A DNA stretch of 56,864 nucleotides, the filler included, from Basidiobolus ranarum (Eukaryota), in assembly GCA_040143965.1 (NCBI GenBank). It is 6 parts of 6 records of this genome, joined end to end, with 100 filler letters (N's around TTAATTAATTAA, not from the genome) between each part and the next. Parts side by side here need not be neighbours in the genome. Positions count along the whole stretch, not along the records: positions 1 to 9,413 come from JASJQH010000829.1; 5 more parts are not named here. One strand, given 5' to 3'. This document shows positions 1 to 56,864 of this stretch, piece after piece. The notes beneath the pieces were generated by a model, which made no database searches, was not told the DNA's origin, and saw only the letters and a program-made list of their open reading frames with translations. Made by a program: the position numbers and the translations under genes. The stretch's first letter is position 1. The number at the start of each line of letters is the position of its first letter.

Positions 1-959
1 TGATTATTCCTTATCTCAAACGGACGATTAAAGCCTTCAAGACTCTGCTACCATGCTAGAACCCCCAGTACATCAGTCTCATCAATTTGCTGACAGCGGA
101 TTAGCACCAACAAATGATATTAGCTCGGAATCTATTACTACGGAAATGTTAGACCAATTAATTCGACAAGTGACACCACCAACACCACAATCACATATTT
201 CTACGTCGCCCAGCCAGGAGCCTGGACTGACCTTATTTATGTCCTCCGGATTTCCTACCCAAGTTACACCCATCGTGCCAACTACTCAAACTCATTAAGT
301 TCAAGTTGAGAAAGGCTGATAGGTATTTGACTTCTTCAGTCACTTATCACCAACTTAATGTACATAACTTCAAGTGACAGCTAGTCCATTTCGTCTTCTT
401 AAAAGGTGTTTAAAGCCATCAGATCCCCGAAGATAGTTCAAAACTGATCAGCGTTTATTTCTCCTTATGTTCGCCGAAAATATAGAGTATTGATTTCATC
501 CTTGTTGACCAGTATAAGAATTCAACTTTTTAGTCGGGCCAGTTCTCCCCTGTACAATACGGATAACATCCTTGTTTCCCTACAGACATATCTTTATCCA
601 GTCTACCCACTTTTCCATCTCACAGTATACACATCTGCCGATCTGAACGGTCAGGGCATGTTTTTCTATAGCGAAGTTTGAATATTATATTTGGATGGTT
701 GATACCCCCTCCCCATTGTAAGTTTCTATACTAAATATTTATACCAGTCGGATATCCAACCCATTTTGCGAAGCCATTTCTCGTTAATATCGGAATAAAA
801 TTATACCAGAACACCGCCGCGCGGTTGCTTCTATTACCTAGAGTCTGTCTTTGTGTCAAATCATTAGTGAAAGGATTAATTGAGATGGGATTACGCTGTA
901 TTAAATTAAATTCAGAGGAGCTAATAGGGTTTACCAACATAGCGAACCAGCTTTCGTTT

Positions 960-1950
960 AATTGCTGACAACTTCGGGCAAATAGTGCAACACTTGTTTA
1001 TCCATCCCCATCCCCATTTCAGCATTTATTCACCTCCAAGTATTCCAACCTAACCTTCCCCGGTGTAGTTAAACGAAACATGTATATGAGTATAGAAATG
1101 ATATACATAATTGTACTCTGTGCCCTCCTGTGTTTCACTAACCAATCCACACCAAGTTACTAGAAGTACATCAAACCCTTTCGGGATGTTTCAAAACTAA
1201 ACAGGAAATAGAAAGTGGGTTAGTTCAAGTAGGAGGATCGTAAAAAATCCCCTCCCCTCTCCTCTCCCTCCCCCACTTGCAACGAATTGTTTCATACACA
1301 AGTAGCGCCATCGAAATCCGCGTGGAAGAGTGCTTTTGGCTAAATTGGAGGGAGTATGAGGGATTCTGGACGATTGACCGAATTAATATTCATTCCTCTC
1401 CCCCAATAGCAACATATTATATATTTGCTTTATTAAATTGACTCATCCATCTATTATTAATTTCACGTACTTGAATTTCGTTCTTGCCAAGAAATAGTGA
1501 TACTCCCCAACTATCCAGTCTAGTTAGGTATCATTCCCATTGTAGATGTCCATCCGTTTTAGGAGGCATCCAAGGTTTAGGTTGGCCCTCGAATGGTTGC
1601 CGGTGATCCAACGGATTCTTACGGAAAGATAGGGAATGTCATCCCACTCCTCGTAGAGAGGGTGATCCTAATATCTAACACAAATGATATTGTATCATGG
1701 TGACATTTATAGGAGGGAATCATCCATGCATATGGAGTTGGCTAGACAGTATTCGTATTATTCTTCAGATCTTAGGGCTCGGATACCTCGGAGTTTCACC
1801 AAAAGTCTATCAACAGAATAAAAATATCTAGCTGATTGGAGGTGTTGGGGTGAAGTAGAGTGGAGAAGGAACTTTCAATTTGTCATGTTCCATACTGATT
1901 TCTACCTTTTGTGATTGAACAAGGTTGACTGAAATTTCAAACATCCGAGC
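960..1950 (+). ncRNA. Candidate large structured non-coding RNA of unknown class
   Basis: No long ORF. Colinear nested complementary segments read by eye: 988-1000/1916-1927, 1031-1039/1836-1844, 1123-1132/1708-1717, 1224-1231/1468-1475, 1264-1271/1347-1354, 1532-1538/1632-1638, 1552-1558/1610-1616. G-U pairs mostly favour the + strand. Boundaries are approximate. Confidence 0.35.
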
Positions 1951-3061
1951 ATCTCACTGTAACAAACAATGAGCTTCTGTTGGCTCAGATATCAACAAAA
2001 TATTGCTGCAATGTATAGTCCTGGAGTTAGCATTTACCCTGTTCCCGAAGCCAGGCAGGTCATTGTTTGTACAAGTGAAATCCTTCCTGAAACTCAAAAT
2101 TGCCTCACTCACACTTGGATGATTACATGTCCTCCTTTGTTAAACGCCGCAGAGAAATCCATGTGGAGTTTCTTGAACATTCAAGGCGAAGAAAAGTTGT
2201 AAGCCTCCAGATGCGGTGGGGACGGATTAATTAAGTACGTAGACCCAGATAGGAGGTTGCTCTACTCATACAGGCCTATTTTCAACACATGCTCGTACTT
2301 GAGATATCTCAATTCTAATACTCAGTGTTTGAGGATATAACGTATCCTACAAAGAGTAACTCTAGCATGGTAGGAATCGCTATGCATTCGGATCTAGCTC
2401 AATGCTGATCCTAATAAAGTCATGTTACAAACTTCAAAATCTAGACAATGTGTTGCTATCTATAAAAACATGCGACCTACGTAAAACAATATGAAAAAGA
2501 TCACCGTCTGTACCTTTCGTTGCCGTCGATTTCATGTTCCTAACTATCACTGGAGCATACTCATATGTACAGAGGGCAAACAAACATGGTAGGATACCTT
2601 GAATATGGACAAGATTCGACTGAATAGAAGCACGTTTGATCCTAGGTAACGAAAAAACAACTGAAATCCATCAAATACCTAAAGATCGATCGTGAACTGG
2701 CTAGTATTCATGTTTGATAGTGTGGGATGTTTCAAGTGCAACGCTATACACCCAAATTCAGTAAGCCATTTCAATCTTACTTCAGCATGTAATCGAAAAT
2801 CAACGATGTGGTCAAAATCAAATCTCGTCCTCTCCTACCTACAACCTCTTGCATATCGTACATAAGAAACATTCAGTCGATCTTCACATGAGAAAGAAAG
2901 CCTCGTATATATAGCGATGTTACGCTTCGAGACTGCCATATTCTTGTAAATAAAGTGGCAGTTCGAACCTCAACCAATCTTCTATTACTAACTAATTGAC
3001 TCTTCATAACTGTACATTCGTCACCATCAAGTGATAATTCCCAGTAGCCTTTCTTAGTCAG

Positions 3062-4612
3062 ATGTGGTTTCGTACTGTGTTCGCTCATAAGAAAGAATAT
3101 CCTTCAAAGATTTCCGAAGAGAGAGAAGATTCTGCTCATGTGGACGTTGAATCGAGAGAGGATCAGACGTCGACTGATAGTCTCACCAAAGAGACTCAAA
3201 GTATTGTAGAAAAGGTAAACAGCCTCAGCGAAGGTTCGGGGAAAACGGTATTATCTAATCTGATATCATTGAATTTCTGGAACGGCAAAAGGGACAAGAG
3301 CCCCAACATATCTACGAGTTTATATAATTCTCACAATGGGCTAAGAGGGAGGAAGATAGACGAGGTGTCTAAAAATATACTAAATAATATGGCGGATGTC
3401 ATCATCAAACAAGACTACTTGATTCTTCTGGCTCAATGTTTTGCTTGCTTCGGATCACCGGAACATCGCCTTGAAGACAATATGATGATTGCTTCTGCAG
3501 CTCTCGACATCCAGAGTTCTTTCGCTTTTCTTCCTGGATTAATCCTGGCATCATTCGAAAAGGAGGATATGCGCACTAGCGATACGTACCTGGTTGTAGT
3601 AAATGAGAGTAGATACATGGATAGGCTGGAAAAGTGTTTGATAGTTTCCCAGCAAGTCGGACAAGGAACATTACCAGTCAAGGAAGGATACCAAATATTA
3701 AGTACTTTATATAAGAATCAGAAATACTACCCAGAGTGGAGTGAAATAGTCAGTTACGGTCTGTACTCTTTCTTCTCATGTTCACTATCGTACGGGGGTG
3801 GGATTCAAGACTGGATAGTTAGCGGCTTTCTTGGCTTAATAGTAGGTGTATTACGTAGATTTTCAAAAAATATTTACACATACGACAGTATACTAGAAAT
3901 ATCAGCTGGTTTCCTGGTTTCCATCATTTCTACCTCTCTCCATGCGCACGTATGCTATGTTGCTGTGATGCTATCTGGAGTTACTAAGCTGGTCCCAGGA
4001 TATGCTATTGCGGTGTCAATCCTTGACTTGGCTGCTCAAAACATTGTATCTGGTACATTGAGACTTCTTTACAATATATCACTTTCGTTTATTTTGGCTT
4101 TTGGTTTGTCATTTGGTTCTTCGGTATATCAGAATATTGGAGTAATTCCCATCGAGCATCCCCAGTGCCACAAGATGAACCCTCTTTGGATCCTGATTAC
4201 TTTTCCTATGGCTAGTATTTGCTCGGCAGTAATGAATCATGCTTCACCCAGACAATTGCCAGCTATCATCGGTTTGAGTAGTATTGGTTACATAAGTTAT
4301 TACTTCTTGTCCCGATTATTGAACCCTGGTGTAGCAACTGCAATCGCTGCCTTCAATCTAGCCTTGTGCGGGAATATTTTTACTTTGGTAACAGGAAAGA
4401 TAGGATTACCAGGCATTCTTAATGGGGTAGCTCTGTTGGTGCCAGGTGGACTTGGGGTTAGAGGAATTTTTGAGATCATTGTAGAGTCAAGTCACGGTCT
4501 TGAGCTTGCATTGCAAATGTTTAGAATTTGCATATGTCTTGCCTTTGGCTTATTTTTAGGATCTTTGGTCTTATCACCTAGTACAAGGAAGCATCCGTAT
4601 CCAACCATCTAA
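3062..4612 (+). CDS. PRM10-like ThrE/DUF1212 family multi-pass membrane protein (putative threonine/serine exporter family)
   Basis: Intronless 516-aa ORF. 'LAQCFACFGSPEHRLED' and 'FAFLPGLILASF' match the Prm10 N-terminal domain. About 10 hydrophobic segments follow, with 'LVPGY' and 'LVPGGLG' motifs. Confidence 0.85.
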   Translation: MWFRTVFAHKKEYPSKISEEREDSAHVDVESREDQTSTDSLTKETQSIVEKVNSLSEGSGKTVLSNLISLNFWNGKRDKSPNISTSLYNSHNGLRGRKIDEVSKNILNNMADVIIKQDYLILLAQCFACFGSPEHRLEDNMMIASAALDIQSSFAFLPGLILASFEKEDMRTSDTYLVVVNESRYMDRLEKCLIVSQQVGQGTLPVKEGYQILSTLYKNQKYYPEWSEIVSYGLYSFFSCSLSYGGGIQDWIVSGFLGLIVGVLRRFSKNIYTYDSILEISAGFLVSIISTSLHAHVCYVAVMLSGVTKLVPGYAIAVSILDLAAQNIVSGTLRLLYNISLSFILAFGLSFGSSVYQNIGVIPIEHPQCHKMNPLWILITFPMASICSAVMNHASPRQLPAIIGLSSIGYISYYFLSRLLNPGVATAIAAFNLALCGNIFTLVTGKIGLPGILNGVALLVPGGLGVRGIFEIIVESSHGLELALQMFRICICLAFGLFLGSLVLSPSTRKHPYPTI

Positions 4613-5904
4613 ACCCAACCAATTGTATCTCACTATCTGACACTTTATACCACTTCCTGCTTTGAAGAATCCTATCTGTTAGTAGGTATGTGTCCAATTC
4701 TCAAAGTGGCTGTCATATTGACTGTATTAAAATTCACTGCAAACATTGAATCTTGCCTATATTATCAAATGATGTCTACTGTATGGATTTCGGAGCATAC
4801 TTCATAAAGGCTTGCTGAGTACACACTCGATTATGAAGCAAGAGTGCCAAGAGAAGCATTCAAATATCAGTCTACACTTAAGCCTGAACAAATCGAAACA
4901 GTACAGCGATGCATTATGAGTAGTACTATATGCTGTCTATTCGCGATATTTTGCCGAGCATGCTGCTAAGTGTACAATGCGTTTCATCTGTGGTGCTCTT
5001 ACATCCACACTAAACCTAACTCTACAACTCTTATCTATCTCGTGTGTGCCCAATTAATATTTGATGTATCAACACTGAAAACGCTTTAATCATAGCCTTG
5101 TCGCAATCGCTTGGCTGCTGATAATCCCCTTGATATATGAACATGTTCTCCTAGTATGGTAGTTTGCTAATGACGGATCCCCTCCATTGAAGCAGTCCTT
5201 AAGGTAGTGACAACCGGGATATCTCACTGACGCTTTTTTCTCCGATATTATTGTGCATCGAGTTATCCCCGTTAATGCTACTACAGCTGTGATTAATATT
5301 CATATGACTTCCATCCGAATGAAAAGCCAATTCTAAGATCAGACCCCCTAGTAAAAACTGCAGACATAGAACGAATCACATGCTGGAATTATATTTCGCC
5401 AACCATAAATCGTTGATTAGTCATGAGTAGATGATGCCTTTTCGAGGGCTGTGGGGTTAATACCATTATATTAACAGCTTAGGCAGAATATCTAAGCGAG
5501 TTGTAGATACGTCAACTGTCTTGGTGTGTAATGTTAACCTAGTCCCTGCCGAATACTGAACAACAAGAAAGGATAAATCCCGAATAGATGTGATTTCCAT
5601 GCCGTGGTGGTAATACAGGAAATCCTCAGGAGATACCATCTCGGTTTTGATGGTTTGCATGCTCCTACATTCAATATTTATTCATTTGTGGTATATACAG
5701 TATCTCTAATCCACAAGTTCGATTGTGCCGCCTAGCGTGCTCTCCGTCAATAGGGAGAGAGTGTGGGTAGGCATGCATATACTCCATTGCGGAGGAGTAG
5801 GCGACAGTGTGCATAAGTAAAAGAAAGGAGATGTCGCCAACTTGATACACTAGCATACTCATGTAGTGAATAAGTGAAATCTTGTTTCTCAAAAATAATC
5901 AGTC

Positions 5905-8258
5905 TTGACTCCCCTAGTAAACATGATTCAGGTCACTCTCCTGCAACGTAGCTACATTCAATCAGCTGGCCCAGATTCCGTAAATGAGGCTGGTTTTCGT
6001 ATTTTCGGTAGAAACAAAACACTTATAAGAATAGTTGGCCTACTCTCTCAAGATGAAATAATTATGTTCGGGAACCCATTGGATGCTGTAATCCCAGATG
6101 AAGTGAACAGAAACAATCAAGATCTCGCAGATATAGCTACCATTCACAGGGAATCAGAGTTCCTTGACCAGCATAGAGAATTCAAGGATGAACATAAACT
6201 TTTAGAGTCTCAGGTTGGTAAGATTACACCAGAATTATCTTCGATAGTCAATTCTTTATCAAAGAATAATACAGGAAAATTATCTTCAATGAGCCTTTCT
6301 TCCAACGATAATATCAACAGTGTTAAGAATGCCAATATTGTCAAAAAGGACGCAATTGATGAACATCCGACTGTCAACTGCGATAACAATGACCTTTCAA
6401 AATATATGAATCCCAATCACAAGACCATAGTTAAGACTCTACAGCAGGTGTCTGCTGCATCTGCGGCGCCAACATCAACACCAGTATCACTGCCTAAAAA
6501 GTTTCTATGGATATCTACTGTGTTGGTGTCCCTATTGTTGATTTATCTTACTCCACTTCCGCCTTGGCTGCCGAAGTCTTTTCAACTGGGTGCTCGTGAG
6601 ATTTCGATTTCCTATGCTATCCTAATATTTACCAATGCCTTTACTATCACCACCTTTGCGCTCAACCGCCGTAATATCGAAAAGCGCCGGCGTAACCGTG
6701 GAACTAGATGGAAGGGAATGACCACCGCTGTACTAGCAGTCGGCTACCGAGAGGATCCCATCGTATTGGAAGGTTGTCTAAGGTCAATCAAAGCTTTGAC
6801 CTATCATCTGAATCGCAAAGTATTGTTGATTATCGACGGTGATGAGAAACAGGACGAATATATGGCCGACATTTTCATGAACGTCTTTGAGAGCCATAAT
6901 CCATTGATACTCAGGCCATGCTTCGTGGTTGCAGATGTCGGAAAGGATCATCTATTAACTTCAAAACTAAAACAACGAATAGCGGACGCCAGAGGCCCAG
7001 TCTGTATCTTACAGCCTCACCGGGGTAAGCGTGAGGCCATGTATACCGGGTTTGCTGCCTTACTTGACAGCGGTATTGAGGGTGTCGTAGTGACGGATTC
7101 AGATACGTTTTTGGACCCAAAATCCGTTCAAGGTAATTGCCATGGAATTCCACATTCTCAGTTCATGTATACACGTCCTTAACGTTGTTTCCCATCACAC
7201 ACATATTATATTTAGAACTCGCTTTCTGTGTTTCCGAATCGCCAAATATCGGTGCAGCCACTGGCGATGTGCGCATATACAACACCGGCACTTGGATAAG
7301 CTTCCTGTCTTCGTTATGGTACTGGTTTGCGTTTAATCTGGAGAGAAGTTCGCAATCATATCACGGGGTGGTAAACTGTGTGAGTGGTCCACTAGGTCTT
7401 TACAGGATGACAGTCATTCGCAAAATTATGGACCAATGGAAGCAGCAATCGTTCATGGGTGTCAAATGTACATATGGAGATGATCGCCACTTGACTAACC
7501 TTGTACTCAGCCATGGGATGAAGGTCAAGTTTACGCATCATGCTATCTGCTATACCGACACACCCATGACATTTGTTTCTTGGTTTATGCAGCAAACTCG
7601 TTGGGCGAAATCTTTCTTTAGAGAAATCCCCATCCAGTTGGCTTGTATGCATCGCCATAGCCCTTACATGACGCTGGCATTGATCTATCACGTAGTCTAC
7701 CCACTTCTCATAGTCTATAACATTCTTGAGTGCATCTACATCGGCACCATTGTCCATGTGATATGGCAGAGTGGCTGGCTGGTTATGCTCGGTTCAATTA
7801 AGGCAATGTTTGCTGTCGCGGTCACTGGCGAGATAAAATTCTTCTTCTACCCTATTTATAGTGGCCTTTATCTCATTGGCCACCTGCCCACCAAGTTATT
7901 CGCACTATTCACACTCTACAACAATAGCTGGGGGACTAATGCGAGATTGTTCCGCGGTTTTACAAGATATCAAAATTATCTGCCGCCCATCGTATGGTGT
8001 CTATTTCTCCTTAATGGTGCAATTCAGATATTCATTCGTTCGTTATCCGATCTAAAATCACAGACCAACTCCGACCCAGTAACTGTAATAGTGTTGTTGG
8101 TGCTAATTCTAGTATACGCATTGGTGTACTACTTTGTATTTCACACATCCGGTGTTATGAAGAGCGTATATATACGGAATTATGGATATGAGGAGATATG
8201 TCGTAATACAAAGATGTCGGAAAATGCAATACAAGCTGCTCGTAGAGAAGCCAGCTAA
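5905..8258 (+). CDS. Class I hyaluronan synthase-like processive GT2 glycosyltransferase (2 exons, intron 7133-7215; true start uncertain)
   Basis: Removing GT..AG 7133-7215 joins ORFs 5905-7182 and 7137-8258 in frame (DSDTFLDPKSVQ|ELAFCV). Motifs GYREDP, IIDGDE, QPHRGKREAMYTGF, TDSDT, FNLERSSQS, CVSGPLGLYR, CTYGDDRHLTN, QQTRWAKSFFRE and WGT occur in HAS order. There are 2 N-terminal and several C-terminal TM segments. Confidence 0.9.
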
Positions 8259-8495
8259 TCTACGCTTACAGAATTTTCTGATATCGTTACAGTACCGGCG
8301 CCATTTTCGATATACATATATATATATTCCACCAGTTGGATATTTCAATTCTGAATAAATATATAGATCAAGAAAAGTCTTCCTTATTATTCTATACTTG
8401 AATTTCTGCAGTGGAACTGCGAGCAAATATCATGGTGAGACTACTAGCTTTGTTGTAGCATCAGCAGTTGCTATAGTAGATTGTGAAGTACTAAC

Positions 8496-8843
8496 TGTTA
8501 AAGTATTTGTAAGCCTGTTGGAAGTGGTTTGGAGAATTAGAGGAATTGGTGGTTTTCACTTATTGATTTATTGAGTTGAAAGTTGACATTTATAGTTTTG
8601 TCAAGATGTAAACAAACTAACATGTAGAATATGTTAAGGAAGGTCCCAGGAATATGTGTGCAAAGCTTGGGGCTTCTAGCACAAGTTTGAAAAATCTATA
8701 TATCTGAGAACTTCTAAGTTGGTAAAAATATTTGAAGTAAATTCCAATTGAGAATAATGGATAATATCTTGGTGAATTATTAGATAACTAAGTACTAAGC
8801 TATATATGACTAAATATGTGTATAGGCAATGCTAATTTCAACA
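8496..8843 (-). mobile_element. 3' LTR of a Ty1/copia retrotransposon (~350 bp, TGTTG...TAACA)
   Basis: On the minus strand it starts TGTTG right after a polypurine tract (TGAGGGAGAG, 8844-8853) that follows RNase H. Homologous copies lie at 17734-18019, 19022-19132 and 19776-19930. Confidence 0.85.
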
Positions 8844-8854
8844 CTCTCCCTCAA

Positions 8855-9302
8855 CTAAATAGTCATATAAGCTAATCCTAATAAAGGTCTAAATTTCTCA
8901 AATTTCTGTTTAGCTAATGGTTTGGTTAACATATCAGCAATCATGTCTTCTGTAGAACAATAAGCTAAGTCAATAAACTTATTCTCTATAGTATCTCTAA
9001 TGAAGTGATGCTTAATATCTATACTTTTGCTTCTATTATGAAATGTATGATTTTTAGCTAATTTGATACAACTTTGATTATCTTGAAATATTGTAGTTGG
9101 TGAATTTTAAGAATAATCTAAATCTGTTAAGAGTTTTCTGAACCATACTGCCTCTTTTGTTGCTCCACAGGCAGCCATGTATTCTGCTTCTGTTGTTGAA
9201 TGTGCTACAGTAGGTTGTTTCTTTGAATTCCAACAAATAGCTCCATTACAGCAAAGAAATAAGTATCCTGCTGTAGATCTCCTGTCTTCAATATCTCTTC
9301 CC
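8855..9302 (-). pseudogene. Ty1/copia RNase H remnant with an in-frame stop
   Basis: Translation DRRSTAGYLF...WNSKKQPTVAHSTTEAEYMAA...(stop at 9107-9109)...IFQDNQSCIKLA...SIDIKHHFIR...MIADMLTKPL carries canonical copia RNase H motifs. Confidence 0.92.
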
Positions 9303-9413
9303 TGTTGAAGTTTATTGTCTTTATCATATTTGTTATCTTTATCTTTATACACCTAACTATTTCATATATCACATATAAGTTAGTTAACATTACTTAGTCA
9401 AATATCACTTAGC
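9303..9413. mobile_element. Possible terminus of a second LTR element nested in the copia pol gene
   Basis: Copia homology stops abruptly at 9302. The adjoining AT-rich sequence begins TGTTGAAG, an LTR-type terminus, and runs to the contig end. Confidence 0.4.
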
Positions 9414-9513
9414 NNNNNNNNNNNNNNNNNNNNNNNNNNNNNNNNNNNNNNNNNNNNTTAATTAATTAANNNNNNNNNNNNNNNNNNNNNNNNNNNNNNN
9501 NNNNNNNNNNNNN
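9414..9513. other. Artificial contig-joining spacer
   Basis: N44-TTAATTAATTAA-N44, a stop-codon linker. Confidence 0.99.
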
Positions 9514-9620
9514 GAGAACGTGGAAATTAGTCTAGAAATAGGATAGGTTTTTCCTATCATCGTTCATTAATTTTGACATCCAATTGAGCTTAAATATATA
9601 CGGGCTGAGGAAAGCGTATA

Positions 9621-10521
9621 ATGTGGGAAGAACATACTGGTGACCTAAGTACTCGCACATCTCCTTTTATGCTGAATCTTTACAAGTAAATGTTGTTTCT
9701 TTCTCCTCCATTTATATACTCTTTGATGTTTTTTTGCTAATATATTTCATACTCTAGAATATCATCAGAAAAATACTACTCTGACATGATAGCTTGGAAA
9801 CGGTCTGGTACCAGATTTACCATCAAAGACCGCATCAACTTTACCTCCAAAGTACTTCCTAAATACTACAAGTATAATAGGCTTGCTTCATTCTCCCGTC
9901 AATTAAGAGTAAGTAGTGATATTAAGGCTCTAAACTAAGGAGATAAATCTTTAGCCTTTCCAATAGATCTATGGTTTCTATCGAGCTTCTTACCAGCGAA
10001 GGAAGAAGGAAGGCAAGAATGCATCTGCGCTAACCTTTGCGCACCCATATTTCAAGCGAGATAAAATTCATTCTTTTCATCTCATCCAGCGCATGTCTGG
10101 TTCTTATAATCAATCAAGAGTGAAACTTTCTAACTTTCGAGTAAATACAGTCACAAAGTCAATATCTGACTTCTCCTCCACTTCACCCGCACTCTCTTTA
10201 TCTCCACTCATGAAATCACAGCCTGTAAGCCGCCATAACGGAGAGTCAAAACATACGGTAGTTCCGGATCACGCCTTTCCGGATTATACGCTTCTTACGC
10301 AGGAAGAAATAAACCCAAACAAAAGTATTGAGTTTTGTAACTCAATATTACACGAACCATTGATCCTTGAGGGAGTGAATTTCACTAATTGTCCAGATCT
10401 CTCGTCTCTAGATATATCGGTATCTCTATATTCGTCCTCAACTTCATCTTTCTCTTGGGAAACAATTTCCTCGAGTCTATATGAAAATCTTTTTTCTAAT
10501 AACAATTACAACCACTACTAG
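9621..10521 (+). CDS. HSF-type DNA-binding domain protein, copy A (exons 9621-9685, 9758-9908, 9967-10521; 256 aa)
   Basis: The spliced frame is open: SPFMLNLYK...MIAWKRSGTRFTIKD...VLPKYYKYNRLASFSRQLRIYGFYR...FAHPYFKRD, an HSF winged-helix pattern. Both introns are canonical GT-AG. Confidence 0.85.
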
Positions 10522-13500
10522 TACTATACAGATTTCTCTAGTCATTATATCATTGCGCATTTTCTATTAAATCAACTTATAATATAATATCCTCACTTTT
10601 TCATTGCAAACCATCAACTGTTGAACTTTTACAAGCATGTATTTCTACCTAGTCTTTGTGTTGGACATTCTTTATGTTTAGACACCCAAAGTGAAATAGG
10701 AGATGCGTGGTACTTTCTTCATACACTTGAATTTACAAGAAGTCGTTGCATCACTGTTTGATAAATAATTATAAAAAGCAGACTGAGGTAGCTCAGCGCT
10801 ATAGCTTCAAATGTTCACTAAATTAGAACAACTTCATGTTCCATCTTTATGCTGGGGCATATGTTTTCTATTCACAAATACGATAGTTCTATCACACCCA
10901 ATTCTTGCTCTCCAATGATAACAAAAACCGGGCAATTAGATAATCTGCTTTAACACTAGTGAAATCAATACATTGATAATGAACGATATACATGGACTTG
11001 GCGCCTGCTAACACACGGGTCAATATTATGCAATCTTGAGGCAGAGCCATAAGGGGTAAGTCATGGCGGCATTATTTGATACTAGATATACAGGAAGATG
11101 TATCTTTTGATTGAATGGACGACGATATTCAATCTTTTTTACTGTTCATAGCATTCAATCAAGCATTCTTAAGTACTTAAATAGTATCAACTGAGTACAA
11201 AAGCCATATATGTACAGTACTATAGGGATAATGCTCTAGTATGACTAGAAGTTTATAAACTCGACAACAGTCTAGACAGTAAAAGACTCGCTGTATCACA
11301 TCAGCAATCACTTCTATTTATTAAATATATGGCTTTAATACTTTCTTCTTTGAAAGGATGTATATTTCTCATACACTTATATTTCCAGCTTTTTGGTTGA
11401 GAGCACTGTTACTATCATTGCCTGTTTGTGTTCCCCAAAATATTGGGATCGTCTTGCACAGGTGTGGATATACTGATTTTAATGATCCATAGTTATATTG
11501 CTTGTGTCTCAAATGATTTCTGCCAGTGGCATGACAATGCTGCTGCGCATATGCTGTCGATAAGCATTGTATTTCTATCAGATTCCGGACCTGGAAGGTT
11601 GAATAAGGTAGAATTACGGGTGATTACATTACAATAGTCAATTCACACCAGCAATTCAAGAGGTATTGATACAGTTCGTCTCATCCGATGTATCTGATTT
11701 GCTGTCTCAAGCAGTAATCTAGTGCTCAACTCTTAGGTCATAGAGGCTATACCATTCAATGCCGATGGTTCATAGTATATCCAGTTTCCTGATCGAGGAT
11801 CTAATAGCTCAGATATCTGTTTCCTGGTCGCTCCATGTATTGTAATAGGCTCTCATGGGAGTAGATGGCATCGATGGGTTGTAGCCAACCGCAGAGAGCC
11901 TTTATTTTCCACCTTGTTGGTGGGGCGTATTGTAACTCGTCTCACCAAGAATTTTAACTTTTAAAAGCAATATAAAGTCCAACTAGTCATAAGTATTACA
12001 ACAATACTAATGGTAGTACTGCGAAGTAAGCGCTGGACTGAAATTATATTTACCTGCGTATTATTATCCCGATATGGAAAGTAGATAATCGATAAGTTCG
12101 CAGTTAAATAGCACCTAACTGTCTTTAGTTCATACTTAGTGTGTACCAACTACCGTGATTGCTTCTATGATGTTGTCTCTATTTGCCCTTCACTTTACCA
12201 TTTCCATTAGAGAAGATAAAGATTACTCTGTACTACTATGTATATTCTACTTTTATGCTACTGTAGATCTAATTTCTCATTCAGTTTAGAAAATAGATTG
12301 CTGAGCGAACCTGTATACGCTTCCTGGCAATTCCACATTTTCTAATTATAGTACAAATTGGACAATTTCTCATCTAAAATTGCTAATATATAGATGTATT
12401 GTTAGTATTCTACAGCATATATACCATCTTTTCATACTAAATTAGTACAGATGCAACGTTCAGCTGCATAAGTCAAATTTGGCCCGATTTGAATCTTGTA
12501 TGAAGAAATTAATATAGTTGTGATAATGGATTGTATTAACCAGATAATGATATAGCTGGATTCAATGAAGGTTCGACCGAAATGAACCACAAATTCTCTA
12601 CCTTTGGGTCCGTATTTAATAACGCAGTAAAGCTAAAGGCTTATATAGAATTTCAAGTAACTAAACTATAATGAATTTGTATGTTGAAAATACTACGATT
12701 TACCATGTAGTAGACCATTGATACCTTAGTGATATCCCGCTTTTCATCTACTTGATGGTAATTAGTATATTTGTTGGTGTTAAACACAGGTTTATTCTAC
12801 AATATGTTGACGCTATGCTTACGTATTTGGTTGAATAGAGAGCGATAATAGGCCATAAATCAAATGTTACCAATGAACTAACCATAACAAATACCCTAGT
12901 CTCAGCAAAGTTTTGCTTGGACAAATGTGCGATAAGGATAGTTGATTTCACTTAGAGATCTATTTTTCTCCTGCAGTGCGCTCAACGTGTGATTACAACA
13001 AAGTACTCATGTGGCACTACTAGAGAACAATCGAGTTCTACTGTTTCCATAATAATACCTGCTCAATATGGTTGCTCAGAGTAATAAACACTCACTGGTG
13101 CTCTTTCATTAGAAACAAAGCGAATAAAGTAACAACGTGGTCAGCTAATGTATGTTTAGTGCTAGTTCCATTGGACTCGTTCCTGCGTTTGATAGGGTAA
13201 TACCTACTTCTGTGTGCGAACTGCTGAATGGTTTGGCTTGGTAGAGATACATCGACGATAACCTGTTCACACTCACAGTTTATGAGGAAGTCTTTATATT
13301 TCACATCATTAAAAGTCAATGGCTCGTCCAAGACAAGCAGGTAATACCAAACCACATTACCCAAGTTTGTAAATGCCTACCCCTGAGATTTACAATGAAA
13401 CTTGAGTATTACAGCCCTATACTGAACAAACCGTTTATGCCAGTTAATGCCAAAAACGTATAGGTATACTCCTAACATAGTTCTGTGCTTTCGCAAACTA

Positions 13501-13972
13501 TCAAATTACTTGATCCTCAGAAATGCTCTTGTATCAATAGGTCTTCATCTTAATAGCTTTCACTGCTAGTGAACATATATAATTGATCTTCGGTGCACAG
13601 CATGAACTGGTGACTGTTCATAATTACACAGATGTTGATTGAAATGACATTCAGCGAATTACAAGCGGTTGCTATTTGGAAATTGCATAATCAGGGCGAT
13701 AGAAGATGGAAGCCTGGCAAATCTATGAGTCAGACCCTGGGAAAACTTGAGACAGAGTAATTGAACATACAGAAATACGAGTTCTGTATTATATATGAAA
13801 ATAAATGTAGATTGGAGCATGAGTAGAAATCTATGACAGATGGTAGTGGTGGATGTGGAGAGTATTATAGGATTTAATTAGGTCTCTTATGGTGCGACTC
13901 ACAACTGTTTACACACAGTTACCTTGCGTAGCTTCTATAAAAGAGCTGATATAAGCACAGTATGTGGTGTTG

Positions 13973-14714
13973 ATGAACATGTCAGTGGGATATACTGATA
14001 AGCTTGGTACTAGTACATCTCCGTTTGTGCTGAATCTTTACAAGTAAAGTTCTTTACTTCTTTATATCTGTCTCTCTCAGGCCTCACATAATTCACACTT
14101 TTTCCTTTTCTAGAATACTCTCAGAACCAAGTTACTCTGATGTGATCGCTTGGGAGCAGTCAGACACCAAATTTATCATCAAAGATCTTATCAGTTTTGC
14201 CTTTAAAGTGCTTCCTCAATACTATGATACAAATAAGCTTGCACCATTCTTCCGCCAATTACGTGTAAGTCATTGAGTGGTTTGAACTTCTTATCCCAAG
14301 ATACTTGAGTAATCTTTTCAACAGATTCATGGCTTTTACCGGGTTTCTGACCGGCGAAGGAAGAAGCAAAGTAACGATACACCATGGATGATCTATTCTC
14401 ACCGGCATTTTAATCGAGACAATCCAAGCTCTCTTCATCTCATCCAACGTACGGCTCGTTCGTATAGCCGAACAAGAGTCGAATTTTCAAACCTGCAAAT
14501 AAATTCATTCACGAAGTCAAAAGCAGCACCCTCTATGATTTCACCGGTACTCTCTTTATCCTCATCCATAAAACCACAGCCGGTATGCCAGCATGAAGGA
14601 GAATCAAAATACGGCAATATGGCAGCTCATGGCTGTTCGAATTGTAAGATCCTTGAGAAGAAAAGAGAAAATATGTTGAAGATAATTGAGTATTACCAGT
14701 CTATATTCCGCTAA
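13973..14714 (+). CDS. HSF-type DNA-binding domain protein, copy B, C-terminally truncated (exons 13973-14043, 14114-14264, 14325-14714; 203 aa; possibly pseudogenising)
   Basis: Same intron positions and the same 151-nt exon 2 as copy A. Reads SPFVLNLYK...VIAWEQSDTKFIIKD...VLPQYYDTNKLAPFFRQLRIHGFYR. The TAA at 14712-14714 aligns with a GAA in copy A, and decayed homology continues downstream. Confidence 0.78.
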
Positions 14715-16276
14715 CCATTGATGAGGTAAATCACACTAATTACTAAGATCCGTTGTACTCGTCCTCTGTAGTACTTTTCTCTGAAGTTTCAACTGAACAT
14801 TACTGATGTCAGTGTTTATTTGAATAAATGTGGTAATCTGATTATGTAAGTATGATCTATCCGTAGACATGTGCTCATTATTAACACTTATATTGAATTT
14901 GGATCCTCTTGATCGTCCTGGGTGACATGTTTACCAAAAATAGCAGAAAAATTGCAGTATTTCTGTGTAAATTGGGATATGGAAAGTCTATTCAGCACTG
15001 GTCGATGATCTGATTCTCAGCCAGGCAAGTTCAGGAAAGAGATTGAATATTTGTGCCTGTTGATACTTGTAGCAGGCCGGGTGTGAATTTGAACCAGGAA
15101 GAGTATCACATAGGGAAGTCTCATGCTTGATCGATATCTTCACAGATATCTTGGACTGGTCAGCTTACCATCGACGACTTACCATGGATAGAGATGATGT
15201 GATTAAAACACCAAACTCTCACTCTGTATATTTCATCGTTATCTAGAGTAGATGTACAATCACACGTGTATGGCTTCTCCCAATGGCATCACAATAAAAG
15301 CACAGTAATTATCCATCGAATATTGTTAGTTCATAAATGTACTAAGTGTATGTATCGAGAGAACTGGAGAGTGCACATAACATCTGTGCTTCTTGTATTA
15401 TTGGACGATACCTCTCTCTTGGATACGGTATGTAGTTTTTGACCATTGCTACATAAAAAAGCAATATTCTAAGGAAAATGATACAGAAATTAGGTGGATT
15501 GTTATAAATGAAATTATTGTAGTTTATATCTTTTTGGTCAGCGAGTTTTTTGATGGTTATGTTATATTATTAGGATATGCCCAAGTGGTGGACATTTCTC
15601 AATGCTATTCCAGTATAGGACAATATTTTGTATTAGAAATGTTTCAAAGGTGTAGTTGCAAAGTGTACTTGGCTGTATGCTGTGTCCTTTCAGCTAGATT
15701 GACATATTCTAAGTGATTTATTTACAGCCTCCATATCAGAAGTCTATATTTCAGCATTAACATTTTATTCATCTTCATTCTGGCTTGTTTCAACTTTGAC
15801 ACATAGAGATGTGATGACTAATGACTCATCAGATTCATAACCCAAATAATTCTTATCACATACTTGGCACTGAATTTAAATCATTATTTACATTACTTAA
15901 ATTTTCCATCACAGATCTGAGGCCTATTCATTCAATAATAGTGAAGATTAATTGATCCATGCTTCAAATGGTGAGCAAGCCATACTAAAACAGCTAAAAA
16001 GTGTTTAAGGAGCTTTCTTACCTCTGCATGTATGTTTCTTGACAGCAGTGCAGTAATTGGCTTGAGCCGAGGGGCTATTGTTCTGCAGTTTTGGATGTGG
16101 GTGATTGGCGTTTCATTTACCCAAATCCTGTATTTTTCTTGGCTATTCAAATACAGCATGACTGAGAAATAGGAACTTGTGCACCATATACACCTTAAAA
16201 GGGCACAACACAGGGGCGTAGATATGACATCGAAAATTGCATTAACACTCTTATTAAGTCACCTTTCAACAGCATG

Positions 16277-16410
16277 TATAAATATCACTGCCATCGCTTG
16301 AAGTTACAACACTCGAAAACACTGGAATCATAAATTGAGCATTTGCCTAGTTTTAAGTGCATCTAGTGTTTAGAGACAAATATATTTTCTTTTCTCATCC
16401 TTTCCATCTC
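16277..16410 (+). repeat. Diverged direct repeat, copy 1 (TATA-containing, promoter/5' exon-like block)
   Basis: Shares TATAAATA, CCATCGC, CACTCGAAAA, GGAATCATA and TCCTTTCCATCTC in the same order with 18708-18827. Confidence 0.6.
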
Positions 16411-17733
16411 GTTCTCTGCATCCTTCCAACTTTCTTTCTATTAGAACTTGTTACCATCGACGTTATAGGAGAAAGCAATTCGGATTTTTATAACTTTTTA
16501 TATGCTTGTCTGGAGATATAGAAACGAGGAAGCGATGTGCAGAGCAACAACATATCTGGGTATCAAGTGACCGGATAATAAGAGGGTATAGATGTTCGAA
16601 GTACAAATTCACAGTCCATGAACTGTTTAGAGTATATATGTAATACTCAATCATCTTACTCAAGTGTGCCATTATCTGTCTCCGATCTCTATCATTCAAA
16701 ATGCGTCATTGAATATGCAGCTTTTCGAATATTTAGATTCTTGGTCAGGAAATTTCAAACTTGGGTGAGATGATTCAGTATTGCATGTATATACTGAGCA
16801 ACCTATGGACGTTGATTAGTGGGAAGTTTGTTTCTCAACCATTGTTATTTTTCATGCCAAACCAATTTAGAATATTTGTAAGGCTATCCTCTCTATATCA
16901 AAAGTCAACAAATGAATGATTTTAACCAATAACTTCTCTCAAGTAAATGAATAGTGTGTATAATAATACATTTTATTGTGTCTATACTGTATTATATCAT
17001 GTATCCACTACCGCTTAGTACTAAAATAAAGCAGGAATGATTCAAAAGTAATATATGCGCCCTATACAGGCTCTTTATACAGCAAAAATACGGTGCAACG
17101 TAAGTAGCTGGCAGATATATATAACTTAGTAGCAATTTATCGAAATATGTGTTCTTTAAACCATGACTTGATGATTGGGATTTAAAGGGTCTTGACATTT
17201 TGTCAATAATATGTCCATATCCCATTGTTTGCCTAAACTTCGTGGCAATTCATATTAATCAGATAAATCTTAAACCTTTCTATAGAGCATGGCTTCTACC
17301 AAATTTCTGACTGGTAAAGGAAAATGCAGGACAATAATACAACCAGGACAATATTTGGACACCAATATTGCACGCGAAGTAAGCTTGATGCTTATCAAAT
17401 CTTCCAAGCATATCTGGCTGATACAGCTGACTACGAGTAATGCTACTGAATTTTCTAGTAATCACAATCACAAAAGCAATGGGTCTTTTACAGGATATAG
17501 GGAGCTTGGTAGGTTCTTTAATATATCATATTAGTTTGCTTCCTGCAGCTTCTATTTACCTGGCATGATGAAGAATGATACAATCTAAGGCTACTGGTTA
17601 TGGCGTATTTGTCTTCTTAAGTCCATGGAAAATATTATGGAATGTATATTCTATCTTTGTCTAAATTGGTGATATTCCTCCATGATGTGTTAATATATAC
17701 ATTAACAGTAAAACAAAGCAAACATCAATTTAG

Positions 17734-18019
17734 TGTTGAAGTTAGCATTACCTAAGCACCTATTTAGTCATATATAGCTTAGTATTTGCTATTCTATATT
17801 TCACTGATATATCACCCACTATTCTCAATTGAAACTTGCTTTTGATGTTTTACCAACTTGCAAGTTCTCAGATATATAGATTTTTCAAACTTGTGCTAGA
17901 AACCCCAAACTTTGCATACATGCTTTTGGGACCTTCCTGAACAATTTCTAGATGTTTCTTCTATATACATCTTGACAAGACTATAAATGCTCACTTTCAA
18001 CTCAATAAATCAATAAGTG
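17734..18019 (+). mobile_element. Truncated solo LTR of the same copia family
   Basis: Starts TGTTGAAGTTAGCATT. Colinear with the reverse complement of about 8557-8843 (e.g. GTTCTCAGATATATAGATTTTTCAAACTTGTGCTAGAA). No PPT upstream. Confidence 0.85.
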
Positions 18020-18707
18020 GATATAGTTTATCTCTTTTAAGCCTGGTCAGGGTTTAAGTATGTATTATCAAAATTTGATGATCTTCCATATCAAATCTTT
18101 TATAGAGATTAAACATGTGAATATTAAACTATTCAAATCATAACTCTCTATATATAGTAAGTTCTAGTAATGATTCTAAATCAACAGAGGAAACTACTAA
18201 ATATTCAATGTTACCAATCAACAAGAACTAACCTTTTATAGTAAATATGCTGTAATTTTGACATTAAAATTGTAATTTCTAAATTAAGCAACAGGATCCA
18301 TATCAGAATTTTTTTTCAACCTTGCAATGTGTCATGCAAGTTTGATGACCAATCACAAAATTTATTGTATATTTGAGACTGAAACTAAATCATTACTTAA
18401 CGTAAGTTCCTAGTCACAAATCTGAAACCCATTCATCCAATGAGAGTGAGGAATATATAGGTCATGCTTCGAATATCAAGAACACTAGACTAATATGGCT
18501 AGGAATTGCTTAGGGAGTGTCTTATCTTGGAACAGTTAATTCTCAATAATATTGCAATGATTGGCTTGCAGAGGTAATCCCTATCGTTTTGCAATCGGAT
18601 GTGGTCAATAAACCTTCCACTAAGCCAAACACTCTATATTTCTCGGCTGCTGCCACACATCTCAATTGAACATTAAAAACTTGCATATGCACCATATAAT
18701 TGATTCA

Positions 18708-18921
18708 TATATAAATAGCACACCATCGCCTTATATAACAGCACTCGAAAATGCGGGAATCATACTGGTAATATAGGCGTTTGCTTATTTTGAAGTATGC
18801 ATATAAATTTCTTGTCCTTTCCATCTCTTTTTCTTCACTCCTCCTACCATTCTTCGTTGGCTAACATTACATTCTCGCAGGCTGCGGGACCAGTTTGGCT
18901 AGTACGAAGTTTTTATTCCAA
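18708..18921 (+). repeat. Diverged direct repeat, copy 2, followed by an intron-like segment (18795-18880); gene 5' end cut by the contig end
   Basis: Homology to 16277-16410. GTATGC...GCTAAC...GCAG intron signature. Confidence 0.5.
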
Positions 18922-19021
18922 NNNNNNNNNNNNNNNNNNNNNNNNNNNNNNNNNNNNNNNNNNNNTTAATTAATTAANNNNNNNNNNNNNNNNNNNNNNN
19001 NNNNNNNNNNNNNNNNNNNNN
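18922..19021. other. Artificial contig-joining spacer
   Basis: N44-TTAATTAATTAA-N44. Confidence 0.99.
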
Positions 19022-19132
19022 CTAAGTAAATTCCGATTGAGAATAATTGATAATATCTTAGTGAATTATAAGATAACTAAGTACTAAGCTATATATGACT
19101 ATATAGGTGTTTAGGCAATGCTAATTTCAACA
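19022..19132 (-). mobile_element. LTR fragment (5' end) of the same copia family, cut by the contig start
   Basis: Near-identical to 8735-8843, ending GCTAATTTCAACA. Confidence 0.88.
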
Positions 19133-19775
19133 ACCAAAACACTATCATAGGTTGCTTCTAATATACAAAGTCTATCACCCATTATGTCAGGATCCTCCAA
19201 CAAATACATTATGATACAGCTAGTAATGATTTTACATGCATCATAATAACCAAGATTATTTCAATATTAGACTTTGAGGAAACTTGCACAATTCAGACTG
19301 TTGATGGAACAAATATCCCTTTTTTTTAGTTTTAAGGTTATGTTGAATTTCTGGTTACATATAAGCTAGTTTACTGAAAAAACAAAGCAATTAGACTAAT
19401 ACAGTGTTAGTGAATTGAATGTCTGGTGGATAAATCTAGATGAAAGACAAGTACCTAAAATATAGAACAGATCAAACAACACACAACTGATTAGTTTTTT
19501 TTGTATATATTTTGAAATTGACAATATCTCTATATTAACTTCATGATTCAACTTGCTATTGGTCACATGGTCTACTCAATGACCAAATGACAGTCTTTGA
19601 TATTAAGAAAGTGATTCCACTGATCTTTATGATGCTGTATACATCTGTATTCAGGACTATTAGTGAATCAGTTTTGAGCTCCCATTTTAATATTGAATTT
19701 TTGCCAGTAAAGATTCTTTTGCATTCTCCACCATTACATATGGTTATATATGATGTTAAAACAAGGCTGGGCTTA

Positions 19776-19930
19776 TGTTAAAGTGTCGAAGTATTTTGGG
19801 AGTTTGTTGGAAGTGGCTTGGAGAACTAGTAGAATTGATTGTTCTCACTGATTGATATATTGAGTAGAAAGTTGGCATTTATAGTTTTGTCACGATCTAA
19901 ACAGATAAACGTGTAGAATTTGTCAAGAAA
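19776..19930 (-). mobile_element. LTR fragment (3' end) of the same copia family
   Basis: Colinear with about 8496-8640 (TGTTGGAAGTGG, GGAGAA, TTGAGT, CATTTATAGTTTTGTCA, TGTAGAAT). Confidence 0.75.
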
Positions 19931-21140
19931 GCTCAATTCTGGTGTTGCATGTCTGTATACCTTGACAAGTCTTCTCATTGCTTACAAAGCTTCTGGTACT
20001 CTATTTTTTACGCAATGAGTTTGATAACGTTATTTTTTGATAGGTCTCTGTTAATATATGAAAATATAAGGCTAAAGGGACATGTTTGCCAAGTTAATTA
20101 GATTTTAGCAATTGGTCGTTACGTTTAGCATAAAAATGCTATTTAAAAAGAATTCCCATGGTCATTAAACCAAAGTATTTGTGGAAGAAACTACTTCAAG
20201 ATTCACTTTAAATGGATGGAGTACTAACAAGTATCATCTTTATATTTAAGAAGTATATAATATACGGAAGACTATTACTTGTGCTCTGATTAGGTTATGT
20301 GACAAATGTAAAGTTGAACCATGGAGTGAATGCAGAGGTATTGTCAATTGAAAAATGCATGCAAAAAAATGAATCAGTTATGCGCGCTAGAGTATTTCGC
20401 TATTCATTAAGTAACATCCAGTCACCTTTCCATGCTTACTGCACAAACATTAGATATTGTTTCAACCTTCAATGACAGTTTCGTCGTAATACCTGAGGGA
20501 TTGAGTTGATAGCCGAAATGCATACAAGAAGAACCTTTACTAATATTTGGAACAGATAATCAGCTATCATCATCACCATCATCACTATCTGGATCTTAAT
20601 TGTTCAGCTCAAAATCAACTTGCACGTGCATTCTTAATATACAAACTAAGGCAAGCATTATTGCGCCATGTTGTACTCCACGATACAATTTCTTTTTTAT
20701 TTAACATTAGTACGGTAGCTCAATAAGGAGAACATTGAGGGGCTTAATAAAGCATCACTTCCTTTTACATGAGATTTGTATTTATAACTAATACAATATA
20801 CAAATGATATCTTGATGGGCGGATATTGGAAAGTGGGGTTTGTTGGAGCTAATAGATAACTTGAACCATGACACGAAGTATGATGAGATTTGGTCAATTT
20901 ATTGTCATTTGCAACGTGTTTGTAAAAGGCTATCTTCTCAGTATCTCTATTAGGAATCAACGACATACATAGTGGATAATCAACTGAGCCTTTCCTTCAC
21001 TTTCCGTATTCCTGGATTATCCAGCAACGATGTCTTATTCTTTGTGGTTGTACTTGCGGTTGTACCTGCCCCAATACAAAAAATCTTGCGTATATATAGA
21101 CGCTGTACTGACTTGCTGTCAATTAACTTCTCTACTTGCA

Positions 21141-22219
21141 ATGTTCAACTTACCACACATAGATTCTTCCACTGATCTCAGCACTGAGCACATCCAAATC
21201 GATCTGAATGATGACTCCCTAACCATGTACGGCTCTCCGGAGGAGTCAGTTGGGTGTATACTTCATGGAACACTACACTTCAACCCACTGGAGCAGATGA
21301 AGGTAAAGTCCATCAGTCTCAAATTCGTTGGCAAAGTAAAGATCAATGGCGGTACTGGTAAGTATCTGTTATAAACATAATCCTTTGGTACTAGATATTA
21401 ACATTCTATTTTTCAGATCTCCCAAAGCACGAATATGATTTGATCAATCACAAATGGACCTTTCTAGAAGCACAACGGGAATCTTATCTTTTGGCACCCA
21501 AAGATTATGCCTATGGCTTTGAGCTCCCACTCCAAGGCAATCTGCCGGAGTCAGTAGATGTCAATTCTGGTAGAATCGTATACAAATTGGTAGCCACAGT
21601 AGAACGTCCAGCCTTTCATTTTGACATGAAAGGTGGTCGCACTGTTGAACTTAAACGGGCACCACTTCCTTCCACCGATGATTACTTACAGCCCACTATC
21701 ATCACAGGGATTTGGTTGGACAAATTTGCATACCATATCTCCACTCCCGAAACCATTTACACAGTGGGTGATCAATTCCCGGTTTTATTCAATTTTTGTT
21801 CGTTTGACCCTGCTTTCAAGATCCGTAAAATCAATCTTGTCTTACGAGAGTTTATCGAGTACAGCCTTAAGGGAGGCAAACCAATCACAAAATGGGTTGA
21901 TTTGAGCAAGATCAGTAAAGCCTGCGAGGAAGAAGCACAACATGTCTAGGAGGGTCACTTGGATGTTCAAATCCCCAAACGTGCCTATTGCGATAGTGAG
22001 AGTGCTTTTATCAAAGTTTTTCACAGATTCTTCGTGGAAATCGAGACAGAAGAGGTTGGTGGAGAGAGAAAAACCCTTCATCTTTTACTACGCATTGGTG
22101 TACAGACGGAACTTCAAAATGAACTCTCAAAGAGTCCACCAACTTACGAAGCAATTTCCGAATTGCCTCCACCGCCTTATCCTTTCGACAATTCTAATAG
22201 TAATGCCATATATGCCTAA
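21141..22219 (+). CDS. Alpha-arrestin (ART-type Rsp5/Nedd4 adaptor) with one in-frame TAG at 21947-21949 (exons 21141-21357, 21417-22219)
   Basis: GSPEESVGCILHGTL, KVKSISLKFVG, YAYGFELPLQGNLPESV and IVYKLVATVERP are arrestin_N motifs. C-terminal PPTY and PPPY PY motifs are present. ORFs 21440-21949 and 21959-22219 share a frame. Confidence 0.88.
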
Positions 22220-24236
22220 GATTCGCATTCTCTCATCATAGATAGCTACCACATAGAGTACAAAAATAGCCATACAACTAGAAATAACTTTAATCCATGT
22301 AAATAACAATTGATGATGATTGTATTCAACGTAACCATAATAAAATCCCCTTTTTTATCTTAGATCTGATACTGATAATCTCGATGAGCGTGAGGAATAT
22401 AGGTGATGTGGGGGATGTAACAGCAAATTTCAATTAGATGTTTTCATGTTGAGGGATGCCCGGAGGGTTTGCCCAATGAATGGGCAATATAGGGTGATCA
22501 TATTCATATGTGGTATAACGTAAAAAAGTCCATTCTCGATAAATTCTGATAAACCCTCGTGCTATTGGGGAATATATATATATATATATATACGAACTTC
22601 GAAAGAGGCGTCCGCTCCGGCTTCATCCTTCTTTGAAGTTTTACCCCACATTCCAAACCAAATATAGTTAGTAACCTTAATCTTCAGGATCCTCCACCTT
22701 GAGTCATTTCCATAATGCGTTTTCCCCAAACACTGTCTATCTCATTGAGTTAGAACCAATTAAGTTGCGTAACCAGTTTATATTCTAGAACTCTGCAAAG
22801 CAATTGCGCTATTTAAAACTCGCAGTGAAAATAATAGCAGAGTACACAATATGGGCGACTTCACACTCAGATAAATCACTCTATTTTGAACTAAAGCTAC
22901 TTTGTTCATAGTGTAATAGAATAAGTTGCTGATCCACGCTTATACTCGTCATGGTAGATATTCACCGGGTATGAGTTACTTGTGTATAAGGCAGTCACCA
23001 TCAGCAATCTAGCTCAGCCGTAGTAGATTCTAACTTGCTAACTCATATCATTAACTTTATATGTGATAAAAACCTGTGTACAGAGAGTTGCTCTTTGTCT
23101 AGGTAAACACCTGGAGAGTCAAAGGGGCATTTGACTTGAATACGAATTACTGCTGTTACAAGAAAATATATAGAATGAAAGTCAGGCTATGGATTATATA
23201 TGGGTGGTTATATAAGGAGCAATCCAAACTTCCTAGACATTGCTCATATTTAGGCTACCACACCTATGCACAAAATAAGCACCTTAACATCATAGGTCAT
23301 ACATAATAAGCATAGCATCCAGTAAAGATATATAGCTTGGTTTATTTTCTTGTTGAAAGGACTTGTACAATATGCTGGCCGCCATCAAAAGCTCTGAATC
23401 TTGGTTTCTTCATTTTTCAAGATATATCTCTATTTTTACCCAGATACAGAGATACTATGACACATACGTCACACTAGAGTACAATATATACTGAAAACTA
23501 AGCAAAAAGCTGGACCTAGACAATAAGTACTAAAGCCTCTCTTTTGTCTCTGAATCATAAATACATTCACTATTTCTGATCTGTCAAAGAGTTGACCATC
23601 TACTTTCAGTTAAGTTGTTAAATGGTTATTTCAACTTCATGGATTGGTTCTAGTTCAGACACATTTTATGGGATACAGCGTTATTACCTGCATTGGTCAG
23701 AAACATTACCAAAGAAATATTGGAGATATAGTGATAGTTTAGCACCAACATGAATACTCACATACGTCATACCTTTTCGCCCTCAGCCCTAATAATTGGA
23801 TATTGCTGGGTAATAAGGTTTAATTCCAGATATCCTTTTTGGATGGATGACATAATTATGGGAATTTTCTTTTTTGGAGGACGGGAAGTATTCAAGCTAC
23901 ACAAACAAGGAGTTGAGTATAAACAATCATCGAGTTAACCTTACATTTCAAACTAGGGCTACATGCATATGGTTAAACTAACGAATATGTCTCCAACAAA
24001 GGACAATCAGTTGAGCGGGGTAATTGGGATGCATTGGATGTTTATGCGGAGTTTCATTTCCACTGACCAACTCCGCTTAAATAAAATGAACTCAGACCCT
24101 ATCAGTGTCTTCAGTGATTTCTCTTGCTCAGTTTCCTTCACTTCATACCATTATTAAAGTAAAAGCATTTAAATAGATTTATCTTTCTTGAAATATCCAA
24201 ATTTAATTACCTTTGATTCCTGTCTAAAAGAGAGAA

Positions 24237-25257
24237 ATGAGTCAATCACGTAGAGAGGGAAGAGGAAGTATTTCAGAATCATTGGCAGATACGCTAATCG
24301 CCAATAACAGCTCAGTAGATAGATCGGTTGCTGACGTGGTGTTGCCCAAATCCGAAAAACGTGGACAAGGAATGGATCAGTTCCGTTATACAAATAGTGC
24401 GAATGATAGATATCTGTTGAGTACAGAGCATGCGATCCATGAAAATTGGACAAAGTCCAAATGGATTCTACTTACGGCAAACAGTTTGGTAAGTGATTTG
24501 TTGATACATGGCTTTGAGGACAAGTAGGCTTACACGAATTGTAGATGCTAGTGATGTCGCTTTGCATTTTCTTCTTCATCTTGATAACCTATTCCAGAGG
24601 TAAATCTGAACAAATTCAATAGTCACCATCTGCAAATTCTTAACTTTTGGTACAATTAAATTGTAAAGGTTATCTTCGGGCTGAGGTACTGGTTACCGGA
24701 AACAGTGGCTTAATGGGGATCATGACAGTGTTCAGCTTAGTTGGGATTGCTAACTCGGTAATTGGGTACTACGGAATCTTGAATAATGACCGTAAAATCT
24801 TGGCCATATGGGCTCTAATTCTGTGGGTAATGCTCATTTTAATCGCAATTGTTGGCTATTTGGCATACAAACGCCAACTGTGGAACTTGAGGGCGAAGCT
24901 GGGTCACCAATGGAGATATTTCGGCTATCAAGAACGACTCAACATTCAAAACAATGTGAGATTGTTTCATACCTAGTCAAAAGCGCTTCAACTAACATTT
25001 TTATATAGTTACACTGCTGTGGCTTCAAGGGACCTTTCGACCATGCTGCTCTTTCTAACAAATGCTACTTACGTAGTCTGCTGCCTGGGTGTTTAGGCAA
25101 ATACTATCGTTTCAGTGATCAAGCTCTGAAACTGATATACATTGTAGCCTTCTCCCTGTTGATCCCCCAACTATACATAATATTAGTTTCAATTCTATGC
25201 GCCAATCATGTTAACAACATATTCAACAAAAATCCTCCTCCTGCTGTGAATCGTTGA
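24237..25257 (+). CDS. Fungal tetraspanin, Tsp2-like (exons 24237-24488, 24545-24599, 24669-24955, 25009-25257)
   Basis: The spliced frame is open with four TM segments. WTKSKWILL precedes TM1, and the large loop reads IQNN|LHCCGF...KCYLRSLLPGC with the CCG motif. Confidence 0.88.
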
Positions 25258-25785
25258 GTATTCCCTTTAATAGGATAGATATAGTTTATTCACCTAGTTT
25301 ACGAATATCCACCACGATATCAACGCAATATCAATTTGTAATATGATCTCTTCAATATTAAATGTATAAATAACTTCATATTAATTAACCCGCGTGCTTT
25401 GCATGTATCAGATAAACTTTATGCAATCGAGATATCACTTGGAATTATTATACTATCTAATAAATTAGGTAATGGAATAAATTAAAATTCATCCAGCGTG
25501 ATATCATATATCATAAGGCAAACCTTAAAGTGATCAGTTGTATTACAGCCCGAATTGGTTTATTGAATATGATATAATATATGCTGTGAATATTCCTGTA
25601 GAAAAATCGCTCCTTTTTGCGCCAAAAACCATTTTAGCAATATCCCGTTATATCTCGTAATATTCACCTATGGAGATACAAACCTTGTGGCGTGTGTAGA
25701 AGTAGGTTCTATATAAGAGCGTAGAATAATCCTCTCTACTATGTCTGGCCATTTCAAATTAACCCATCCATACGAAACATAAAGA

Positions 25786-27612
25786 ATGAAACTTTCGAAC
25801 TTGGCTTCTGCCGTTGTATTGCTATCTTTATGCTCTTCCGAATTAGTAGAGTCTCGCAGGCTTACTAAACGCGATGAACAACAAAGTCGTAATAGTGGTA
25901 TCCCAGATAGTCCTCGTATTACTCCTCCGGGGCCGTTAGCAACAGGATCATATACTGCTCCAGAAAAACCCAAATACGACTACTCTGAAGTCTTACACAA
26001 ATCACAAATCTTTTATCATAGTCAAAGGTCCGGAAAACTTCCCTACCAACGATTGGCATGGCGTTCCGATTCATGTGTAGATTGCAAAGGAGAGTATGGT
26101 GAGGATCTAAGTGGAGCATGGTATGAAGCAGCAAACACCATGAAATGGTCTCAACCATTAGGTTTTACCATCATGCAATTGGCTTTCAATATATTGGCAT
26201 TTGGTGATGCTATGGAATCCGTCAACGAAAAGACTGAAGCTATGGAAAACCTCAAATGGGGTACCGATTACTTAATTAACGCTCATCCTACTCCACTTGC
26301 TTTTGTGGCCCAATTGGGTACCTCTGCTATAGGTTCAACTGATATAGATTTCGGCTATTTTGGACCACCAGAGTTTTATGATCAATATGTTCCTCTCGGA
26401 ATCAAGCGTACCGCCTTCTACGTCACTCCTGAGAATCCCTCCTCAGAAATTCTTGGCATTGCCTCAGCCGCTATGGCCGCTTCATCTATGGTGTTCAAAG
26501 AGTCTAATCCTGATTATGCCAAGACTCTACTTGAACATGCAGCTCAGCTATACAAATTTGGTACAACTCATCAAGGAACCTTCATGGCCTCCAATAATAG
26601 TAACTGGACTACCGTTAAGGAATGGTATCCTTCCACCAACTGGAAAGATGAGCTTGCTTTAGCTGCTACTTTCCTTTACCAAGCTACCGACGATAAAACC
26701 TATCTTGACGAGGGTATAAAATGGTATGATGCTGCTAACACCGGAGGTTACGAATGGTCATGGGATGATCAAGAAAATGCTTGTCACGTTCTCTTATATC
26801 ACATCACTAAACAGGATGTTTATAAGCAGAATGCTCGTAAATTCTTTGATGCTTGGCTTCCTGGCCCCCAGCAAACTGTAAAGCAGTCTCCGCGCGGTCT
26901 CTCTTACATTGAGAAATGGGGTTCATTATCTTATTCGGCCAATGTTGCTTTCGCAATGATTTACCATGCCAAAGATCTCGGTTATGATGACCCATACTCT
27001 CAAAAACTTTTAAATCATGCTACTCAACAGATGAACTACATCTTGGGTGATTGTGGTAAATCCTGGGTAGTTGGATTCGGTAACGATTCTCCTCAGAGAC
27101 CTTATCATAAATCCAGTTACAATTCCTATATCGATTATCCCATGAGGGGTCAATCACAGGGTGCAGTAGGCAATGATTTCTTGAATAGTATGACCAAGAA
27201 TCGCTTCATTCTTTATGGAGCTTTAGTTGGTGGTCCTGATACTGATGATTCATACTTTGATGATCGTAACAATTATGTTTACACTGAGGTCACGCAGGAT
27301 TATAACGCTGGCTTCCAAGGTGCATTGGCTGGATTGATCGATTGGTATGGGTCTTCCAACTTCCAAGCCTTTACTGATTGCAATTTAGATCTTGGTTGGA
27401 GTCATCCTAATGTTACGGCTAAACAACCAAAATACCCCGAGGACGATTGTTATCATACTTGTAACACAAATTGCGGGAACAAGAATGATTCTCCGTCAGT
27501 ATCCACCAATAATGACTCTGAGAAACCTGATACAAGTGACGCTAACTCAATACTGTTTGGAGGCATATTAATTGGTCTTACTGGGCTCTCGACCCTGTTC
27601 TTTACAATTTAG
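25786..27612 (+). CDS. Glycoside hydrolase family 9 protein, secreted and probably GPI-anchored
   Basis: Intronless 608 aa with an N-terminal signal peptide. Motifs FYHSQRSGKLP, WRSDS, DLSGAWYEAAN, KWGTDYL, QMNYILG, LYGALVGGP and TEVTQDYNAG. A Ser/Asp/Asn-rich linker leads to a hydrophobic C-terminus. Confidence 0.93.
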   Translation: MKLSNLASAVVLLSLCSSELVESRRLTKRDEQQSRNSGIPDSPRITPPGPLATGSYTAPEKPKYDYSEVLHKSQIFYHSQRSGKLPYQRLAWRSDSCVDCKGEYGEDLSGAWYEAANTMKWSQPLGFTIMQLAFNILAFGDAMESVNEKTEAMENLKWGTDYLINAHPTPLAFVAQLGTSAIGSTDIDFGYFGPPEFYDQYVPLGIKRTAFYVTPENPSSEILGIASAAMAASSMVFKESNPDYAKTLLEHAAQLYKFGTTHQGTFMASNNSNWTTVKEWYPSTNWKDELALAATFLYQATDDKTYLDEGIKWYDAANTGGYEWSWDDQENACHVLLYHITKQDVYKQNARKFFDAWLPGPQQTVKQSPRGLSYIEKWGSLSYSANVAFAMIYHAKDLGYDDPYSQKLLNHATQQMNYILGDCGKSWVVGFGNDSPQRPYHKSSYNSYIDYPMRGQSQGAVGNDFLNSMTKNRFILYGALVGGPDTDDSYFDDRNNYVYTEVTQDYNAGFQGALAGLIDWYGSSNFQAFTDCNLDLGWSHPNVTAKQPKYPEDDCYHTCNTNCGNKNDSPSVSTNNDSEKPDTSDANSILFGGILIGLTGLSTLFFTI

Positions 27613-27958
27613 CGCGCAACATCATGCTTAGAGGATAATTAATTCTTTGTAACAGGCAGTTTCATCCCTTCAAAGGTTATCTCATATATATTTTCACTAC
27701 CTCCCTCTCTCATGACTATGATAGATTTTGTATTTTACTTTATATAATAAGCTAAGAATATACTTGACTTAATAGCATAAATGATCCGACCTAATTTAGT
27801 GTGAGAAAATTCTTCTAGAACATCATTGACTAATCCAGCTGAGTGAACATTCTTGTCAAAGAAGATTGCGGTGTTTGAAGTTGGGCTTATTTATTGTGAA
27901 AGATGAAGTTTCAAATAACATACATCCCAAGTATTTTGATAAGATCACCATATTTCCT

Positions 27959-28417
27959 TTACATGAACATTCCACCGGGGCCACCTCCGAAGCCTCCGCT
28001 ACCAGGTCCAAATCCACTACCAGATCCCTTTGAAACCGAAAAGCAATATTTAAAAATATGGACTTTGAATGTAACTAATTTAACTGTATATTTACCGGTG
28101 GTGGAAGATGATCATGGTCCGGTTCTCCGCTAGGAAAGATGAATTAATGTTATTAAAATGGTTTTGTCTCCAATCTAAAATCCCTCATCCTTACCTAAAA
28201 CCGCCACGTCCACGTCCTCGATTTCCCCCTTGGAATCGACCTTGGCCTGGCTGTCCTCCGAAGGGCCCAATAGGATCAAATCTTGCTCCTGGTGGTACTG
28301 ACCCTCTATGTACGGATAATGTTAAGCTCGTTCAGAGTTCAATATTACAATTAGTGTATGTTCTTACCTTGGGAGCGGGTTCGGTCCTCCAAAGATTGGG
28401 TTTTGGTCATAATCATC
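27959..28417 (-). CDS. PI31: Proteasome inhibitor PI31 (PSMF1/Fub1), 3' part (exons 28368-28417, 28195-28305, 28096-28129, 27959-28027)
   Basis: Spliced product ...GSVPPGARFDPIGPFGG...GEPDHDHLPPPGSG...GMFM* has the PI31 Pro-rich C-terminal motifs and an HbYX-like end. Absent from the ORF track. Confidence 0.88.
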
Positions 28418-28517
28418 NNNNNNNNNNNNNNNNNNNNNNNNNNNNNNNNNNNNNNNNNNNNTTAATTAATTAANNNNNNNNNNNNNNNNNNNNNNNNNNN
28501 NNNNNNNNNNNNNNNNN
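28418..28517. other. Artificial contig-joining spacer
   Basis: N44-TTAATTAATTAA-N44. Confidence 0.99.
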
Positions 28518-29664
28518 CTTTGCACTCAAACAGGACTGGAGAGGCGGCACATGAGAAGCATTTGAATTTAGTTCACAAACTAATGAGAAAGCACTGATTT
28601 CTATTCTATAACTAGACAAACACGAGTGGTGGGAGCTGATCGACTATCATTTGAGGCTGTATTGTTAATCAGTAGTCTTAATTACATTCCCGCTAGAATG
28701 AAGTTGAGTGGGCTTTCTCACAACATTCTGATATGATTGAATTTGTCAGCGTAGCTTGGATCGAACTTATCATTAACCCAGTTCTATCCCACTTTCATTC
28801 ATCGACACTGCCTACTTCACCAGAAATAGAATTGGTGGTGAGAGAAGTCGATGTGTATAACTACATTGCTTCTTGGAAAATAAAATCAAGATTAAGATAG
28901 TTTTCGTCTGTATACAGATAAGCCCGCGTTATAGTCACTTCGATGGATAAAATGTCTTCAGGACTGAAATTCTCTATGCTTGTTCGTAGTTAGCCTTGTT
29001 TGGAGGAAAAGAGCCATCCTTTCAACTGTACAGACTCTAGTAGTAATATTAGTCACGATTTTTAATCTCAAAGTGCGGAAAAAAACGAGCTCTCTTGGTG
29101 ATAAATGAATTTAACTTATTGGGAAAGAGGTCTTAGAGATTACAGTAATAACAATCCCTTGGCATTTTATCTCCAGGGGTGTTGTAACAGCTCCAGTTGA
29201 AATCTCTCAAGAAGAAATTCTTTGAATCTCGAGCTGAGCCAACTCTAACACAAACCAAAGGAGAAATTCAAGAGTGAGATTTGCTGCGATAAGCAGTATT
29301 GTAATATATCTAATAGAACTACGCCAAAGAATTTCCGTGTTGGAACGGCGTAATTGTCAAAGGAATCACACACTATTATGCTAACACGAGGGCTTCTATC
29401 ATACTTGGGCAAGTGGTGGTTCAATATATACATAATATAAGTTTTGGATTACTGTTTGCAAATTCCCTTATTCACTCAATTTCATTAAATAGCACTATTA
29501 TCCAAGTAATTCCTGGATATTTGGAGTTTTTGATTTTTATTGGTAATCGTGCTGAGTAGCCTTGAGATTTTTTCGATATTAATCATTAATGGCATATTGC
29601 ATCCTAATGAGATATCCTTTAAGGAATACTTACTCTTTCGTAGATACAAATAACACTCGTAAAT

Positions 29665-30895
29665 ATGTCCTCTTCTGCTAATCGTAATAAAGTGTTGGTG
29701 ATCGGACGCAAAGGAACAGGAAAACACGACCTAATTCAAGGTAATGTGTCCCTTTATATCTATTTATAAAGCATTCTTTCGAACTGAATGTATGATTCTT
29801 CTACCTTTGCAACCAAAACAGCCATCTTGAAGCAAACCAAAAGTCCTTCCAGTGACAAAGATATAGTTGGCTGTTTGTTACGTAATAAGTACTATACTGC
29901 TTTCATAGAGTTTGTCCTAGACGATACCGAACCAAGCTTATCTTCAGAAGTGATAGAGGCTTTTGAGGAGCTTGGCGAAGTGTTCGATGGAATAATATTT
30001 GTTGGTGACAAAAATAAGGTAAAGAGAATTACGTATATATATATATATATTAATTTAGAAAAGTTAAAGATGGATAGAAATCTTTGGAAACGAGTCAATA
30101 TTGACTATTTTCTTTTGAATCCTGTTTCAGAAAGAAACGTTTGAGGACTTAAAGCCTTGGTTGGGGTTCACAAAAGAGTTTGAGCTTGGCGTATGTCTAT
30201 GCATAGGTAATAGTGTCTCCAATACAAATGCCGAGAATACTAAGGTCGATGCAGATGAAATCGACGACTGGTGTCTTGAACATGGATTTGAGTACATAGA
30301 TATGGAAGAAACATCACAGAATGGTAACTATCGATCAATCAACATGATTCGTAAGAAGTACTGTACAAACATCAAATATTTTCAGAAACCTCTGGTGTAC
30401 ATAGAATTGTTGAAGCTTTAGAATCACATAGATGGGATGGAATGATAATGAATGGCGAAGATGAAGAAGAAACCAAAGACTCTCCCGAGAAGCTCCAAGA
30501 TGAGGCGTGGATGAAAAGTAAGTAGGCTCTTTAGATATCTATAAAGTGTATGTATCCACTAAACATCCCCCACAACAGACATGCTGAAATCCAACGAAAT
30601 CGAATCGATTGAAAGTGAAGGTTAGCTGTTCATTCCCTGACATTTCATAGCGCATACCGCAAGTTGACATTTATCATGGAATTCTGTAGATTTGCCGGAT
30701 ATTAACGAAGTTCAAGCTTTGCATCAACAGCTCTTTGGTGATATAGATCTGAATGATGACAACAATGGCTTAGACAAGGCGTTTGAATTGATTCTAAGCC
30801 TTAAAGAGCAATCAAAAGATATGTCTGAAGCTGAGCGTCGAAAGCTTGCAACCAAAGTAGCACTATCCTTTGGTCTACAGTTGGAGAAGGAGTAA
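29665..30895 (+). CDS. AAGAB: Alpha/gamma-adaptin-binding protein p34 (AAGAB/Irc6-like), about 6 exons
   Basis: N-terminal pseudo-GTPase KVLVIGRKGTGK, then NKYYTA, WCLEHGFEYID and GVHRIVEALESHRWDGM, and a C-terminal RRKLATKVALSF. GT-AG introns at 29741-29821, 30019-30130, 30324-30385 and further downstream. Confidence 0.88.
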
Positions 30896-30988
30896 CTGAA
30901 TAAATCTCATCTTTATTATTAAAAGCACTAAAAGCGCAGCTTTATTGAGAAGCCCGTCCTAAGCATCACATATTAACCAAGAATAAAT

Positions 30989-32858
30989 TTAAACCATATA
31001 CCAAGACGTGTGTTCGGACAGAGAATATTCCCAAATGGCGAATTTCCTGTCGTAGATCCAAGAGGCTATTTGATGGTCAAACAGGGTGTCGTACGGAAGA
31101 TCCCAAACTTCTAGGTGATTTAGATATTTGGCTTTGTTTCTGAAAGAATCTAGTGACTTGAGGGTCAGCGTATTAGGCAGATAGGCAGTGTGTAGATTGG
31201 GCGCGTACCGTTGCAAAAGTTCCAAGATTCCATCGTCCACTTCCCATCCAGCTAGGTTCAGGTCAGTCAAGCGGTTTCCACACGACTTGAGGTAATTCTT
31301 TAGAAGGGTAACATTTATCTTCTCATTCTCAGGATACTGGATGTGAATGGAGCGCAAATTTGTGCAATATCGCGCCAATATTTCAAATATGTTGCTAGTG
31401 ATTCGGTTTTGGCCGATATTTAATTCATTCAACGTATTCCCAACATGTCGTAACAGAGGCACCAACATCGAATCATGTGCCTGATTGTCCAACAACGACA
31501 GCTTTCTCAAGTTCGTACAAAAGACACCAATCAGCTCCCCAAATCTATCATTATTGCAAATGCCACCATTTAAGGTTAGATTGGTCAGGTTGACCCCGCA
31601 TTTGGTGAAAAGCCCTTTCCATGCAATGTAGTGCTCGTACATTCGTGAGTTTGGCGCATCGACATTCTTGATCTCAAGTTCGACAAGTTCTCTGGTGAGA
31701 TATTTCGACAGAATATCCACATCTTCCACCTCCAACAAAACGTTACATAAAGTGAGTCTTTTTAGTCTACCGCCATAACTAGATAGAAGCCCCTCGAATA
31801 CTTTACGCGATATCATAGTGGCCTCATCGAAGCCAAGGATCAGAGAGCTCAGTTTGAGCAATTGGTGCTCGACTAACTCTTCGATAAGTGGGCTTGTTCT
31901 AAGAGAACCAACGTGAAATCGAAGGGACTCTAAGTGCAGGCAATGCGTCGACATCAGTGAGAGCACGTTATTAGGGACCTGGTACGTTTTTAACACAAAA
32001 CATTGCAAATTCGGCAAAAATGGCATCAAATTAGAAAAGAAATCCGGGTCAACCGTAGCGAGATTCAGATGCAGTCTGGTTAGATTCACAAATGGTGTCA
32101 GTTGCGCCTGGTATTGCTCAGTTCGCTGTGTAGATACCATTCTGTCCGAGCAAATGAACTTCAACTCTGCCAAAGATTTCGTAGATTTTAGCACCTGGAT
32201 CATTTCTTCCAGACAGTCCGAGGTAACATTTCTTGTATCCAGATACGATACATATCGCAGCTTTGGTAGCCCCTTTACGACACTGGCTAGCCAAAGTTCG
32301 GTCATATATGATGGGCTGATAAATGGCAGCTTGATACTTTCTAATTCTGGTAAATAATCTAGCATTTCGAGTATCTCCTCTGCACTTTCAAAATATTTGT
32401 CAATGATGTTCAATTTTTTTACGTACTTCCCAACTAAAGGTTCAAAATATTAGTATGCTTTCTGCTGCTTTATGGTTCAATAAAGCCACAAAATAATCAA
32501 CATTTCCAAGAACAGACACTCATTCTCTCAAACTATGAAAGAACTTGTTCTCTCCTTTTCAGAAGAAGGTTACACCTCAATAAAATAACCAGAGCAAAGA
32601 TCCACAGTTCTGAGCTCGGAATGAAATCAATATACCTTTTTCATTTCTTTGGATTTGTGCACGGAATAGTTCTAATGCTTGAGGGGAGGAAAAGACTGGC
32701 GCATACCATATAAAAGGAGTAACTATGAAGTTCCACTTCTTAGAAACTAATGCCGCTGCGCACAGATCTACCAAACGCCCTTTGAAGCAAGTTAATACTT
32801 CTTTTTGAAGCTCACAAGGGATTTCCTCTAACCAAGATAGAGAATTTCTTTCTGCCAT
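30989..32858 (-). CDS. F-box/leucine-rich repeat (RNI-like) protein, multi-exon
   Basis: Exon 1 has an F-box-like LEEIPCELQKEVL...DLCAAALVSKKWN...WYAP. The long last exon has repeated LxxLxL/CxNLxxL units. Internal exon boundaries at about 32435-32635 are unresolved. Confidence 0.85.
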
Positions 32859-33189
32859 GTTCTCGTTCTCTCTGATCCGAAGGAATCTTTTGAAATAGAC
32901 AACGGTCAATATATTATGCGGTATACGTTCTTTTTAGTTGATGTAGTGGCTAAATAGAACGAAAGGTTTATTTTTCTTTACTGCGAAACTAATTTCCTCA
33001 TACTTTCTCCCCTCCCCCTTCTTCCTTGGCTTTAGTTGGTTACTTGAAACCTGAAACTAACAATATTTCCCTGATCACTTTCTACGCGTGATTGGCGCTT
33101 CAAGCACATAATATATCACAGTCACGCATTCGACCATTCAAATGCCAATAGAAATCGTCCATTCACAGATCACTCAACCAAACTTAAAA

Positions 33190-33420
33190 AATCGGGATTT
33201 CAAGACTGAATAAGGTCGAACAACCAGAGCAGATCACCAACCCCCAGTCCAGCTAGGATTATGGACTCTGGGCTCGAGGGAGATCCCCAAGGCCAGGATC
33301 GATACGAGCCACAGTGTCTGCCAATCAAGGTGATGAGTGGTGTTTGGCTGATGGTGGATCGTACAGATTAATGCACGCCTTTCCGACATCGAGGTAAACG
33401 AATTCAACCACACTCGCGGT
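33190..33420 (+). ncRNA. Candidate small structured RNA (unassigned)
   Basis: GC-richer island in an AT-rich intergenic region with several hairpins, including a long irregular stem TACGA-CCAC-TGTC-GCCAA / TTGGC-GATG-GTGG-TCGTA at about 33303-33363. Strand is uncertain. Confidence 0.3.
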
Positions 33421-33708
33421 AATTTATTTATCTAATATATAGCAATTCGTAGATGAAAGTTGACAAAGTAAACAAATGAGTAAGGATTCAGTAAACATAC
33501 GAAATAGTAGGTATGGTGGTGATTTACATCCACATAAAAATCTCTTCTGGAGTCAAAAATTGATCAACAGGCTTCAATATAAATCAGCGATGACCTAAAG
33601 AAAACAATATAGGTGAAGGGCAGCCATTGGCAGTATGAGGGGTAGAAGAATTGGTAGATAATGTGCTATTGTAATGCTTCATTCCGTTGATGTATCTTTG
33701 GGATCCAC

Positions 33709-36174
33709 TCAAGACCGACGGAACTTTGTAGCAACCTTGCGCTTTTGAGACATATTGAGGACAGCTGTAGGCAAGTTGAGTCAGAGCTTGATGAAATTCA
33801 ATATAGTGAATGCAATCATACCGTTCTTTCTCTTAACACGATCACCGTAGAAGTGTTGGGTCTTGAAATCCAAGATCGATTCGGGGACTGGCTTTGCTTC
33901 TACTTGGTTAGCCAGAGATACTACTTTGATGGAGCTAGATGGATGAATTAAATGAGTTGATTTTTGGCGAAGAGATGAAAGCAAACCCTGCAAACTATTT
34001 TACTTACCCAATGTCCTTTTCACCTTTGGTTTTCTTTGGCTGACGACTGGATTCCTCTAATTTGTCAAAGTCCTCTGTTCTAATATGCTTACCGCGTTTA
34101 GTGGGTTTTTTGGTTGGTCTGTAAATACCCGGAAGTAATATTAAGTTTTCATATATCAGTTTACTACTTGTTTGAAAAATTGATTACTTGGCTTCATCCA
34201 TATCAGCAATCATCTCTAGCATGTCCAATGGCAACGTAGTAGGGATTTCAAGAGGCGTGGATTCTTCATCTTCCATTTCAAACTCTACTTCTGGAAGTTT
34301 CTGATACACAGCACGGGTTTTTTTGGCTGCTTTCTGTTGCTTTAGCTTCGTGTCTGTTTCGCGTCTTTTGTTCTTCTGCTGATCCGCAAGTCTTTAAAGA
34401 ATGAGGGTCATCTTTCCGTAGATATAATATGCTTGAAAATAAGTGAAAATTACCTTTGTGCGGCTTCACGCTCTTGCCTTTTAGCTTCCAATGCAGTAGA
34501 TTTACCAGAACTCATAGAAATAGCTTCAGGTGCGTCGTCATCACTGTCACTATCTTCTGATTCCCTCAATGGTTCAAGCTCGTTAGGTACATGATCATCA
34601 TCCGCAGATTCTACGGGCATTTCCATCTCCTCATCAGATTCAACACCAGAAGTAATCTCAGTAGTATCTTCCTTAGGAGTGGCTGCAATAGGCGCATCTT
34701 GTTGAGAAATAGCTGCTCTGGGTGTATCTTGCTTAGGAGTAATTACTCTGGGTGTATCTTGCTTAGGAGTAGCTGCTCTGGGTGTATCTTGCTTAGGAGT
34801 AGCTGCTCTGGGTGTATCTTGTTTAGGAGTAGTTGCTCTGGGTGTATCTTGCTTGGGAGTAGCTACTCTGGGTGAATTTTGCTCGAGAGTAGTCACTCCA
34901 GGTTCATTTTTTTTGGGAGTAACTTCTTTAAATGTGTTTTGGGGCTGTGCAATATTTGAAGAGGTTTGGTCGGAAATAGTTTCCGAAGTTATGGTGTCCT
35001 CTCGGTTATATCCTTGCATAATGCTATCCGCTTTCTCAGTAACATTCTCTATTTTGTTTAAATTACTGTGCATAATATATGTCTCTGTAACTTTAGTTTC
35101 TGTAACTTCACGAATTAATTTGGATGTGGTTTGACTAGAACCTGCTTCAACTTCTACTGACATCGATGAAGTTGATTCTTGTGTGATCATATCATATTCC
35201 ATTGGTTGGGTGTTAGAGCTATTCTTTTGTTGTAAAGGTGAATTTGGAGCAACATCAAATAAGCCTTGACGATCTTTTTTTGCCGACTAAGTTCAAAGAA
35301 AAGGTTAATTTGAGACCATTTGAAGTATACTATTTAAATAAGAGTTAAAACTATCACCACCTACCTCTGATATGGATTTTGCCTCGGGGGTGCCAGGTTT
35401 AAACGGGCTCTTAACATCTAAAGGTATAGATTTACTGCTGCTTAGAGTAGCAACAATACTAATTTCATCCTGTTTGTTCTCGTCACTCTCTTCTTGGCTT
35501 TGTACAAGATCACCAATAAGATTCCTCTTGGGTATCTTTTCTTTTCGGCCTCGGGTGACTGGTGCAGGTGTCTCCATAGTGGCTGCCCTTCTGCCTCTCT
35601 TGCTAGTGGTAGGTGTTTTTGCTGATAGAGTATCCGTAACAGTAGGACGAGGTTCAGTATTACGCGCACGGCTACGTAATCGTTTGACAAGTGGAGGGGA
35701 CGTCAGATCAGGCGCAGTTGAGGGCGATTGTTTGGGTTCCTCAATCTCTTGAGCTGTATCCATATGCTCAGGGGTTTTTATTTGTTCCGATTGTTCAGAT
35801 AACTCGACTGGTTCCATTTTGTTAGCAAGCCTACCTCTTGGCCGAGTAGTAGTTTTTGGAGCATCATTGGCTGATGAATCCACAACTTTAGAAACTCTAT
35901 TAACAGGTTGAGTTCTAGCTCTGTTTTCTGAAGATTGCCTAGTCTTTCTACCAATAGGAGTTTCAGCTTGGTCTTCCATAAGAGTTGGTTTATCTTTGGG
36001 CAAAGGAGTTTTAGATTCTTTGCTGGGTGAAGAAGGTTCCTCCACAGGTCTCTCGTTTGTCCGAAGTCGGCTACGAAGACGTGAAGAAACAGGGGGAGAA
36101 GTTAGGTTTCGAAGAGCAGTTTTAGGAGTGGAAGGGATTTCACCTCTCAGTTTGCGTGGAGTTTTGGGTGGCAT
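33709..36174 (-). CDS. Largely disordered protein with a C-terminal U3 snoRNP-associated (Bud21/Utp16/NOL7-like) region, multi-exon
   Basis: Long low-complexity exons (35305-36174 and 34450-35202 frames) are followed by SDSDDDAPEAISMSSGK, PTTLPLDML, KRGKHIR, DFKTQHFYGDRVKRKN and AVLNMSQKRKVATKFRRS* after splicing. Family assignment is from motif recall. Confidence 0.65.
34666..34922 (-). repeat. Coding 30-bp minisatellite encoding xxTPKQDTPR
   Basis: Five exact TPKQDTPR units plus about four degenerate flanking units. Plus-strand unit is approximately CTCTGGGTGTATCTTGCTTAGGAGTAGCTG. Confidence 0.95.
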
Positions 36175-36938
36175 ATCAGTTTAAACTGGGGAAACAGTTA
36201 TACTAAAGAATATTGGAATCTTTGAGAGTTGAAAAGTGTTCCCTTTTTAGAGTACACCTATAAATTGTTTTGAATAATAGAACAAGTCCAAACAGAATAT
36301 TGACTGTATTTGAGTGAACTGGGGATATAGCTATGAAACACAAAAGTGACGTTTTTTTAAGGAATCTAGGTTGTTTGTTTCCAACACTCTTGAACTAATT
36401 CGCTCTATTTCATCCACATGATCCATTTCTCCTGAGAGACTCTTTTTTACTACCCAACTCTGAGCGTATTACGATAATTTAGTATCGGTAAGTTATATCT
36501 AGTATTATGTGGTGAGAAGATTACCATGTCGATCCGTCGTCAACACACAGTCACTATATCCATTGGAAAAGTGACTTCGTGTTAAAGAGGCGAAATCCAT
36601 CAAAATCATCGTGTTCTTTTAATTCAGATAATATTTATTCATTTAATACTGTAAATCAAAATCATCACTTAATAATTTCCAATGCAGATCTAGACATTTC
36701 CGTCTAACAAAGCTACTGAAAAAACGTGGGAATTCCTCGGGATATTTGATCTCTTACCACGTGATTTTGAGCTATTTACAAAACAAAGAAACAACCCGAA
36801 ACGAAGGGCGAGCCAGATCTTCACGGAAATATCAAAAAAACTTGGGAAAATTATATTATGCGAAAAGTAAGGAAGAGAGGGAAAGTAACAATGTTTGATG
36901 AGTAATATTTCTAGTGTAATTTATAATATATCCAGAGA

Positions 36939-37909
36939 TTAGATATCCATGGACTCATCATCATCTTCATCGGCCTCAGCCTCCATCTCTTCGTCATCTT
37001 CAGACTCACTATCATCTGCAGGCAAAGTGAGAGTAGGCTTCTCTTCAATTTCCACAGCAGCAGCCCCTGGTGCAATACCACGGCCTTCAAATGAGCGACG
37101 GATACCAGGGTTAGTAGCCAAATCCCAAATATGCACTTCACCTTTAGAGCCAGCAACTCCAAGCTGGAAGGCAGAGTCTGGGCAAAAGCTTGCACTGAAG
37201 ATTTTTCCAACATCCAAATTACGGCTGGTAACCATACTGGGTTTGTTTTCTTTAATATCCCAGACCTTGACTATCTTATCAGTGGAGCCTGTAACAAGCA
37301 AGCCAGGAACAACAAGATTGACATCCATGGCGGAGACTGGAGAGTCGAGGGCATGGAGGGTGAAGATGGGGGCAGAGTTGGGATTACGAACATCGAAGCA
37401 AAGAACAGTACCAGCTTCGGTAGATACATAGAATTGTTGAGGTTGGAATGGATCCCATTTAATGCATTCAACATCTGAGTCGATACTCCAAGTAGAGATG
37501 TTTTCAGGGGAGCGAGAATCAAAGGCAGCAATAACCTTATCATAACCACCGGTAAGCATAACAGTAGACTCAACTGGATGCCACAAGACTGATTGAACTT
37601 TGTCTTTGTGATGCTCGAAAGATCTGACACATGAAGCAGAGGCCAAATCCCAGATTTTAACAGTAGTATCGGCAGAAGAACTAGCAAGCATGTTGCGATG
37701 GTTCTTGTTCCAAGAGAGAGACATAACGGCATCAGTATGATAGTTGGCGTTGATTTTCTTGGCCTTCTTTCCACGTTTGGTTTTTTTATCAGGGTTACCA
37801 AGAATCAAATCGGGATACATAGAATCGACTGTATCCAAGTCCCAGATTTCAATATCAGGGTCGAATTTACAAACGGCACCACAGTTACCAGACCCTTCAC
37901 CCGGATGCT
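36939..37909 (-). CDS. PWP1: Periodic tryptophan protein 1 (WD40), 3' part
   Basis: FDPDIEIWDLDTVDSMYPDLILG, HTDAVMSLSWN, LASSSADTTVKIWDL, SRNLDVGKIFS and an acidic tail. The 5' part is cut by the spacer. Confidence 0.93.
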
Positions 37910-38009
37910 NNNNNNNNNNNNNNNNNNNNNNNNNNNNNNNNNNNNNNNNNNNNTTAATTAATTAANNNNNNNNNNNNNNNNNNNNNNNNNNNNNNNNNNN
38001 NNNNNNNNN
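37910..38009. other. Artificial contig-joining spacer
   Basis: N44-TTAATTAATTAA-N44. Confidence 0.99.
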
Positions 38010-38914
38010 TTGAATAAATAGATTGGATAGGAATATTTCCGGTTACATACGTAGAAGAGTCAATCAAAAGGACTCATCTATACCAGTTACCGGATTTTTA
38101 ACTCTGGCCCAAATTCATACACCAAATCGAGCACGGGATAGTCTCGTCGGTAAGCAGAAGGGCTAAGCGTTGTAAAATGCTTGTTCTTTGCTTACGGTGT
38201 CGTATTATATACTAAATTCTTGGGTACTCTGGAACTTTCCATACACGTTGTAATAGCCTATCAGAATGCTTGACGTCACTATTAACTCAGCCTTCACAGG
38301 AATGACTCATTGAGGCTGATTGTTATCAAACAGCTTGTTGGCAAGGTAGTAGTTGTGGTGATGAGCCAGGGTAGAGAGCTGATAATGGGGGAGATAGACC
38401 AAGACGATCCCTAATGATTGCTTGTGTGCTACGTCAGAGCATTTCCGCATTGTTGCCTACTTCTAAATAATATGATTTTCTGGTCATGACTGTCTGCATA
38501 TATTATGATTTTCACTGCAGAAATCCTGTGACTTCTCACTGGCAAAAGCCCAGTCCTGCATGGATTTAGCTGGGGACAAATATCGGTCACTTCTATCTAG
38601 TGCTATACCAATGTATAGCTTCACTATCCTTAACTCCTATAAACCGATACAGATTCAATCATGTGATCAAGTTCATTTGAGCCTGTGTTGAAGCCACATC
38701 CAAAGCAGAATTCAGAATAGATCCAATCTATTTAAAGTGTAAAACTCGGTAAACATTACATCCATAGGCACACGTCAAATAAGTTCATTTATTGGGTTGA
38801 ATTGAATAAACGCGCTTAAATATAACCTCTCCCTAAAAACTCCCCGTAACTGACTCCACTCATACCTAACCCAACCCATACTTTTCTCAGGTTGAAACCG
38901 GATTCCTCGACAAT

Positions 38915-39767
38915 ATGCCAGTGAATGACGAAGGGGAAATATTCTCTTCTACTGAAGGAACCCAAGTTCTATCACCAGAGCAACGTAAAACTCGTTCCAA
39001 TACCACAGGAACAACAAGAACTAGTTTTCCCGAGCCGCGTCGTCGTGGAAATCGACGAACCCCAAGAGATGCTCCAAGTAAAGCGAAAGAAACCTTTATT
39101 GAGTTATTAAAAGACCACCCAGATATCAAGGAGCGTACACCTAGTCATCTATACTGCGCTTTATGTGATTGTGATATTAGAGTAAGATCCCTTAATGATT
39201 ACTTGACTGTGTCAAGACACATCGCTAGAGAAAAGCACCAAGTAAATTTTGCTAAGAGATTAGTATCCATTGGTAAGCATAAAGGCAGATAGATTGTTGA
39301 GGAAGAAACTCGCTTTATTTTTATTGACGTTTTTCCATTGCAGCCACAGCCGGTGCAAAACTAGTGGAAGACACAACTAAGAATCAAGGTAATACACAGG
39401 CCGGTCAAGAGGTTTTTGAAAATGGTACTATAGGTTTTTATTTTTCTATCTCAAAAGCATTATGGTCTCATTCGATATATGTTACGTCATAGATAAAGGA
39501 ATACGAATTGTTCTTCAACACGCTAGTAAGACACTGGAGGATTTCGATCTACCTTGGAGGCGTACTATACGCATCCATACCGAAAATGATACGCTAGAGG
39601 ACCTAATAAATGTAGCATACAAGAAACTCGAAGAGGATCCAAAGCTAACACAAATAACAGCGGTATTTTTGGAAGATTTCCAAAGTTTCATATATGATGA
39701 TGGAGATCTCAAGGCGTTAAAGGACAATGACACTTTGGTATTTAAATTTGAACCTATCGCAAATTGA
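38915..39767 (+). CDS. Uncharacterised protein with a C2H2-like Zn finger and a small beta-grasp-like C-terminal domain (exons 38915-39272, 39344-39424, 39493-39767)
   Basis: Three exons splice in frame through phase-1 GT-AG introns. Zn-finger-like LYCALCDCDIRV...SRHIAREKHQ. C-terminus ends IYDDGDLKALKDNDTLVF. Confidence 0.7.
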
Positions 39768-40575
39768 ACTATTCCTATATCTGTGTACATAGAATGCCTT
39801 TCATACCTTGATTAAGGAGATCTGAATTCCTTGGATTGCTCCTCAACAGTTGCTGTACAGTTCCTAGCGAAATGTTGGTGCGTTTATGTAAATAAATTTT
39901 AAAGTTGTCACTAATATCTGTCGAATTTCACGACACATTGTTGGCAGTCTAGTTTGTTTTAGGGTGAATCATTTGTGTAAAATCCATACAACCCAAATTG
40001 GCCATGAATGTGGAGAGCATCATAAGTAATATTACGCGTATGAGAAGTTTCTATAGATCAATGCGCTTGAAGAGACGAGTGCAAGATGTTTTTACTATAT
40101 ATATTGGCTTTAAAGGGGTTCATGTTATTAACAGCAGCTAATAGTAATCATCTCGTTCTTGAATCTCCTTGATGCACTTGACTACGTATTATGAGGCTAT
40201 ATATGGCGTTGTCGAGCATTGCTAGTTATACAAACCATTCAATACGCCAAATGAGACCAAGCTCAATACAATTCCTATGATCAGATGTGATTATCCTTTG
40301 TTAGGAGTTAGCCAAGGTTATCAGAGAGAGGAGGGTAAACATTGAAGCTATCGCAAAAACTGAGCTATCCTGCAACATGATAGGAGGGCGATAAAAGTCA
40401 TTTACAGATGGTTTATATTCAAGAAAAAACATCTACTCAATATACTCAAGCCAAATTGATCCTAATCCTTTCCACAAAAAGGAGCATATAGCCGACTCAA
40501 AATAGAACTCTACGAACTTGTAGAAGTGGGAAATGTTTAAGAAAGAATATCATGATATAAAAGAGAATTACAGAA

Positions 40576-41882
40576 CTAAGAAGCAGTGCGATTGTGTTCC
40601 CTCATCAAAAATTTCAACTCCAGTGTCCTGTCAGCGAAAAACCTGTGCCAACGTATTAACTCGTCTGGTGATAATTGTTCCAGAGACTGTTTAAATTTCT
40701 CCTCATTCATACCCAAGAAATTGAGCATTTCATGGTATTGTTGATTTTGAAAGAAATGCCGACCTTTTCGTCTTCGAGTTTCTCCATTATGTAGAGTGAT
40801 AGGTCGCTTTTTGTTGTGAAGTTTAGCATATAAGCCACATGCATTACATATCGGCTCTCCATTATGGTTTTTACGCCACAGTGGAGTTTGTGTTTGAGAG
40901 CAGTTCACGCATATTATGCTTTTATTAGGGTGTGTGGCATTATTTGTCTTTTTCGTCGATTTGAGTTTAGACCGGGATGCTGAAGTATTTTCAGATATTG
41001 AACTAGGATTTTCCGAAATCGCAGGGAACTGAGGACTTTTCTGATGAATATGTAGAGGGCGGTGCATTCTATACTGTTTGAAGTAAAGCCCTAATATGAA
41101 AGAATATATTGTTAAGTGAAATTCTAGTATCAGGATTCGAAAACCATTTGGAACTTACCACACGCATTACAAAGACAGTGCTTACGATCTAGCGTACGTC
41201 TCCACAAGGGAGTTCTAGTAACGCCACAATTATAGCATGAAAGATTGCGAGCAGACTTAGCCTTACTATTACTACAGCCTCTTCTCATTCTTTCATTATC
41301 TCGGGTCTCAGGAATGCCCATAGCCTCGTTAGCATTGGTTTGATCGGTTGAAGATAATGGAGAGGTAGGACTCTTGAGGCCTAATAAAGAGATTTCCGGT
41401 GATTTATAAATCCAAGCGGAGGAGTCGGAGAGTTCGTGAAGAAATGATACAGCTTTGGTTGTTGACTTTTTGCTCATTGGTGAGTCTATTCTCTGCAATT
41501 GAATTTGTTGGAGATTAAGTCGATCGTCAAAGCCACTCTCAATTCTGGGTGTTCTAATGGTTGATTCAAATCCCTGAGCAAGCTTCGAATCGCCATTTGT
41601 AGATGATCGAGTATTGTGTGCTTCTAGTGTTACGTTTGTAGCAGTAAGTGAAGATTTCTGTTGACCTGACGATATAGCCCAGTGCCTTATATCAGTTGGA
41701 ATCATCTGACTTGGTTTGGAGTTTAAATAGTGGTATTTGTTCATGGAGTGGCGTGTGTGATCTTCACCGAAGGTTGAGTACTCAGGGTGGTGGTATGCAG
41801 GCTGATATGGTTTATTGTTGGTATATGGTATAGCCTGTGAAGGTCTACGTATGCAGAATATATCAGCTAGATAAGGCTGCAA
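40576..41882 (-). CDS. GATA transcription factor with two Zn fingers (intron 41091-41158; 5' exon unresolved)
   Basis: [14 protein letters not shown]...CNACG|LYFKQY (CX2CX18CX2C) and [14 protein letters not shown]...[11 protein letters not shown] (CX2CX17CX2C). Confidence 0.92.
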
Positions 41883-44800
41883 GGGAATAGCAGAACAACA
41901 ATAGGATTGAGTAGCTTATATACTCTTAATATGAACAGTCACATTTTAATTGAACAGGTTTAGGCTCCCTAATGACTTTGATATCCTGGTGCCAGTTTGT
42001 GGTTTTAATTCGTTCGTTCCTCATATGATTTGTTTGAGGCATAGTCTTCGCCGGTCACTAGCTGCGACGCTGAGATATGTGATAATCTATTTTTTTCATG
42101 CGTCTCAGGCTCATATCTTTGACCAGTGGTGGTGACAACCACACCAAAATGCTCTCGAAATGATCCAGTTTAGGAAACTGTGCGAATGAATTTCAGGCAA
42201 CTTTGTTATTAATGTAATCGTTCCATCCTGAACATAAATGTATCCGAGTGGTTAAGTGGAGGTTTGTCCGAAAATCTCCTACCCAGTCAAGTCATTGAGT
42301 TTAACTGTATTACGACGATCGATCACTAGTATGCATTAGAAGAGTACGGCCTCACTATTGAACCAGTACCTAGTAGTGTAAAAGAACCCGCTATCAAATA
42401 GATTATCAAGCATCTTTCATTAATGGATAGCAGAATGGATCTAGCTAACTTGCGGAATTGTTCTGTTTAGCATCTCAGATATGTGCATTCAATGTTGCCA
42501 ATGAAATAAATGTACCTATAATGCATGGCCTGTTGTTCGTTTATAGATTGAAAACTAAGACCATTTGGCCAGACTATATATAGACGATGATGCACTAGTG
42601 GCACCATGTAATGAGACGACAAGTGATTCTAAAAATACTCGAACTAGAGTGTCTTTTTACCTGAAAAGCTTGGTTGTCAGCATAATCGATCAGTTGGGTA
42701 GACATATATTTCTCTTGCTTGACATGTCGCAGGGGTTAGTCACAGATAATTCCCCACAATAATGAAGTGAAATACATGGATTTTTGATAGCGTTGGTGTA
42801 GTTGGTACCATTACCATTACAAATGAATGTCATGGCCACATATCGTGACTTTGTGGCGTTTTCTTTATCCGTACAAATCATCACCCTCAAGCATGAAATG
42901 CAAGAAAACCCATCGATAGATCTTACAACATCCAAATGTGCGTAACATCAACGTCATCTAAAAGTAAAACTCCTGCTTGGATTCTTATCACAATGTTACC
43001 AGATACGGTAGCATTTAGGAACAGTAGCCATTAGCACATCTCTTCACATGAGCTTCGTTATCTCTCTCCCATTTATATGTATTAGCACATAATAAATAGG
43101 CGATGCTTAATGAATAAGCCAATAATTTACTTTGAAAAGCTAAAACTCTGTCATGTTTGAGGTATAGATTCACACAAGCTGAAGATCAGATTTCATATGG
43201 ATCTGCTTCTTGGAATTAGGGTGCTCACAGTTTAAAGCGCCCGTTTGTTAACGATGTATTGCACTGTGCCCACATTTCTGAAGGCCTATCGTATTTGTAA
43301 AATTAGGGAATGTCGGCACCATTGAGGAGATCAAGAATATCGCTCAATTTGTTTGAATACGTGTGCTAGTATTTTGCAACTCAGCCGAAGCCCTGTGTGT
43401 CTGAGATCGAGGTTTAGGGCTATACACTAGATGAACCATATTGAATTATGCCATGATATCACATTTTGCCAATGATGGATATTTAGCATCCCCTGTAAAC
43501 TAGCATATACCTTTCGAGTTCACTCGTATCTCGTTGGATGCTTGACCACTTCTGATGAATTCGGATGAAAGTTAGCTAATCCGTAGCACCTCCACCAATA
43601 GAATACAGTAATGAGTCTTGGTGTTTAGTACATGGTCTAACTCTCAGGAATACTAGTAGACTTCACCAGTCACGTGATGGTTCAGCAAATAAAACTCTTA
43701 AGGTGATAAATATCAGTGAACAAAAGGCCCCTTATTCTCCTAGCAAGTTCAACCATCATGCTAGCAACAACCCCAATATGATTATTCAAAGCTTCGTCTC
43801 CAACCAGCCGTGCTCGTCAGAACTTTTCGCCTAGTCACAATAATGATCATATGGGCTCCGAGTAATTGACTCATATCCCAAGAAGGCTTCATTGGTAGTG
43901 CCCGATTTGTTGAATGGAAGCTCTAGATGGTTCATTGGATAGTGAACTGTCCAATGCCGAAATCATATGCCAATTTTTGCAATTGCATCCAGAGCTTTTG
44001 CCAAATCAACAATGGCATTTATCCGAAATCTCCATTATTTATCATTTCATGATGGTTTTAATTACGGCAATTTCTCGAAAAATCGCCATATTTGTAAAAT
44101 ATATCATCAGTATGTGCCGGCACATGCACTAACTACAAAAAGTGTCGATCAGCATAATTCAAATACGTAATTTCGATTTTCAACATTCGTATTCGGATAT
44201 TCCAATTTCATCAGTGATATCTACACCATTCCGGATACTGTGCCAAAGATAGGATGAGGTCAAGTGAGATAGCTAAAAGGGGCCGATGACAGGATCTTAG
44301 TCAATGTTACACAAATCGAATAACCAATCTCCTGGGCTATCTCACTGTTTCTGACCCTTCTTTATCTATCATCTATCCTTGCACTTGCTACTTAGTAGCC
44401 ACGACGCTGGTTTTAGGAATATTAATACCAATAAGTTCTATAAAAAATTTCATGCATCCATATGAGATCCCTGGGAGAGAGATAAGCTTTTTTCCACCAT
44501 TTGTAACTGTCGAAGAGTATACGCAACTGATATCGAAGGTCTTCTTGCACAAACCACAATTCTCTCTCCATTAAGTGCAGTATTCTGGAGGTACAATGAC
44601 TGCTGCCTGGGAAGGCCGTAAAGAGTGGTGATTAGCTTGCCAGTGGTCACTCGATCCAAGGCGATATTAAATAACTTCAGGTACCCCTTTTATTTTCTTT
44701 TTCGAGGTAATACCAGACTTTCTTTCATGTAATATTCGCCCGGGAAAATGCCAAATCAAACATTGAGTTTTGATGCTAAACCGAGCAGGGAGAATTTTTG

Positions 44801-45675
44801 GTGGGAACAAGCGATAATAAGGTGGCTGGAGTAGGAGTAAGAATAGGCATGGGAGGGCTATTTAGATCCAAAAGCAAAGAGAAATGCATTGCTAATCTTG
44901 GCAACCACTGCACTACATCCAACAGGAGAGAGTGTAGGATCCGCTGTAGGACTAGTGGAAGTGGCAACCAGTATCCAAGGATCCTAAGGGTTTGTCCTCT
45001 ATCAAAACTCCGATATTAATCAAGCCTAACCTGCATTTTTGACGGGAGCAGCCACTTCTGTTGCACGAAGCGCTTATCTTGATGTAGCATCCTGTTTCTG
45101 ACCTTATCCTGTTTTGAAACATTGTGAACTGACTTTTTGACCACATGACATACATGTCTAATGAGAAATTTTTAGCCAATACGTAAGATGTTCTTGGTGA
45201 TTTGCCTTATGTCTGAGCTACTATTTACTGTGGCTCCATCTTAATTCATATGAAATTCTAATCAATAAATTGAATATGCATGGAGTTACGATGGCCAATC
45301 CCAATCAAACCAATACAACCTTGTTCACCGTAATAGAAGTCCACTAGATTTCTACTCAGACTTATTATTGCAAGATTTACCCTATCCCCCTGGTCTGAGA
45401 TTACCGATGATTTGTAATATAAATAGCCGGTATCTTCTTTGCAATGAAGTAACGATTCATTGGGTACTGTTGGCTATCTTATCAAGTCAAACATACTGTA
45501 CTTTCATATCTACCTTTTGTTACACTATTTGATTATCCTTTAGAATCCTCTGATATTCGCGTATCTATTTTAAGGTAATACTTTGTCGAGACAGAGTATA
45601 CACGAATACTAGCATCCAGCTTAACAACAATAACGAACTGTTTTCTTTATTTGATTTTATGTTTAGTACCGTCCA

Positions 45676-47392
45676 ATGAGTTCTTTCGAACATATCCGCC
45701 GTCAAGCTAGTGTTGACCTTGGTGGTCCCATGAAGCTGTTGGTAGCTAACCGAGGTGTAAGTAATGTTATATCACGTATTATTCAGACACACGAGATTTA
45801 TATGATTTTCCGTCTTGATAGGAAATTGCCACTCGCGTCTTTCGTACCGCTCACGAGCTGGCTATGCACACTGTAGCTGTTTTCGCTTACGAAGACAGAC
45901 TTTCTATGCATCGTTACAAAGCCGATGAGGCCTTTCAGATTTCCGAACAAGGAAAATATACTCCGGTTGGAGCTTACCTGGCACAAGATGAAATCATTAA
46001 GATCGCTCAAAAGCGCGGTGTTAAATTCATTCACCCGGGTTATGGTTTTCTGAGTGAAAATGCCGAATTCGCCAAGAAGGTTGAGGCAAACGGAATGCAT
46101 TTCGTAGGTCCCTCCTATGACGTGATAGAAAAACTAGGTGATAAAACTGCCGCTAGAAAAATCGCCATGGAATGTAACGTTCCAGTAGTTCCTGGTACTC
46201 CCGGCCCAGTTAGTACTTTTACTGAAGTTCGTGAATTTGCCAAAGAACACGGATTTCCTATTATCATCAAGGCCGCTATGGGCGGTGGTGGTCGTGGTAT
46301 GCGTGTCGTTAGAGATGATGCGTCTTTAGAAGACTCTTTCCAGCGTGCTCAAAGTGAAGCCTTATCCGCATTTGGTGATGGTACCGTGTTTGTTGAACGT
46401 TTCCTTGACAAACCCAAGCATATTGAAGTACAACTTCTTGCTGATTCTTATGGCAACGTTATTCACTTGTTTGAAAGAGATTGTTCCGTTCAAAGAAGAC
46501 ACCAGAAAGTCGTTGAAATGGCACCTGCTAGAGATCTTGAGCCTCAAATTCGGGATGCCATTCTTGCCGACGCCATTAAAATTGCCAAACATGTCAACTA
46601 TCGTAATGCTGGTACAGCTGAATTTTTGGTCGATCAAATGGGTAGACATTACTTCATTGAAATCAATCCTAGAATTCAGGTGGAACACACTGTAACTGAA
46701 GAAATCACCGGTATCGATATCGTTGCTGCTCAGATTCAAATTGCTGCCGGTGCTTCCTTGGCCCAGCTTGGCCTTGAACAAGGAAATATCAAAACTCGTG
46801 GATATGCTATTCAAGTCCGTATCACTACTGAGGATCCTGCTCAAAACTTCCAGCCTGATACTGGTAAAATTGAAGTGTACAGATCTGCTGGTGGTAACGG
46901 TATTCGTCTTGATGGTGCATCTGGTTTTGCTGGATCCATCATTACTCCTCATTATGACTCTCTTCTTGTCAAAGTCACTTGCACCGGAAGTACCTTTGAA
47001 GTAGCTCGTCGCAAGGTCATTCGAGCTTTAGTCGAATTCCGTATTCGTGGTGTCAAAACCAACATTCCTTTCATTCAAAGACTTCTTACCCACGAGTCAT
47101 TCATTGGTGGAAAATGCTGGACTACCTTTATCGATGATACTCCTGAACTATTCAACCTCGTTCATTCCCAAAATCGTGCTCAAAAATTACTCTCTTATCT
47201 CGGTGATATTGTTGTGAATGGAAGTAGCATCAAGGGACAAACCGGAGAGCCTTCCCTCAAGGCCGCCATTCCTATTCCCCCCCTACCCATTCCACCTAGT
47301 GGGGAACCCAGTGATACCCCCGGTCCTGGTGAGAAAGGTTGGCGTAATTTTTTTTTGGATGAAGGACCTGCGGCCATCGGGCGTGGTATTCG
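45676..47392 (+). CDS. PYC: Pyruvate carboxylase, 5' part (biotin carboxylase domain; intron 45757-45821)
   Basis: KLLVANRG|EIATRVFR, HPGYGFLSEN, GGGGRGMRVV, ERDCSVQRRHQKVVE, FIEINPRIQVEH and QNRAQKLL. Cut by the spacer. A probable 5'UTR intron lies at about 45575-45666. Confidence 0.97.
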
Positions 47393-47492
47393 NNNNNNNN
47401 NNNNNNNNNNNNNNNNNNNNNNNNNNNNNNNNNNNNTTAATTAATTAANNNNNNNNNNNNNNNNNNNNNNNNNNNNNNNNNNNNNNNNNNNN
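47393..47492. other. Artificial contig-joining spacer
   Basis: N44-TTAATTAATTAA-N44. Confidence 0.99.
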
Positions 47493-48671
47493 ATATCTTG
47501 CATATGATATCATCGCCAGTGGGGAGCAGAAACCTTGATCTCACGCTTATCTTCCCCAAAACGCTGCTGGGCGAGTCCGATCTCATTATTCACAGAGCCT
47601 GAACTGCCTTCTAATTAAGAGACTCTGTGTAAGCAGCTGACCTCACAACGACTGCAGAACTAAGTAAATTCTGGGCCCACTGCTTTATATGGCTAAGTTC
47701 CCTTTCTCCTTATTTCCATATTTTCTTCCATGACCATTTTGATCTTGATGTGCTTAATTGAATCCATCATTGCTGTTGCCGCTTTGAAGCAGTAATCGAT
47801 CATTTGACCACTGTTCTCGAAAGATTAAATTCTTGTGCACCAATGGTGTGAATCCTCCCAAAATCTGCCATCTTGCTTTTACTGGGCTTCACTAGCAGTG
47901 TGTCCAGTGTCAGATGGCACTCGTCAAAAAAGGACCAAAGAGGATGGAAGTTGGGGCTCCTGTCTGGGTAAACACACCTTCGATTCCCCAATATCTGGTC
48001 TGTCTGTCTAGCTTCAGAGTTTTCTGTATTTATCAGCGTTTATATTTATTTCGCATTTCATTAGTCCACATACTGGGGTTTTTGGGTGTTTGTGAGCAAT
48101 CATATGACTGTACAGGGCAGATTGAGAGAATATCTGGATCGGTTGAGTGTCTTGGCTGATCAGCATATTTGCATTTCGGCATTTTAGGCCCCCAGGCCAT
48201 ATTAGCGATCTCAAGTATATGCTGTACATTTTCCTTATCTATCATATACACTAGCAAAATTGGATCTCCGGTTAAACCGAGTTGATACCATATTCTACAT
48301 ATTCTGATTGCCTGTGTTCATCACGATTTGTTTAATACCCTTACATCTCCACTTGCTTCTGTTTCTTTTCTTAGACCCCTTTTACTTGAGGATCTTTAGA
48401 ACTCAACGACATACACATCTTGCGAAGGACTTACTGCACTCTATCATCTAAAATACTGGGTTCCCTTTGCTGTTCTTACCATTAATCAACGCCACAAACT
48501 CTACGCGTTTTTCGTTCTACTAAACAAACAAATCTTCCTCGTCGTTGTATACCTGTAACAGACACTCCATCCTCAGCTCCAGAAAAATCACTTTCATTAA
48601 CAAAGTACTTGAAATAAGCCAACATAATACATATCCAATTACTTTCTAAATCTTTTTCCATAGAAATTCAT

Positions 48672-50288
48672 ATGGCTAATCAAGGTCCAACTCAAGTTGC
48701 TTCTTCAACCGGCTCCCGTTTCCTTGGTAATTTCCCTTCTTTTCTAGTACTCCTGCTTAACCTTCGCCTTTCCTATCATAAAACGTTATTGACAAACTGA
48801 TTTAAATAGGTGAAAACGATCCGAGTCAAATCATTCGTGCCTCTGTTAGTGAAGGTAAAACAGGGGAACCTTTAGAAGTTTCTTACACCAACTGTAAAGT
48901 GGTTGGTAATGGATCCTTCGGTGTTGTTCACCAAGCTCAACTTCTTGAAACTGGGGAAGAAATCGCCATCAAAAAAGTTTTACAAGATCGCAGATACAAG
49001 GTTTGTATTTCATGCATGTTTATACAGTAGCACTTCAGAACCCTGATTTTAATTTCCATTTACTCAGAATCGAGAGTTGCAAATCATGAGAACTCTTTCC
49101 CACCCTAATGTTGTGGACCTGAAGGCATTTTTCCACACCAATGGTGAGCGGGTATGTCCTCCAAGTTGATAGTATATATTTCTAAGTTCCACGCTTACTT
49201 TAATTTGTAATACCAACTAGAAAGAGGAAGTTTACTTGAATCTCATCCTCGAGTTTGTCCCGGAAACAATCTACAAAGTTGTCAAACAATACAATAAGAT
49301 GAGACAGCAAGTCCCAATCCTTCACGTGAAGCTCTATATGTATCAACTTTTCCGTTCCTTGGGTTACATCCATTCAATTGGAGTGTGCCATCGTGATATC
49401 AAGCCTCAAAACTTACTCGTTGACAGTAATACTGGTGTTCTAAAGCTGTGTGACTTCGGAAGGTAAGGCACACTCGATAATAATGGAAACTGTTGTACTT
49501 TTTCTAATATCATTATGATCTAACAACTAGTGCTAAAGCACTGGTGCCTGGTGAGCCTAATGTTGCCTACATTTGCTCTCGCTACTACCGCGCACCTGAA
49601 CTAATATTCAGTGCTACAAACTATACTGCTAGCATAGGTAATGTCTATAGCTTTTAAGTGCCATTAGAATTGGATCATCAGTGAAGAATTTTAATTAATT
49701 ATACATTATTACTGTTGTTAGATATTTGGTCCTCTGGATGCGTTATGGCGGAGTTGATATCTGGTCAACCATTATTTCCTGGCGATAGTAGCATCGATCA
49801 ATTAGTCGAAATCATCAAAGTCTTGGGAACACCATCTAGAGAGCAGATTCGCAGCATGAATCCTCATTACGTAGATCATAAATTCCCACAAATTAAGCCT
49901 CACCCTTTTTCCAAGATCTTCCGCTCTCGGGCACCCGAAGATGCCATTGACTTAATTACTCGTCTTCTTGACTACACGCCAAATAACCGACTTACCGCTA
50001 TAGAGGCTATGGCTCACCCCTTTTTTGATGAACTGCGTCAGAATTCTGCCATTTCCAAGGAATTTCCTCCGTTGTTTAACTTCACCCCTCATGGTACTGT
50101 TGCCTTCGTAATAAGAATCCTATTTACATATAATAACCATTGTTCTTTTGATAGAATTATCTATTCGACCAGATCTCATTCGTGCACTTGTACCACCTCA
50201 CCATGAGCATGAGCTACTCGCTCGTGGTATTGATATTCACAATTTTGTTCCTATTCCAAGGAGTCAAACCCAAGTACAGCTTGAGTGA
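48672..50288 (+). CDS. GSK3: Glycogen synthase kinase 3 (exons 48672-48726, 48810-49000, 49068-49151, 49221-49462, 49531-49637, 49722-50093, 50155-50288)
   Basis: [63 protein letters not shown] and AHPFFDELR. Confidence 0.97.
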
Positions 50289-52111
50289 GCATCACTTCTC
50301 AGATTAAACGACACGTTCACGCAACACAATGTGTGCACCACATGAATCAGTAGTAAAATGGACTTGCCCCTTTCTATCGCCTTAATTTGATCGCATCCTT
50401 GCCAACCTTTCTTCATTTCGATGTAATATTGCCACTTACCATTCCCCTTTCCTCATTTTGTTTTCTTTTTTAATCCCTTTGCTTTCATTTTGATGAACTC
50501 TTTTACTTTTGATCTAACTTAGAATACAGACTATTGAAACATTGTCACTTCTCTCAATGGCTCGTCCAAATGGATGTGTCGTCTTTAACATATATTGGAA
50601 ATGTGGAAACAGTTTCAACTTGTCTGTTGATTGATATTAAAACAACCACCTGTTAGTTTAGATGCCCTTCATCATAATAAAAGGATAATACATACACATA
50701 CCGTAGCTAGTAGTAGTAGTATTCCACATAGAACCAAGAAAACTTGGTCTTCTCCCAGGTAGTCAAAGATTGATTCGATTCACCTGATTTTTCGAATTTG
50801 ACTTGTGTAGGTTTCATGAGTTCATGTTGGGTTATTATCAGGATGCATAGTTATGCATGTGTATATTGTCATTCATGTATATTATCCAAAATATAGATAA
50901 TCCCCATGAAGTCTTTAAAGTGGTATATATATATATATGATTAATAAAGCATCACGATATGTTTGTAACCCGGCACATACAAGGTGCCCTAGCACATGGC
51001 TCAAGTGAGTTTCTCTTCTAGAGGACATGTTTGCCGTAAAGAGGAAAAGAGTTGGTGCTAACATAAATGATTATCGTGGACTATTACTGTTCATATCTTC
51101 TCACGAAAGAACTTGAATAACCCTTGCTTTTATTTTCAGAGTCTAAAGATTCGATATCCATTCTCTGAGTGGGAATGAATCTGGGTTTGAGTAACTTAAT
51201 GGGGCATCGTTGTGGTTGTTGAGCCAGGATCAGAGGAATAGATCCGATGTCGTTTTGTTCAGAAATGTTGGGTTGACAGTATCTTCTAAATTCACTATTT
51301 GCACAGAGTATGGTGAGTCTTCATGCTTTTGGTTCAAAATTAGTTGTATCAGTTGATTAGCCGCATTTGCACCTGTCTGAGTAGAGTTTCAAATCTCCTC
51401 CACAATCTACACACTGTACTGATAGACCTGAGACCTAGTAATTTTGACGTGGAACATTGGTTTTATTGGACTCAGGTTCGGGAAGAATCTTACTAAAGTT
51501 GTAGCGTAAAGATCTGCATCGAAGTATAATAGACCCCAAGGAATGTATAGCGTGAAGGTTCTCAACAATCACCGGCATCCTAGCTGTTTCGTTTTCAAAA
51601 TTGCCGGACGTTTCGAAACAATCAAACCATAAATCAACACTAGGCAGATCAAAGGAAGTAAGACCGAATAACAAATGCGCGGGTCGATGAATTTAACATT
51701 TAGCTTCAGATTATACCAAATCAAAAATGAAGGTAACTATTCATGATGGGCGCAGGAGGCAAGTAGCATGGGAATAAGATGACCCCCGAGTGTTGCATTA
51801 CTCCCTACAAACATGATATGTAGCATCTATATGATCAGATCTAGAAGTGACATTTGTTTATCTCAAATGGTATTAGAAAGTGACAATCTGTGAGTAGCTA
51901 GACTACTCCTGTGAGATATCGTAGCTCACAATTAATGCGGAAATTAGAGTACACTAGAGTTCCGCCCTGCATACAAGTCTGGCATATCTGCAGCCTCCTT
52001 ACGAACAACTATTTGAGGGTGAAACGTGATGGAGCGAATTGCTTATTTTACTGATGTTCCTTATGTGTGCCGACTCTCTTGAACCTTGTCTTCAAACTAA
52101 TCTCAACTTGA

Positions 52112-53001
52112 ATGGCCAAAAGTAATTACCAAAGTGTAACTCCAGGTGACAATTCTGCCAATAACATGGCCAAAAAACCTTCGGAAGACATTGAGACAGA
52201 CACCTTTGTAGTGGTGATGACTCGGCGCGATATGTTCCGTAACTTGGCTAATAGGATTGTATATTCAAGGTTTTATACCTTTCTGTATATCGTGCTCGCC
52301 GTGCTTAGCTTAATTTCGGTAGTATTGGTATGTTCAGTTCAATGTTCCTCTTAGACTCTTAAACCCAATGATAACCGCTACGTATACTTCATTTGCAACA
52401 GAGTTTCTTGGATGAATGGTAGGCGGAAATCTCATCTCATTGGTATTAAGCTTATTTCTAACCGTGAGACCAGCCCAGGACTTGAGTTCTTTTTTTTAGA
52501 GATCATCATTAACCTAGCCATGCTTTTTGAGGTGACAATCCGTATGGTGGCCTTAGGGAAGGTATATATCTTGAGAGTTCATTGAGTTCGCACGGATACT
52601 GATCTTTCATTTTGGATAGACGTATTGGAAGTCGTTTCTTAACATACTAGACGTAGTATTAATGATGTTTTGTACCACTACGTTGGTTCTTTTGTTTCTC
52701 GGCTGCTCACCATTCAGTGAAAAAGAAGAGCTTGTCGATACTGTGTTCTTGGTTATTCGTAACGTGATACAATTCTGGCGATTAATTACGACTGTTCAGA
52801 AGTAATTTAGTTTTATTTATTTCAAATAATATTGCAACTTTAACTCACCACTTTACTATAAGGAATAAGCGACATATCAGTGCGAAAAATGCAACTATAG
52901 ATTTCCAAGATGTACGTCCTACTTCGATGGTTTTTGAGGATGTAACATTGAGTATTCCTCCTCATGGATATGTACTTGAAGAAGAAGAGGAGTACCCCTG
53001 A
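52112..53001 (+). CDS. Stand-alone voltage-sensor-like (Ion_trans S1-S4) membrane protein, 213 aa (exons 52112-52327, 52402-52418, 52474-52561, 52620-52801, 52863-53001)
   Basis: Five exons, including a 17-nt microexon, splice in frame. S2-like LEIIINLAMLFEVTIRM, S3-like YWKSFLNILDVV and S4-like LVIRNVIQFWRL. No pore helices. Confidence 0.8.
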
Positions 53002-54094
53002 AGTATTCTTACCTTCCTCAAGACGGCTGATGTATTTAAATAATCACTTCTCCTATGGTCTTAAATGCTTTTGAAAATTACCCGGCGCAAGTATACTTTT
53101 TACTACTTTGTGGAGTGTATTTGGAATGATCATTTGCTGTCTACATGAAAATCTCTCCAGTTTCTGTTGGAAATGCTTGATACTTTTTATTCATTTGCAT
53201 CGAAGCTTGCTTCTATGCAACTTTATGTCCATCACTTGTACTACAGCGATTTAGAAAATAAACAGAATTTAACGTGAATAAAAGGAAAACCAAACATATA
53301 GAGCATATACATATTTATATGTCAGTGATAACTTACAGTTAGTCTAGGAAAACGTAGCTGCCAAAGAGGCACTACTTATCTAGTCAAAAGCACATTATAT
53401 CGCGAGCCATGAATCCAATATTTTGCGAGATTTGCAAATGGTTTTGTGCTACTCGTATTTCAGTGAATCATGGTTCCTGTATGCACTATACGACTGGTTA
53501 ATTTGAATTTTTTCAGGGCGGCAAAGCAGGCTGATAGAAATTGGAGATCAGATGTGCATGATTGTATCCAACTAGGCGCACAATAGTATTGTACAAGCAA
53601 TTGTTGTGACTAGAGTTTTTAGCAAGCCAGGAGATTCCGCACGCTCTATATGTCTACAGTTCGGTAAGCTCAGAAAGCGCATATTGCAAGGAATCCCATA
53701 GAGAGTAATTAGAAGTGCCAGCTGATACTGTACGTAACCAATAGACAGTAGAGCATTATTCAGCGACAGACAATATTCGGAAAAATCAACAATAGGAGGC
53801 GAATGTTTATTAAGCAATCATCTCCTACCTAGATATTTCGATATCCCAACATCTAATCCATGTATGAGATGTTGAACTTGATAGGTGTAAACGGCCGATC
53901 ACATTCAACCAACCAATTCAATTTGTCTTTGATGTGGTTCTGAATTCAGCGTAAGGGTTTTGTTGGATGGGTCAGTCTAGTGGTCATGCGTGGCACCTTA
54001 TCCTATCTGTCTTATTTCTTAATAAACTTGATTATCTTTCACAAGCTTCATACAATCACTCATTTGTAAGTCGCCCTTCATTTTCAGTTCTCCC

Positions 54095-56864
54095 ATGGTG
54101 TTTTCCAAGGAGAGGCGAAATCATGACAGGTTACAGCCACCCTTGAACGACGCAACTTCGTTTGTTTCTTTCGATTCTCTTGGATACGATTCAGAAGGTG
54201 GTGATTCTGGAGTTATCTCAAAGCTCTTTAGTCGAGTCAAAAATACTTTGAACAATACCTCTGTGCAAAACTTGAGCATCAGTGGAGATACCAGTTCAAG
54301 CATTTATCCAGCACCTTCTATTCATTCGACTACCTCAATAATATCTAATACAACAACACCCGAAAGCCAAGGAAAAACTTCAATAGAAGAGAAAGACAGT
54401 ATTTTTGAGGATGGTTCTTCCGTCATGACGAGAACTTCGACTATACCACAATCAGAGACGAAATCGGATCTAGACCCGAAAGAGATACTTCCTGGCCACC
54501 TTAAACACAAACAACTTCAAGTTACAAACAAAAGCTCGTTTAGCAATATAATTAGACGTTTACGCGGAGAAGGCATTAATAAAGATTACTGGATGCAAGA
54601 TGACCATTGCAAGGAATGTTACGAATGTAAAGCTCCATTTACAACCTTCAGACGAAAACATCATTGTCGGATTTGTGGTAATACTTACATTCTTTTTATA
54701 CTTGATATTGTTTATTTCATTTGTGGGAAGTACTCTCTTAACAAACTCTGCTTTTCAGGTCAAATATTTTGTTCCAAATGCTCTTCTAAGATTATACCGG
54801 GTGAGCGATTTGGCTATCCTGGATTAATGAGAGTTTGCAACTATTGCTCTTCTCTTATCAGTAATGAATATTCGCAAGACCGTGAATCGTTGGACGGTAG
54901 CTCCATCGACGAACCTTTGCTGGCTCCTCCATCACCGCCTTCATTAACGATTTCGTCACTTGCATCAGAGAGCATACCAGGCCCATCAACACAGACACAA
55001 GAACAAATACTCGCATCATCATACACTAATTCACCTAAACTACTGAGTAAAAAGTTATCCTTTTTAGCTCCTCCTGCACATGTTGCTCTTCCAAATTCTA
55101 TTACCCCAACAGTAGCACTGAGTAACGCCGAGCCCACGGCCACTTATTCATTAAGTTCTCTTATTGATACAAACTCAGTGGAGGGGTTCAAGAGGATGTT
55201 ATCAGTAGGTACCAATATCTTATCAGGTAGATCGAGATCCAATACTTTTACCGAGGAGTCTAGCAATGACACGAATTTCTTGGCGCCATTCCGTAAGTAT
55301 ACAGCGGAGTATACGAAGAGCTCTGGCATGACGGACCCAAATCCTTTAATTGATCCAGAGATCGCACCGTATATGAGTGAAGATGATGATGAATCGCCGT
55401 ATGACTCATGGATTACCATACCAGCCAACTTCGTTCCAACCGGAAGTAACCCATCACAAATACCTGGACTCTCTCCAGAGATAGGCTTGTCCTCTTCCCC
55501 TATTCCAATCAACGAGGGGCTGGGGGGTGAGGATGAATTCTTGGATATTAGCTCGATGTCGTACCCAGTATATGGCAACAAAGAAAAGATGTCCAGTAGA
55601 ACCAGTTTCTCTAGAGATAAGATGGCTCATTCAAGCAACAGTTCGCCACTCTGGAGGTCACGTAGCCCAAGCTTTCATTCCAAGATAAAGCCCCGCAATT
55701 TCATGGGACTTAATAATGGAAATCCTCATTGGAGCAAAGGGTACAGACACCACCAGAGAGTCAACTCGACTCCAGTGAATGTAGAAATTAATGCAGCCTC
55801 GCTTCAACATATAAGAAAACTGTTGTTGCAAACGTTGAATGAATTGGAGGTAGACATACGTGATGGCTGGGAGCAGGTTTTAATGAAATTTGTGTTAAAG
55901 CTTTCTGACAATGTTCGTCCGAATGTTAGGTCAGGGGATGATATTGATATCAGACAATACGTGAAGATCAAGAAAATCCCTGGTGGCTCGCCAGCTGATT
56001 GTGAATACATCAATGGGTTTGTTTGTACCAAAAACTTGGCACATAAGAGAATGCCGCGTATACTCAAGAATCCTCGTATTATGATTTTTACCTTCTCATT
56101 GGAATATCATCGAGTTGATAATCAATATCTATCGTTAGAACCAGTGTTGGCACAGGAGCGAGAGCATCTGAAAAACTTGGTAGCTAGAGTAGTTGCTCTT
56201 AGACCCACGTTGATCATTGTGGAGAAGAGTGTTTCAAGATTGGCACTGGAATTCCTCATGAAAGCGAACGTTGCCGTAGCCTTTAACGTGAAACCTAGTG
56301 TTATTCAGACGATCGCTAGGTTTACCAGAGCTGATATCATTTCGTCGATTGACAAGTTATCACTTGAGCCTCGTCTAGGTAGATGTGGCACCTTTAGTCT
56401 ACGTACATTTGCCCATAACTTAATTCCAGGCAAGAAGAAGACATTTATGTTTTTTGAAGAGTGCCCCAAAGAACTTGGATGTAGCATCATCTTAAGAGGT
56501 GGAAGTATGGATACACTTAGTAAGATCAAGCAGCTCACCGATCTCATGGCATTCGTCGCTTTTAACTTAAAATTAGAGTCTTGCCTGTTACGAGATCAAT
56601 TTGCTTTAAATCCGGTAGTCAATCCCGAGACTGATAAACAACTGAGCGCCAGTGAACAAGAAGAATCTAGTGTGATCATCACAGAAATTGACGGAGACAC
56701 TAGGGTTATAGACGATGAGTTGGGCACTAGCATCTCTTTGGAGCAAATTGTTGCCGCCATGAAACCTTTCGAAACAAAAATCCTATCAGCTTCTCCATTC
56801 GTTAAATTCCCCCCTCCATACCTCCTGTCAGCAATGCGAGATGATGCCTTCAGATTGACGGCGC
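54095..56864 (+). CDS. FAB1: 1-phosphatidylinositol-3-phosphate 5-kinase Fab1/PIKfyve, 5' part (intron 54678-54758)
   Basis: FYVE domain WMQDDHCKECYEC...FRRKHHCRICG|QIFCSKC and CCT-like domain DIRQYVKIKKIPGG...KNLAHKRM. The frame is open to the window end, so it is missing from the ORF track. Confidence 0.96.
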   Translation, partial: MVFSKERRNHDRLQPPLNDATSFVSFDSLGYDSEGGDSGVISKLFSRVKNTLNNTSVQNLSISGDTSSSIYPAPSIHSTTSIISNTTTPESQGKTSIEEKDSIFEDGSSVMTRTSTIPQSETKSDLDPKEILPGHLKHKQLQVTNKSSFSNIIRRLRGEGINKDYWMQDDHCKECYECKAPFTTFRRKHHCRICGNTYILFILDIVYFICGKYSLNKLCFSGQIFCSKCSSKIIPGERFGYPGLMRVCNYCSSLISNEYSQDRESLDGSSIDEPLLAPPSPPSLTISSLASESIPGPSTQTQEQILASSYTNSPKLLSKKLSFLAPPAHVALPNSITPTVALSNAEPTATYSLSSLIDTNSVEGFKRMLSVGTNILSGRSRSNTFTEESSNDTNFLAPFRKYTAEYTKSSGMTDPNPLIDPEIAPYMSEDDDESPYDSWITIPANFVPTGSNPSQIPGLSPEIGLSSSPIPINEGLGGEDEFLDISSMSYPVYGNKEKMSSRTSFSRDKMAHSSNSSPLWRSRSPSFHSKIKPRNFMGLNNGNPHWSKGYRHHQRVNSTPVNVEINAASLQHIRKLLLQTLNELEVDIRDGWEQVLMKFVLKLSDNVRPNVRSGDDIDIRQYVKIKKIPGGSPADCEYINGFVCTKNLAHKRMPRILKNPRIMIFTFSLEYHRVDNQYLSLEPVLAQEREHLKNLVARVVALRPTLIIVEKSVSRLALEFLMKANVAVAFNVKPSVIQTIARFTRADIISSIDKLSLEPRLGRCGTFSLRTFAHNLIPGKKKTFMFFEECPKELGCSIILRGGSMDTLSKIKQLTDLMAFVAFNLKLESCLLRDQFALNPVVNPETDKQLSASEQEESSVIITEIDGDTRVIDDELGTSISLEQIVAAMKPFETKILSASPFVKFPPPYLLSAMRDDAFRLTA

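Follow-up and report, generated by a model that had tools for sequence, protein, structure and literature searches.

Gene structure and coding sequence

The stretch of Basidiobolus ranarum DNA analysed here (56.9 kb, hereafter the window) carries at positions 5923–8258, on the plus strand, an intact two-exon gene encoding a product of 750 aa, as read from the open reading frames, the predicted splice and the translation. The gene draws on two ORFs in different frames (5899–7182 and 7137–8258): the ATG at 5923 is preceded by an in-frame TAA at 5896–5898, the exon 1 frame runs into a stop at 7180–7182 if left unspliced, and removal of an 83-nt intron gives a CDS of 2253 nt that closes with TAA at 8256–8258. 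The intron begins with GTAATTG at 7133 and closes with TTTAG at 7215, and splicing at these borders gives a gap-free junction alignment with 12 homologues. The spliced translation is identical, letter for letter, to the NCBI protein "hypothetical protein K7432_011122 [Basidiobolus ranarum]" (P0003). The gene comprises the following parts:

5923..7132, + strand: exon 1 (ORF; spliced CDS identical to P0003), codons 1–403 and the first base of codon 404, covering the N-terminal tail, TM1, TM2 and the first half of the GT-A domain
7133..7215, + strand: predicted spliceosomal intron, 83 nt, GT..AG, phase 1, GTAATTGC...ATATTTAG
7216..8258, + strand: exon 2, the remainder of codon 404, codons 405–750 and TAA, covering the second half of the GT-A domain, the interface helices, TM3–TM6 and the C-terminal tail
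5923..6501, + strand: putative hydrophilic N-terminal tail, residues 1–193, ahead of TM1 (gene model, predicted start)

Four HAS-like genes were found for B. ranarum, this gene among them, and one paralogue shares 71% identity with the query. Some 600 bp downstream of the gene there is a degenerate, retroelement-like stretch, and two retroelement-like ORFs at 8858–9352 gave no Pfam match.

The N-terminal tail contains Met residues at positions 1, 48, 123 and 162 and has a polar fraction of 0.64, compared to 0.49 for the remainder of the protein. It is predicted to be disordered, with pLDDT mostly below 60. A conserved domain in this region was ruled out by Pfam, protein and Atlas feature searches: the only relative found among proteins of 412–1313 aa was the query itself, and the Atlas returned no usable feature match (TM-score ≤0.41). 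The model of the B. ranarum paralogue begins at the place of query residue ~175. The N-terminal extension of about 190 aa proposed in the initial annotation is thus part of the gene model, with its predicted start, but it has no relatives and is modelled with low confidence. If translated, the disordered tail would be a lineage-specific cytosolic appendage.

Sequence similarity and conserved motifs

When the two exons were compared separately to sequences in the PDB, exon 2 matched Xenopus laevis HAS1 best (E 8.3e-61), followed by the chlorella virus enzyme CvHAS (E 4.9e-44), and exon 1 matched CvHAS (E 1.9e-23, 86 bits; residues 244–401 aligned with CvHAS 61–211) better than Xenopus HAS1 (E 8.5e-13, 51 bits). 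This asymmetry between the two halves is attributable to an insertion in the first half of the vertebrate GT domain, which is missing from the query. All matches were to HAS chains (5 of 5 distinct sequences for each exon), and no chitin synthase chain was found at E ≤0.01 with either exon. With these matches and the identity of the spliced CDS to P0003, the initial description of a spliced GT2 gene carrying the HAS motif series holds. Its reading of the individual motifs was also confirmed: the solved chlorella virus HAS has identical GYREDP, IDGDE, LQPHRGKRE..YTGF and KCTYGDDR motifs, and Xenopus HAS1 has identical SGPLG.YR, GDDRHLTN and QQTRW.KS.FRE motifs.

Conservation was measured in an 89-row alignment, in which a column was counted as conserved if 90% or more of the other rows agreed. 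The query keeps 49 of the 50 family-wide conserved columns, the sole departure being Trp438. The DxD, GDDR, QxxRW and WGT..R motifs, the Tyr and Glu of GYRE, the Lys of HRGK and the Cys residues of the switch and priming loops are all present and near-invariant across the 89 rows. The following motifs were located:

6745..6753, + strand: Y275-R276-E277 of GYREDP, corresponding to CvHAS Tyr91 and Glu93 by alignment (Y275 is Y in 78/89 rows, E277 is E in 87/89)
7018..7029, + strand: H366-R-G-K369 of LQPHRGKRE, corresponding to CvHAS His174 and Lys177 by alignment (K369 is K in 88/89 rows)
7096..7104, + strand: D392-S-D394, the DxD metal/diphosphate motif (both Asp in 89/89 rows)
7317..7319, + strand: W438 (TGG), which lies in interface helix 1 and aligns with R287 of Xenopus HAS1
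7476..7487, + strand: G491-D-D-R494, the GDDR motif with the catalytic base (invariant, 89/89 rows)
7590..7604, + strand: Q529-Q-T-R-W533, the QxxRW motif of interface helix 2 (Q529, Q530, R532 and W533 in 89/89 rows)
7929..7946, + strand: W642-G-T-N-A-R647, the gating loop, with the vertebrate-type W-G-T-x-x-R spacing (alignment)

In CvHAS, Tyr91, His174 and Lys177 are described as part of the uracil pocket, with the Lys contacting the GlcA carboxylate, and Glu93 as part of a second metal site (PMC12987647); the gating role of the WGT loop is taken from work on Xenopus HAS1 (PMC11750622). Besides Trp438, every HAS residue checked, whether mutagenesis-tested or substrate-contacting in these two reports, is kept, among them all those listed there for contacts to UDP-GlcA, the primer or the gating loop. 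Lys599 occupies the place of the mid-channel Lys448 of Xenopus HAS1, a position that is K or R in 89/89 rows.

Membrane architecture and predicted fold

The hydropathy profile contains six TM segments, which are largely matched by helices of the AlphaFold model:

6502..6663, + strand: TM1 (residues 194–212) and TM2 (229–247), Kyte-Doolittle peaks 2.11 and 1.63 (model helices 190–209 and 224–246)
7671..7835, + strand: TM3 and TM4 (residues 556–610, including K599), by hydropathy (model helices 553–579 and 582–607)
7980..8141, + strand: TM5 (residues 659–680) and TM6 (694–712), by hydropathy (model helices 654–682 and 691–713)

The model has a pTM of 0.75 and a core pLDDT of 85–98. In a Foldseek search, the 13 best matches were all Xenopus HAS1 or CvHAS (E 2e-33 to 2e-28, target-normalised TM 0.80–0.89), and next in line were cellulose synthase (E 3e-12, TM 0.41) and chitin synthases (E ~3e-11, TM 0.27–0.39). 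The Atlas model aligned with a chordate HAS2 cluster at TM 0.88/0.89 across 534 residues. The predicted structure thus has the complete HAS architecture, with two N-terminal and four C-terminal TM helices, three interface helices and one GT-A domain. On sequence, motifs and predicted fold, residues 191–734 are a six-helix class I HAS-type GT2 enzyme.

Comparison to characterized and predicted relatives

Among the vertebrate HAS1–3 enzymes, Xenopus HAS1 (PDB 8smm/8smn/8smp) resembles the query in its six TM and interface helices (target-normalised TM 0.80–0.82), and vertebrate enzymes share the W-G-T-x-x-R gating loop in addition to the motifs named above; monotreme HAS1 is 38% identical over 433 residues. 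The query differs from them in having His366 where 6 of the 8 metazoan rows have Trp, in having Trp438 instead of Arg287, and in its putative ~190-residue N-terminal tail. CvHAS (PDB 7sp6 and others; target-normalised TM 0.85–0.89) shares the uracil-pocket His with the query but has WGTRG instead of WGTNAR in the gating loop and GDDRR instead of GDDRH, and it belongs to an all-viral clade of its own whose grouping with the query is rejected (see below).

The nearest relatives in other species, among the matches listed, are Mortierellomycota proteins automatically named "Hyaluronan synthase 3" at NCBI, together with proteins from Endogone, chytrids and Neocallimastigomycota. These fungal relatives have the same motifs and gating loop as the query but N-terminal tails unlike its own, and all except one from Gamsiella (P0015) have an Arg at the channel entrance where the query has Trp. 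In the openly accessible literature searched, no functional study or description of this fungal clade was found. Ascomycete clusters named "Hyaluronan synthase 2" were structural neighbours of the Atlas model (TM 0.83), and no Pezizomycotina protein was among the 94 "longer" sequence matches listed.

Cryptococcus neoformans CPS1 and 68 "putative fungal HAS" are fungal GT2 enzymes proposed to make hyaluronan, and they share DxD, QxxRW-like and WGTR-like motifs with the query. They are described as having a three-TM-helix pore and a disordered C-terminus in all members of the CPS1p-seeded set, and as forming a clade apart from animal and viral HAS (bioRxiv 10.64898/2026.02.21.705424). Measured against that published description, the query is of a different type: its gating loop is not joined to a disordered C-terminus behind a three-TM pore, but is followed by two of six predicted TM helices, and it groups with animal and viral HAS. 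Neither Basidiobolus nor Zoopagomycota is named in the main text of that preprint.

The best NCBIfam model was NodC (TIGR04242), which shares the GT2 core motifs and matched residues 344–643 with 179.9 bits against a cut-off of 550, placing the query outside NodC. NodC makes chito-oligosaccharides, is about 395 residues long compared to the 750 aa of the query, and is not known to have the last two TM helices. Classical fungal chitin synthases are likewise processive GT2 enzymes with a channel, but the query has GDDR and QQTRW instead of EDR and QRRRW (signature QxFEY/EDR/QRRRW; PMC12653383), reaches only 49 bits with Pfam Chitin_synth_2, has no Chitin_synth_1 match and shows the low fold similarity to solved chitin synthases given above, in agreement with the initial view that it is not one of them. 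A chlorovirus-like chitin synthase type ("CV" or class VIII, Chs8) has been described whose gene is clustered with genes for a UDP-GlcNAc 6-dehydrogenase and a chitin deacetylase (PMC5122149, PMC7053769); the scans of the window described below found no dehydrogenase gene.

A tryptophan at the channel entrance

The channel-entrance Arg of interface helix 1 that characterizes the family is absent from the query. The column is R in 85 of the 89 rows and K in two, with W in the query and its paralogue only; among 251 relatives with the motif, the position is R in 216, K in 31, W in 3 and G in 1. The second channel Arg (equivalent to R296) is kept as Arg447. The change to Trp has arisen twice independently in fungi, in the Basidiobolus pair and in Gamsiella P0015; a common origin is ruled out by the position of Gamsiella deep within the Mortierellomycota. 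In Xenopus HAS1, the R287A variant is reported to retain about 15% of turnover and to make short oligosaccharides, and R287K was also studied (PMC11750622). In view of the R287A effects, the B. ranarum enzyme may be slow, non-processive or re-specialised, and the Trp probably loosens the hold on the chain and alters product length.

Predicted mechanism and sugar product

Taking all lines of evidence together, the explanation that on balance we favour is that this long-resident gene encodes a processive GT2 synthase-translocase, embedded in the membrane and belonging to the class I, non-reducing-end (vertebrate/chlorovirus) type. By analogy with the solved relatives, its cytosolic GT-A domain would bind UDP-sugars via the DxD motif and a divalent metal, and the enzyme would self-prime with GlcNAc; sugars would then join at the non-reducing end with the GDDR base acting, and the chain would pass through a channel of the three interface and six TM helices, with the WGTNAR loop as gate. 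The product would be a GlcNAc-containing beta-glycan.

For the nature of this glycan, alternating GlcNAc/GlcA (hyaluronan or an HA-like polymer) is tentatively preferred, with confidence falling just short of even, and chitin or chito-oligosaccharide is the main rival. The leaning towards a GlcA-containing product comes first from phylogeny, as the eukaryote and virus group that encloses the gene together with vertebrate and chlorovirus HAS (100/100 support) holds both of the experimentally proven HA makers. It also comes from the genes next to HAS-like genes elsewhere: of the loci scanned, 3 of 19 viral and 4 of 10 prokaryotic ones have a UGDH-family gene adjoining the HAS-like gene. A third reason is that UDP-GlcA synthesis is predicted in Entomophthoromycotina including Basidiobolus (PMC8092308) and that the wall of B. 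meristosporus contains glucuronic acid, as the only one of four Zoopagomycota tested (PMC11170279). Counting against this leaning, no such neighbour was seen in the 12 loci scanned of a second giant-virus group (including L004). Within the 56.9-kb window itself no UGDH or GFAT gene was found: a scan of 17 ORFs, each 120 aa or longer, turned up no UDPG_MGDP_dh domain, and tblastn with four viral and bacterial dehydrogenases gave a best match of E 0.26. A HAS-UGDH gene cluster in the window was thereby ruled out.

It is possible, if rather unlikely, that the same type of enzyme uses UDP-GlcNAc alone and makes chitin or short chito-oligosaccharides, free of glucuronic acid, as a wall component or signal. 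NodC is the best NCBIfam model, but its score of 180 bits, far below the cut-off, is similar to those of true HAS enzymes (147–165 bits). No conserved residue separates HA from chitin or chito-oligosaccharide synthesis, and all those found in the query are kept equally in prokaryotic relatives of unassigned product. Trp438 replaces the Arg that lies beside GlcA-2 in the Xenopus HAS1 channel, and a Trp there would be well suited to stack against a neutral sugar; the Arg is, however, also kept in rows with no UGDH neighbour and is hence not a marker for GlcA, and the other two residues of the sandwich around the GlcA carboxylate in CvHAS are present in the query (Lys369 and Arg532). The UDP-GlcNAc-only reading would also fit the lack of a UGDH-family gene nearby in the window scan, the predominance of chitin among the wall polymers of early-diverging fungi (PMC11170279) and reports of chitin oligomers from vertebrate HAS, which a review calls controversial (PMC10939387). 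Against it, both characterized members of the enclosing eukaryote and virus group make HA.

Phylogeny and origin of the gene

The gene nests inside a fungal clade of 12–20 rows at 100/100 support. Fungal clade A (99/99) contains the gene and its B. ranarum paralogue, followed by Mortierellomycota, Endogone, chytrids and Neocallimastigomycota, and spans at least five phyla-level groups; a second fungal clade extends to Agaricomycetes. Chlorovirus HAS forms a separate, all-viral clade (100/100), and the branching order of the six lineages within the eukaryote and virus group is without resolution in the tree. The same placement was obtained from exon 1 alone (clade A, 98/100/98) and from exon 2 alone, which rules out a mosaic of a chlorovirus-like N-terminal half and a vertebrate-like C-terminal half. 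Among the matches listed, exon 2 is 48–56% identical to Mortierellomycota and Endogone and 39–50% to chytrids and Neocallimastigomycota, and viral relatives are 29–39% identical. GC content and codon usage resemble those of the neighbouring genes, themselves ordinary fungal genes (RSCU cosine 0.945 to eight neighbouring ORFs, which range between 0.86 and 0.95 among themselves). As shown by its tree position, the AU test, the agreement of both exons and RSCU, the gene is long resident in B. ranarum. The protein nests in a widespread fungal GT2 clade, which is one half of the refuting condition set in the initial annotation; the other half, a known non-HA activity of that clade, does not apply.

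How the gene came to this position within fungi was considered further. In the tree, all 32 Mortierellomycota rows form the sister group of the Basidiobolus pair (100) and Endogone branches outside, a topology uniting Mortierellomycota and Endogone to the exclusion of Basidiobolus is 38.8 log-likelihood units worse (AU p 0.0076; AU tests were run on a 38-row set), and no other Zoopagomycota occur among the 94 "longer" matches listed or the best 120 of 340 "near" matches. These observations would fit an ancient fungus-to-fungus transfer to or from the Mortierellomycota stem in place of strict vertical descent, an origin that we regard as a minority possibility. The tested group was named after the tree had been seen, which makes the p-value optimistic, and hidden paralogy is a real alternative, as Mortierellomycota have two paralogue groups and Endogone is represented by a single sample; the "near" matches examined were the best 120 of 340, and nothing in the composition of the gene hints at transfer. 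Basidiobolus itself is, moreover, said to have an unstable position in species trees.

A decaying or untranscribed copy devoid of function is very improbable. The replacement of a near-invariant Arg and the degenerate retroelement-like stretch downstream could be read in that direction, but the 750 codons are open, the splice is clean and the single departure from the conserved columns is within the range of other rows (mostly 0–2 departures). The 71%-identical paralogue has the same motifs and the same Trp, which implies that both copies have been under constraint since duplication, and the same change arose independently in the Gamsiella orthologue.

Relatives of the gene are encoded on many giant-virus contigs. 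A scan of viral contigs with a single protein query returned one weak locus; a scan with alignment A1 returned 31 loci but missed chlorovirus HAS because chlorovirus motifs differ, and a degenerate DNA pattern derived from the alignment of exon 2 with HAS found 8 viral loci. One viral locus (L116) scores 1225 bits against the solved CvHAS, and two others (L045 and L064) are left out of the trees. The derivation from a chlorovirus or other giant virus suggested initially, by recent acquisition with the intron and N-terminal tail gained later, could appeal to these 31 + 8 loci and to exon 1, which scores better with CvHAS (86 bits) than with Xenopus HAS1 (51 bits). It is nevertheless so improbable as to be set aside, given that joining the gene to the chlorovirus-type clade costs 133.7 log-likelihood units (AU p 4.3e-5), that exon 1 alone still falls in fungal clade A, that fungal relatives are far closer in identity than viral ones, and that the gene is split by a spliceosomal intron, resembles its host in codon usage and lies among ordinary fungal genes.

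Significance

Judged by its sequence, the B. ranarum protein is an uncharacterised member of a broad fungal branch of the class I HAS family. A review confines class I HAS of the non-reducing-end type to vertebrates and chlorella virus and names Cryptococcus CPS1 as the sole fungal candidate (PMC10939387), and the survey of "fungal HAS" in the 2026 preprint, as described there, deals with the CPS1-like three-helix family only (bioRxiv 10.64898/2026.02.21.705424). The present gene is an intact six-helix homologue of vertebrate and virus type in a zoopagomycete, within a multi-phylum fungal clade, and it bears both on whether fungi besides Cryptococcus make hyaluronan and on the source of the vertebrate enzyme. 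Its natural Arg-to-Trp variant is also a probe of product holding, at a residue reported to control chain length in Xenopus HAS1.

Basidiobolus ranarum lives in the guts of amphibians and reptiles and occasionally infects humans. If the product is chitin-like, the gene would be an ordinary extra wall synthase. More speculatively, a vertebrate-type class I synthase may supply B. ranarum and many early-diverging fungi with genuine hyaluronan, or with short HA chains as a consequence of the Arg-to-Trp change. If so, this enzyme type would not be a speciality of chordates and chloroviruses but an old eukaryotic, or at least fungal, inheritance that has been exchanged with giant viruses, and fungal surfaces and host mimicry could widely involve HA-like coats that have been overlooked.

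Gene model and N-terminal extension

The hyaluronan synthase (HAS)-like gene occupies two open frames on the plus strand, found by ORF scanning at 5899–7182 and, in another frame, at 7137–8258. The following features were located:

5923, plus strand: start ATG, preceded by an in-frame TAA
7133–7134, plus strand: intron donor GT
7214–7215, plus strand: intron acceptor AG, with a YTNAY-like CTTAAC about 30 nt before it
7317–7319, plus strand: TGG codon of Trp438, the sole departure from the conserved columns described below
8256–8258, plus strand: stop TAA

Taking out the predicted 83-nt intron leaves a 2253-nt reading frame, whose translation is letter-for-letter the deposited 750-aa "hypothetical protein K7432_011122 [Basidiobolus ranarum]" (P0003), and the gene model of the initial annotation is thus the one already deposited. 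Once spliced, the exon junction aligned without gaps to 12 homologues.

The hydrophilic N-terminal region (residues 1–193; polar fraction 0.64 vs 0.49 in the rest of the protein) matched no Pfam domain, had no relative beyond the protein itself in a comparison with proteins of 412–1313 aa, and gave no usable neighbour in the ESM Atlas. Model confidence was low in this region, and the N-terminal tails of the homologues are dissimilar to one another. Both the deposited model of the B. ranarum paralogue P0097 and the similarity between the two proteins begin at the place of residue ~175, and Met48, Met123 and Met162 are possible alternative starts. The proposed extension of ~190 aa is therefore real in the deposited model and otherwise putative; if it is translated at all, a disordered appendage in the cytosol is the most likely reading.

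GC content falls to 0.315 in the stretch 8001–10000, compared to about 0.40 elsewhere. This stretch holds a pair of ORFs, 83 and 81 aa long, side by side with a stop between them (8855–9352, minus strand). Neither has a Pfam match, and we take them to resemble the C-terminal portion of a retrotransposon polyprotein of the Ty1/copia type. They are probably a degenerate retroelement, lying downstream of the HAS-like gene by about 600 bp.

Family assignment and predicted fold

Compared to all PDB chains, exon 2 returned only hyaluronan synthases (5 of 5 distinct sequences), with E-values of 8e-61 for Xenopus HAS1 and 5e-44 for the chlorella-virus enzyme CvHAS, and exon 1 retrieved the same five (CvHAS at E 2e-23). 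All motifs quoted in the initial annotation were present in the PDB alignments: GYREDP, IDGDE, LQPHRGKRE..YTGF and KCTYGDDR are identical in CvHAS, and SGPLG.YR, GDDRHLTN and QQTRW.KS.FRE in Xenopus HAS1. Apart from a weak hit to Chitin_synth_2 (49 bits), all Pfam matches were to generic GT2 models. The top NCBIfam model was NodC, at 180 bits against a model cut-off of 550; it gives comparable scores to true HAS enzymes (a monotreme HAS1 reaches 165 bits, a chlorovirus-type HAS 147 bits).

An AlphaFold2 model built from an alignment of 48 sequences reached a pTM of 0.75, with pLDDT 85–98 across residues ~190–730. In a Foldseek search of the PDB, Xenopus HAS1 and CvHAS took all of the 13 top places (E 2e-33 to 2e-28; target-normalised TM 0.80–0.89), followed by bacterial cellulose synthase (E 3e-12, TM 0.41) and by chitin synthases (E about 3e-11, TM 0.27–0.39). 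The ESM Atlas model aligned to a chordate HAS2 cluster with TM 0.88/0.89 over 534 residues and to a Nucleocytoviricota cluster with 0.87/0.88. Hydropathy predicted six membrane segments (194–212, 229–247, 556–586, 592–610, 659–680 and 694–712), the same two-plus-four arrangement as in viral and vertebrate HAS. Judged by PDB matches, predicted fold and conserved residues, the product is a class I HAS homologue, as had been proposed.

The family and its mechanism are well known, and the gene and its orthologues are already public, some under automatic HAS names. A 2023 expert review places class I non-reducing-end HAS in vertebrates and chlorella virus, and its only fungal HAS candidate is CPS1 of Cryptococcus (PMC10939387). 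As described in the main text of a recent preprint, in which the words Basidiobolus and Zoopagomycota are absent, 68 putative fungal HAS all have a three-helix pore, in contrast to the six-helix B. ranarum protein, and fall into a clade separate from the HAS of animals and viruses (bioRxiv 10.64898/2026.02.21.705424). A chitin-synthase classification uses HAS as an outgroup only, and reports that genes of its chlorovirus-like classes cluster with one for a UDP-GlcNAc dehydrogenase (PMC5122149). The B. ranarum gene has no such neighbour. Literature searches, with subscription journals outside their coverage, found no account of a six-helix fungal HAS clade; as far as seen in the literature searched, this branch is without a published study or tested function.

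Phylogeny and origin of the gene

Homologous cluster representatives numbered 1842 at E ≤0.001 and 230 at E ≤1e-30. Closest among the matches listed was the truncated P0097 (71% identity), followed by dozens of Mortierellomycota proteins, many of them automatically named "Hyaluronan synthase 3" in their records. Their identity is 51–56% where the whole exon-2 query aligns and reaches 66% in shorter alignments. Other fungal relatives were found in Endogone (48%), Neocallimastigomycota (44–50%) and Chytridiomycota (39–46%), and further ones at about 40% in agaricomycetes, lancelets, an annelid and vertebrates.

Trees were constructed from 89 rows (LG+C20 PMSF, SH-aLRT) and from 38 rows (ultrafast bootstrap and SH-aLRT). 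The protein grouped with P0097 (100/100), then with Mortierellomycota (100/100) and then with Endogone (100/100), and these together with chytrids and Neocallimastigomycota formed fungal clade A (99/99). Two more B. ranarum proteins (P0075 and P0079) fell into fungal clade B with a mucoralean, Saitoella and agaricomycetes. Chlorovirus-type HAS (loci L113, L114 and L116, the last matching CvHAS at 1225 bits) formed an all-viral clade of their own (100/100). Both fungal clades, the chordates, Owenia and two viral clades made up a eukaryote+virus group (100/100), in which the branching order of the six lineages is not settled and all fungi come together only at 63/60.

The initial annotation had suggested acquisition from a giant virus. 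Forcing the Basidiobolus clade-A pair together with the chlorovirus-type clade was 133.7 log-likelihood units worse (AU p 4.3e-5). Trees from exon 1 only (support 98/100/98) and exon 2 only (99/99/99) gave the same placement, which rules out that the virus-like front and vertebrate-like back form a mosaic. The gene carries no foreign signature in GC (0.43), and its synonymous codon usage has a cosine of 0.945 to eight pooled neighbouring ORFs (0.86–0.95 among themselves). By Pfam matches of ORFs in the window, the gene lies among unremarkable fungal genes, which encode a ThrE-type exporter, a GH9 protein, a WD40 protein, GATA factors, biotin carboxylase, a kinase and a FYVE protein like Fab1. 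With its nesting in clade A, these results reject a giant-virus origin for the B. ranarum gene.

Within clade A, the 32 Mortierellomycota rows sampled together had the Basidiobolus pair as their sister, and Endogone branched outside. A species-tree-like alternative was 38.8 units worse (AU p 0.0076), for a tested group named after the tree had been seen. This incongruence is compatible with an old transfer between fungi as well as with hidden paralogy.

The GH9 neighbour is an unbroken 609-aa ORF (25783–27612, plus strand) whose glycoside hydrolase family 9 domain is complete (E 1.4e-109); cellulases of this family are uncommon in fungi.

Several relatives outside the fungi were also observed. 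Two proteins from the annelid Owenia fusiformis (P0054 and P0055), about 40% identical to the B. ranarum protein and with Lys at the channel-entrance position, lie on a long branch, close to chordate HAS (80/77); among animals, class I HAS-like genes thus also occur outside chordates, unless these sequences are contaminants. HAS-like genes on two contigs labelled Gammaproteobacteria (L033, a 292-kb MAG contig, and L034, 1.6 kb) grouped in the 89-row tree with eukaryotic and giant-virus sequences and not with prokaryotic ones. L033 is flanked by leucyl-tRNA synthetase and a protein with an endosialidase-chaperone domain, and both contigs may represent misbinned viral DNA or a transfer. On the giant-virus contig L012, a bacteriorhodopsin-like gene (2823–3539, minus strand) directly adjoins the HAS-like gene. 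In Blastococcus atacamensis a GGDEF-EAL gene (L110:3–2249, minus strand) lies upstream of the HAS-like gene, which by analogy with bacterial cellulose synthase hints at c-di-GMP control.

Conserved residues and Trp438

A residue alignment of 89 rows (30 fungal, 1 aphelid, 8 metazoan, 27 viral and 23 prokaryotic) was hand-picked from homologue and viral/prokaryotic locus matches, with two rows excluded for wrong ORF picks. Binding of UDP-GlcA, the GlcNAc primer and the nascent chain has been described for CvHAS and Xenopus HAS1 (PMC12987647, PMC11750622). The B. ranarum protein retains Tyr275/Glu277, His366/Lys369, Asp392/Asp394, Tyr439, Phe443, Arg447, Cys458, Cys488, Tyr490, Gly491-Asp-Asp-Arg494, Gln529/Gln530/Arg532/Trp533, Ser536, Arg539, Lys599 and Trp642-Gly-Thr..Arg647. 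Across the other 87 rows, 50 columns reach at least 90% conservation, and the protein keeps 49 of them; most rows depart at 0–2.

The exception is Trp438, at the place of Xenopus HAS1 Arg287 by the offset of the PDB alignment. Arg occupies this position in 85 rows, Lys in the two Owenia rows, and Trp only in the B. ranarum protein and P0097. In the Xenopus enzyme, Arg287 lies in interface helix 1 beside the second sugar (GlcA) of the nascent chain; R287A lowered turnover to about 15% and gave short oligosaccharides, and R287K made polydisperse HA (PMC11750622). Among 251 stored relatives with the interface-helix-1 motif, 216 had Arg, 31 Lys, 3 Trp and 1 Gly. The third Trp is in the 913-aa P0015 of Gamsiella multidivaricata, nested deep within Mortierellomycota, so the Arg-to-Trp change arose at least twice, independently of Basidiobolus. 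The Arg is also present in uncharacterised prokaryotic relatives and is thus no marker of HA synthesis. Its loss would more probably affect chain grip and length than sugar choice. This recurrent natural variant at a length-controlling residue is one main source of interest in the gene.

Predicted product

Sequence by itself does not tell whether the product is hyaluronan or a homopolymer of GlcNAc. Our favoured, if tentative, candidate is a GlcNAc/GlcA polymer, either HA or HA-like, as suggested initially. Both characterised members of the enclosing eukaryote+virus group make HA, and Lys369 and Arg532 are retained, the equivalents of two basic residues that in CvHAS sandwich the GlcA carboxylate (PMC12987647). 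When all 85 flanking ORFs of at least 200 aa were scanned, UDP-glucose-dehydrogenase-family genes adjoined the HAS-like gene at 3 of 19 viral loci (L002, L003 and L010, all of the chlorovirus-type clade) and 4 of 10 prokaryotic loci (L035, L038, L047 and L085). In a phylogenomic survey, Entomophthoromycotina, Basidiobolus among them, are predicted to synthesise UDP-GlcA (PMC8092308), and glucuronic acid is reported from the wall of B. meristosporus, alone among four Zoopagomycota, and of all Mucoromycota tested (PMC11170279).

Chitin or a chito-oligosaccharide is a less probable product, and other products or inactivity account for what remains. Against a GlcA-containing product, neither a dehydrogenase nor a GFAT gene was found within the 56,864-nt window, and a second giant-virus clade is without such neighbours among flanking ORFs of at least 200 aa. 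NodC is related to the protein, the channel-entrance Arg is gone, and chitin oligomers have, controversially, been reported from vertebrate HAS (PMC10939387).

The giant-virus contig L002 (727–6599) carries a tight cluster of GFAT (SIS and glutamine amidotransferase), the HAS-like gene and an alginate-lyase-family gene, together with the dehydrogenase-family gene and a fragment of a phosphoglucomutase. The cluster resembles a complete viral module that makes, and perhaps also cuts, a uronic-acid polymer; at L003 and L010 the dehydrogenase likewise adjoins the synthase.

For the B. ranarum enzyme, one expression experiment could reveal whether vertebrate-type hyaluronan synthesis occurs in fungi.
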